Below, piece by piece: positions 1 through 64,000 of a stretch of 64,000 nt of DNA; position 1 is the stretch's first letter, and each line of letters begins with the position of its first letter. The DNA is from Carcharhinus amblyrhynchos (taxonomy: Eukaryota). The translations under genes were made by a program, and so were the position numbers. The stretch covers positions 45,446,001 through 45,510,000 of the forward strand of contig OZ336889.1 in assembly GCA_965287045.1 (NCBI GenBank), written 5' to 3'. The notes below the pieces were generated by a model. That model ran no database searches. It had not been told where the DNA came from and saw only the letters and a program-made list of their open reading frames with translations.

Positions 1-267
1 AAATTGCAATAACCGAATTGTTGCAGTTTAATTATGATTATCGGATACATAAATGTAAATTGATAAACAACGAGGATTCACTGAACACGGCAATGTTCCG
101 ATTGAAGACCCTTTTAAAAGAGCAACTGTTAAAACCCGAAGCTCCAGCCGCGGTGGCCATTTTCTTCAATTTCTGAAGTACGATCAATTTCTACTCTTTT
201 TGTCACATGAAAGAGATGAACCGAAATGAACAAACATTCGCAGCTGGGCCGACAGCAGTTTCTGAAT

Positions 268-590
268 TTACATACAGCTGGATCTGGAGACGGTTGTTTT
301 AAGTGGGTTTGCTAGAGCCTCGTGTTTGACCAGACAGGAGTAAAACTCGTGTGACTTCCAGTCTAAGGCTGACAGAGTCAGATAACTGCTCACACTGAAC
401 GTGTTGTCCGCCTCCTGCTGGACCCGACTGGTCTCAACCCCATTCCGCCTGACGATGCCATCTATAGTCCATTCAATCTCCGCAGCTCCCGGTTTAAAAC
501 CGCTCACCAAACACACCAGGGTCGCCGTGTTCTTCGCGGTGATTTGATCCGATGAAGGTGGGAGGAGGGAGACAGATGGTTTCTGCGGAC
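268..590 (-). CDS. IGLC: Ig light chain constant exon, cluster 1 (lambda-type CL)
   Basis: C1-set domain PQKPSVSLLPPSSDQITAKNTATLVCLVSGFKPG...W...YSCLVKHEALANPL...SSCM with a penultimate inter-chain Cys. Acceptor tttaaaacAG|GT at 591-592, phase 1, matches the J donor. The N-terminal part of the ORF-track protein is intron. Confidence 0.97.
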
Positions 591-2353
591 CTGTTTTAAA
601 AATAAAATAGGTTGAGTAGTGTTGGAGAATTGATTTGGTTGACGCATTATGATTTTCCAAAAAAAATCTAAATCCTGTCATTCATTAAATACAATAAATA
701 GATCCCTTTACTTTGTGTGTTTATCCGAGGAACGGTGAAGGAGGGAGATCGATGGGACATTTGGATCTAAAAAGCGAAGTTCACTTTTAATGACTGACTG
801 GGGTTGAACTGGAGTTGACTCTGTTCAATGTTATAGACAACAATTCAATACATGCGCTTTATATTTCGCAATGTGTCTCAGAACACCATTAATGACATCT
901 TGGCTCATAATACATTGTTGAAAATAACCCTGTTATCTTTAGCTGCCGTGTTTCCACATTGAGAATCTGCGTTGCCAGTTAAAATAAGAAATAGTATTAG
1001 AAAAGCTGAACAAAGATTAAATTTGCTCTATTGTGTTCCGATGGGAAGAAATGTTGATCAGTTTTACCTTCATGTTTTTACTCCTGAAATTTGATGTTAT
1101 AATCCTGAGCAGTGTAGTTACAGTTTCTCTGGCAGTTTCTCCCTGCGAGGTTCTCCCCTCTCGGCTCAGACGGTTTCAACTCCACACGGGAAGCTGACCG
1201 CGCTATCTGTACAGCAGTCCAGCGACGGGAAAGTGGCTCAAGGCCGTAGTTACAGCTTTTGGATTAGAATCAAACCAGGATCCTCGATTGTTGGACCTAA
1301 CTCACTAAGTGTTACAGTTTTGGAGGAAGTGCCGTCAGGCTACCGTCATTGTGCGAAATCAGATTAACCAGTGATCGTTCTCACTAACGTCTATGGGGAA
1401 AAAGTGGCCGCGCAGATCATTTTGCGGATCTCATTAACAAAGATATTACGGCAAACACTCTGATATGTTTCGGATACAAGCCACGAAATAAACGCAACTA
1501 CTTGTTAGTACGGGCTGTGTCCTTAAATGTGCGTCTTTTGTTTGAGAGGACGATGGAAGTCTTGACTTTGTGCAACAGTAACAATGGTGATCTCCGGACA
1601 GATAGGTTTACATTGAGGTTGACAGAAGTAGGAGTCGGGGGAATGTAAAATCTTTCATCGACCCAGCATCCACCGTGTTACACTTTGGGCCGAGTTGCAA
1701 TCCGCTCTCATACTGCTGGTATGGAGGCGCTATATTGATGCAACTTTCTGAGCGAGATTTAGAGCTAAGAGACAGTCTTACGAATTTAACTGCATAATTA
1801 GTGGAAGAGGTCAGTGTTAAATATGATGAACAGCATTACTATAGTGGAATTGTTACACTGGGTCACAATCTGCCTTCTCTGATTACGGGTCTCTGCCTCG
1901 AAATAAGCAACAAACTCAGATTAGATTTCAACAGCGGAAGTGATTGGAGATTCCTGTGGGGCGCATGCTCAATACACAGGACAATCTGGCAATGTGAATG
2001 TTGGAACACAATGATGAAATTTAATAATGTAACATGTTCACACAATGTTAGTTTTAAAAAGACTCTGCGCTGTCGTGAAACTTGGTCATGTTTCATTCAT
2101 TGCAGAGAAAACTAGGCTGTGATTCGCTGTTTTACTTACACCCCAGCATACGCTTCAGCGGAGAAGTACACAGGCCTAACTTACAGTGGCCGTGTGAATT
2201 CAAAGCTTTGTAATTAAACAATGTCCGATAGAAAGTGTTTCCTCATGAGCGGCCAATCATCCTGCACTGCCTGTTCAAATCAACATTCCGGATTGAACCG
2301 CAGTTCAAATCAAATCCGGGATATTCAATGTAGCAATAGTTCCAACTGAAAAT

Positions 2354-2620
2354 GGGCGGCACCATGGCACAGTGGTTTGCTTGTCTGCTTCACAGCGTCA
2401 GGCAACCGGGTTCGATTCCCGCCTAGGGTCACTGCCTGTGAGGAGTTTGCATGTTTTTCCCTGTGTCTACATTGGTTTTCTCCGGGTGCTCCGGTTTCCT
2501 TCCACTCGGAAAGGCTTGCTGGTTCGGTGCATTAACCCCAACAGGCGCTAAAGTGTGGCGACGTGGGGAATTTCAAGTAACTTCATAGCAGTGTAAACTT
2601 GTGACTAATTAATAAACTTG
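2354..2620 (+). mobile_element. tRNA-derived V-domain SINE in the J-C intron
   Basis: A box TGGCACAGTGG, B box GGTTCGATTCC, V-domain ggagtttgcatg...ctccgggtgctccggtttcc, tail cttgtgactaattaataaac. Confidence 0.85.
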
Positions 2621-3212
2621 AAAAGTTAGCAGGAGATCCTAATGCAGAGCGTTAGTTAGTTTGATTTACCGTCCATTTTTTGCCTTCCTGTTTCTCTTGC
2701 GATATTTGATGGGCTATTTATAAGGCGCTGTTTCTACGCGAGGTCCATCAGTTCAAGTAACTGGCGCAAGTGCTCATTATTTACTTGTGTCAACAGGCAC
2801 TGTGATTTGGTAAAGTCTTTAAGGAACGGGATTTTAAACCGTTGAGACCTTTATTGGCATTACCGGGGTCTACATGTTGCCTTTCTCTGCAAGGCCATTT
2901 GATGGCACATTAGGATTAAAGCGCTTTGTTCGTTCCGCTGATCTGATGATACAGGAATTTTGCGGCTTGTTGTTATTCTGCCTGAACTAAGACAACTCAA
3001 AGCAGACTGACAGATAGGTGAAAAAGCATTATCGAATTAGAAGGCGACAAATATTAACGTTATTTGCAGGGTCGCCTTGTATAGGTTAAATTGAATTCAT
3101 GGCTGTGTTGTTAAAAGAACATTTCAAAATATTCCAAATAAAAAACCAGGGAATGTTTTGTTTTGAACTGGACGCGAGTTTTGAACAATGGAACAGAAGG
3201 GAATTTACTCAC

Positions 3213-3560
3213 TGCCAACGCCCAGCTTGGTTCCGCCTCCGAAGTAGCCCAAGCTGTTTTTCCATATAGCACAGTAATACTCTGCGGTGTCGTCCGATTC
3301 AACTTGACCGATACTTAAAGTTCCCGTGCTGCCGGATACCGAACCTGAAAATCGGTCTGGAACTCCCGGGGCTCTGTTAGTGCTGCCTCCAGCCCAGTGA
3401 TAAAGCAGGTACCGGGGGGCATTTTCAGATTTCTGCTGGTACCAATATATGTTGCTGCTTCCTAAACTGGCGCCAGACAAGGTGCAACTTATTTGGACGG
3501 TTCCTCCGAGAGAAGTAGATTTCGAAGGCGGTTGACTGACTGTAATCGCCGCGTTAGAAA
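3213..3560 (-). CDS. IGLV: Germline-joined VJ exon, cluster 1
   Basis: 348 nt. Acceptor ttttctttcAG at 3561-3562. Translation AITVSQPPS...C TLSGASLGSSNIY WYQQK...YYC AIWKNSLGY FGGGTKLGVG. Donor A|GTGAGT at 3211-3212. V and J are contiguous and in frame, with no RSS. Confidence 0.97.
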
Positions 3561-3695
3561 CTGAAAGAAAAGAGATTCCAAATATTAATGTTAAGCTACT
3601 CAAATTAATTACAGAAAAAAGACGACTTTAGAAAAATCACCGAAGTAGTCCTCGGAAACGCGCATTTACATCGACCGGACGTTTTAAATACTCAC

Positions 3696-3744
3696 ATGCC
3701 AGGCCAAAAATGAACACAATGATCGCATGGACCCAGTCAGTCAT
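3696..3744 (-). CDS. IGLV: Leader exon, cluster 1
   Basis: MTDWVHAIIVFIFGLA+T|gtgagt (49 nt, phase 1). A 135-nt intron splices it in frame to give ...LAFSNA|AITV. Not in the ORF track. Confidence 0.93.
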
Positions 3745-3819
3745 TGTGAAAAGTCTGCCGAGGTACCTAGTTCTGCCAGTTATTTGACAAGATGGGCTAA
3801 CTGTCTGAATCGCTCTCTC

Positions 3820-3901
3820 TTTTAATAACCCCTGTCACCAAGAAGGTGTTCCCTTGTGTTGGAATGCAAATTCGTCTTTTCACCTCAACCAATCAGATTG
3901 G
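3820..3901 (-). promoter_or_regulatory. V promoter, cluster 1: TATA-like, octamer, double CCAAT
   Basis: TATTAAAA at ~3820-3827. ATTTGCAT on the coding strand (3864-3871), the light-chain orientation. CCAATCAGATTGG at 3889-3901. Confidence 0.85.
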
Positions 3902-4092
3902 CTCCTAAAACCTGTGACGGTGACTGTAATCTCCCGATTTCTGGCCATTGTTATTGCTGTTAACTTTTCTGCCTCAGAGCTGAAACTTTATTTACTTTCA
4001 ATGATTAAACTTGACTAAAACTTCAAAGCATTTCTCAAGTTTGTTTCATGAAAGGACATCGACGTGAAGCGTAAACTCTTTCCTTCTCCACA

Positions 4093-4216
4093 AATGTGGA
4101 GATGCCGCTGTTGGATTGGGTTGGGCACAGTAAGAAGTCTCACAACACCAGGTTAAAGTCAAACAGGTTTATTTGGTATCACCAGCTTTCGGAGCGCTGC
4201 TCCTTCATCAGGTGAG
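4093..4216 (-). mobile_element. Penelope-like terminal-repeat fragment with minimal hammerhead motif
   Basis: Minus strand cacCTGATGAaggagcagcgctccGAAAgct...aataaacctg. Flanked by an approximate direct repeat cttctccaca. Confidence 0.7.
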
Positions 4217-4527
4217 CCGCTCTTCTTCACAGAGGCTGTGTTGAGTATTTTTCACATTTTCTTGCTCCTGTTCTGGTCTTTGAATTTGTTGAACTGAACC
4301 TTCCAATGTCTTGAAAAGCTTACCATTATCATGGTTACTTCCGAATGTATTCCTGTAAATAGCGGGTCAAATGCAATCTATAAATATTGGTGATCAGTGA
4401 CATTGCAGTTTAGAACAAGAACAACGAATCAGGTAGGCAAATTACAAGATTTATCTTCCTGTAAGTGGATTGGAGTGCAGGAATAACACAATTTTGCTGT
4501 AGTTGTGTAAAACCTGGAAACGGTAGA

Positions 4528-4812
4528 GAAATCATAGAATCCCTAAATGCAGAGGAGGCCATTTCATCCATCGAAACTACGCTGACAATTCGAACCAGGC
4601 CCAGTTACCCTGCTAGTCCCGCTGATGCTGAGGGATAATTTTGCGTGACCGATTGAGTTAAGCTGCACATTTTTCTACTTTGAAGGAACAGCAAGCGAAA
4701 GCACAAGTAGACGCAGGGAGAATGTGAAAACGTCATACTTATAGTGACCCCAGTCCGCAATTGATCCTGAGTCTCTAGCACTTTAAGGCAGCAGTGCTAA
4801 CTACAATGCCAC
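4528..4812 (-). mobile_element. Decayed HE1-like SINE (tRNA head, V-domain, CR1-type tail); copies at ~26152-26437 and ~48591-48873
   Basis: Tail catagaatccc...ggaggccatt and head ggcagcagtgctaac...gccac on the + strand. Heavily diverged. Confidence 0.6.
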
Positions 4813-5350
4813 AGTGCACACCTGAGATAAACAATTTGCTTGCACGCTTAGGAAGGATATAATTTCATTAATTCCTCGGACACGGTGTTGCTATACGATG
4901 AGAGTCTGAGTCAGTTCGGTCACCACTCATTGAATTTTTAATGAGTTAAAGATTAGTTCATTTTATCATCAAATGCTCGTTGAAAAACAGTTAGTGCTGC
5001 AAAATGACAGGAACATAGTGTTAATTTGCGATGTTTTGAAATATTTAACGTTTTGCAACTTCATTAATTAACTTTATCGATATGTTACAATGACTACAGC
5101 TACTGTAGAACAGGCACAACAGAGTTGAATTAAGCGCAGACATTGTAGTGAAAATACAATTCCAAATTTTCACTGAATAACAAAGATAAATAACACAGCT
5201 GTAGGGAACACAAACACCGTGAAAAGTAAACATAAGTTTTGCTAAAGATTAAAAGCACAACTTAAAAGAAGAAAATACAGAAACATCATTCTCCCACCCT
5301 ACAGCTGTGAGTTTTTGCAGTGGAGATGTCGAGAGAGTCAAGGTATCAGT

Positions 5351-5935
5351 AAAACATAGAAACTAGAAGCAGGAGTAGGGAATTGCGCCCTTCGAGTTTG
5401 TTCCTCCATTCATTTTGACCATGGCTGATCATCCAATTCAATATCCTGTTGAATCCTGAATGGATCTCCCTTCCCCCATATCCCTGGATGCCTTTAGCCC
5501 CAAAAGCTATATCTAATATTTTAATAAAATCCGAGAACGTTTTGGCCTCAACTACATTCTGTGGTAGTGAATTCCACGCATTCACCACTCTGGGTGAAGA
5601 AATTTCTCCTCACCTCAGTTCTAAACGGTTTACCCCTTATCCTCAAACTATGACCCCCTCGTTCTGGACTCCGAAACCATCGGGAACATTCATTCTGAAT
5701 CTACCCTGCCTAACCCTGCTAGAATTTCGGAAGTTTTTATGAGATCTCCTCTCATTCTTCTAAACTCCAGTGAATATAATCCTCACCGACGTAGTCTGTC
5801 CTCGTACGACAGACTCCTTCCCAGGAATCATCCTGCTAAACCATCGCTTTACCCCTCTACAACAAGGACGTCCTTCGTCAGATAGGGACACCAAAACTGC
5901 ACACAATACTCCATGTGTACTCTCACCGTCGCCGT
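5351..5935 (-). mobile_element. CR1 LINE 3' fragment; copies at ~26977-27560 and ~49533-50125
   Basis: Degenerate ORF2 C-terminus (YCVQFW, VKRWFSRMIPG, VVNAWNSLPQNVVEAK) and a tail reading aaacatagaaactagaagcaggagtagg on the + strand. Confidence 0.9.
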
Positions 5936-6601
5936 TGTAGGGAAATTGAAGTTTAATTCTCAGTTTTAGATTAGTGTGCACACAATCGAAGTGTGTCAAC
6001 CCAACCTGGTGTTTTGCTGAATTCTGGGACACGAACGCATCACATGACTTGATCTTGGCATCACAGTCAAACTGGATATGGAATAAAGGACACACGATCT
6101 TAAGGCAGTAAAGTAAAACGTCAAGGTTGAACAATTATCTGTATGGAACTATCCACCTCCCCAGCAATTGAAATTATCAGCTCCATTCCTTAAATTCAAA
6201 GTCCTGCTGTCCAGGAAAAAGCAAATACTAAATCTTTCAGCCATGTTTATTGAATCAGTCTCGTTTAACTTCTGATGTTTAAGGGAAATCATTTTATTTC
6301 ACACCATGCAACATCTTTGACATTGTAAGTTTAGAATTATGGGCTATAATTGGCATTTGTAACTTTGTAGTTCTTTCAAATTTTAATATCTGTTAGTTGA
6401 ATGTATTGTGTTATATTTAACACGTCTAATCTCGTTCAAACATTAATATGTATTTTACAAAGAGTTGTGTGTAATTGCTGTAACTTTATATGTTTGGAAA
6501 TTATTGAACAAACTTAATATACTTATACCAAGAGCTGAAAGGTACAACACATGCATAATATTGAGAGTTCAATGTAATATCTGACCATGACAGCATTACC
6601 T

Positions 6602-6975
6602 GGAATGACAGGATGGTTACTGGGTGATAAGGGATACCGACTGAGGACACGGCTTATGATAAAATTCCACAAGACGAACGTGAAGCACCGGATAGTTACA
6701 ACCGTGCTCAGATAGCATCTCGTCAGGTGATGGTCAGGGTAATTGGCTTACTGAAGTGACGTTGGCTGGACAGGTCAGGTGGCATGTTACAGTATGCACC
6801 AGGAAACGTGACAAAGGTTTTTCTCGCATGTTCTCGATTGCAAAACTTTGCCCTCCAGCATACAGCGGGCATTCACCGCGAAGATGATTTGCCTACGGAA
6901 ATGGGGAAGCTGGACGAGGTCAACATGGAGCCTGATGGAGAGGCCGAGCTCCAGGTGACACAATGGCAGTTTTAA
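6602..6975 (+). mobile_element. PIF/Harbinger transposase relic (HARBI1-like, C-terminal DDE part)
   Basis: GWLLGDKGY..LM / YNRAQIASRQVMVRVIGLLK*RWLDRSGGMLQYAPGNVTKVFLAC..LQN resembles the Harbinger motifs LGDxGY, YNxxH, FGxLKxRF, LQYxP and LHN. Contains a frameshift and a stop. Confidence 0.85.
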
Positions 6976-7448
6976 ATCGCCTGGCAGCTGCTGCTTTTGG
7001 ACAATGAGCTGTTAAAATGATTAATTCGTATGTCCAAACACGCCCCTTGCAAAACTTGCATCCATTCCTTCCTTCCAGCCCTCCATCCCCCTTACCTCCT
7101 TGTCTACAAAAAGATTAGAAGTGTTTTCTTAAAGTAGAAAACAGATTGCATTTTTTATGCTTCTAACGTTATGAAATATATTTTATTGAAAAATGTTTGA
7201 AAAGTTCAGATAGTTATTTCAGATAAATGTGAACATGATTAAACTTATACAGTGATAAAATTATTATTGTCATTTGGTTAATAATCTTCTTTCATTAAAC
7301 TTAACAAAATGATTAAAATGATTTATTCAAACGTCAAACGTCAAAATGCAACATTCAAATGTTAGAATAATGGAATACTTTAAATAAACAATGCAGAAAT
7401 ATTAATCTTAAACAAATCGGAATAAACAATGAAAAATGGAACATGCCT

Positions 7449-8670
7449 CAGAACAAAGAACAAAAGAACAAAATCAGCCTGGGAAACAGGCCCTTCGGCC
7501 CAACGAGCCCACGCTGCCATCTCAACACCACCTCTCTGCCCATGACCCCTATCTAATGTTTTATGGCCATCCAGATTGAGGGAAAACTGATTTGGGGACA
7601 ATTTATTCCTGCCAATCAGCCTAACAGCACATCTTTGGGGTGTGGGAGGAAACCGGAGCACCCGGAGAAAACCCACGCAAGCACGGGGAGAATGCGCAAA
7701 CTCCCACAGACACTGGCCCAAATCCATGTGTCTGCACAGCAAACAGAGATAGTCACGGAGCTGTCGTCTTGCCCAGTATCTTGTCCAGTTTAAGCACACA
7801 CTAACGACATGAAGCACTGGGCCAATCTCGAACAACCAAAAGCAGCCCCAGTACGACCCATCGCGTGTATGCCCTCGTTGGACACGAGGTGGGCCGACTT
7901 AAAACCTGTGAATGAAAAGAGAAAAACATTATTATCATACTATACCCATTTACATTTCTAGGGACACCTCAATGCTAATAACCCTTATTTAAAGGTTCTC
8001 CTATATCCACCCATCTCCAACTCAGTCATGTGCCTGTCTAAGTTACTCTTAAAGGACTCTAGCGTGTTTGCCTCCACCACCTTACTTGGCAGAGCATTCC
8101 ATGCCCTCACTACCCTCTGTGTGAAAAACCTCCCTCTAATATCTGTGCTGTACCGCTCCCCCCTCACCTTAAGTCCATGGCCCCTTGTCCTACGTGACTC
8201 TATTATAGGAAATAGCTTACCTCTGTTTACTCTATCTATACCCTTCATAATCTTATATACCTCTATTAGATCCCCCCTCAGTCGGCGTCTTTCAAGAGAA
8301 AAGAGCCCCAATTTCTTCAATCTTTCCTCATACCCCAGTCCTTCCATACCAGGCAACATCCTGGTAAACCTCCTCTGCACTCTCTCCAGAGTCTCCACGT
8401 CCTTCTGGTAGTAAGGCGACCGGAACTGTACGCAGTACTCCAAATGCGGCCTAACCAACGTTCTGTCAACTGCAACATTAGACTCCCGCTCTTATATTCT
8501 ATACCCCTTCCTATAAAGGCTAACATACCATAGGCTTTCTTCACCACACTCTCCACTTGCACTGCCACTTTCAAAGACTTGTGCACTTGCACCCCGAGGT
8601 CTCGCTGCGACTCTATACTCCTTACAGGCTTACCCTTTATCATATAATTTCCCCCTACATTATTCCGGCC
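7449..8670 (-). mobile_element. 5'-truncated CR1 LINE with V-SINE domain between ORF2 stop and 3' tail
   Basis: ORF2 end (QRDLGVQVH, RPHLEYCVQF, FFTQRVVRAWNALP, stop at 7985). V-domain at ~7610-7710. CR1 stem ggcccttcggccc and (agaacaa)n tail at 7449-7500. Confidence 0.9.
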
Positions 8671-8893
8671 AGGAGACTTGTTAAGGTATAGGTAGGAGTG
8701 TTGGAGGGAGAGGAAACGCAGCGCCACCGGGGCCCCGCCCCGTCCATTGACGTCTTTTTCTGCATCCCTGCTGGAAGTGAATCTTGCCCACAGGCAAATG
8801 TATCTGAACGGGGTGGCTACTGGCCTGGGTTGGATTGTTGTTGTTGCTGTCTGGATGGGTGAAATGGCTCCATTCTACACTATAGAGGTTCTG

Positions 8894-9021
8894 TGGACGG
8901 AATTGTGTGGCTGTGCTCTACTCAAAACTGAAAAATACTGCCGGAGGTGAACAGGTCTTTCCATTGCTCACTCCTCAACCACGAGGATTCTTGTGGCAGC
9001 GGGAAAGGGAAAATTCACCCC
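8894..9021. mobile_element. Possible short MITE with GGGCGGAATT-type TIRs; copies at ~30506-30633 and ~50459-50585
   Basis: ggacggaatt (gggcggaatt in unit 3) ... gaaaattcaccc imperfect terminal inverted repeats, ~127 bp apart. Confidence 0.4.
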
Positions 9022-11224
9022 TATGATCCCATGACTAAATAGTACTTTCACCAACTTGAAACCAGTAAAACATTTGTTCAACTTTACATATTAACTGATA
9101 TTCATATTCAATAATTGAAATAAATTTAACGAAATACGGGTTGAGTGAGCAATCTGTATGAACGATATAAAAGAAATAGCAATAAAAATGAAATGCAAAT
9201 ACGAACTTTTCTCAGAGCAGGGAGCCCTTTTCTAAGCAAAACTGCCTTTTGGAACCTGTATCTCAAAGGGCATTACTAGGCTGGCCGCAACATAAGGAAG
9301 TGTGGTTCAGGGATGTCTTGCAACACCATGGGCCTGGTCAGGTGACTTTGTTGCGTGTTCGAGCCTGCTGCATACATTGGTAGTATCGGCGCAGTTGGTC
9401 AGGAGACCTAACTGTGCAATTTGTTTCTATTTTGCCTGACCCTACATTGGCCATTGGAATTTATGGGACAAGGAAATTTTGGGCCCTTACTTGGTTTGAA
9501 AAATTTACCTGAACTTCCAATCAGAGCAGCATCCTCCCGCCTCAAAACCATCTCCTCAGGAACCAGCGCAACACAGGAGAGTCCTCACCAGGCCCCCTAA
9601 TGATGCGGGCAGACTTGGAACGCCCATTAAGGCCCAGTTTGGAATTTGCAATTTTACATTGAAAACGGGAGGATTTCCAAGCTGTTATAAAAGTATGTTT
9701 TTTGGAGGGGTTTATGACCATTTGAGGCTAAATCGATTAAGATAACCTAATTTAGAATGTATAGTGTGCAGAAAAGGTACAAAGTACCTGGAGTCACAAA
9801 GGTACAGTTTGCATAGAAACACATATAACCACTGTTCGAGATTATGAACATGCATTTGTGGATATTCTGTACACCTTGGCCAACTACAGAGCTGAGTAAA
9901 AAGAACCACATTCATTGAAAATATTACAGCCACTAAGTGAAATCGAAAATGACTCTCTAATCAGCGTGGGTCTCAGACAGTTCGGGCAATCCCAGACAGC
10001 CAAATGAATGGAATAATACAATTTTCCCATAAAAGATTTCCTTAGTAGACAGTGGGAAAGGAACTTTTGAACTCTGTGGACTTATGTATGTAGGGCTGTT
10101 AGGAGACAGTGGGCAAAGGTGCCCGGGCTGTATGGATCTATGTATTTTTATGCTATATGAGGGTTAAATGATACTGGCCGAATAATTCATACTAACATGA
10201 TTGGCTCATCCGGTTCGGATGAACAGAGTAGGTAGGCAGATGATTTCTGAAAAATGTGTAATTGTAATACTGCTAACAATGTAAATCAGAATAATTTGGG
10301 CTTCCACAAATAATTCTCCTACCCATGTTGACCACGCCTGGACAATAAAGAATGTCGTCAACCACAATAAGTGTCTCCGTGAGTCTTCATATTTGCTGAG
10401 CTGTAATTAATAAAGAGAAACCTCTCAAGTAAAAGCTAGCATAATAAATTGCTCTCTGAAAATGTTGAAGCATTTTTAATGTTTAATTATTTTACGTACT
10501 TGATGCTGTTGTTAAGAATTAATATTTTAATGTTTGAAAGTGAGCATTATTTAATGTAGAAACAGGTTGGATTAGTTTTCCTAAATTTGTGAAGGTACTA
10601 TTTAAATCAGCATTATATTAACATATAACTTTATGTATGGTCCGCATACAAATGTTCATATGTTTTACTTTATAATGTGCTAAGTCTGAGAAACAATTTC
10701 ATTCTGCATTATATTATTGTAAAAGTTGTATAAGTGTTCCTGTGTTTTAATTTGGAACATTGAAACTGTACATTTCATTGGGAAACTGAGATATCAGAGC
10801 TTCTCAGACTATGATTTGCATAAGGTTGAGCAAAACAGACTTCACGTTTTGGGCCTTGGAAAATCTAAACGTGTTCATCATTGGCATTCTTCTACCTTGC
10901 TCAATTGACTTTTAATTCTCATATTTAATTGTCCGGAGTGTTTTTACAAAGCGTTTGCGTCAAACCAAATTTAAATGTTTTGTTTCGTTCAATAAAATAT
11001 GAGTAGAATTTCATGGTTTAATAGAACACATTTATCAACAGAAGTAATATCATAGGTAGAAAACATTGCTATCACATTAATGTTGAACTAAACATTTGAC
11101 TTCAGTCGCTGCACTGACATGTTTAGTTGCCTCATCTTATCAGGTTTCTTATAAAATTTATGTTTCTAAAACAACCGTTAGTGAAATATTTCCTGCGCTC
11201 ACACAACAGTCTGTTGTCTCTAAA

Positions 11225-11615
11225 CAAGGAGGTGAGCAAGGGAAATGAACAGCGGTGGGGAGAGGAAGGAGAGGGAGTGTGAGGGGAGGGGAAGGGGAGG
11301 GGATATGGGGAGAGGTGACATTGGGAGGGTTAAAAGAGAGAGGATAAAAAGGAGTGGTAAAGATGGGGAGGAGGAAATAAGGAGGGGCAAATGGGGAGGG
11401 GGGACACGGGAAAGGTAAAACGGTAGGGGGAATGGTGAGGGAGAAATGAAGAGGTGAATGTGGGGAGGGGAAAATTGGGGAAGAGGAAAACAGAAGGGGG
11501 AAAGGGAGGAGGGCAAAAGGTGGATGGAGAAAACTGGAGTGAGAAAATGGTGAGCAGGAGAAGGAGGGAGCGGGAAAAGTGGGGAGTGGGATAAGGGAAA
11601 AAGAGAGAGGAGGCT
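11225..11615 (+). repeat. Polypurine G/A-rich low-complexity tract; copies at ~32838-33228 and ~52808-53172
   Basis: ~390 bp almost entirely G/A with many GGGG runs. It produces the spurious Pro/Leu/Ser-rich ORFs. Confidence 0.9.
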
Positions 11616-11993
11616 TTGGATTTTATAAATATACTCACTCTTCCACGCCTGCATCAAAGTCTCAAAAAGAACTTTAGTTAAGAATAAAGCAAAACGCACA
11701 GCTTTCCAGCGGTGGTGTAAAATGCCCCCAGATTTTGAATCTGCACTGCATTCTGTAACATTAAATTAGGGAAACTCTTAGAATAGAGTTAGACAGTGCT
11801 TCAAATATGTTGGAACATCCACATCCTGAAATTTATACCAGACACTAACATCGACCGAGTTATACAGGAACCTGCTGTTCACTAGAATTATTGTCATGAC
11901 AAAATGGTAAAAACATTTTTTAAAATCTTTCTCTTCCTTTCCTTGTATTCCAAATATGTTAAACATCTCTTTAAAATATTTTACAAAAAAAAT

Positions 11994-12424
11994 GTACTCG
12001 TTAGAGTTTAGAAGAATGAGGGGAGATCTCATTGAGACGTATAAGATGATGAATGGGATGGATAGGATAGAGTTGGAGAGAATCTTCCTGCTCAGAAAGG
12101 ATAGTAGGACTAGGGGGCACAGCCTCAAGATAAAGGGGGGGCGGTTTAGAACAGAGTTGAGGAGGAACTTCTTCACTCAAAGGGTGGTGAATCTCTGGAA
12201 TTCTCTGCCCGTTGAGGTGGTGGAGGCTACCTCGCTAAATATTTTTAAGACGCGGGTTGATGGGTTTTTGATAAGAGAGGGGATTAAGGGTTATGGGGAG
12301 AGGGGGGGAATGTGGAACTGAGCCACGACAGATCAGCCATGATCTTATTGAATGGGGGGTGCAGGCTTGAAGGGCTAGTTGGCCTACTCCTGCTCCTATT
12401 TCTTATGTTCTTATGTTATGTTCT
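11994..12424 (+). mobile_element. Young 5'-truncated CR1 insertion private to unit 1
   Basis: YSLEFRRMRGDLIETYK...FFTQRVVNLWNSLP, tail (ttcttatg)n, short aat duplication. Empty site at ~33600 and ~53510. Confidence 0.95.
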
Positions 12425-15400
12425 AATCCTCCATGGAATTTCTGCTGCCTCTACTCGCTGCAGCTAGACCAAAGAATAAGTGTGCAAATAAATAAGGGCA
12501 AAAACTAACTTAATATCAGCGCAGGTGACGGAGGTTTTGGTACAATTGCAGCTCAACGCTTCAATATCGGCAGCTTTGCAAACCTCAATCGGAGGTTCAA
12601 ATTTGCTGCTCTTTGCGCATGCGCTGAGACTTGCATCGGGTTCCGACGCGCATGTGCGGGGCATAATCGACTTTAAGTCGCATTCGGGCAGCAAGTTCCC
12701 GGCCACGTATTCTGTTGACCTTTCTGATTTCTCAAACTGGGTCTGACATTTCCCACACGTTGATGAATTCCCTGGAACATGGACTTGCAAATTTGCAGCA
12801 CCTTCGCCACCTGCTGTTTGGACTGCGGTGTGGCACTTTCTTCCACTGAAGCCATGGCATCAGCGTTCCTCAAAGTCGTGACCTGGTATTTACACATTGC
12901 CCCATTTTCAGGAACTTGGATGTTTAAAATGAACACGACTCACTGCACCTCTACACCTGTCTTCACACACAGGTTGTACATCCCCCTATTCCATTCGATG
13001 ATGCTGTTTCTCCTCCACCAGCACAGTTTCGACATTTCGTTCCTCTGAAACTCTCTGCCCTGTTCCCCAAGGAGCACCTCTTCCACTGACTCACCACCAT
13101 GACCTACTGCTATGTCCAAGGACAACTGTGAATCCAGCAGATGGAAATGTTTGCAATTGTTGATCGGATGAAATAAACTTCCCTCCTCGTACACCGTTTA
13201 AACATTTAGTTAATGACATTTCTTTTGTGCATTATAACACCAGAATGAACAAAGATTACTTCAGGATTAATGACCGCTCCCCCCCTCTCCGCCCCCCAGA
13301 CCACACACGCACACAGTTACCGGACAAATTCCCGGTGTTCAGTGCGGTCATTCAGGAGGATAAAACAGCCCCTGGGCAAACGGTGCCCCCTGACATTCTG
13401 GGCAACCGTTCCTTCTGAAAGGAAATGTTGATTCACTTTCTCCCGTTACCCGAAAGCAAACAGAAAAAACATTCTGTGAGGACGAAAATTAGACACAACA
13501 TTTGTTGAGAAGTCAGCAGCATCTCAAAACCACTGAAATTTACCACATCTTCTTAAATGAGGAACTGCTCATATCACGTGACCCTGTAACCTAAGATTTA
13601 TATTTTATAACGAACAGCGTGAATTCATACACGTGCCCAGGCTCAACTTCCACGGCATTGAATTTCTTACGGCACTCACTGCATCGCCAGCTTATCTGCC
13701 AAAGGACACCTTTGAATCCGTCAGAATGAAATGGTTATAAATATTTATTACATGAATAAACTTTCCATGCTCTAACATGGTTCAAACACTCAGTTAGTGA
13801 CGTATCGTTTGTTCATTCCAGAATTAGTCTGAGCACTGGTCACTCTGACCTGAATGGTTCCCAACAGTTACCTGGGCACCTCAGTGAGCTCAAACAGGAA
13901 GGCGTCACCGCCCAGGTCACAGAGTGCTTCCGGGCATTATGGGTAACCATTTTCTCAATACATAAATGAATAAAAAAACCTTGTTTTCTTACTACCCTGT
14001 CTTCTGAAACCCTTTGTACAGTTAATGGAGACAAACCCAGTGGTACAAAAACAAACTGATACGTCCACATTGTGCCAACGACGAGTAGAGATTACAGTTG
14101 ATAACAAGGGCGGCACTATCTTCAAACAACTGGAATTTTCGACACTTATGAAATAAGGAAACATGCACATCCAATTGCCTTTTAACTATCTACAATCAAA
14201 CTAAGATTTTTTTGATCAAATATCATAGATTCATAGCCATGTCCTGGCACAACGCCCAAATCATTGATAGTTTTACGGCCCCTGTAAATAAATGACACGC
14301 TTCCACTTGCAATCACTCCCTGTCAATTTCTTTCCAGGCTGAGGTATTGATTTTTCTTGGACGACTTCAAGCTTCCATTACCGAAGACGCGGCGATGCCT
14401 GCTTTCAAGTTCACAAAGCCGAATTTTGAGACCTGCATCCACTAAATTATGAAATAATTTATTCTGATTCACATTCTGCGATGCAACACGTTTTGAAGTC
14501 AGTTAAATGATTGATTTCTACTTGGCTAAGGTAACAATTTTCTAAAATGTACTTCCCCATTTATTTTACTGTCAGCATTTTATGGTTTAATTCAACGCGT
14601 TCCACGTTCTTTAAATTATGTTAAATGTGTACAGACCCATGAAAACAATTGAAATGTTTGAAATTAGTTTTGAAATCCTTTAAATTCATTTAGAAATTTG
14701 GAAAGCGCCCGGCGGAGGACTGAAGGGATTTCAACGGCCGTTCCGTCAAATGATGATTTCACTCGGGCTGCCACTTCTGAGACTCGCCTATACTCCTGGT
14801 GCCTGTCTCCGTAGACAGCTGAGTCCGGCAGCAGGGAGATGAAGACCCGAAACCTGCAGTGGTAAACGTTAAGGCAGCAGATTCAATAGTGGTCAGCGGC
14901 ACGACAGCCTCGCAGCCAACCGGATCCTCTGGGTGAATATTTAAGAGATACTTACGATTCGCATTGCTGTGATGTCACCAAGCATTGTAAGGAACTAACG
15001 GCATTACAGCATTTTTACAGACAATAAATTAAGAAGTACAAACTCGCCCGTCATTAAAAGCCGAGACAAACCTCATTCTGGAAGATGTATAGAGCAGTTT
15101 AAGCAGAGAGCCTGATGGTGAAATAACACAACTTCTTGAAAATTCAATAGTTTGGAGCTGATTGCAGTTGTCAGGAACCCGGCTGATATTATCTGCGACG
15201 ATGTCCCAAACTGAAGCACCGGGAAATGGGTGTGTATAAATGTGTTTACCGGATCGGTGTGAGGAATAATGTGCAAGACCCAACCAGAACAGTGGACAGC
15301 CCAGTCGGAGTACAACACTAATAAATACAATAAAAACGACGTATATACACTAATAGCACTGTAACGATCGAAAACAGCGAAATGTAGGAACTATTAAGCT

Positions 15401-15541
15401 CACACACGCACTATAGGCAGAAATTAGACTACTTACGCGATCTGAAAAATTTGAGAACTTTCCTCTCCCTGAACAACATCCGATTCAATAGATTTATAAG
15501 TGAATGCCAGCTTATGGTTACTACACTGTATTCGATTGTTT

Positions 15542-15816
15542 AAGTTTATTTATTAGTGTCACAAATAGGCTTACATTAACTCTGCAATGAAGTCACTCTG
15601 CAATCCGTTTGTTGCCATACGGCAGTGCCTATTCGGGTACACTGAGGTAGAATTTAGAATGGCCAATGCACCTAAGCAGCACATCTTTGGGACGGTGGAC
15701 GGAAAATGGAGCACCCGAGGAAACCCACGCAGACACGGAGAGAAAGTGCAGATTCTGCACAATTAGTGACACGGGCCCCTGGCGCTGTGAGGCAGTAGTG
15801 CAAAATACTGAGCCAC
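15542..15816 (-). mobile_element. V-domain SINE with internal deletion; copies at ~36764-37039 and ~57470-57733
   Basis: Tail aagtttatttattagtgtcaca, V-domain ggagcacccgaggaaacccacgcagacacgg, head ctggcgctgtgaggcag...gagccac on the + strand. The B-box region is missing. Confidence 0.85.
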
Positions 15817-16449
15817 TTTGAGAACTTATTCTGGAGAATTGAAAATATGACTTTAACTGCCTCCACAAAGATGTCAGCCCTCATGCTTCGAGTCCGCGAG
15901 CTGGGACTGACCACTCCTCTTCTCTCCACAGTTAAGTTCCTCTCTCTGTTACAGTTTAAGCACAGAGGCAGTGCCTATACAATGAAAAAAAGAGCGGGTG
16001 CAAAAATCATCAGCTTTAGGAAAAGGCGGATGACAATTTTAAAATAAATTCCTTGCGGAAATGCACTTTTATATGAACTTCAATTCCTGCAGTCCCAACA
16101 CCAGCATGAAGAAAATCTGCCACAGATACCAGTCAAATTCCCATCTCAGTGAACTTTTGCTTTACTTTTCCTTTTGTCATTGAATTTTAATTTGGCTAAG
16201 GAAACAGCGAACGACTGCAAAGCTTGGTAATTCAACGTGTTTTCCTGTGTCGGTGATCATATTCCGAAATTGAGAGTTATCTTGTGAAATAGTCCATCAC
16301 TTTACCTGGGTGGGTTTTTATATCCACGCAAGTTAACCTTTTTTCCTGTTTTAAACGCATGGAGCCGAGCCAGATTAAGTTATTTGATAACATCATATAA
16401 ACGTTTAAGAACAGACTGCTAACTTCATCTTCATTTTAGACGCCGGTCA

Positions 16450-16576
16450 CCACCCACAACAGCTCCACCTCCCCCGCACCACCACCACCTCCCACCCGCT
16501 ACCGCCCCCCCCACCCCACCCCGCCAACCCCACCCCCCCCCCCCCCCACTCCCCACCACCCCGCCCTTCCAGCCCC
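16450..16576. repeat. C-rich low-complexity tract, length variable between units (37670-37752, 59835-59885)
   Basis: Runs of C and cca/ccc motifs. Confidence 0.8.
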
Positions 16577-16589
16577 AAAAACGAAAAGT

Positions 16590-17060
16590 CTGTTATGGTC
16601 AGATTTGGAGAGGTCTGATGGGGGAGTCGTGTGCACCCCTCTTCAAGTGGCTGTAAGACTATCCATTGTAACATATTTCCAATCGTTGCTGCATTCTTCA
16701 ACTCCAGTACCAATCTTTCCGCAGGATCTTTATAAAATGTCTCTCTGAAATCCAAGTACCAGGCTTTCCAACTATCATGGCTCTTTACCAAAGAAACACA
16801 ACAAGTTAGGTGAATGAATTCTCGGCCATGACTCTAATGCCCTATCTTTGTAGATCTGCTTTCTGTACAGATGCTCGATGATATTATTTCTAATAAATGT
16901 TTCCCGACTTTTCCACCCAATGGGCGGCAGACTCACCACATGTGTTTCCATGAATCACTTTTGCTACTATTAAAAGAGTTATGTCCCGTGTCCAGATACC
17001 GCCCCAGTATTCAGCATTTTCTCGGATATTTCTGCCAGAGTTCCTGCAACTTCCTACAGT
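16590..17060 (-). mobile_element. Old CR1 RT fragment; copies at ~37760-38250 and ~59900-60380
   Basis: Degenerate YLDFRETFYKDPAERL (consensus YLDFxKAFDKVPHxRL) and a GK(H)LLEII segment. Confidence 0.7.
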
Positions 17061-17097
17061 AAGATTTCTTGAAAGCAATTGATTAGGCTGTGGATCG

Positions 17098-17412
17098 ATG
17101 GCCGAGTGCTATTATCGCTACAGTATTAATCCAGAAAGCCAGCTGATGTCCTGTGGCCAGAGATTCGAATTCGGCAACGGCAGCTGTTGCTAATTAAAAA
17201 AATGTGGGAATGAGGACCATGAAACGATTGTCGGCAAAATCCCATCTGGTTCACTAACGTACCTTTAGGGAAGGAAATCTGCCGTCCTTGCCTGGTCTGG
17301 CCTCAATGTGACACAAGAGCCACAGCAACAGCCCTCTGATCAAGAGCAACTAGGGATAGGGAATAAGTGCTGGCCACCCAGCGACGTCCGTGTCCCACCA
17401 ATGAATGAAAAA
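17098..17412 (+). mobile_element. tRNA-derived SINE; copies at ~38285-38598 and ~60417-60744
   Basis: Degenerate A/B boxes (gttcgaatccc in unit 3), core cccatctggttcactaa...tttagggaaggaaatctgccgtcctt, tail gaatgaataaaaaa. Confidence 0.7.
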
Positions 17413-17954
17413 CAATGCGCCCCTATTGGGTTTTTACGGCTGTTTGGCCATCATTTGCTCTCATTTGGGAAGCACGTTATTTACAGAGAATTGAGTGTCA
17501 AATGCGCGCCGATATCAGGACCCGGGAATGGGAGAGGTCACGTGTTGGGCATATCCATGAGACTGAATCAATCTGGGTCGAGTTCATGCACTGCTCGAAG
17601 TGGAGCCTGTTCCTTAACGGCGCACTGGAAAATTCGAAGCACTTGGTTCCAGAAATTAATTGAAATGAACACATTCATTTATTTAGAGACCATTCAGTAG
17701 TATGAGGCGATCATGGATTTATTTCTCCCGATTTCTTCACGGCAAACAAAATATTTTTGGACGCTTCCTCTCTCACAATTCCAAACCATCCCTCGAACTT
17801 TTCATTTGCAATCATGGAGCGGTAGTACATACAGAAGGAGGCGGCTCAGCCGATCAAGGCTGACTGGCGCTTTGGAATTGAGATCCGTGAAATCCCACTC
17901 AACTCATCTTTCCCCTGACAATTCTCCTCCTGACAATTCTCCCCATTACAATTA

Positions 17955-18130
17955 CATGGCGCCTTTCACGATATCAGGACGTCCTGAGGCTCTTCACAGT
18001 CAATGGAATAGTTTTGAAGTGTAGTCACTGTTGTGATAGGGATCAGGGCAAAAAAATCTGTGCACATCTCACTTCCACAAGCAGAAAGGTCATCAAAACA
18101 AAATCATTTCCAGTGATGTTCATTGAAGGG
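17955..18130 (-). mobile_element. Deu-domain SINE (SacSINE/AmnSINE-like) relic; copies at ~39141-39316 and ~61303-61475
   Basis: gcgcctttcacga..tcaggacgtcc...ttttgaagtgtagtcactgttgt resembles the 3' part of DeuSINEs as I recall the consensus. Confidence 0.55.
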
Positions 18131-18854
18131 AAAGTTGTTTACCCAATACTTTCATGGATTGATTTCATGGATTTATTTTCTTTAATGGAGTGATGTGAAC
18201 CACGTAAAGGCAAGAAAATATTAGATTCGAGAGGCATCTGCATCGGCACAGACTGGTGGGCTGAAGGGCCAGTTCCTGTGCTATACTGTTCTTTCAATAA
18301 AACTCACATCTACATGGGACACAATAGGCAGACACGGTTTCATGACTCTTCTGAAGGATGTCGTAGTCAACAGAATGGCATGATTAAAGAATGCAATTCT
18401 GTTGAAATGCTATAAATCAGTTTCAGTGGCCAGGAAACAATGTACCAGGTTTAATTTTCTTTGTCCAATGCCTATGGAATTCATCAATCTAATTGCTAAA
18501 TGGCTGTACCGTCATTTGTAGAACCTCGACAGAGTTCTTCAGCTGGCACAGGAGATAGAGCAGGTTTGCAGCTTTCAGAACCGTGTTTGGTCAAACAGTG
18601 CATTGACTAACAGGCTGTGCAATTGAATGTGGATATCTGTGATGAAGCCAAAATCAGCAGCCACACGCTCCAGCAAATGATGGATTGAAACCTTGCATTG
18701 TTTCTATTAAAGTTTTGCATTGACAGTTTTTAACCTGGCTTTAGCAATCTTCTTCATCCTGTGATTGGTCAACGAGGGCCAAGCCGAATAAAAATTAAAT
18801 TACTTCCTATTCCCTTCGTCGGTAATCAACACCAGGAAACACTTAACAACCTGG

Positions 18855-19250
18855 ACATAAGGACCTAAGAAAGAGGAGCAGGAAGATGACCTTTTGCCCT
18901 TCGAATCTGTTGCGCCATTCAGCAAGGTCATGAACAGATCATCCACCTCAAGACCACCTTCCTGCGCTATCCCCAAATTCGATGATTAGCTTAATAAGTC
19001 AAAATAAATCACCAGCTTGAATGATCACAGTGACTGCGATTCCACAGTTCTCTGCGTAGAAAATTGAAATATTATCAATATGATGCACATTGTTGGGGTG
19101 CAAGTCTTGATCTTGTCCAAACACTGCTCTCTAAACGCAGCCAACGCGATAATGATCAATTTATTCCTGTTTCCTGTTTTCTGTCCATTCACCAATTTAA
19201 ATTCAGTCTCAGATATTGCACCCAATCCCACATGTCCGAATTCTATCCAT
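18855..19250 (-). mobile_element. Old CR1 3' end relics
   Basis: cataagga..taagaaagaggagcagga...cccttcga...ccattcagcaaggtcatg is a CR1 tail, followed by degenerate CR1-like sequence. Confidence 0.55.
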
Positions 19251-20126
19251 GAAACGTGTGTGGTGGTTCCTGATTTATCGTTTTTCTTTTGTAAAAGTAC
19301 GAATAAACCCGCTGATCCCACCTTATTCTTCTTTCCAGTAACATTCTCAAAAAGCTGACTTTCAAAGTCTGCTATTATAACCCCGCCAAGAAAGAGGTTC
19401 TAGGTTTTTGCCTGCGCTTGGTGCTAGACTCACAGTCCTCTGATTCCACAATTTTTTTCCTCCTTTCATAAATTTCAGGATTGACTTTGCCACATTCCAA
19501 CCTTCGAGAACTATTGCAGAATCAAGGGATTCCGGAAGTTTGACTACAATATCTCCTTGCAGTTACCTCGGTTAAACTATGTGCTGTGGAACCTCAGTCC
19601 CATGGGATTTGTCACGATTTATTCTCATTATTTTCACATCTACAACTTCTTCTCTTATACTGATTTATTTAACTTCTTCGTTCTGGCTGAACCATTGATT
19701 TCTAATTATCTTTGGATTGATTCTCCTTCGTAATTCCTTATGATTTCGCCAACTTTTGCCGCTAACCACACATTTATATCAATGGATAACTTCTTATCTC
19801 AATATGTTTAGTTACAAGCTGTATTTAGGACTCTTGCCAGTCAAATCTTTGCTCTGACCTCATGAATTTCTTGGTCCTCCTTTGTTGAGCTCTGAAAACT
19901 CCAAAACTCCTATCTTACGACTCTTTTGAATATACTGTATATGGAAATGGGATTACAATAGGTAGGTCTGTGAGGGTCGGTGCAGTCACGGTGGGCCAAA
20001 GGGCTTCTTTCTGTGCTGTTAAGTGTTATGACTTTGAGTATTTCACCTGACCGTATAACAGTGGTGAAATTTGTTTCCGGATAAAATTGCATCTTGTTTA
20101 CTGAATTATCCTTACTAATCCCTGTG

Positions 20127-20570
20127 AAGTATTAGATTTGGCAAATTTTCTTCATCAATAAGAGACACGAAAAAACGTATTGCATTTGATCTTAGGTCAG
20201 TTCATTTATTCATCAGCTTTATTTGGAGATCCTAATACTGATCGAAAGCTGAAACTGCAATCAGCATATTGCTTGGACTGATTTGATTTGCTGCATTTTA
20301 ATTAATATTATCTGATGCATAATGGTAATTGATAAAGAGCCTTTCACTATTACGGCATTGTATTTCACCAGACTCTGCAACAGCGGTGGGTCTTTTTTCC
20401 AGAAAACTTTAATGTGTAAATCAGCAGAGAAATAGAGTGAAGCCAGATACAAGGAGGTTTAAACACTATAAGGGTTAACAGAGAGGTTTCTGAGATTTGA
20501 TGAAAGAGTGTGTACGTGGAACCCTTAATGGGGTGGTAAGATTTTTGAACCAGTAGACATTAAAGCACTG
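20127..20570 (-). pseudogene. Decayed duplicate of the CL 3' UTR/polyA region; copies at ~42590-43025 and ~63273-63705
   Basis: Collinear blocks shared with 21505-21975 (aagtattagatttg; cgtattgcatttgatctta; the ttgctgcattttaatta...ttgataaa block; gcggtgg; gtttctga). Confidence 0.7.
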
Positions 20571-20909
20571 ACGGAACCAGCAGCATTCATTTAAATAACT
20601 GTTAAAATAAGTTTATCGGTTAACAAGAAGCAATTTGTACACATGAGATGCAGTACCGGATTCAACTGAATGATTATGATTATAAAACACATGTGCTGAT
20701 ATTTTGGGTGTATTGTTACTGACTTTAAGGAATATTGTTCATTTTAGTCAAACATCATTTTACCGCAAGGCAGCATGATAAAAGTCATTGCCGCAAGCCA
20801 AATGTCGAGAGAATCTTAGGCCTCGAAAATATGCAAGTTCCATCAGTAAAGTTTTGTATGGAAGGAACATATCGAACACCTAATCATATATCAAGAGTAG
20901 GTTTATTCA

Positions 20910-21417
20910 TTGTCCAGACGAGATAGACTGGTGTCCAGACGGGGTGTCGAGTTAGTTGGGGGTACAGTGAACTTTAAGGGAACCCGTGAGAGCGTTCATT
21001 TGAACACTGGTCTTAGGTTACTTAAGCAACCAGGATGCAGACTCAGTCCAGACGGAATTACCTTCCAGATTTCTCGGACTAATTAAATACCATTATGCTG
21101 AGGGGTAGAATGTGGTTGGGTATCTGACGTGTATTACTGTTGATTTGTGCATCTGGAAAATAATCGATTCAAAGTTACTGAAAGGCGCAAATGATTCATA
21201 AGTGAAAAAACTAAGATTGATTTGTTTTTGATTGCATATGTTAGATTCATCGGAGAGGTTTTGCTGCGCTAAGTCAGAGCTACTTAACTCTTTGACGAAC
21301 TCCTGGAGACTTTTGCTTTAAATAAAGTTACGTCTTTAATACAGAGATACTGGCTTCGTGAGTCTTGCATGGTCTAAAGCTTGGGTAGTACCGGTCATCT
21401 CGGTGACCCCACCAACA
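20910..21417 (+). mobile_element. Possible solo LTR
   Basis: AATAAA at ~21321 followed by a U5-like segment ending ...ccccaccaACA. The 5' end and TSD are not resolved. Confidence 0.25.
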
Positions 21418-21579
21418 GGGAGTACGAGCAATAGCTTAGATTCCACAGCTGAAAATAAAAGGTTTTCAATATAACATGTTACGGAAGGCGGAATAATACC
21501 GAAAAAGTATTAGATTTGACTGACCTTGAAAATAGCAATAAAGGATACGGTGAGTCGTATTGCATTTGATCTTAATTAT

Positions 21580-21585
21580 TTTATT
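21580..21585 (-). terminator. Candidate polyadenylation signal, cluster 2
   Basis: AATAAA on the minus strand ~310 nt past the C stop, conserved at 44046-44051. An ATTAAA variant lies at 21652-21657. Confidence 0.6.
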
Positions 21586-21892
21586 GAACAGTTTTATCTA
21601 AATGTCTGAGAGTAAGTAGACTCTTAAATTGCAATAACCGAATTGTTGCAGTTTAATTATGATTATCGGATACATAAATGTAAATTGATAAACAACGAGG
21701 ATTCACTGAACACGGCAATGTTCCGATTGAAGACCCTTTTAAAAGAGCAACTGTTAAAACCCGAAGCTCCAGCCGCGGTGGCCATTTTCTTAAATTTCTG
21801 AAATACGATCAATTTCTACTCTTTTTGTCACATGAAAGAGATGAACCGAAATGAACAAACATTCGCAGCTGGGCCGACAGCAGTTTCTGAAT

Positions 21893-22215
21893 TTACATAC
21901 AGCTGGATCTGGAGACGGTTGTTTTAAGTGGGTTTGCTAGAGCCTCGTGTTTGACCAGACAGGAGTAAAGCTCGTGTGACTTCCAGTCTAAGGCTGACAG
22001 AGTCAGATAACTGCTCACACTGAACGTGTTGTCCGCCTCCTGCTGGACCCGACTGGTCTCAACCCCATTCCGCCTGACGATGCCATCTATAGTCCATTCA
22101 ATCTCCGCAGCTCCCGGTTTAAAACCGCTCACCAAACACACCAGGGTTGCCGTGTTCTTCGCTGTGATTTGATTCGATGAAGGTGGGAGGAGGGAGACAG
22201 ATGGTTTCTGCGGAC
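21893..22215 (-). CDS. IGLC: Ig light chain constant exon, cluster 2
   Basis: Intact C1-set domain. Acceptor aaaccAG|GT at 22216-22217. About 4 nt differences from cluster 1 by eye. Confidence 0.97.
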
Positions 22216-23978
22216 CTGGTTTAAAAATAAAATAGGTTGAGTAGTGTTGGAGGATTGATTTGGTTGACGCATTATGATTTTCCAAAAAAAATCTAAATCC
22301 TGTCATTCATTAAATACAATAAATAGATCCCTTTACTTTGTGTGTTCATCCGAGGAACGGTGAAGGAGGGAGATCGATGGGACATTTGGATCTAAAAAGC
22401 GAAGTTCACTTTTAATGACTGACTGGGGTTGAACTGGAGTTGACTCTGTTCAATTTTATAGACAACAATTCAATACATGCGCATTATATTTCGCAATGTG
22501 TCCCAGAGGATCATTAATGACATCTTGGCTCATAATACATTGTTGAAAATAACCCTGTTATTTTTAGCTGCCGTGTTTCCACATTGAGAATCTGCGTTGC
22601 CAGTTAAAATAAGAAATAGTATTAGAAAAGCTGAACATAGATTAAATTTGCTCTATTGTGTTCCGATGGGAAGAAATGTTGATCAGTTTTACCTTCATGT
22701 TTTTACTGATGAAATTTGATGTTATAGTCCTGAGCAGTGTAGTTACAGTTTCTCTGGCAGTTTCACCCTGCGATGTTCTCCCCTCTCGGCTCTGACGGTT
22801 TCAACTCCACACGGGAAGCTGACCACGCTACCTGGACAGAAGTCCAGCGACGGGAAAGTGGCTCAGGCGGTAGTTACAGCTTTTGGATTAGAATTAAACT
22901 AAGATCCTCGATTGTTGGACCTAACTCACTACGTGTTACAGTTTTGGAGGAAGTGCCGTCAGGCTACCGTCATTGTGCGAAATCAGATTAACCAGTGATC
23001 GGTCTCACTACCGTCTATGGGGAAAAAGTGGCCGCGGAGATCATTTTGCGGATCTCATTAACAAAAATATTACGGCAAACACTCTGATATGTTTCGGATA
23101 CAAGCCACGAAATAAACGCAACTACTTGTTAGTACGGGCTGTGTCCTTAAATGTGCGTCTTTTGTTTGAGAGGACGATGGAAGTCTTGACTTTGTGCAGC
23201 AGTGTAACAATGATGATCTCTGGACAGATAGGATTACATTGAGGTTGACAGAAGTAGGAGTCGGGGAAATGTAAAATCTTTCATCGACCCAGCGTCCACC
23301 GTGTTACACTTTGGGCCGAGTTGCAATCCGCTCTCATACTGCTGGCATGGAGGCGCTATACTGATGCAACTTTCTGAGCGAGATTTAGAGCTAAGAGACA
23401 GTCTTACGACTTCGACTGCATAATTAGTGGAAGAGGTCAGTGTTAAATATGATGAACAGCATTACTATAGTGGAATTGTTACACTGGGTAACATTCTGCC
23501 TTCTCTGATCACGGGTCTCTGCCTCGAAATAAGCAACAAACTCAGGTTAGATTTCAACAGCTGAAGTGATTGGAGATTCCTGTGAGGCGCATGCTCAATA
23601 CACAGGATATCTGGCAATGTGAATGTTGGAACACAATGATGAAATTTAATAATGTAACATGTTCACACAATGTTAGTTTTAAAAAGACTCTGCGCTGTCG
23701 TGAAACTTGGTCATGTTTCATTCATTGCAGAGAAAACTAGGCAGTGATTCGCTATTTTACTTACACCCCAGCATACGCTTCAGCGGAGAAGTACACAGGC
23801 CTAACTTACAGTGGCCGTGTGAATTCAAAGCTTTGTAATTAAACAATGTCCGATAGAAAGTGTTTTCTCATGAGCGGCCAATCATCCTGCACTGCCTGTT
23901 CAAATCAACATTCCGGATTGAACCGCAGTTCAAATCAAATCCGGGATATTCAATGTAGCAATAGTTCCATCTGAAAAT

Positions 23979-24245
23979 GGGCGGCACCATGGCACAGTGG
24001 TTTGCTTGTCTGCTTCACAGCGTCAGGCAACCGGGTTCGATTCCCGCCTAGGGTCACTGCCTGTGAGGAGTTTGCATGTTTTTCCCTGTGTCTACATGAG
24101 TTTTCTCCGGGTGCTCCGGTTTCCTTCCACTCGGAAAGGCTTGCTGGTTCGGTGCATTAACCCCAACAGGCGCTAAAGTGTGGCGACGTGGGGAATTTCA
24201 AGTAACTTCATTGCAGTGTAAACTTGTGACTAATTAATAAACTTG
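23979..24245 (+). mobile_element. V-domain SINE in the J-C intron, cluster 2
   Basis: Paralog of 2354-2620. Confidence 0.85.
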
Positions 24246-24837
24246 AAAAGTTAGCAGGAGATCCTAATGCGGAGCGTTAGTTAGTTTGATTTACCGTCCA
24301 TTTTTTGCCTTCCTGTTTCTCTTGTGATATTTGATGGGCTATTTATAAGGCGCTTTTTCTACGCGAGGTCCATCAGTTCAAGTAACTGGCGCAAGTGCTC
24401 ATTATTTACTTGTGTCAACTGGCACTGTGATTTGGTAAAGTCTTTAAGGAACGGGATTTTAAACCGTTGAGACCTTTATTGGCATTACCGGAGTCTACAT
24501 GTTGCCTTTCTCTGCAAGGTCATTTGATGGCACATTAGGATTAAAGCCCTTTGTTCGTTCCGCTGATCTGATGATACAGGAATTTTGCGGCTTGTTGTTA
24601 TTCTGCCTGAACTAAAACAACTCAAAGCAGACTGACAGATAGATCAAAAAGCATTATCGAATTGGAGGTCGACAAATATTAACGTTATTCGCAGGGTCAG
24701 CTTGTATAGGTTAAATTGAATTCATGGCTGTGTTGTTAAGAGAACATTTCAAAATATTCCAAATAAAAAACCAGGGAATGTTTTGTTTTGAACTGGACGC
24801 GAGTTTTGAACAATGGAACAGAAGGGAATTTACTCAC

Positions 24838-25185
24838 TGCCAACGCCCAGCTTGGTTCCGCCTCCGAAGTAGTACATGCTGCTTTTCCATATAGCACAGA
24901 AATACTCTGCGGTGTCCTCCGATTCAACTTGACCGATACTTAAAGTTCCCGTGTTACCGGATACCGAACCTGAAAATCGGTCTGGAACTCCCGGGGCTCT
25001 GATAGTGCTGCTTCCAGCCCAGTGATAAAGCAGGTACCGGGGGGCATTTTCAGATTTCTGCTGGTACCAACTTATGGCAGCGCTTTCTAAACTGGCGCCA
25101 GACAAGGTGCAACTTATTTGGACGGTTCCTCCGAGAGAAGTAGATTTCGAAGGCGGTTGACTAACAGTAATCGCCGCGTTAGAAA
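24838..25185 (-). CDS. IGLV: Germline-joined VJ exon, cluster 2
   Basis: 348 nt. C TLSGASLESAAIS WYQQK...YFC AIWKSSMYY FGGGTKL. Splice sites intact. Confidence 0.97.
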
Positions 25186-25320
25186 CTGAAAGAAAAGAAA
25201 TTCCAAATATTAATGTTAAGCTACTCAAATTAATTACAGAAAAAAGACGACTTTAGAAAAGTCACCGAAGTAGTCCTCGGAAACGCGCATTTACATCGAC
25301 CGGACGTTTTAAATACTCAC

Positions 25321-25369
25321 ATGCCAGGCCAAAAATGAACACAATGATCGCATGGACCCAGTCAGTCAT
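25321..25369 (-). CDS. IGLV: Leader exon, cluster 2
   Basis: MTDWVHAIIVFIFGLA+T|gtgagt, same as cluster 1. Confidence 0.93.
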
Positions 25370-25444
25370 TGTGAAAAGTTTGCCGAGGTACCGAGTTCTG
25401 CCAGTTATTTGACAAGATGGGCTAACTGTCTGAATCTCTCTCTC

Positions 25445-25526
25445 TTTTAATAACCCCTGTCGCCAAGAAGGTGTTCCCTTGTGTTGGAAGGCAAATTAGT
25501 CTTTTCATCTCAACCAATCAGATTGG
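25445..25526 (-). promoter_or_regulatory. V promoter, cluster 2, with mutated octamer
   Basis: TATA-like and CCAATCAGATTGG are retained. The octamer position 25489-25496 reads aggcaaat instead of atgcaaat. Confidence 0.8.
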
Positions 25527-25717
25527 CTCCTAAAACCTGTGACGGTGACTGTAATCTCCCGATTTCTGGCCATTGTTATTGCTGTTAACTTTTCTGTCTC
25601 AGAGCTGAAACTTTATTTACTTTCAATAATTAAACTTGACTAAAACTGCAAAGCATTTCTCAAGTTTGTTTCATGAAAGGACATCGACGTGAAGCGTAAA
25701 CTCTTTCCTTCTCCACA

Positions 25718-25841
25718 AATGTGGAGATGCCGCTGTTGGACTGGGGTGGGCAAAGTAAGAAGTCTCACAACACCAGCTTAAAGTCAAACAGGTTTATTTG
25801 GTATCACCAGCTTTCGGAGCGCTGCTCCTTCATCAGGTGAG
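25718..25841 (-). mobile_element. Penelope-like fragment with hammerhead motif, cluster 2
   Basis: Paralog of 4093-4216. cttctccaca on both flanks (putative TSD). Confidence 0.7.
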
Positions 25842-28226
25842 CCACTCTTCTCCACAGAGGCTGTGTTGAGTATTTCTCATATTTTCTTGTTTCTGTTCTG
25901 GTTTTTGAATTTATTGAACTGAACCTTCCAATGTCTTGAAAAGCTTACCATTATCATGGTTACTTCCGAATGTATTCCTGTAAATAGCGGGTCAAATGCA
26001 ATCTATAAATATTGGTGATCAGTGAGACTGCAGTTTAGAACAAGTACAACGAATCAGGTAGGCAAATTACAAGATTTATCTTCCTGTAAGTGGATTGGAG
26101 TGCAGGAATAACACAATTTTGCTGTAGTTGTGTAAAACCTGGAAACGGTCGAGAAATCATCGAATCCCAAAATTCAGAGGAGGCCATTTCATCCATCGAA
26201 ACTACGCCGACAATTCGAACCAGGCCCAGTTACCCTGCTAGTCCCGCTGATACTAAGGGGTAATTTTGCGTGACCGATTGAGTTAAGCTGCACATTTTTC
26301 TACTTTGAAGGAACAGCAAGCGAAAACACAAGTAGACGCAGGGAGAATGTGAAAACGTCATACTTATAGTGACCCCAGTCCGCAATTGATCCTGGGTCTC
26401 TAGCACTTTAAGGCAGCAGTGCTAACTGCAATGCCACAGTGCACACCTGAGATAAACAATTTGCTTGCACGCTTAGGAAGGATATAATTTCATTAATTCC
26501 TCGGACACGGTGTTGCCATACGGTGAGAGTCTGAGTCAGTTGGGTCACCACTCTTTGAATTTTGAATGAGTTAAAGATTAGTTCATTTTATCATCAAATG
26601 CTCGTTGAAAAAGTGTTAGTGCTGCAAAATGACAGGAACATAGTGTTAATTTGCGATGTTTTGAAAGATTTAACGTTTTGCAACTTCATTAATTAACTTT
26701 ATCGATATGTTACAATGACTACAGCTACTGTAGAACAGGCACAACAGAGTTGAATTAAGCGCAGACATTGTAGGGAAAATACAATTCTAAATTTTCACTG
26801 AATAACAAAGATAAATAACACAGCTGTAGGGAACACAAACACCGTGAAAAGTAAACATAAGTTTTGCTAAAGATTAAAAGCACAACTTAAAAGAAGAAAA
26901 TACAGAAACATCATTCTCCCACCCTACAGCTGTGAGTTTTTGCAGTGGAGATGTCGAGAGAGTCAAGGTATCAGTGAAACATAGAAACTAGAAGCAGGAG
27001 TAGGGAATTGCGCCCTTCGAGTTTGTTCCTCCATTCATTTTCACCATGGCTGATCATCCAATTCAATATCCTGTTGAATCCTGAATGGATCTCCCTTCCC
27101 CCATATCCCTGGATGCCTTCAGCCCCAAAAGCTATATCTAATATTTTAATAAAATCCGAGAACGTTTTGGCCTCAACTACATTCTGTGGTAGTGAATTCC
27201 ACGCATTCACCGCTCTGGGTGAAGAAATTTCTCCTCACCTCAGTTCTAAACGGTTTACCCCTTATCCTCAAACTATGACCCCCTCGTTCTGGACTCCGAA
27301 ACCATCGGGAACATTCATTCTGAATCTACCCTGCCTAACCCTGCTAGAATTTCGAAAGTTTTTATGAGATCTCCTCTCATTCTTCTAAACTCCAGTGAAT
27401 ATAATCCTCACCGACTTAGTCTGTCCTCGTACGACAGACTCCTTCCCAGGAATCATCCTGCTAAACCATCGCTTTACCCCTCTACAACAAGGACGTCCTT
27501 CGTCAGATAGGGACACCAAAACTGCACATAATACTCCATGTGTACTCTCACCGTCGCCGTTGTAGGGAAAGTGAAGTTTAATTCTCAGTTTTAGATTAGT
27601 GTGCACACAATCGCAGTGTGTCAACCCAGCCTGGTGTTTTGCTGAATTCTGGGACACAAACGCATCACATGACTTGATCTTGGCATCACAGTCAAACTGG
27701 ATAAGGAATAAAGGACACACGATCTTAAGGCAGTAAAGTAAAACGTCAAGGATGAACAATTATCTGTATGGAACTATCCACCTCGCTAGCAATTAAAATT
27801 ATCAGCTCCATTCCTTAAATTCAAAGTCCTGCTGTCCAGGAAAAAGCAAATGCTAAATCTTTCAGCCATATTTATTGAATCAGTGCGGTTTAACTTGTGA
27901 TGTTTAAGGGAAATCATTTTATTTCACACCATGCAACATCTTTGACATTGTAAGTTTAGAATTATGGGCTATAATTAGCATTTGTAACTTTGTAGTTCTT
28001 TCAAATTTTAATATCTGTTAGTTGAATGTATTGTGTTATATTTAACACGTCTAATCTCGTTCAAACATTAATATGTATTTTACAAAGAGTTGTGTGTAAT
28101 TGTTGTAACTTTATATGTTTGGAAATTATTGAACAAACTTAATATACTTATACCAAGAGCTGAAAGGTACAACACATGCATATTATTGAGAGTTCAATGT
28201 AATATCTGACCATGACAGCATTACCT

Positions 28227-28600
28227 GGAATGACAGGATGGTTACTGGGTGAAAAGGGATACCGACTGAGGACACGGCTTATGATAAAATTCCACAAGAC
28301 GAACGTGAAGCACCGGATCGTTACACCCGTGCTCAGATAGCATCTCGTCAGGTGATGGTCAGGGTAATTGGCTTACTGAAGTGACGTTGGCTGGACAGGG
28401 CAGGTGGCATGTTACGGTATGCACCAGGAAACGTGACAAAGGTTTTTCTCGCGTGTTGTCTATTGCAAAACTTTGCCCTCCAGCATACAGCGGGCATTCA
28501 CCGCGAAGATGACTTGCCTACGGAAATGGGGAAGCTGGACGAGGTCAAAATGGAGCCTGATGGAGAGGCCGAGCTCCAGGTGACACAATGGCAGTTTTAA
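28227..28600 (+). mobile_element. Harbinger transposase relic, unit 2
   Basis: Paralog of 6602-6975. Confidence 0.85.
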
Positions 28601-29073
28601 AACGCCTGGAGCTGCTGCTTTTGGACAATGAACTGTTAAAATGATTAATTCGTATGTCCAAACACGCCCCTTGCAAAACTTGCATCCATTCCTTCCTTCC
28701 AGCCCTTCATCCCCCTTACCTCCTTGTCTACAAAAAGATTAGAAGTGTTTTCTTAAAGTAGAAAACGGATTGCATTTTTTATGCTTCTAAAGTTATGAAA
28801 TATATTTTATTGAAAAATGTTTGAAAAGTTCAGATAGTTATTTCAGATAAATGTGAACATGATTAAACTTATACAGTGATAAAATTATTTCTGTCATTTG
28901 GTTAATAATCTTCTTTCATTAAACTTAACAAAATGATTAAAATCATTTATTCAAACGTCAAACGTCAAAATGCAACATTCAAATGTTAGAATAATGGAAT
29001 ACTTTAAATAAACAATGCAGAAATATTAATCTTAAACAAATCGGAATAAACAATGAAAAATGGAACATGCCTC

Positions 29074-30282
29074 AGAACAAAGAACAAAAGAACAACATCA
29101 GCCCGGGAAACCTTCGAGCCAACGAGCCCACGCTGCCATCTCAACACCACCTCTCTACCCATGACCCCTATCTAATGCTTTATGGCCATCCAGATTGAGG
29201 GAAAACTGATTTGGGGACAATTTATTCCTGCCAATCAGCCTAACAGCACATCTTTGAGGTGTGGGAGGAAACCGGAGCACCCGGAGAAAACCCACGCAAG
29301 CACGGGGAGAATGCGCAAACTCCCACAGACACCGGCCCAAATCCATGTGTCTGCACAGCAATCAGCGATAGTCACTGAGCTGTCGTCTTGCCCAGTATCT
29401 TGTCCAGTTTAGGCACACACTAACGACATGAAGCACTGGGCCAATCTCGAACAACCAAAAGCAGCCCCAGTACGACCCATCGCGTGTATGCCCCTCGTTG
29501 GACACGAGGTGGACCGACTTAAAACCTGTGAATGAAAAGAGAAAAACATTATTATCATACTATACCCACTTACATTTCTAGGGACACCCCAATGCTAATG
29601 ACCCTTATTTAAAGGTTCTCCTATATCCACCCATCTCCAACTCAGTCATGTGCCTGTCTAAGTTACTCTTAAAGGACTCCAGCGTGTTTGCCTCTACCAC
29701 CTTACTTGGCAGAGCATTCCATACCCCCACTACCCTCTGTGTGAAAAACCTCTCTCTAATATCTGTGTTGTACCGCTCCCCCCTCACCTTAAGTCCATGG
29801 CCCCTTGTCCTACGTGACTCTATTATAGGAAATCTGTTTACTCTATCTATACCCTTCATAATCTTATATATCTCTATTAGATCCCCCCTCAGTCGGCGTC
29901 TGTCAAGGGAAAAGAGCCCCAATTTCTTCAATCTTTCCTCATACCCCAGTCCTTCCATACCAGGCAACATCCTGGTAAACCTCCTCTGCACTCTCTCCAG
30001 AGTCTCCACGTCCTTCTGGTAGTAAGGCGACCGGAACTGTACGCAGTACTCCAAGTGCGGCGTAACCAACGTTCTGTACAACTGCAACATTAGACTCCAG
30101 CTCTCATATTCTATACCCCTTCCTATAAAGGCTAACGTATCATAGGCTTTCTTCACCACACTCTCCACTTGCACTGCCACTTTCAAAGACTTGTGCACTT
30201 GCACCCCGAGGTCTCGCTGCGACTCTATACTCCTTACAGGCTTACCCTTTATCATATAATTTCCCCCTACATTATTCCGGCC
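29074..30282 (-). mobile_element. CR1 LINE with V-domain 3' region, unit 2
   Basis: Paralog of 7449-8670. The ORF2 fragment is open here (29605-30339 in the track), with a 9-nt deletion. Confidence 0.9.
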
Positions 30283-33200
30283 AGGAGACTTGTTAAGGTA
30301 GAGGTAGGAGTGTTGGAGGGAGAGGAAACGCAGCGCCACCGGGGCCCCGCCCCGTCCATTGACGTCTTTTTCTGCATCCCTGCTGGAAGTGAATCTTGCC
30401 CACAGGCAAATGTATCTGAACGGAGTGGCTACTGGCCTGGGTGGGATTGTTGTTGGTGCTGTCTGGATGGGTGAAATGGCTCCATTCTACACTATAGAGG
30501 TTCTGTGGACGGAATTGTGTGGCTGTGCTCTACTCAAAACTGAAAAATACTGCCAGAGGTGAACAGGTCTTTCCATTGCCCACTCCTCAACCACTAGGAT
30601 TCTTGTGGCAGCGGGAAAGGGAAAATTCACCCCCATGATCCTATGACTAAATACTACTTTCACCAACTTGAAACCAATAAAACATTTGTTCAACTTTACA
30701 TATTAACTGATATTCATATTCAATAATTGAAATAAATTTAACGAAATACGGGTTGAGTGAGCAATCTGTATGAACGATATAAAAGAAATAGCAATAAAAA
30801 TGAAATGCAAATACGAACTTTTCTCAGAGCAGGGAGCCCTTTTCTAAGCAAAACTGCCTTTTGGAACCTGTATCTCAAAGGGCATTACTAGGCTGGCCGC
30901 AACATAAGGAAGTGTGGTTCAGGGATGTCTTGCAACACCATGGGCCTGGTCAGGTGACTTTGTTGCGTGTTCGAGCCTGCTGCATACATTGGTAGTATCG
31001 GCGCAGTTGGTCAGGAGACCTAACTGTGCAATTTGTTTCTATTTTGCCTGACCCTACATTGGCCATTGGAATTTATGGGACAAGGAAATTTTGGGCCCTT
31101 ACTTGGTTTGAAAAATTTACCTGAACTTCCAATCAGAGCAGCATCCTCCCGCCTCAAAACCATCTCCTCAGGAACCAGCGCAACACAGGAGAGTCCTCAC
31201 CAGGTCCCCTAATGATGCAGGCAGACTTGGAACGCCCATTAAGGCCCAGTTTGGAATTTGCAATTTTACATTGAAAACGGAAGGATTTCCGTGCTGTTAT
31301 AAAACTATGTTTTTTGGAGGGGTTTATGACCATTTGAGGCTAAATCGATTAAGATAACCTAATTTAGAATGTATAGTGTGCAGAAAAGGTACAAAGTACC
31401 TGGAGTCACCAAGGTACAGTTTGCATAGAAACACATATAACCACTGTTCGAGATTATGAACATGCATTTGTGGATATTCTGTACACCTTGGCCAACTACA
31501 GAGCTGAGTAAAAAGAACCACATTCATTGAAAATACTACAGCCACTAAGTGAAATCGAAAATGACTCTCTAATCAGCGTGGGTCTCAGACAGTTCGGGCT
31601 ATCCCAGACAGCCAAATGAATGGAATAATACAATTTTCCCATAAAAGATTTCCTTAGTAGACAGTGGGAAAGGAACTTTTGAACTCTGTGGACTTATGTA
31701 TGTAGGGCTGTTAGGAGACAATGGGCAAGGGTGCCCGGGCTGTATGGATCTATGTATTTTTATGCTATATGAGGGTTGAATGATACTGGCCGAATAATTC
31801 ATACTAACATGATTGGCTCATCCGGTTCGGATGAACAGAGTAGGCAGGCAGATGATTTCTGAAAAATGTGTAATTGTAATACTGCTAACAATGTAAATAA
31901 GAATAATTTGGGCTTCCACAAATAATTCTCCTACCCATGTTGACCACGCCTGGACAATAAAGAATGTCGTCAACCACAATAAGTGTCTCCGTGAGTCTTC
32001 ATATTTGCTGAGCTGCAATTAATAAAGAGAAACCTCTCAAGTAAAAGCTAGCATAATAAATTGCTCTCTGAAAATGTTGAAGCATTTTTAATGTTTAATT
32101 ATTTTACGTACTTGATGCTGTTGTTAAGAATTAATATTTTAATGTTTGAAAGTGAGCATTATTTAATGTAGAAACAGGTTGGATTAGTTTTCCTAAATTT
32201 GTGAAGGTACTATTTAAATCAGCATTATATTAACATATAACTTTATGTATGGTCCGCATACAAATGTTCATATGTTTTACTTTATAATGTGCTAAGTCTG
32301 AGAAACAATTTCATTCTGCATTATATTATTGTAAAAGTTGTATAAGTGTTCCTGTGTTTTAATTTAGAACATTGAAACTGTACATTTCATTGGGAAACTG
32401 AGATATCAGAGCTTCTCAGACTATGATTTGCATAAGATTGAGCAAAACAGACTTCACGTTTTGGGCCGTGGAAAATCTAAACGTGTTCATCATTGGTATT
32501 CTTCTACCTTGCTCAATTGACTTTTAATTCTCATATTTAATTGTCCGGAGTGTTTTTACAAAGCGTTTGCGTCAAACCAAATTTAAATGTTTTGTTTCGT
32601 TCAATAAAATATGAGTAGAATTTCATGGTTTAATAGAACACATTTATCAACAGAAGTAATATCATAGGTAGAAAACATTGCTATCACATTAATGTTGAAC
32701 TAAAGATTTGACTTCAGTCGCTGCACTGACATGTTTAGTTGCCTCATCTTATCAGGTTTCTTATAAAATTTATGTTTCTATAACAACCGTTAGTGAAATA
32801 TTTCCTGCGCTCACACAACAGTCTGTTGTCTCTAAACAAGGAGGTGAGCAAGGGAAATGAACAGCGGTGGGGAGAGGAAGGAGAGGGAGTGTGAGGGGAG
32901 GGGAAGGGGAGGGGATATGGGGAGAGGTGACATTGGGAGGGTTAAAAGAGAGAGGATAAAAAGGAGTGGTAAAGATGGGGAGGAGGAAATAAGGAGGGGC
33001 AAATGGGGAGGGGGGACACGGGAAAGGTAAAACGGTAGGGGGAACGGTGAGGGAGAAATGAAGAGGTGATTGTGGGGAGGGGAAAATTGGGGAAGAGGAA
33101 AACAGAAGGGGGAAAGGGAGGAGGGCAAAAGGTGGATGGAGAAAACTGGAGTGAGAAAATGGTGAGCAGGAGAAGGAGGGAGCGGGAAAAGTGGGGAGTG

Positions 33201-36200
33201 GGATAAGGGAAAAAGAGAGAGGAGGCTTTGGATTTTATGAATAGACTCACTCTTCCACGCCTGCATCAAAGGCTCAAAAAGAACTTTAGTTAAGAATAAA
33301 GCAAAACACACAACTTTCCAGCGGTGGTGTGAAATGCCCCCAGATTTTGAATCTGCACTGTATTCTGTAACACTAAATTAGGGAAACTCTTAGAATAGAG
33401 TTAGACAGTGCTTCAAATATGTTGGAACATCCAAATCCTGAAATTTATACCAGACACTAACATCGACCTAGTTATACAGGAACCTGCTTTTCACTAGAAT
33501 TATTCTCATGACAAAATGGTAAAAACATTTTTTAAAATCTTTCTCTTCCTTTCCTTGTATTCCAAATATGTTAAACATCTTTTTAAAATATTTTACAAAA
33601 AAATCCCCCATGGAATTTCTGCTGCATCTACTCGCTGCAGGTAGACCAAAGAATAAGTGTGCAAATAAATAAGGGCAAAAACTAAGTTAATATCAGCGCA
33701 GGTGACGAAGGTTTTGGTACAATTGCAGCTCAACGCTTCAATATCGGCAGCTTTGCAAACCTCAATCGGAGGCTCAAATTTGGTGCTCTTTGTCTGCGCA
33801 TGCGCCGGGACTTGCATCGAGTTCCGACGCGCATGTGCGGGGCACTATCGACTTTAACTCGCATATGGGCAGCAAGTTCCGGGCCACGTATTCTGTTGAC
33901 CTTTCTGATGTCTGAAATTGGGTCTGACATTTCCCACATGTTAATGAGTTTCCCGGAACACGTACTTGCAAATTTGCAGCACCTTCGCCACCTTCTGTTT
34001 GGACTGCGGTGTGGCACTTTCTTCCACTGAAGCCATGACATCAGCGTTCCTCAAAGTCGTGACCTGGTATTTACACATTGCCCCATTTTCAGGAACTTGA
34101 ATGTTTAAAACGAACACGACTCACTGCACCTCTGCACCTGCCTTCACACAAAGGTTGTACATCCCCCTACTCCATTCGATGATGCTGTTTCTCCTCCACC
34201 AGCACAGTTTCGACATCTCGTTCCTCTGCAACTCTCTGCCCTGTTCCCCAAGGAGCACCTCTTCCACTGACTCACTACCATGACCTACTGCTATGTCCAA
34301 GGACAAGTGTGAATCCAGCAGAGGGAAATGTTTGCAATTGTTGATCGGATGAAATAAACTTCCCTCCTCATACACCGTTTAAACATTTAGTTAATGACGT
34401 TTCGTTTGTGCATTATAGCACCAGAATGAACAAAGGCTACTTGAGGATTAATGACCGCACCCACCCCCCCTCCTCCTCCCCCCCGGCCACACACGCACAC
34501 AGTTACCGGACAAATTCCCGGTGTTCAGTGCGGTCATTCAGGAGGATAAAACAGTCCCTGGGTAAACGGTGCCCCCTGACATTCTGGGCAACCGTTCCTT
34601 CTGAAAGGAAATGTTGATTCACTTTCTCCCGTTACCCGAAAGCAAACAGAAAAAACATTCTGTGAGGACGAAAATTAGACACAACATTTGTTGAGAAGTC
34701 AGCACCATCTCAAAACCACTGAAATTTACCACATCTTCTTAAATGAGGAACTGCTCATATCACGTGACCTTGTAACCTAAGATTTATATTTTATAACGAA
34801 CAGCGTGGATTCATACACGTGCCCAGGCTCAACTTCCGAGGCATTGAATTTCTTACGGCACTCACTACATCGCCAGCTTATCTGCCAAAGGACACCTTTG
34901 AATCCGTCAGAATGAAATGTTTATAAATATTTATTACATGAATAAACTTTCCATGCTCTAACATGGTTCAAACACTCAGTTAGTGACGTATCGTTTGTTC
35001 ATTCCAGAATTAGTCTGAGCACTGGTTACTCTGACCTGAATGGTTCCCAACAGTTACCTGAGCACCTCAGTGAGCTCAAACAGGAAGGCGTCACCGCCCA
35101 GGTCACAGAGTGCTTCCGGGCATTATGGGTAACCATTTTCTCAATACATAAATGAATAAAAAACCTTGTTTTCTACCCAGTCTTCTGAAACCCTTTGTAC
35201 AGTTAATGGAGACAAACCTAATGGTACAAAAACAAACTGATACGTCCACATTGTGCCAACGACGATTAGAGATTACAGTTGATAACAAGGGCGGCACTAT
35301 CTTCAAACAACTGGAATTTTCGACACTTATGAAATGAGGAAACATGCACATCCAATTGCCTTTTAACTATCTACAATCAAACTAAGATTTTTTTGATCAA
35401 ATATCATAGATTCATATCCATGTCCTGGCACAACGCCCAAATCATTGATAGTTTTATGGCCCCTGTAAATAAATGGCACGCTTGCACTTGCAATCACTGC
35501 CTGTCAATTTCTTTCCAGGCTGAGGTATTGATTTTTCTTGGACGACTTCAAGCTCCCATTACCGAAGACGCGGCGATGCCTGCTTTCAAGTTCACAAAGC
35601 CGAATTTTGACACCTGCATCCACTAAATTATGAAAAATTTATTCTGATTCACATTCTACGATGCAACACGTTTTGAAGTCAGTTAAATGATTGATTTCTA
35701 CTTGGCTAAGGTAACAATTCTCTAAAATGAACTTCCCCCATTTATTTTACTGTAAGCATTTGATAGTTTAATTTAACGCTTTCCAAGGTCTTCAAATTAT
35801 GTTAACCGTGTGCAGACCCATGAAAACAACTGAAATGTTTTAAATTATTTTTGAAATCCTTTAAATTCATTTAGAACTTTGGAAAGCGCCCGGCGGAGGA
35901 CTGAAGGGATTTCAACGGCCTTTCTGTCAAATGATGACTTCAATCGGGCTGCCACTTCTGAGACTCGCCTATACTCCTGGTGCCTGTCTCCGTAGACAGC
36001 TGAGTCCGGCAGCAGGGAGATGAAGACCTGAAACCTGCAGTGGTAAACGTCAAGGCAGCAGATTCAATACTGGTCAGCGGCACAGCGCCAGGGACCCGGG
36101 TCACAAATTGTGCAGAATCTGCGCTTTCTCTCCGTGTCTGCGCGGATCCTCTGGGTGAATATTAATGCGATACTTACGATTCGCATTGCTGTGATGTCAC

Positions 36201-39200
36201 CAAGCATTGTAAGGAGCTAACTGCATTACAGTATTTTTACAGACAATAAATTAAGAAGTACAAACTCGCCCGTCATTAAAAGCCGAGACAAACCTCATTC
36301 AGGAAGATATATAAAGCAGTTTAAGCAGAGAGCCTAATGGTGTAGCAACACAAGTTCTTGAGAATTCAATAGTCTGGAGCTGATTGCAGTTGCCAGGAAC
36401 CCGGCTGATGTTACCTGCGAAGATGTCCCAACCTGAAGCACCGGGAAATGGGTGTGCATAAATGTGTTTACCGGATCGGTGTGAGGAATAATGTGCAAGA
36501 CCCAACGAGAACAGTGGACAGCCCGGTCGGAGTGCAACACTAATACATACTAGAAAAACGACATATATACACTAATAGCACTGTAACGATCGACAACAGT
36601 GAAATGTAGGAACTACTAAACTCACACACGCACTATAGGCTGAGGTTAGACTACTTACGAGATCTGAACAATTTCAGAACTTTCCTCTCCCTGAACAACA
36701 TCCAATTCAGTAGATTTATAAGTGAATGCCAGCTTATGGTTACTACACTGTATTCGATTGTTTAAGTTTATTTATTAGTGTCACAAATAGGCTTACATTA
36801 ACTCTGCAATGAAGTCACTCTGCAAATCCGTTGGTTGCCATACGCCAGTGCCTATTCGGGTACACTGAGGTAGAATATAGAATGGCCAATGCACCAAAGC
36901 AGCACATCTTTGGGACGGTGGACGGAAAATGGAGCACCCGAGGAAACCCACGCAGACACGGAGAGAAAGTGCAGATTCTGCACAATTAGTGACCCGGGTC
37001 CCTGGCGCTGTGAGGCAGTAGTGAAAAATACTGAGCCAGTTTGAGAACTTATTCTGGAGAATTGAAAATATGACTTTAACTGCCTCCACAAAGATGTCTG
37101 CACTCATGCTTCGAGTCTGCGAGCTGGGACTGACCACCCCTCTTCTCTCCACAGTTAAGGTTTTCTCTCTGTTACAGCTTAAGCACAGAGGCAGTGCTTA
37201 TACAATGAAAGAAAGAGCGGGTGGGAAAATCATCAGCTTTAGGAAAAGACGGATGACAATTTTAAAATAAATTCCCTGTGGAAATGCACTTTTATATGAA
37301 CTTCAATTCCTGCAGTCCCAACACCAGCATGAAGAAAATCTGCCACAGATGCCAGTCAAATACCCATCTCAGTGAACTTTTGCTTTACTTTTCCTTTTGT
37401 CATTGAATTTTAATTTGGCTAAGGAAACAGCGAACTACTGCAAAGCTTGGTCATTCGACGTGTTTTCCTGTGTAGGTGATCATATTCCGAAATTGAGAGT
37501 TATCTTGTGAAATAGTCCATCACTTTACCTGGGTGGGTTTTTATATCCACGCAAGTTAACCTTTTTTCCTGCTTTAAACGCATGGAGCCTATCCAGATTA
37601 AGTGATTTGATAACGACATGTAAACGTTTAAGGGCAGACTGCTAACTTCATCTTCATTTTATACGGCGGTCACCACCCGCAGCAGCTCCACCTCCCCCGC
37701 ACCACCCACCAACCCCCACCCCACCTCCCCCCCTCCCCGCCCTTCCAGCCCCAAAACCGAAAAGTCTGTTATGGTCAGATTTGGAGAGGTCTGATAGGGG
37801 AGTCGTGTGCATCCCCTCTTCAAGTGGCTGTAAGACTATCCATTGTAACATATTTCCAGTCGTTACTGCATTCTTCAATTCCAGTACCAATCTTTCCGCA
37901 GGATCTTTATCAAATGTCTCTCTGAAATCCAAGTACCAGACTTTCCAACTATCATGGCTCTTTACCAAAGAAACACAACAATTTAGGTGAATGAATTCTC
38001 GGTCATGACTCAAATGTCCTATCTTTGTAGATCTGCTTTCTGTACAGATGCTCGATGATATTATTTCTAATAAATGTTTCCCGATTTTTTCACCCAATGG
38101 GCGGCAGACTCACCACATGTGTTTCCATGAATCAATTTTGCTGCTATTAAAAGAGTTAATCTGCTTATGTCCCGTGTCCAGATACCGCCCCAGTATTCAG
38201 CATTTTCTCGGATATTTCTGCCAGAGCTCCTGCAACTTCCTAAAGTAAGATTTTGTGAAAGCAAATGATTAGGCTGTGGATCGATGGCCGAGTGCTATTA
38301 TCGCTACACTATTAATCCAGAAAGCCAGCTGATGTCCTGTGGCCAGAGATTCGAATTCGGCAACGGCAGCTGTTGCAAATAAAAAAATCTGGGATTGAGA
38401 ACCATGAAACGATTGTCGGCAAAATCCCATCTGGTTCACTAACGTACCTTTAGGGAAGGAAATCTGCCGTCCTTGCCTGGTCTGGCCTCAATGTGACACA
38501 AGAGCCACAGCAACAGCCCTCTGATCAAGGGCAACTAGGGATAGGCAATAAGTGCTGGCCGCCCAGCGACGTCCGTGTCCCACCAATGGATGAAAAACAA
38601 TGCGCTCCTATTGGGTTTTTACGGCTGTTTGGCCATCATTTGCCCTCATTTGGGAAGCGCGTTATTTACAGAGAATTGAGTGTCAAATGCGCGCAGATAT
38701 CAGGACCTGGGAAGAGGAGAGGTCACGTGTTGGGCATATCCATGAAACTGAATCAGTCTGGGTCCAGTTCATGCACTGCTCGAAGTGGAGTCTGTTCCTT
38801 AACGGCGCATTGGAAAATTCGAAGAAGTTGGTTCCAGAAATTAATTGAAATGAACACAATCCTTTATTTAGAGACCATTCAGGAGTATGAGGCGATCATG
38901 GATTCCTTTCCCCTGATTCTTCCACGGAAAAAGAAACACGTTTTTGGACGCTTCCTCTCTCACAATTCCGTCCATCCCTCAAACTCATCATTTGCAATCA
39001 TGGTGCAGTAGTACATACAGAAGGAGGCGGCTCAGCCGATCAAGACTGACTGGCGCTTTGGGAGGGAGATCCGTGAAATCCCACTCAACTCATCTTTCCT
39101 CTGACAATTCTCCTCCTGACAATTCTCCCCATTACAATTACATGGCGCCTTTCACGATATCAGGATGTCCTGAGGCTCTTCACAGTCAGTGGAATAGTTT

Positions 39201-40227
39201 TGAAGTGTAGTCACTGTTGTGATAGGGATCAGGGCAAAAATATCTGTGCACATCTCACTTCCACAAGCAGAAAGATCATCACAGCATAATCATTTCCAGT
39301 GATGTTCATTGAAGGGAAATTGTTTTCCGAATACTTCCATGGATTGATTTCATGGATTTATTTTCTTTAATGGAGTGATACGAACCACGTAGAGGCAAGA
39401 AAATATTAGGTACGAGAGGCATCTGTATCGGCACAGACTTGTTGGGCCGAAGGGCCTGTTCCTGTGCTGTACTGTTCTTTCAATAAAAACCACATCTACA
39501 TGGGGTACAAAAGGGAGACACGGTTTCATGTCTCTTCTGAAGGATGTCATAGTCAATAGAATGGCATGATTAAAGAATGCAATTCTGTCGAAATGTTGTA
39601 AATTCGTTTCAGTGGCCAGGAAACAATGTACCAGGTTTAATTTTCTTTGTCTAATGCCTATGGAATTGGTCAATCTAATTGCGAAATGGCTGTACCGTCA
39701 TTAGTGGAACCTAGACAGAGTTCTTCAGCTGGCACAGGAGATAGAGCAAGTTTGCAGGTTTCAGAACCGTGCTTGGTCAAACGGCGCATTGGCTAACAGG
39801 CTGTGCAATTGAATGTGGATATCTGTGATGAAGCCAAAATCAGCAGCCACAGGCTCAAGCAAAGGATGGATTGAAACCTTGCATTGTTTCTATTAAAGTC
39901 TTGCACTGACAGTTGTTAACCTGGCTTTCGCAAGCTTCTTCATCTCGTGATTGGTCAACGAGGGTCAAGCCGAATAAAAACTAAATTACTTCCTATTCCC
40001 TTCGTCGGTCATCAACACCAGAAAACACTTAACAGCTGGACATAAGAACATAAGAAAGAGGAGCAGGAAGATGGCCTTTTGCCTTTCGAGTCTGTTGTGC
40101 CATTCAGCAAGGTCATGAACAGATCATCTACCTCAAGACCACCTTCCTGCACTACCCCCAAATTCGATAATTAGCTTAACAAGTCAAAATAAATCTCCGG
40201 TTTGAATAAACACAGTGACTGCGATTC

Positions 40228-42038
40228 ATAAGAACATAAGAAATAGGAGCAGGAGTAGGCCATCTAGCCCTTCGAGCCTGCCCCGCCATTCAATAAGATC
40301 ATGGCTGATCTGTCGTGGCTCAGTTCCACATTCCCGCCCTCTCCCCATAACCCTTAATCCCCTCTCTTATCAAAAACCCATCAACCCGCGTCTTAAAAAT
40401 ATTTAGCGAGGTAGCCTCCACCACTTCAACGGGCAGAGAATTCCAGAGATTCACCACCCTTTGAGTGAAGAAGTTCCTCCTCAACTCCGTTCTAAACCGC
40501 CCCCCCCTTTATCTTGAGGCTGTGCCCCCTAGTCCTATTATCCTTTCTGAGCGGGAAGAGTCTCTCCACCTCTATCCTATCCATCCCATTCATCATCTTA
40601 TACGTCTCAATGAGATCTCCCCTCATTCTTCTGAACTCTAACGAGTACAAGCCTATTTTATTCAGCCTCTCCTCATAGCTCAACCCCCTCAACTCCGGCA
40701 TCAGCCTAGTAAACCTCCTCTGCACTCTCTCCAAGGCCAAAATATCCTTGCGTAAATACGGCGCCCAAAACTGCACACAGTACTCCAGCTGCGGCCTCAC
40801 CAATGCCCTGTACAGCCGCAGCAAGACCTCCCTACTTTTATATTCAATCCCCCTCGCTATGAAGGCCAGCATCCCATTCGCCTTCCTGATCACCTGCTGC
40901 ACCTGCAAGCTGGGTTTTTGCGACTCATGCACAAGGACCCCAAGGTCCCTCTACACAGTCGCCTGCTGCAGTTTTTCGCCACGTAAGTGATAATCCTTCC
41001 TACCATTATTCCTACCAAAGTGGACCACCTCGCACTTGCCAACATTAAATTCCATTTGCCATTTCCTGGCCCATTCACCCAGCCTATCTAGATCCTTCAG
41101 TAGACTCTCCACACCCTCCGCACAATTTGCCTTTCCTCCAATCTTGGTGTCATCAGCAAATTTCGACACCCTACACTCGGTTCCCTCCTCCAGATCATCT
41201 ATATAAATGGTAAATAGCTGAGGCCCCAGCACCGACCCCTGAGGCACTCCACTAGTCACCAACCGCCAATCCGAATAGCACCCATTGACTCCCACTGTCT
41301 GCCTCCTATTTGACAACCAATCCTCTATCCACGCTAACACCCTACCCCCAACTCCCTGACCTTCTGCAATAACCTCCTGTGAGGTACCTTGTCAAACGCC
41401 TTCTGAAAACCCAGAAAGACCACATCCACCGGCTCTCCTCTATCCACCGCCCTAGACACCTCCTCATAGAACTCCAGTAAATTTGTCAGACTCGACTTCC
41501 CTTTAACGAAACCGTGCTGCGTCTGCTCTATCAAGCAATTCCTCTCAAGATGCCTCGCTATTTCCTCCCTGATGACGGATTCTAACATTTTACCTACAAC
41601 AGACGTTAAACTAACCGGCCTATAATTCCCTGCCTTTTGCCTGGCACCCTTCTTAAACAACGGCGTAACATTATCCGCTTTCCAATCTTCCGGCACTTCC
41701 CCGGAATCCAGCGACGTCTGGAAAATAACTACCAAGGCATCCACTATCACCTCCGCCATTTCTTTCAGAACCCTCGGATGCATTCCATCCGGTCCTGGGG
41801 ACTTGTCCACAATCAGCCCCTCCAGTCTGTCGAGCACCGCCTCTCTAGTAACAGTAATGTCATTAAGACCCTCCAGTCCTACCACCTTTCCATCTCTAAC
41901 ACCCGGCAAATTATTCACGTCCTCCTCCGTGAAGACAGAGACAAAAAAGTTATTCAGGGCCTCAGCCATATCCCCATCCCCTACCACTAAGTCCCCCTTC
42001 TCATCCTCTAAGGGACCAACGTTCACCCTAGCCAGCCT
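40228..42038 (-). mobile_element. Young ~1.8 kb CR1 insertion private to unit 2 (RT domain)
   Basis: KSPGPDGMHPRVLKE, NYRPVSLTSVVGK, FQKAFDKVPH, GVPQGSVLGP, FADDTK and the C-terminus, with frameshifts. (cataagaa)n tail at 40227. Empty sites at ~19042 and ~62384. Confidence 0.97.
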
Positions 42039-44359
42039 CTCTGTGCGTAGTAATCTGAAATATTATAAATATGCTGCACATTGTGGGGATATAAGTTTTG
42101 GTCCGATGAAAAGACTACTCTTTTAAACGCCGCCAACGCAATAATGACCAATATTTCCTGTTTCCTGTTTTCTGACCATTCACCAATTCAAATTCAGGCT
42201 CATATATTGCACCCAATCCCACCTGCCCGAATTCTATCTCTGAATAGAATAATCTGTATATGTTTAGGTGAAGTTACAAGCTGTACGTAGGAGTCTTGCT
42301 AGTCAAATCTTTCCCCTGACCTCATGAATTACTTGGTCTTCCTTTGTTGAACTCTGAAAACTCCAAAACTCCTATCTTACAACTCTTTTGAATGTACAGT
42401 ATATGGAAATGGGATTACAATAGGTAGGGTGCGTGATGGTCGGTGCAGTCACGGTGGGCCAAAGGGTTTCTTTCTGTGCTGGTAAGTGCTATGACTTTGA
42501 ATATTTCACCCGACTCTGTAACAGTGGTGAAGTTTGTTTCCGGATAAAATTGCGCCTTGTTTACTGAATGATCCTTACTAATCCCTATGAAGTATTAGTT
42601 TTGGCAAATTTTGTTCATCAGTAAGCGATACGCAAATAAGTATTGCATTTGATCTTAGGTCAGTCCATTTATTCATCAGCTTTACTTGGAGATTCTAACA
42701 CTGATCCAAAACTGAAGATACAATGACCATATTGCTTTGATTGATTTGATTTACTGCATTTTAATTAATATTATCGGATGCATAAAGGTAATTGGTAAAG
42801 AGCCTTTCACTATTACGACATCGTATTTCACCAGACTCTGTAACAGCGGTGGGTCTTTTTTCCAGATAATTTTAATGTGTAAATCAGCAGAGAAACAGAG
42901 TGAAGTCAGATACAAGGAGCTTTAAACACGATAACAGAGAGGTTTCTGAGATTTGATGAAAGAGTGTAATAAGTGGAACCCTGAGTGGGGTACAAGATTT
43001 TTGAACCAGTAGACATTAAGGCACTGACAGAACCAGCAGCATTCAGTTAAATGTCTGTTAAAGTAAGTTTATCAGCTAACAAGAAACAATTTGTACATAT
43101 GAGATGTAGCTCCGGATTGAAGCAAATGATTATGATTATAAAACACATATGCTGATATTTTGGATGTATTGTTGTTGATTTTAAGCAATATTGTTCACGT
43201 TAGTCATGCAGCATTTTACAGCAAGGCACCATGATAAAAGTCATTACAGCAAGCCAAATTTCGAGAGAATTTTATGCCTTGGAAACATACAAGTTTCAGC
43301 AGTAAAAGTTTCTGATGGAAGGAACGTATCAACCACTTAATCATACATCATGAATAGGTTTATTCATTGTCTGGACGCGATAGACTGGTGTCCAGGCGTA
43401 GTGTCAAGTTGGTTGGGTGTACAGTGAACTTTAAGGAACCCGTGACAGCGTTCATTTGAACTCTGGGTGAAGTGTCTTCGGTTACCTCGGCAACCAGGAT
43501 GCGGAGACAGCCAAGACGGGAGTTTCTTCCAAATTTCTCGGACTAATTAAATACCATTATGCTGAGGGGTAGAATTTTGTTGGATAATGTATTTGACGTG
43601 GACTACTGTTGATTTGTACATCTTGAAAATAATTGATTTAAACTTACTGAAAGGCTCAAATGATACATAAGGGAAAAAATATGATTGATTTGTTTTTGAT
43701 TGCATATGTTAGATTCATCGGAGAGGTTTTGCTGCTCTACGTCAGAGCTACTTAACTCTTTGACGAACTCCTGGCGACCATTGGTTAAATGAAGTTACGT
43801 CTTTAATACAGAGATACTGGTTTCGTGAGTCTTGCATGGTCTAAAGCTTGGGCAATCCCGGTCACCTCGGTGACCCCACCAACAGGGAGTACGAACAATA
43901 GCTTAGATTCCAAAATTGAGAATAAAAGGTTTCCAATCTCATACGTTACGTAAGGCTGAATAATGCCGGAAAAGTGTTAGATTTGACTTATCTTGAAAAT
44001 AGCACTAAAAGATACGTGAATCGTATTGCATTTGATCTTAATTATTTTATTGGACGGCTTTGTCTAAATGTCTGAAAATAAGTAGACACTTAACATGCAA
44101 TAACCAGATTGTTGCATTTTAATTATGATTATCAGGTACATAAATGTAAATTGATAAACAACAAGGTTTCACTGAACACCGACAATGTTCCGATCGAAGA
44201 CCCTTTTAAAAAAGCAACTGTTAAAACCCGAAGCTCCAGCCGCGGTGGTCATTTTCTTAAATTTCTGAAATACGATCAATTTCTACTCTTTTTGTCACAT
44301 GAAAGCAATGAACAGAATTGAACAATCATTCGCAGCTGAGTCAAGAGCAGTTTCTGAAT

Positions 44360-44682
44360 TTACACACAGCTGGATCTGGAGACGGTTGTTTGAAGCGGGT
44401 TTGCTAGAGTCTCGTGTTTGACCAGACAGGAGTAAAGCTCGTGTGAGTTCCAGTCTGAGGCTGACAGAGTCAGATAACTGCTCACACTGAACGTGTTGTC
44501 CGCCTCCTGCTGGACCCGACTGGTCTCAACCCCATTCCCTCTGACGCTGCCATCTACAGTCCATTGAATCTCCGCAGCTCCCGGTTTAAAACCGCTCACC
44601 AAACACACCAGGGTCGCCGTGTTCTTCGCTGCGATTTGATCCGGTGAAGGTGGGAGGAGGGAGACAGATGGTTGCTGCGGCA
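44360..44682 (-). CDS. IGLC: Ig light chain constant exon, cluster 3
   Basis: PQQPSVSLLPPSPDQIAAKNTATLVC...WTVDGSVRGNGVETS...YSCLVKHETLANPLQTTVSRSSCV. Acceptor aaaccAG|TG at 44683-44684. Confidence 0.97.
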
Positions 44683-46434
44683 CTGGTTTAAAAACAAAAT
44701 AGGTTGAGTAGTGTCAGGGAATTGATTTGTTTGACGCATTATAATTTACCGAACAATATGATCGAATTTCTGTCATTCATTAAATACAATAAATAAATCC
44801 CTTTACTTTGTGTGTTCATCCGAGGAAAGGCGAAGGAGGGAGATCGATGGGACGTTTGGATCTAAGAAGCGAAGTTCACTTTTAATGACTGACTGGGGTT
44901 GAAGTGGAGTTGACTCTGTTCTATTTTATAGGCAACAATTCAATACATGCGCATTATATTTCGCAATGTCTCCCAGAATGCCATTAAAGATATCTTGGTT
45001 CATAATAAATTGTTGAAAATAACCCTGTTTTTTTAGCTGCCGTGTGTCCATGTTGAGAATCTGCGTTGCCAGGTAAAATACGAAATAACATTAGAAACAC
45101 TGAACTTACATTAAATTTGCTCTATTGTGTTCCGATGGGAAGAAATGTTGATCAGTTTTACCATCATGTTTTTACTGATGAACTTTTATGTTATAATCCT
45201 GAGCAGTGTAGTTACAGTTTCTCTGGCAATTTCACCCTGGGGGGTTCCCCCTTCTCGGCTCAGACGGTTTCAACTCCACACGGGAACTGACCGCGCTATC
45301 TGGACTGACAGTCCAGCGAAGGGAAAGTGGCTCAGGCCGTAGTTACTCCTTTTGGATTAGAATTAAACCAAGATCGTTGGACATAAATGTTACAGTTTTG
45401 GAGGAAGTGCCGTCAGGCTATCGTCATTGTGCGAAATCAGATTAACCAGTGATTGGTCTCATTACCGTCTATGGGGAAAAAGTGGCCGGAGAGATCATTT
45501 TGCGGATCTCATTAACAAAAATATTACGAGATTTTTCCGATGAAAGCCACGAAATAAACTCAACCACATGTTAGTACGGGTTGTGTCCGTAAACGTGCGT
45601 CTTTTGTTCGAGAGGACGATGGAAACCTTGACTTTCTGCAACAGTAACAATGGTGATATCTGGTCAGATACGTTTACATTGAGGTTGACAGAAGTAGGAG
45701 TCGGGGATATGTAAAATCTTTTATCGACCCAGCAACCACCGAGTTACACTCTGGGCCAAGTTGCAATCCGCTCTCATACTGCTGGTGTGGAGGTGCTGTA
45801 TTGATGCAACTTTCTGAGCGAGCTTTCGAGCTAAGAGACAGTCTTATCTTCTTATAGTGGACGAGTTCGACTGCATAATTAGTGGAAGAGGTCAGTTTTA
45901 AATATGATTAATAGCATTACTATGGTGGAATTGTTACACTGGGTCACATTCTGCCTTCTCTGATTACGGGTCTCTGCCTCGAAATAAGTAGCAAACTCAG
46001 ATCAGATTTCAACAGCTGAAGTGATTGGAGATTCCTGTGGGGCGCATGCTCAATACACAGGGCAATCTGGCAATGTGAATGTTGGAACTCAATGATTAAA
46101 ATTTAATAAAGTAACATGTTCACACAATGTTAGTTTTAAAAAGACTCTGAGCTGTCGTGAAACTTGGTCATGTTTCATTCATTACAGAGAAGACCAATAA
46201 GTGATTCCCTATTTTACTTACAACCCAGCATACGCTTCAGCGGAGAAGTACACAGGCCTAACTTACAGGGGTCGTGTGCATTCAAAGCTTTGCAATTAAA
46301 CAATGTCCAATAGAAAGTGTTTCCTCATGAGCGGCCAATCATCCGGCATTGTCTGTTCAAATCAACACTCCGGGTTGAATCGCAGTTCAAATCAAATCCG
46401 GGATATTCAATGTAGCAATAATTCCATCTGAAAA

Positions 46435-46702
46435 GGGGCGGCACCATGGCACAGTGGTTCGCATGACTCCTTCAAAGCGTCAGGCAACCGGGTTCGATTC
46501 CCGCCTCGGGTCACTGCCTGTGAGGAGTTTGCATGTTTTTCCCTGTGTCTACATCGGTTTTTTCCGGGTGCTCCGGCTTCCTTTCACTCGGAAAGACTTG
46601 CTGGTTCGGTGCATTAATCCCAACAGGCGCCGAAGTGTGGCGGCGTGGGGAATTTCACAGTAACTTCATTGCAGTGTAAACTTGTGACTAATTAATAAAC
46701 TT
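46435..46702 (+). mobile_element. V-domain SINE in the J-C intron, cluster 3
   Basis: Paralog of 2354-2620. Confidence 0.85.
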
Positions 46703-47294
46703 GAAAAGTTAGCAGGAGATCCTAATGCAGAGCGTTACAGTCAGTTTGATTTGCCGTCCATTGTTTGCCTTCCTGTTTCTCTTGCTATTTTTGATGGGTT
46801 ATTTATAAGGGGCTATTTCAACGCGAGGTCAATCAGTTCAAGTAACTGGCGCAAGTGATCATTCTTTACTTGTAACAACAGGCAGTGTGATTTTGTCTTT
46901 ACGGAGCGGGATTTTAAACCGTTGAGACCTTTATTGGCATTACTGGGGGTCTACATGTTGTCTTTCTCTGTAAGGTCATTTGACGGCACATTAAGATTAA
47001 AGCGCTTTGTTCACCCCACTGATCTGATGGTAAAGAAATTTTGCGGCCTGTTGTTATTCTGCCTGAGCTAAAACAACTCAATGCAGACCGACAGATAGAT
47101 CAGAAAACATTATCGAATTGGAAGGCGACAGATAGTAACGTTACTTGCAGGGTCGCTTTGTATAGGGTAAATTGAATTCATGGATGTGTTGTTAAAAGAA
47201 CATTTCAATTTATTCAAAATATAATACCGAGGGAATGTTTTGTTATTAACCGGAAGCGAGTTTTGAACAATGTAACAGAAGGAAATTTACTCAC

Positions 47295-47642
47295 TGCCAA
47301 CGCTTAGCTTGGTTCCGCCTCCGAAGTTGTACACGTTGTTTTTCCATATAGCACAGTAATACTCTGCGGCGTCCTCCGATTCAACTTGACTGATACTTAA
47401 AGTTCCCGTGTTACCGGATACCGAACCTGAAAACCGGCCTGGAACTCCCAGGGCTCTGCTAGTTCTGCTTCCAACAGAGTGATAAAGCAGATACCGGGGA
47501 GCATTTTCAGATTTCTGCTGGTACCAATATATGTTGCTGCTTCCTAAACTGGCGCCAGACAAGGTGCAACTTATTTGGACGGTTCCTCCGAGAGAAGTAG
47601 ATTTCGAAGGCGGTTGACGGACTGTAATCGCCGCGTTAGAAA
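47295..47642 (-). CDS. IGLV: Germline-joined VJ exon, cluster 3
   Basis: 348 nt. C TLSGASLGSSNIY W...HSVGSRTSRALG...YYC AIWKNNVYN FGGGTKL. Acceptor at 47643-47644, donor at 47293-47294. Confidence 0.97.
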
Positions 47643-47774
47643 CTGAAAAAGAGATTCCGAATATTATTGTTAAGCTACTCAAATTAATATCAGAACAAAA
47701 TTGCCGTTTGAAAAATCACCGAAGTAGTCCTCGAAAACGCGCGTTTACATCGACCCGACGTTTTAAATACTCAC

Positions 47775-47823
47775 ACGCCAGGCTCAAAATGAACACAATG
47801 ATCGCATGGACCCAGTCAGCCAT
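47775..47823 (-). CDS. IGLV: Leader exon, cluster 3
   Basis: MADWVHAIIVFILSLA+T|gtgagt, 49 nt. Confidence 0.93.
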
Positions 47824-47898
47824 TGTGAAAAGTTTGCTGAGGTAGCGAGTTCTGCCAGTTATTTGACAAGATGGGCTAACTGTCTGAATCTCTCTCTC

Positions 47899-47980
47899 TC
47901 TTAATAACCCCTGTCACCAGGAAGGTGTTACCTTGTGTTGGAATGCAAATTAACCTTTTCATTGCAACCAATCAGATTAG
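47899..47980 (-). promoter_or_regulatory. V promoter, cluster 3
   Basis: TATTAAGA, intact octamer at 47943-47950, ccaatcagattag. Confidence 0.85.
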
Positions 47981-48170
47981 CTCCTAAACCCTGTGACGGT
48001 GACTGTAATCTGCTACTTTTTAGTGATTGTTAAAGCAGCTAGTTTTTCGCCACAGAGCTGAAACTTCATTTTCTTTCAATAATTAAACTTGACTAAAACT
48101 GCAAAGCATTTCTAAAGTTTGTTTCACGAAAGGACATCGACCTGAAACGTAAACTCTTTCCTTCTCCACA

Positions 48171-48294
48171 AATGTGGAGATGCCGTTGTTGGACTGGGGT
48201 GGGAAAAGTAAGAAGTCTCACAACACCAGGTTAAAGTCAAACAGGTTTATTTGGCATCACCAGCTTTCGGAGCGCTGCTCCTTCATCAGGTAAG
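48171..48294 (-). mobile_element. Penelope-like fragment with hammerhead motif, cluster 3
   Basis: Paralog of 4093-4216. Confidence 0.7.
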
Positions 48295-51200
48295 CCACTC
48301 TTCTCCACAGAGGCTGTGTTGAGTATTTCTAATATTTTCTTGTTCTATTCTGTCTTTGAATTTGTTGAACTGAACCTTCCAATGTCTTGAAAAGCTTACC
48401 ATTATCATGGTTACTTCCAAATGTATTCCGGTAAATAGCGGGTCCTGTAAATATCGATGTTCAGTGAGACTGCAGTGTACAAGTACATAGACTCAAGTAG
48501 GCAAATTATAAGATTTATCTTCCTGTAAGTGGATTAGAGTACAGGAATAAGACAATCTTGCTGTAGTTGTATAAGACCCGGGCACGGTGGAGAAATCATA
48601 CAATTCCTCAATGTGGACGAGGCCATTTGGCCCTTCGAATTTGCGCCGACAATTCCACCCAGGCGCAGTAACCCCTGCTAGTCGTGCTGACAGTCACGGG
48701 TAATTTTGCATGACCCAAGTTAAACTGCACATTTTTAGAGTTTGAAGGGAGACCAAGCGAAAACACAAACAGACACGGCGGAATATGAAAACTTCACACT
48801 GATAGTGACCCGAGTCTACAATTGAACCCGGGTCCCTGGCGCTTTGAGGCAGCAGTGCTAACTACTATGTCACAGTGCACACCTGAGATAGACAATTTGC
48901 CAGAACATGAAGGAAAGATATAGTTTCATTAATTCCTCGGACACTGTGTTGCCCTACTATCAGAGTCTGAGTAAATGAGGTCACCACTCTTTGAATTTTT
49001 AACGAATTAAAGATTAGTTTATTGAAATATGGAAGATTGGGAAAGGGAGGTCAAATCGTACAGAGGAGGTGATGACAAATGAGACAACAAAGTGTATTTT
49101 CCAGCATTTATTTTATCATCAAAAGCTCGTTGAAAAGATGTTAGTTCTTCAACATGACAGCAACATTCTGTTAATTCGCGATGTTTTGAAATGTTTAACG
49201 TTTTGCAACTTCATTAATTAAATTTAAGTTGATAATGTTATTGTCGATATGTTACAATGACTACAGCAACTAAAGAACAGGCACGACAGAGTTGAATTAA
49301 GCTCAGACATTAGAGAGAAAAGTACCATTCTAAATTTTCAATGAACAACACAAAGATAAATAAAAGAGCTGAACGGAACACAAACTCTGAACAATGAAAG
49401 GTAAGCATAACTTTAGCTAAAGATTAGAAGCACAACTTAAAACAAGAAAATACAGAAACCTCAGTCTGCCACCTGAAGCTGTGAGCGTTTGCCTTGGAGT
49501 GGTCGACAGAGTGTCGAGAGTCGAGGTATCAGGAAACATAGAGACAATGAGCAGCAGTAGGCCATTGGGCCCTTCATGCCTGTTCCACCATTCATTCTGA
49601 CCATAGCTAATCATCCAATTCAATATCTTGTTGAATCCTGAATGGATGCCCATTCCCCCCATATCCGTGGATCCCTTTAGCCACAAGAGCTACATCAAAT
49701 ATATTCTTACAATCAGAGAACATTTTGGCCTCAATTACATTCCATGGTAGTGAATTCCACGTATTCACCACCCTCTGTGTGAAGAACGTTCTCCTCACCT
49801 CAGTTCTCGAAGGTTTACCCCTTATTCTCAAACTTTGACCCCGTAGTTCTGGATTCCCCCACCACTGAGAAAATTCATTCTGAATCTACCCTGCCTAACC
49901 CTGTTAGAATTTCATAACTTTCCCTGACATCCTTTCTCATTCTTCCAAATTCAGTGACTATAATCCTAACCGACTTAGTCTGTCCCCGTACGACAGACTT
50001 TCCCTCCCAGGAATCATCCTGGTAAACCTTTGCTTTACACCGTCTATAGCAAGGACACCCTTCCTCAGATATGGACACCAAAACTGCACACAATGCTCCA
50101 TGTTTAGCCTCACCATCGCAGTAGTAGGGAAATTGCAGTTGAATTCTTAGTTTTAGATTAGTGTGCACACAGTCGAAGTATGTCAACCCAACCCGGTGCT
50201 GTGCTGAACTCTGGGACACAAACGCATCACATGACTTGATTTTAGCATCGCAGTCAAACTTGACAAGGAATAAAGGACACACGACCTTAAGGCAGTAAGG
50301 TAAAACATCAGGTTTAAACAATTACCAGTATGGAACTATCGACCACCCTAGCAATGAAAATGATCAGCCCCATTCCCTAAATTCAAAGTTCTTCTGTGCA
50401 AGGGAAAAGTAAGTACTAAATCATTCAGCCATGTTTATTGAATCAGTGCAGTTTCTGTGGGCGGAATTATGCGGCTGTGCCCTACCCGAAACTGGAAAAT
50501 CCTGCCAGAGATGAACCGGTCTTTCTAATCTCCACCCCTCAAACATTAAGATTCCTGTGGTGGGAAGAAAGGGAAAATTCACCGCTATGATTCTACGACT
50601 CTAAATAATACTTTCACAACTTGAAACCAATAAAACATTTGTTCATTTATACATATTAAATAATACTCATATTCAATAATTGAAACAAATTTAACAAAAT
50701 ACGGTTGGAGTGAGCCATCTGTATGAACTACGTAAAAGAAATCGCAAAAAAAATTGAAATGCAAATATAAATACGTATTTTTCTGAGAGCAGGAACCAGT
50801 TTTCAGTGCAAAACTGCCTTTTGGAACGCGGACCTCAAAGGGCGTTCCCGTGCTGGCCGCGTCATAAGGAAGCGTCTCTCTTGCGATACGCTGGGGCCTG
50901 GTCAGATGACTTTGTTGTGTGTTCCAGCCTGTTGCGTACATCGGTAGTTTCGGCGCAGCTCCTCAAGAGGCCTGAGGATGCAATTTGTTTCTATTTTTAA
51001 CAGATCGTACATTGGCCATTCGAATTTATGGGCCAAGGAATTTTTCGGTGCTGACTTGGTCTGGGAAATTGTGTCCGAATTTCCAATGGAAGTGCATCCT
51101 CCCGCTGCGAAACCGTTTCCCCAAGAACCAGCGTGAGGCAGAAGAGTCCTCACCACATCCCCTAATGATGCCGGCAGACTTGGAATGTCCATCAAGGGCC

Positions 51201-54200
51201 GCTTTGGAACTTGCAATTTTACATTCAAAGCAGAAGGATTTCCCTGCTGTTATAAAGGTATATTTGTTCGAGGGTTTTAGGGTAACTTGAGACTAAAAGA
51301 CAAATAGATTAAGATAAACTAATTTAGAGTGGGTATTGTACAGAAAAATTACAAAGTACCTGGAACCATAAAGATACTGTTTGCATAGAAACACATATAA
51401 GCACTGTTAGACAATTTAAACTTTTTTTTTAATATTCTGTATAGCTTGGCTAACTACACACTGCCCCAAGGCATGGTGGGATGTAGGTGAGTAAAAAGAA
51501 CCAAATTCTTTGAAAACATTACAGCCACTAAGTGAAGTAGAAAAAGACTCTCTTTTCAGCATGGGCATCAGATAGTTCGAGCAATCCCAGACAGACAAAT
51601 GAATGGAATAATACAATTTTCCCATGAAAAAAAGTCCGTAGTACACAGTGGGAAAGGAACTTTTGAACGCTATGAACTTATATATATAGGGCTGTTAGGA
51701 GACAGTGGGCAAGGGCGCCTGGACTCCATGGATATATGTATTTTTATGCTACATGAGGGTTGAATGATACTGGCCAAATAATTCATACTAACACGATTGG
51801 CTTATCTGGTTAGGACGAACAGAGTAGGCAGATGATTTCTGAAAAATGTATGTAATACCTCTAACAATATAATTCTAAATAATTTGGTCTTCCCCACATA
51901 ATTCTCCAACCCACGTTGAACACGCCTGGACAACAAAGAATGTCTTCAAACACAATTAGCGTTTCTGTGAGTTCTTTATATTTACTGAGCTGTAATTAAT
52001 AAAAAGAAATGCCTCACGTAAAAGCAAGCATAATACATGGGTCTCTGAAAAGCTCCTACAATGTTGAAGCATTTTTAATATTTAAGTATTTATTGTATGT
52101 AGTTGATGCTGTTGTTATTGGCTCACTTAAGAATTAATTTTTATTTTGTACTGATTGAAGAGGAGTATTATTTAATGTATAAACGGATTTGATTATTTGT
52201 TCTAAATTTGTGAAGCTACTATTTAAATCAGCATTATATTAATATCTAACTTAATGCAGAGCATGCATAGAAAAAAATTGAATCCGCATTATATTATTTC
52301 AAAAGGTTTTATAAGTGTTCCTGTGTTTTAATTTAGAACATTGAAACTGTACATTTCATTGGGAAACTGAGAGATCAGAACTTTTCAGGCCAAGATTTCC
52401 ATGAGATTGAGCAAAGCAGAGTTCAGATTTTGGGTCTTGTAAAATCTAAATGTGCTCATCATTAGCATTCTTCTACCTTGCTCAATTGATTTCTGATTCT
52501 CACAATTAATTGTTCTGTGTGTTTCTACAAAGCGTTTGCATAATCCATGTTTAAAAGTTTTGTTATGTTCAGTAAAATATTCGTAGAATCTCATAGTTTA
52601 ATGGGACGCATTTATCAACAGAACTAATGTTATAAAAGAAAACTTTGATACTACATTAACGTTTAACTAAATATCTTACTTTAGTAGCTGACTCATCTTA
52701 GTTGTTTAATTGCCTCATCTTATCAGATTGCTTCCAAAATGCATGTCTCTATATCAACATGCAGAGAAATATTTCACACGATCACACAACAGTTCTGTTG
52801 TCTCTAAACGAGGAGGTAAGGAAGGGATATGAAGTAGGATGGGGAGATGAAGGAGAGGATGTGTGAGGGGAGGGCAAAGGGGAAGGGATAAGGGGAGAGG
52901 TAAAAGGGGGAGGGTTAAGAGAGAGAGAGTAAATAGAGGGAGCGGTAAAGGTGGAGAGGAGGAAATGGGGACGGGAAAATGGGAAGGGGAACGGTGAGGG
53001 AGAAATGGAGGAGTGAGTGTGGGGAGGGGAAAATTGGGGAGGAGGAAATCAGGAGGGGGAAAAGGAGGAGGGGAAAAGGAGGATGGAGAAAAGTGGAGGG
53101 AGAAAATAAGGAATGGAAGAAGCAGGGTGCGGGATAATTGGGGAGTGGGATAAGGGAAAAAATGGGGGAAGATTTGCTTTTAACACATAGACTTACTCTT
53201 CCACGCCTGCATCAAAGGCTCAAAAAGAACTTCAGTTAAGTATAAAGTAAAAAGCACAGCTTTACAGCGGTGGTGGAAAATGCCTCCAGATTCTGTATCC
53301 TGTAACGTTAAATCAGGGAGACTCTTACAATAGAGTTAGACAATGTTGCAAATATATTCTGACATCCAAATGCTGAAATTTTTTCTATCTTCGTTATATA
53401 AGAACGTGTTTGCCCTAGAATTATTCTCATGACAAAATGTTTAAAATCTTTCTCTTACTTTCCTTGTATTCCAAATATGTTAAATATCTTTATTTAAAAT
53501 TTGCAAAACAATCACCCATGGAATGTCTGCTGCCTCTACTCGCTGCAGCTGGACCGAAGAATAAGTGTGCAAATAAATATGGGCAAAAACTGACTTAACA
53601 TCAGCGCAGGTGACGGAGGTTTTGGCACAATTGCAACGCTTCAATATCGGATCAACGCATCAACGCTTCAATATCGGCAGCTTTGCAAACCTCAATCAGA
53701 GGTACAAAACTGGTGCTCCTTGACTGCGCATGCGCTGGGACTTGCGTGTTGTTCCGACGCGCATGCGCGGGGCACGATCGACTTTAACTCGCATTCGGGC
53801 AGCAAGTTTCTGGCTTCTTATTCTGCTGACCTTTCTGATTTCTCAAACTGGGTCTGACATTTCCCACATGTTAATGAATTCCCCAGAACATGGACTTGCA
53901 AATATGCAGCACCCTCGCCACCTGCTGTTTGGACTGCGGTGTGGCACTTCCTTCCACTGAAGCCATGGCATCAGCGTTCCTCAAAGTCGTGACCTGGTAT
54001 TTACACATTGCCCCATTTTCAGGAACTTGGATGTTTAAAACGAACACGACTCACTGCACCGCTACACCTGCCTTCACACACAGGTTGTACATCCCCCTGT
54101 TCCATTCGACGATGCTGCTTTTCCTCCACCAACACAGTTTAGACATCTCGTTCCTTTGAAACTCTCTCCCCTGTTTCCCCTACAGCACCTCTTTCACTAA

Positions 54201-54790
54201 CTCACCACCATGGCCTACTGGTATGTCCAAGGACAACTGTGAATCCAGCAGAGGAAAATATTTGCAATTATTCATCGGATGAAGTAAACGTTCCTCCTCA
54301 CACACAGTTTAAACATTCAGTTAGTGATATCTCGTTTGCGCATTATAACACTCGAATGAACACTAGCTACTTGAGGGTTAATGATCCCCGCCCCCCTCCC
54401 CCCACAGTTACCGGACAAATTCCCGGTATTCAGTGCGGTCATTCAGGAGGATAACACAGCCCCTGGGCAAACGGTGCCCCCTGACATTCTGGGCAACCGT
54501 TCCTTGTGAAAGCAAATATTGATACATTTTTTGCAGTTACTCGAGACAGCTTTGACCATACTAAAGCAAACGGAAAATCCCACTCTGAGAATAAAAATTA
54601 GACACAACATTTGGTGAGAAGTCAGCACCATCTCGAAACCACGGAAATTTGCCACATCTTCAATGAGGAACAGTTCAAATCACGTGTCCTTTTAACCTAA
54701 GATTTAAATTGTATAACGAACAGCATGGATTCATATACATGCCCAGGCTCAACTTCCAAGGCATTGAATTTCTTACGGCATTCACAACAT

Positions 54791-55602
54791 AAGAACATAA
54801 GAAATAGGAGCAGGAGTAGGCCATCTAGCCCTTCGAGCCTGCCCCGCCATTCAATAAGATCATGGCTGATCTGTCGTGGCTCAGTTCCACATTCCCGCCC
54901 TCTCCCCATAACCCTTAATCCCCTCTCTTATCAAAAACACATCAACCAGCTTCTTGAAAATATTTAGCGAGGCAGCCTCCACCACTTCAACGGGTAGAGA
55001 ATTCCAGAGATTCACCACCCTTTGAGTGAAGAAGTTCCTCCTCAACTCCGTTCTAAAACGCCCCCCCCCCTTTATCTTGAGGCTGTGCCCCCTAGTCCTA
55101 CTGTCTCTTTTGAGCGGGAAAAGTCTCTCCACCTCTATCCTATCCATCCCATTCATCATCTTATACGTCTCAATGAGATCTCCCCTCATTCTTCTAAACT
55201 CCAACGAGTACAAGCCTAGTTTATTCAGCCTCTCCTCATAGCTCAACCCCCTCAACTCCGGTATCAGCCTAGTAAACCTCCTCTGCACTCCCTCCAAGGC
55301 CAAAATATCTTTGCGCAGGTGCGGCGCCCAAAACTGCACACAGTACTCCAGCTGCGGCCTCACCAATGCCCTATACAGCTGCAGCAAGACCTCCCTACTT
55401 TTACATTCAATCCCCTTCGCTATGAAGGCCAGCATCCCATTGGCCTTCCTGACCACCTGCTGCACCTGCAGGCTGGGTTTTTGCGACTCATGCACAAGGA
55501 CCCCGAGGTCCCTCTGCACCGTCGCCTGCTGCAGTTTTTCGCCCCTTCAACGGGCAGAGAATTCCAGAGATTCACCACCCTTTGAGTGAAGAAGTTCCTC
55601 CT
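54791..55602 (-). mobile_element. Young CR1 insertion private to unit 3
   Basis: Open 212-aa ORF2 C-terminus, (cataagaa)n tail, cat at both junctions. Empty sites at ~13682 and ~34868. Confidence 0.96.
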
Positions 55603-58151
55603 CATCGCCAGCTTATCTGCCAAAGGACACCTCTGAACCCGTCAGAATGAAATGTTTATAAATATTTATGACATGAATAAATATTCCATTCTCTTACATG
55701 GTTCAAACACTCAGTTAGTGACGTATCGTTTGTACGTTCCAGCATTAGTCTGAGCCCTGGTTCCTCTCACGCTACTGGTTCCCAATAGTTACCTAGGCAC
55801 CTCAGTGAGGTCAGACACGAAGGTGACACCGCCCAGTTCATTGAGTGCCTCCAGGCATTATGGGTAACCATTTTCTCAATAAATGAAAAAAACCTTATTT
55901 TCTTGCTAACTTGTCTTCTGAAACCCTTTGTACAGTTAATGGAGACAAACGTAATGATACAGAAACAAACTGAAACGTCCACATTGTGCCAACGAAGGTG
56001 GAGATTACAGTTGATGTCAAGGGCGGCACTATCTTCAAACAACTGGATTTTTCGACACTTATGAAATGAGGAAACATACACATCCAATTGCCTTTTAACT
56101 TTCTACAATCAAACTGAGATTTTTTTGTTCAAATATCATGGATTCATATCCATGTCCTGGCAGAACGCCCAAATCATTGATAGTTTTACGGCACTTGTTC
56201 TCCTGTAAATAAATGGCACGCTTCTACTTTCAATCACTGCCTGTCAATTTCTTTCCAGGCTAAGGTGTTGATTTTTCTTGGACGACTTCAACCTTCCATT
56301 ACCGAAGACGCGGCGATGCCTCGTTTCAAGTTCACAAAGCCGAATTTTCAGATCTGTATCCATTACATTATGAAACAATTTATTCTGATTCACATTCTGC
56401 GATGCAACAGGTTCTGAAGTCAATCAAATGATTCATTTCTGCTTGGCCAAGGTAACAATTCTCCAAAATGTACTTCCCCATTTATTTTACTGTCAGTATT
56501 TAATGGTTTAATTCAACGCTTTTCGCGTTCTTTAAATCAAGTTAAAGGTGTGCAGACCCCTGAAAGCAACTGAGATGTTTAACATTATTTTTTAAATCCT
56601 TTAAATTCATTTAGAACTTTGGAAAGCACCCGGCGGAGGACTGAAGGGATTTCAACGGCCGTTCCGTCAAATGATGACTTCAATCGGGCTGTCACTTCTG
56701 CGACTCGCCTATACTCCTGGTGCCTGTCTCCGTGGACAGCTGAATCCGGCAGCAGGGATATGAAGACCCGAAACCTGCAGGGGTAAACGTTAAATCTGCA
56801 GATTCAATAGTGGTCAGCGGCACGACAGCCTCGCAGCCAACCGGATCCTCTGCGGAATAATTCTTTAAAAATTCAGATGTGCATTGCTGTGACGTCGCCA
56901 AACATTGTAAAGAGCCAATTGCATTACACTATTCTTACAGACAGTAAATTAAGAAGTACAAATTCGCCCGTCATTAAAAGCCGAGACAAACCTCATTCAG
57001 GAAGCTGTAAATAGTAGTGTAAGCAGAGAGCCTAATGGTGTAATAACACAAGTTGTTGAAAATTCAACAGTTTGGAGCTGATTGCAGTTGTCAGGAACCT
57101 GGCTGATGTTATCTGAGAGGATGTCCCAACCTGAAGCAGCGGGAAATGGGTGTGTATAAATGTGTTTACAGGAATGGTGTGAGGAATAATGTGCACGACC
57201 CAACGAGAACAGTGGACAGCCCATTCGGAGTACAGCACTATTAAAGACTATTTACTACAATAAATCGACTTATACACACTAATAGGACTGTAATGATGTA
57301 AGACAGTGATGTATAGGAACTATTAATTCACCGACACAGTATACGCAGAAATTAAATTACTTACGAGATCTGAACGATTTCAGGACTTTCCTCTCCCTGA
57401 ACAACATCCAATTCAACAGATTTGTAAGTGACTGTCAGCTTATAGTTACCACACTGTATCGGATTGTTTAAGTTTATTTATTAGTGTCACGGGTAGGGTT
57501 ACATTAACACTACAATGAAGTCACTCTGCAAATCCATTAGTCGCCTTACTACGGTGCCTATTCGAGTACACTGAGGTAGAATTTAGAAAGGCCAATGCAT
57601 CGAACCAGCACGTCTTTGGGAAAGTGGAGCACCCGACGAAACCCAGGCAGACACGGAGAGAACGTGCAGATTCCGCACAATTATTGACCCGGGTCCCTGG
57701 CGCTCTTAGGCAGTAGTGCTAAACACTGAGCCACAGTGAGAATTTATTCTGGGGAATGTCTCGTCTTCATTCAGTGAAAATATGACTTTAACTGACTCCA
57801 TTAAGATGTCTGCACTCATGCCTCGAGTCTGCTAGCTGGAACTGGCTTACAGGTTGCTGGATGGAACCAGCCTCTCTACTGTAAATGTGTGGACATCAGG
57901 ATTACTGTAAATTCCAGAGGAGTAATGATATCAGACACCCACTGATTCACTGAGAAAGGTACCCGCAAAAATTTAGAGTCCCAAAAGCAGACATCCTGGT
58001 GCCTGTCAGCATTTTCACTTGCAGTTAGCGCAAGCTCAATTTGCATAATTGTTCTTCATGTTCCAACCTCTCTATCCTTACACATTCCGTAAGGCCTATT
58101 CAGAATCCTCTCAATATCAATGATATATGTTGTCTTATGGCAATTAGAATT

Positions 58152-58330
58152 ATACAGTAAGAAGTCTCACAACACCAGGTTAAAGTCCATCAGGTGAGTC
58201 ACCTGATGAAGGGGCAGCGCTCTGAAAGCTTGTGGCTTGTACTACCAAATAAATCTGTTGAACTTTAACCTGGTGTTGTGAGACTTCTTACTGTGCTTAC
58301 CCCAGTCCAACGCCGGCATCGCCACATCAT
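58152..58330 (+). mobile_element. Penelope-like element end with inverted terminal repeat, TSD and hammerhead motif
   Basis: acagtaagaagtctcacaacaccaggttaaagt is inverted later as actttaacctggtgttgtgagacttcttactgt. CTGATGA...GAAA core at 58203-58227. aattagaatt duplicated at 58142-58151 and 58331-58340. Confidence 0.8.
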
Positions 58331-61300
58331 AATTAGAATTGCACACAGCATTCTCTGTGTGGATTTACCGATGACTTGAATAGTGACACTGTTATGACTC
58401 TATTCCTCCTCGATGTTGATCGCTTGAAAGGAACCCAAAGTCTCATTAGAATTAGTCACTGCTTCCAATATTACTGAGAAATCTTCGACTTATTATCAAT
58501 GAATAAGACAGCACCCCTTTTTTCTCATTTTTCATTTTGTACCCACATTACCTCATCGCTATAGAAATATGAGTACCCTCCTGAATTATTTTCCCCACTT
58601 CACATTTCTCTATATTGAAATTCATCTGGTGGAGGTCTGCAAAATTCCAAGCCCCATTCAAAATCTCTCCAGGGTGAATATGTTTTGCTTCTGAGTCCAT
58701 TGTTTCCTCACCTACTTTCAGTTAGACCTTTTGCCATCGTGTCCTTGACTCCCAGCTCAGGTCGCATATGAAGATATTAAACAAAATACATCCTCCCATA
58801 TTGCACACGTGGGTAATATTCCAAGGATGACGAAAATCTTTGGGACACAGGCCTCCGGAATCTCGTGATTAACAATTATTTATTCTCACGATCATGTTAA
58901 TTGGATGTGCGTGATGTTAACCATTCAATTTATCAGCTGATTGAATTCATATTCAACTGTTTAAAATATGTTTACAAAACAAACTAAGTCACTGAATAAA
59001 GATAGCTGCCGCAAGTCACCTGGAGCCTGGTATTACCCGATGACCAGTTTTACGGACAGTTCCGATGAGGAATACAACTAAGACACCTTCATGGAATGTA
59101 ACATTGCCGATTTCAAGAACTACTTTAAAATAATTACCGAAAATGTGCCGCCCCTCAAACGTATATTTCCATAATGCGATCTGTTTCTCAGACTCAGAAC
59201 GACGACCAGTACAAAAGTTAAATAGACACGCAATCCTCCTGTCTCATCAAGATGCATAATGAATCTGATGTACCTGATGACAGGGATTTTACGGATGTGT
59301 GTTCTGGTATCAGCTGAGATGATTATGGCGAGAGAGGTCAGGTGACTCAAATAGCAGAATACAGAACACAAGCTGCGACAACAGGTATCGGAGATCAATG
59401 TGCCAGTGAGCCGAAATACAGCACCATCAATTTAAATCAATTCTCTGTGGAAATGCACTTTTAGATTGATTTCAATTCCTGGAATCCCAAGACCAACATG
59501 AAAAAAATCTGACAGCCACAGATACTAGTAAAATACTCGTCACAGTGATATTTTCCCTTACTTTTCCTTATAGCATTGAATTTTAACTTGACTAAGGAAA
59601 TAGCCGCCTACTGCAAAGCTTGGTAATTCAGCGTGTTTTATTGTGTGGGGTGAGCATATTCCGAAATTGAGATTTACCTTGTGAAATATCCCTTCACCTG
59701 GGTGGGATTTTATATCCACGCAAGTTAACCGTTTTTCTTGTTTTCAACGCACGGAATCTAGCCAGATTAAGTTATTTGATAACGACACAAAAACGATTAA
59801 TCACAGACAGCTAACTTCATCTTCGTTTAATACAGACCCCACCACCCATAGCTCCACCCGCACCTCTCGTCCACCCCCACCACCCAAAATACAAAGGTCT
59901 GTTATGGTCTGACTTGGAGAGGTATGATAAGGGAGTCCTGTGCACCCCTCTTCAAGTGGGAGTAAGACTATCCGTTGTGACATATTTCAAATCGTTAGTG
60001 CGTTCTTCAATTCCAGTACCAATCTTTCCGCAGGATCTTTATCAAATGTCTCTCTGAAATCCAAGTACCAGACTTTGCAGTTACCAAAGCCCTTTACCAA
60101 AGAAACACAATAAGTTAGGTTAATGACTTCTCGGTCATGTCTCTAATGTCCAGTATTTGTAGATCTGCTTTCTGTACAGACGCTTGATGATATTATCTTT
60201 AGTAAATGTTTCCCAAATTTTCCACACGATGGGCGGTAGACTCAACACATGTGTTTCCATGAATCACTTTTTCTACCATTGAAATAAGTAACCTGCTTTT
60301 GTCCCGTGTCCAGACACGTTCCCAGTATTCAGCAATTTCTCGGTTATTTCTGCCAGAGCTCCTGCAGTTTCCTACATTAAGATCTTTTGGAAGCAATTGG
60401 TCTGGCTATGGATCGATTGTCAAGTGTTATTATCGCTGGACTATTAATCCAGAAACTCAGCTAATGTCCTGTGGCCAATGGTTCGAATCCCGCTACGGCA
60501 GTTGGTGCAATTAAAAAAGCCTGGAATTGAGAAACATGAAACGATTGTTGGAAAACCCCATCTGATTCACTAATGTACCTTTAGGGAAGGAAATCTGCCG
60601 TCTTTGCCTGGTCAGGCCTACGTGTGACACGAGAGCCGCAGCAACGTGGCTAATTCCCAACTTCCGTCTGATCAAGAGCAACTAGGGATGGACAATAAGT
60701 GCTAGGCTTCCAGCGACGTCCGTGTCCCACGAATGAATAAAAAACAATGCGCCCCTATTGGGTTTTCACAGCTGTTTGGCCATCATTTGCTCTCATTTGG
60801 GAAGTACGTTATTAACAAGGAATTGAGTATCAATTACGCGCCGGTATCAGGAGTCAGGAATAGGAGAGATCACGTATTGTGCATCTCCATGAGTTTGAAT
60901 CAATCTGGGTAGAGTTCATGCATTGCTCAAAGTGGAGTCTGTTCCTTAACGGCGCATTGAAAAGTTCGAAGAAGTTGGTTCCAGAATTTAATTGAAATGA
61001 ACACATTCCTTTATTTAGAGACCATTCAGTAATATGAGGCGATCATGGATTTCTTTCCCACGTTTCCTTCACGGCAAAAAAAAATGTTTTTGGACGCTTC
61101 CCCTCTCACAACTCCATGCCATCCCTCGAATGCATCATTTGCAATCATGGAGCAGTAGTATATACAGAAGGAGGCGGCTCTGCCGGTCAAGACTGAATGG
61201 CGCTTTGGAAAGGAGATCCGTGAAATCCCACTCAAATCATCTTTCCCCTGATAATTCTCCTCCTGACAATTTTCCTCCTGACAATTCTCCTCATTACAAT

Positions 61301-64000
61301 TCCATGGCGCCTTTCGCGATATCAGGATGTCCTGAGGTTCATCACAATCAATGTAGTTTTGAAGTGTGGTCACTGTTATGATATGGGAATCACGGCAGAA
61401 AACTTGTGCACATCAAACTTCCGCAAGCAGAAAGTCATCACAGCATAATCATTTCCAATGATGTTCATTGAAGGGAAAATTGTTTTTGAATACTTTCATG
61501 GATTGATTTCATGGATTTATTTTCTTTAATGGAGGCATATGGACCACGTAGGGGCAAGAAAATATTAGATTCGAGGGCATCTATATCGACACAGATTTGT
61601 TGGGCCGAAGGGTCTGTTCCTGTGCTATATTGTTCTTTCAATAAAAAAATCACATCTACATGAGATACAAAAGGGAGACACGGTTTCATGACTCTTAAGG
61701 ATGTCATAGTCAACAGAATGGCATGACTAAAGAATGCAATTCTGTCGAAATGCTGTAAATCAGGTTCAGTGGCCAGGAAACAATGTACCAGGTTTAATTT
61801 TCTTTGTCCAATGCCTACGGGATTCATCAATCTAATTGCTAAGTGGCTGTACCGTCATTAGTAGAACCTAGGCAGAGTTCTTCAGCTGGCACAGGAGATA
61901 GAGCAGGTTTGCAGCTTTCAGAACCGTGCTTGGTCAAAGGCCGCATTGGCTAACAGGCTGTGCAATTGAATGTGGATATCTGTGATGAAGCCAAAATCAG
62001 CAGTCACACGCTCAAGCAAAGGATGGATTGAAACCTTGCATTGTTTCTATTAAAGTCTTGTTCTGACCGTTTTCAATCTGGTTTTAGCAAACTTCTTCAT
62101 CTTGTGATTGATCAACGTGGGCCAAGCGAATGAAAATTAAATTACTTCCTATTCCCTTCGTCGGTAATCTACACCAGAAAACACTTAACAACCTGGACAT
62201 AAGGACATAAGAAAGAGGAGCAGGAAGATGACCTTTTGCCCTTCGAATCTGTTGCGCCATTCAGCAAGGTCATGAACAGATCATCCACCTCAAGACTACC
62301 TTCCTGCGCTATCCCCAAATTCGATAATTAGCTTAATAAGTCAAAATAAATCTCCGGCTTGAATAAACACAGTGACTGCGATTCCACAGCTCTGTGCGTA
62401 GAAAATTGAAATATTATAAATATGTTGCACATTGTGGGGGTGCAAGTCTTGATCCTGTCCAAACACTGCTCTCTAAACGCAGCCAACGCGATAATGACCA
62501 ATTTATTCCTGTTTCCTGTTTTCTGTCCATTCACCAATTTAAGGTTCTAGATTTTTGCCTGCGCTTGGTGCTAGACTCACTGTCCTCTGATTCCACAATT
62601 TTTTCCCCTCCTTTCATAAATTTCAGGATTGACTTTGCCACATTCCAACCTTCGAGAACTATTGCAGAATCAAGGGATTCCGGAAGTTTGACTACAATTT
62701 CTCCTTGCAGTTACCTCGGTTAAACTATATGCTTTAGAACCTCAGTCCCATGGGATTTGTCACGATTTATTCTCATTATTTTCACATCTACAACTTCTTG
62801 TCTTATACTGATTTATTTAACTTCTTCGTTCTTGCTGAAACATTGATTTCTAATTATCTTTGGATTGATTCTCTTTCGTAATTCCATATGATTTCACCAA
62901 TTTTTGCCGCTAACCACACATTTATATCAATGGATAACTTCTTATCTCTATATGTTTAGATGAAGCTGTATTTAGGACTCTTGCTAGTCAATCTTTGCTC
63001 CGACCTCATGAATTTCTTGGTTCTCCTCTGTTGAACTCTGAAAACCCCAAAACTCCTATCTTACAACTCTTTTGAATATACCCTATATGGAAATGGGATT
63101 ACAATAGGTAGGTCTGTGATGGTCGGTGCAGTCACGGTGGGCCAAAGGGCTTCTTTCTGTGCTGTTAAGTGCTATGACTTTGAGTATTTCACATGACTCT
63201 ATAACAGTGGTGAAATTTGTTTCCGGATAAATTTGCGCCTTGTTTACTGAATGGTCCTCACTAATCCCTATGAAGTATTAGATTTGGCAAATTTTGTTCG
63301 TCAATAAGAGACAGGTAAAAACGTATTGCATTTGATCTTCGGTCAGTTCATTTATTCATCAGCTTTATTTGGAGATTCTAACACTGATCCAAAACTGAAT
63401 CTACAATGACCATATTGCTTTGATTGATTTGATTTGCTGCATTTTAATTAATATTATCTGATGCATAAAGGTAATTGATAAAGAGCCTTTCATTATTATG
63501 GCAATCGTATTTCACCAGACTCTGCAACAGCGTGGGTCTTTTTCCAAATAATTTTAATGCGTAAATCAGCAGAGAAATAGAGTGAAGCCAGATACAAGGA
63601 GCTTTAAACACTATAACAAAGAGGTTTCTGAGATTTAATGCAAGAGTGTATAAGTGGAACCCTTAATGGGGTGGTAAGATTTTTGAACCAGTAGACGTTA
63701 AGGCACTGACAGAACTAGCAGCATTCGGTTAAATCACTGTTAAAATAGGTTTATCAGCGAACAAGAAGCAATTTACACATATGAGATGCACTACCTGATT
63801 CAACCGAATGATTGTGATTATAAAACACATATGCTGATATTTTGGATGTATTGTTATTGATTTTAAGAATATTGTTCACTTTAGTCATGGAGCATTTTAC
63901 CGCAAGGCATCATGATAAAAGTCATTACGGCAAGCCAAATTTCGAGACAATCTTCGGCCTTGGTATGCAGGTTTTATCAGTAAAAGTTTCAAATGGAAGG

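What the first reader, a model, noticed from the sequence alone, without database searches (positions are those of the whole stretch)
25071..25086. Hypermutation-like contiguous substitutions in the CDRs of germline paralogs
Seen: clusters 1 and 2 have about 4 differences in the 323-nt C exon and identical leaders, but about 20 differences in the 348-nt VJ exon, about 14 of them in CDRs. CDR1 changes from GGA AGC AGC AAC ATA TAT to GAA AGC GCT GCC ATA AGT: 8 changes in 16 nt, including a 5-nt and a 2-nt contiguous run over AGCA (WRCH) hotspots. Tandem changes also occur in CDR3 (TAC vs GGC) and CDR2 (TGG vs TCT). Established: shark Ig somatic hypermutation characteristically yields contiguous substitutions. 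Inference: AID-type mutagenesis or micro gene conversion has acted on these genes in the germline (with or without diversifying selection), replacing junctional diversity. This is the best candidate for an undescribed mechanism in the window.
Basis: partly seen in the sequence, partly recalled or inferred. Interest (0 to 1): 0.85.

Follow-up and report, generated by a model that had tools for sequence, protein, structure and literature searches.

The report
Selected CDR changes in shark antibodies
Duplicated shark antibody light-chain genes differ mostly in their antigen-binding loops, often at neighbouring bases, but this likely reflects ordinary selection and shuffling between copies rather than the antibody mutator enzyme AID acting in the germline.

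Summary
Copies C1 and C2 of a six-copy germline-joined lambda VJ-C family differ at 20 of 348 VJ bases, 14 in CDRs, with a 5-nt and a 2-nt run in CDR1; flanks differ at 2.0%. The tandem excess is confined to CDRs (6 of 10 private CDR changes against 6 of 259 elsewhere). The AID reading fails most tests. Introns beside the VJ exon show no extra mutation, tandems or WRCH bias; 0 of 33 WRCH bases changed in these CDRs; all 10 private changes alter residues. The 5-nt run is not one block: three bases are shared with paralog A, and a related organism's contig has codons one step from both C2 codons. The copies are mosaics. Rearranging kappa and IgH V genes show the same pattern. No donor tract lies in the assembly. 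Best reading (0.66): diversifying selection on CDR codons plus exchange between copies, with a few ordinary multi-base mutations fixed. Left open: three Tyr-codon doubles without a sampled DNA intermediate, and a weak WRCH excess in V exons that loses significance when counted per site. Germline AID about 0.07.

The parts
25071..25086 (-). CDR1 of copy C2: 8 base changes in four codons (G>E, S>A, N>A, Y>S), GSSNIY to ESAAIS
25079..25081 (-). First three bases of the 5-nt run (Ala codon GCT), shared with paralog A outside the window; run X4 has ACT here, paralog F and run X10 have ACC
25077..25078 (-). Last two bases of the 5-nt run (AAC to GCC), private to C2 in this assembly; run X4 has the one-step codon ACC
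25071..25072 (-). 2-nt run (TAT to AGT), private to C2; no intermediate seen in any copy or contig
24838..25185 (-). Germline-joined lambda VJ exon of C2 (348 nt, open frame, V-set domain)
25321..25369 (-). Leader exon of C2
   Evidence: sequence
25489..25496 (-). Promoter octamer site of C2 with one changed base at 25490 relative to the other five copies (octamer identity recalled)
21893..22215 (-). C exon of C2 (C1-set domain)
3213..3560 (-). VJ exon of copy C1; ancestral CDR1 at 3446-3461; private TAC to GGC double in CDR3 at 3248-3249
268..590 (-). C exon of C1
47295..47642 (-). VJ exon of copy C3 (older copy, flanks about 89% alike); TCT codon of CDR2 at 47476-47478
44360..44682 (-). C exon of C3

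Best explanation
The contiguous differences are likely the product of diversifying selection on a few CDR codons of tandemly duplicated, germline-joined lambda genes that exchange sequence, not of a germline mutator. Shown: the copies are mosaics, CDR changes alter residues, neutral DNA beside the exon mutates at the background rate, and the 5-nt run splits into parts carried by different copies. Inferred: conversion or unequal crossing-over keeps flanks and framework about 98% alike while selection keeps and adds CDR differences, so successive single changes stack up in the same and adjacent codons. Also inferred: a few doubles from Tyr codons, whose one-step routes mostly pass through Cys or a stop, were fixed either as ordinary multi-base mutations or as quick two-step changes.
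For: All 10 changes private to B, C1 or C2 in CDRs are non-synonymous, at 46 per kb against 5-7 per kb in framework, introns and flanks. Codon models give omega 6.5-7.8 at variable CDR codons of this family and up to about 11 in the 24-sequence second lambda family, where the neutral scale is alike in CDR (0.46-0.70) and framework (0.50). Pooled over three families, non-synonymous CDR/framework ratio 6.3, synonymous 1.5 (P = 0.07). Mosaicism: 150 informative sites among A, B, C1, C2 fall in 27 runs against 78.7 in permutations, P about 1e-4. Observed one-step chains: AGC, ACC (F, X10), ACT (X4), GCT (A, C2); and AAC, ACC (X4), GCC (C2). The share of codon links that need two or more steps falls as more copies are sampled: 0.23 to 0.09 in the second lambda family, 0.24 to 0.11 in IgH, 0.29 to 0.15 in kappa; this family has 0.27 at six copies. 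In the two larger light-chain families the adjacent 2+3 double rate is no higher than the non-adjacent 1+3 rate (0.13 vs 0.22; 0.10 vs 0.41). Other sharks vary at the same CDR1 residues (GSTTIY, GSATIH, GRATIY, GGATIR), and two carry Cys at the CDR3 codon where C1 has Gly. Single-hit simulations with strongly episodic selection reach the observed statistic in 16 of 104 runs.
Against: In this family adjacent doubles are significant (LRT 10.1 on the exon tree, 9.2 on local trees) while the non-adjacent rate is 0. Single-hit simulations reach that value in 0 of 73 runs with constant omega, 2 of 94 with moderate episodic omega, and 0 of 24 and 0 of 23 in a first set. Three of seven private CDR events are doubles, against about 1% tandem events in other species (bioRxiv 10.1101/165969). 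TAT>AGT, TAT>TGG and TAC>GGC have no sampled DNA intermediate. CDR3 of the second lambda family also favours adjacent doubles (0.30 vs 0). Event counts show a WRCH excess in V exons of four Ig families (2.5-fold, P = 0.002). A study in primates and yeasts found no general positive selection on codon doubles (abstract, PMC9500374). The X4 codons could be convergent or reverted rather than ancestral.
Confidence: 0.66

Rival explanations
1. Short-tract gene conversion brought the C2 CDR1, whole or in part, from an older divergent copy that is absent from this assembly (other haplotype, copy-number variant or lost copy). An old S/R-A/T-T type of CDR1 may persist across shark lineages.
For: Exchange between copies is shown: B joins a C1-like 5' half to a C2-like CDR3. 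X4 shares three derived bases with C2 in these two codons, one of them synonymous. Bamboo-shark and Mustelus proteins carry SAT, RAT, GAT and STT at these residues.
Against: No donor: the 21-mer occurs only in C2 at up to 1 mismatch, the 101-nt CDR1 region matches only the six copies, and the longest exact match in 406 kb of other Ig-family loci is 9-11 nt. The DNA of the other sharks' genes could not be read, so shared ancestry of their codons is untested.
Confidence: 0.16
2. AID and error-prone repair act on these genes in germ cells (or somatically mutated copies return to the germline), giving shark-type tandem substitutions that selection then filters.
For: CDR-only tandem excess, 6 of 10 vs 6 of 259 (P = 4e-7); adjacent-double LRT 9-10; 9 of 10 private CDR changes are at A:T, and shark tandem mutations lean to A:T (Table 1 of PMC4588147). 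Event-level WRCH excess in Ig V exons: synonymous transitions 2.46 (P = 0.0018), framework replacements 2.28 (P = 0.0016), repeated in IgH, against 1.17 and 0.66 in small controls (its C-exon control was misaligned and was redone). At residue-invariant codons 8 of 22 vs 12 of 76 sites, P = 0.067. RAG already acts in shark germ cells (passages, PMC2193156).
Against: Introns beside VJ: 20 private changes in 2,981 site-copies, none in runs, rate equal to distal DNA (P = 0.63). Second lambda family: introns 7-10% in runs against 7% distally, WRCH ratio 1.0-1.06; tree-based 1.14-1.19, not significant. Shark hypermutation has 38% of framework and 51% of CDR mutated bases in tandem and 4.3-fold WRCH bias (PMC5931798), and 338 tandem vs 293 single in light chains. 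Framework double rate is 0, and 0.25 is rejected (log-likelihood drop 5.2). In this family's CDRs 0 of 33 WRCH site-copies changed and 0 of 10 WRCH synonymous sites vary. Counted per site the V-exon excess is 1.54 (15 of 58 vs 20 of 119, P = 0.16), the same as controls at 1.58. The A:T lean follows from Asn, Tyr and Ser codons.
Confidence: 0.07
3. Local template switching or slippage, independent of AID, produced the runs as single events from nearby sequence.
For: TAT>AGT creates an 8-nt copy of framework sequence 39 nt upstream; AGC>GCT creates a 6-nt palindrome (sequence).
Against: The 8-nt match has P about 0.07 among alternative doubles, and 5 of the 33 tandem events tested reach P <= 0.07, four of them in non-coding flanks; the other C2 double has only a 5-nt match.
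Confidence: 0.06
4. The C2 CDR1 is an assembly error or came from B-cell DNA.
For: None of the contigs listed for six runs (X1, X2, X3, X4, X6, X10) carries C2's CDR1.
Against: The frame is open, three bases are shared with paralog A and three with X4, and the rest of C2's VJ and introns shows no hypermutation. Contigs drop variants: X2 gives one CDR1 contig for six copies.
Confidence: 0.04

Closest known systems
Germline-joined lambda (type II, NS3) VJ-C clusters of cartilaginous fishes
   Same: [quoted passage not shown]
   Different: Nothing in kind. This is a small six-copy subfamily about 0.75 Mb from a family of about 31 copies on the same contig.
Germline-joined type I light chains of the skate Raja (Anderson et al. 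1995, PMC2192082)
   Same: Differences between germline-joined genes concentrate in CDRs and replacements exceed neutral changes (abstract passage).
   Different: Other isotype; the held text does not treat tandem changes or conversion.
Peak of divergence under gene conversion (opsins, MHC, Ig; review PMC3924837)
   Same: High divergence at selected sites with homogenised flanks, and new haplotypes by conversion (passages).
   Different: Here the peak is three short loops with almost no raised synonymous divergence, and no preserved donor was found.
Shark somatic hypermutation with tandem substitutions (Lee et al. 2002; Ott et al. 2018, PMC5931798)
   Same: Runs of 2-5 changed bases in CDRs that contain AGC motifs; many changes at A:T.
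   Different: Somatic hypermutation puts tandems in framework too (38%) and favours WRCH 4.3-fold. Neither is seen in this family's framework, introns or CDR hotspots. Lee 2002 itself was not held; its numbers come from Table 1 of PMC4588147.
Ordinary multinucleotide mutations (Venkat et al., bioRxiv 10.1101/165969)
   Same: About 1% of events are tandem and nearly always non-synonymous (passages); flanks here show 3 adjacent pairs among 231 private changes.
   Different: CDR doubles here are 3 of 7 events, so strong selection or two-step paths are needed on top.

Membership tests
Germline-joined lambda VJ-C clusters | V and J fused in one open exon | tested here: met
Germline-joined lambda VJ-C clusters | One C1-set exon per cluster, clusters in tandem | tested here: met
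Germline-joined lambda VJ-C clusters | Sequence closest to elasmobranch lambda chains | tested here: met
Germline-joined lambda VJ-C clusters | Expressed in B cells | not testable with these tools
   no RNA run on record among the holders
AID-type shark hypermutation | About 40-55% of mutated bases in tandem, also outside CDRs | tested here: not met
   framework double rate 0 in both lambda families; introns 0 of 20 and 7-10%; met only inside CDRs
AID-type shark hypermutation | Bias to C/G in WRCH/DGYW motifs | tested here: inconclusive
   absent in this family's CDRs and in introns; 2.3-2.5-fold in V exons by event count, 1.5-fold and not significant per site
AID-type shark hypermutation | Raised mutation across the transcribed V window, introns included (extent recalled; Zhu and Hsu 2010 not held) | tested here: not met
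AID-type shark hypermutation | Runs arise as single events without intermediates | tested here: inconclusive
   not met for the 5-nt run; three Tyr-codon doubles lack a sampled intermediate
AID-type shark hypermutation | AID active in the cells that pass on the change (germ cells) | not testable with these tools
   needs germ-cell expression data
Diversifying selection with paralog exchange | dN above dS at CDR codons, neutral rate like framework | tested here: met
Diversifying selection with paralog exchange | Mosaic ancestry along the repeat unit | tested here: met
Diversifying selection with paralog exchange | CDR variants older than flank divergence (shared across species) | tested here: inconclusive
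   F-type CDR1 residues in X10, X4 sharing bases with C2, like residues in other sharks; DNA of those genes not read
Templated micro-conversion from a donor | A donor carrying the tract exists | tested here: not met
   one assembly only

The most novel reading that the evidence does not exclude
AID-initiated, shark-type tandem mutagenesis reaches Ig V exons in the germline (in germ cells that already rearrange Ig genes, or by return of mutated copies) at a low rate, and selection keeps its products in CDRs; the CDR-only doubles and the weak WRCH excess in four V families are its trace.
Probability: 0.07. Interest if true: 0.85.

Novelty: new member of a known kind. Interest (0 to 1): 0.22.

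Why it matters
As read here it is a clear example of a known process: pre-joined shark light-chain genes gain inherited CDR variety by selection and exchange between copies. It also shows that runs of differences between germline V genes can imitate hypermutation. If the minority reading were true, an enzyme of adaptive immunity would be writing heritable variation, which bears on the old soma-to-germline question; complete shark Ig arrays now make that testable with population data.

Tried and rejected
Donor search in the own genome: none. Local-template origin: not above chance. Link to germline joining: rejected, because unjoined kappa and IgH V genes with recombination signals behave alike. 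Public runs: no RNA holder listed, which says nothing on expression; all laid runs were contigs, so the absence of C2's CDR1 is not evidence. The first adjacency test on non-coding alignments was swamped by alignment noise and shared ancestry and was replaced. One upstream, untranscribed block gave a WRCH ratio of 3.0 (17 of 319 vs 26 of 1,482) but 0.8-1.3; unexplained, not pursued. The C12 control family was first taken for NKp30 from memory; searches did not confirm that name, so it is an unnamed non-rearranging V-domain family and a weak control. Papers not held: Lee 2002, Zhu and Hsu 2010, Criscitiello and Flajnik 2007. Searches for germline AID action on shark V genes found no paper (none; one unrelated); the library lacks most subscription journals. 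Earlier scan findings: none. No supplementary files were opened.

Full report
Setting. The window holds three tandem units of about 21.6-22.5 kb, each with a leader, a fused VJ exon and one C exon on the minus strand. The closest named proteins are lambda-1-like light chains of sharks and rays. The own genome has six close copies: A and B before the window, C1, C2 and C3 in it, F after it. The same contig holds a second germline-joined family of about 31 copies; unjoined kappa and IgH V genes and a non-rearranging V-domain family lie elsewhere. I used these as comparison sets: 24 distinct second-family exons (26 of the 31 aligned, five from another subclade left out, two duplicates merged), 33 distinct of 40 fetched kappa exons, 17 distinct of 20 fetched IgH exons (15, after dropping a divergent subfamily), and 20 exons of the non-rearranging family. 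The IgH and non-rearranging sets are only part of what one search listed.

Observation. C1 and C2 differ at 20 of 348 VJ bases, 14 in CDRs, at 0 of 49 leader and 4 of 323 C bases; non-coding flanks differ at 276 of 13,915 sites and framework at 6 of 258. The CDR1 runs are as described. C2 is the derived copy. Among changes private to B, C1 or C2, 6 of 10 in CDRs lie in runs against 6 of 259 elsewhere (P = 4e-7).

The 5-nt run comes apart. Paralog A shares its first three bases, along with C2's framework-1 and intron variants, but not the last two. One contig of run X4 (depth 30, six differences) reads GTTTIY, with ACT and ACC where C2 has GCT and GCC; F and a contig of X10 have ACC at the first of these codons (codons read by hand from the difference table). 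Each step of AGC, ACC, ACT, GCT and of AAC, ACC, GCC is therefore a single change between observed states. That these states are true ancestors is inferred. The 2-nt run and two other doubles from Tyr codons have no sampled DNA intermediate, although two sharks carry Cys at the CDR3 position. In larger families the share of multi-step codon links shrinks with sampling (0.23 to 0.09; 0.24 to 0.11; 0.29 to 0.15), and this family's 0.27 at six copies is at or just above what the others give at six; the non-rearranging family stays at 0.28.

Selection and exchange. All 10 private CDR changes alter residues. My codon models give omega near 7 at variable CDR codons here and a neutral scale that is alike in CDR and framework in the second family. 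Informative sites among A, B, C1 and C2 form long blocks of alternating ancestry (27 runs against 78.7). This is the setting in which a peak of divergence at selected sites is expected (passages of PMC3924837). CDR-focused replacement among germline-joined genes was reported in the skate in 1995 (abstract passage of PMC2192082).

Tests of the AID reading. Shark hypermutation leaves 38% of framework and 51% of CDR mutations in tandem with a 4.3-fold WRCH bias (passages of PMC5931798; light-chain counts in Table 1 of PMC4588147). That it also covers the introns near V is recalled. Here the introns beside VJ have 20 private changes in 2,981 site-copies, none in runs, at the distal rate. In the second family they have 7-10% in runs against 7% distally, and a WRCH ratio of about 1. 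The framework double rate is 0 in both lambda families; kappa framework has some doubles, more non-adjacent than adjacent. No WRCH base changed privately in this family's CDRs (0 of 33). In the two larger light-chain families adjacent 2+3 doubles are no commoner than non-adjacent 1+3 doubles, which points to stacked changes rather than tandem mutation.

Results against my reading. In this family adjacent doubles are significant (LRT 9.2-10.1, from five codons) and non-adjacent ones absent, though the contrast between the two is not significant (LRT 2.1-3.3). Single-hit simulations match the value only when selection is strongly episodic (0 of 73, 2 of 94, 16 of 104). Parsimony event counts show 2.3-2.5-fold more change at WRCH bases in V exons of four Ig families (P about 0.002; first seen). 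Such counts repeat sites when the tree is wrong, and per site the ratio is 1.54 (P = 0.16) against 1.58 in controls, with P = 0.067 at residue-invariant codons. An abstract reports no general selection on codon doubles in primates and yeasts (PMC9500374). These points keep germline AID alive at a low probability.

Donors, templates, artefacts. No donor was found in the assembly. An 8-nt local match for the 2-nt run is not beyond chance; human tandem hypermutation is mostly one-base shifts of adjacent sequence (abstract and passages of PMC8781386), which the TAT>AGT and AAC>GCC changes are not, by inspection. No listed contig carries C2's CDR1, but contigs collapse copies, so a raw-read check remains open.

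Literature seen. Passages: PMC2192082, PMC5931798, PMC2193156, bioRxiv 10.1101/165969, PMC8781386, PMC4279169, PMC3924837, PMC4588147, PMC12227049. Abstract only: PMC9500374, PMC7204545. Search listing only: soma-to-germline papers such as PMC12941027 and PMC5704389. Recalled, not held: Lee 2002, Zhu and Hsu 2010. Searches that found no report of germline AID on shark V genes. No supplements were read; sequence tables in them could hold intermediates.

Verdict. A real CDR-limited cluster of adjacent changes in a known kind of gene, best explained by diversifying selection with exchange between copies (0.66), then conversion from an unsampled donor (0.16). Germline AID stands at about 0.07. Interest 0.22.

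Noticed in passing
window 25489-25496, minus strand: C2's promoter octamer has one changed base (25490) relative to the other five copies, which may lower its transcription. Runs X1 and X3 have some depth without the common base at this place.
   Followed up: partly
G000:C20:45414216-45458406 (copies B and C1): B and C1 are 98.9% alike over 21.7 kb, yet B carries C2's CDR3 and framework-3 variants: a conversion tract of about 1 kb over the 3' half of VJ.
   Followed up: yes
L057, L061, L066 (second lambda family): A CDR2-framework-3 block (STRGPG) is shared by copies from different subclades, which looks like a conversion tract.
   Followed up: no
this family, L054-L086 and L131-L150: Tyr-to-Trp codon doubles recur without intermediates in both lambda families and twice in IgH; their one-step routes are Cys or a stop.
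   Followed up: partly
L151-L170 (G000:C12, 88.7-90.5 Mb): A large array of single-exon VJ-type domains, often in tandem within a locus, whose relatives are unnamed multi-V-domain proteins of sharks and rays. Not identified.
   Followed up: partly
L070, L078, L081: Second-family copies with in-frame stops (L070 in V; L078 and L081 in C).
   Followed up: no
G000:C20:45343994-45382978 (L029-L031, L088): Three more divergent joined VJ genes (49-60% protein identity to C2), one inverted, flank the six-copy array.
   Followed up: no
L091-L130: Kappa V genes are followed directly by a tandem repeat of about 60 nt behind the recombination signal.
   Followed up: no
window 40227-42270, 54788-55590, 7985-8874, 29605-30486: Broken reverse-transcriptase (LINE-like) fragments lie between the clusters (identity from recall).
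   Followed up: no
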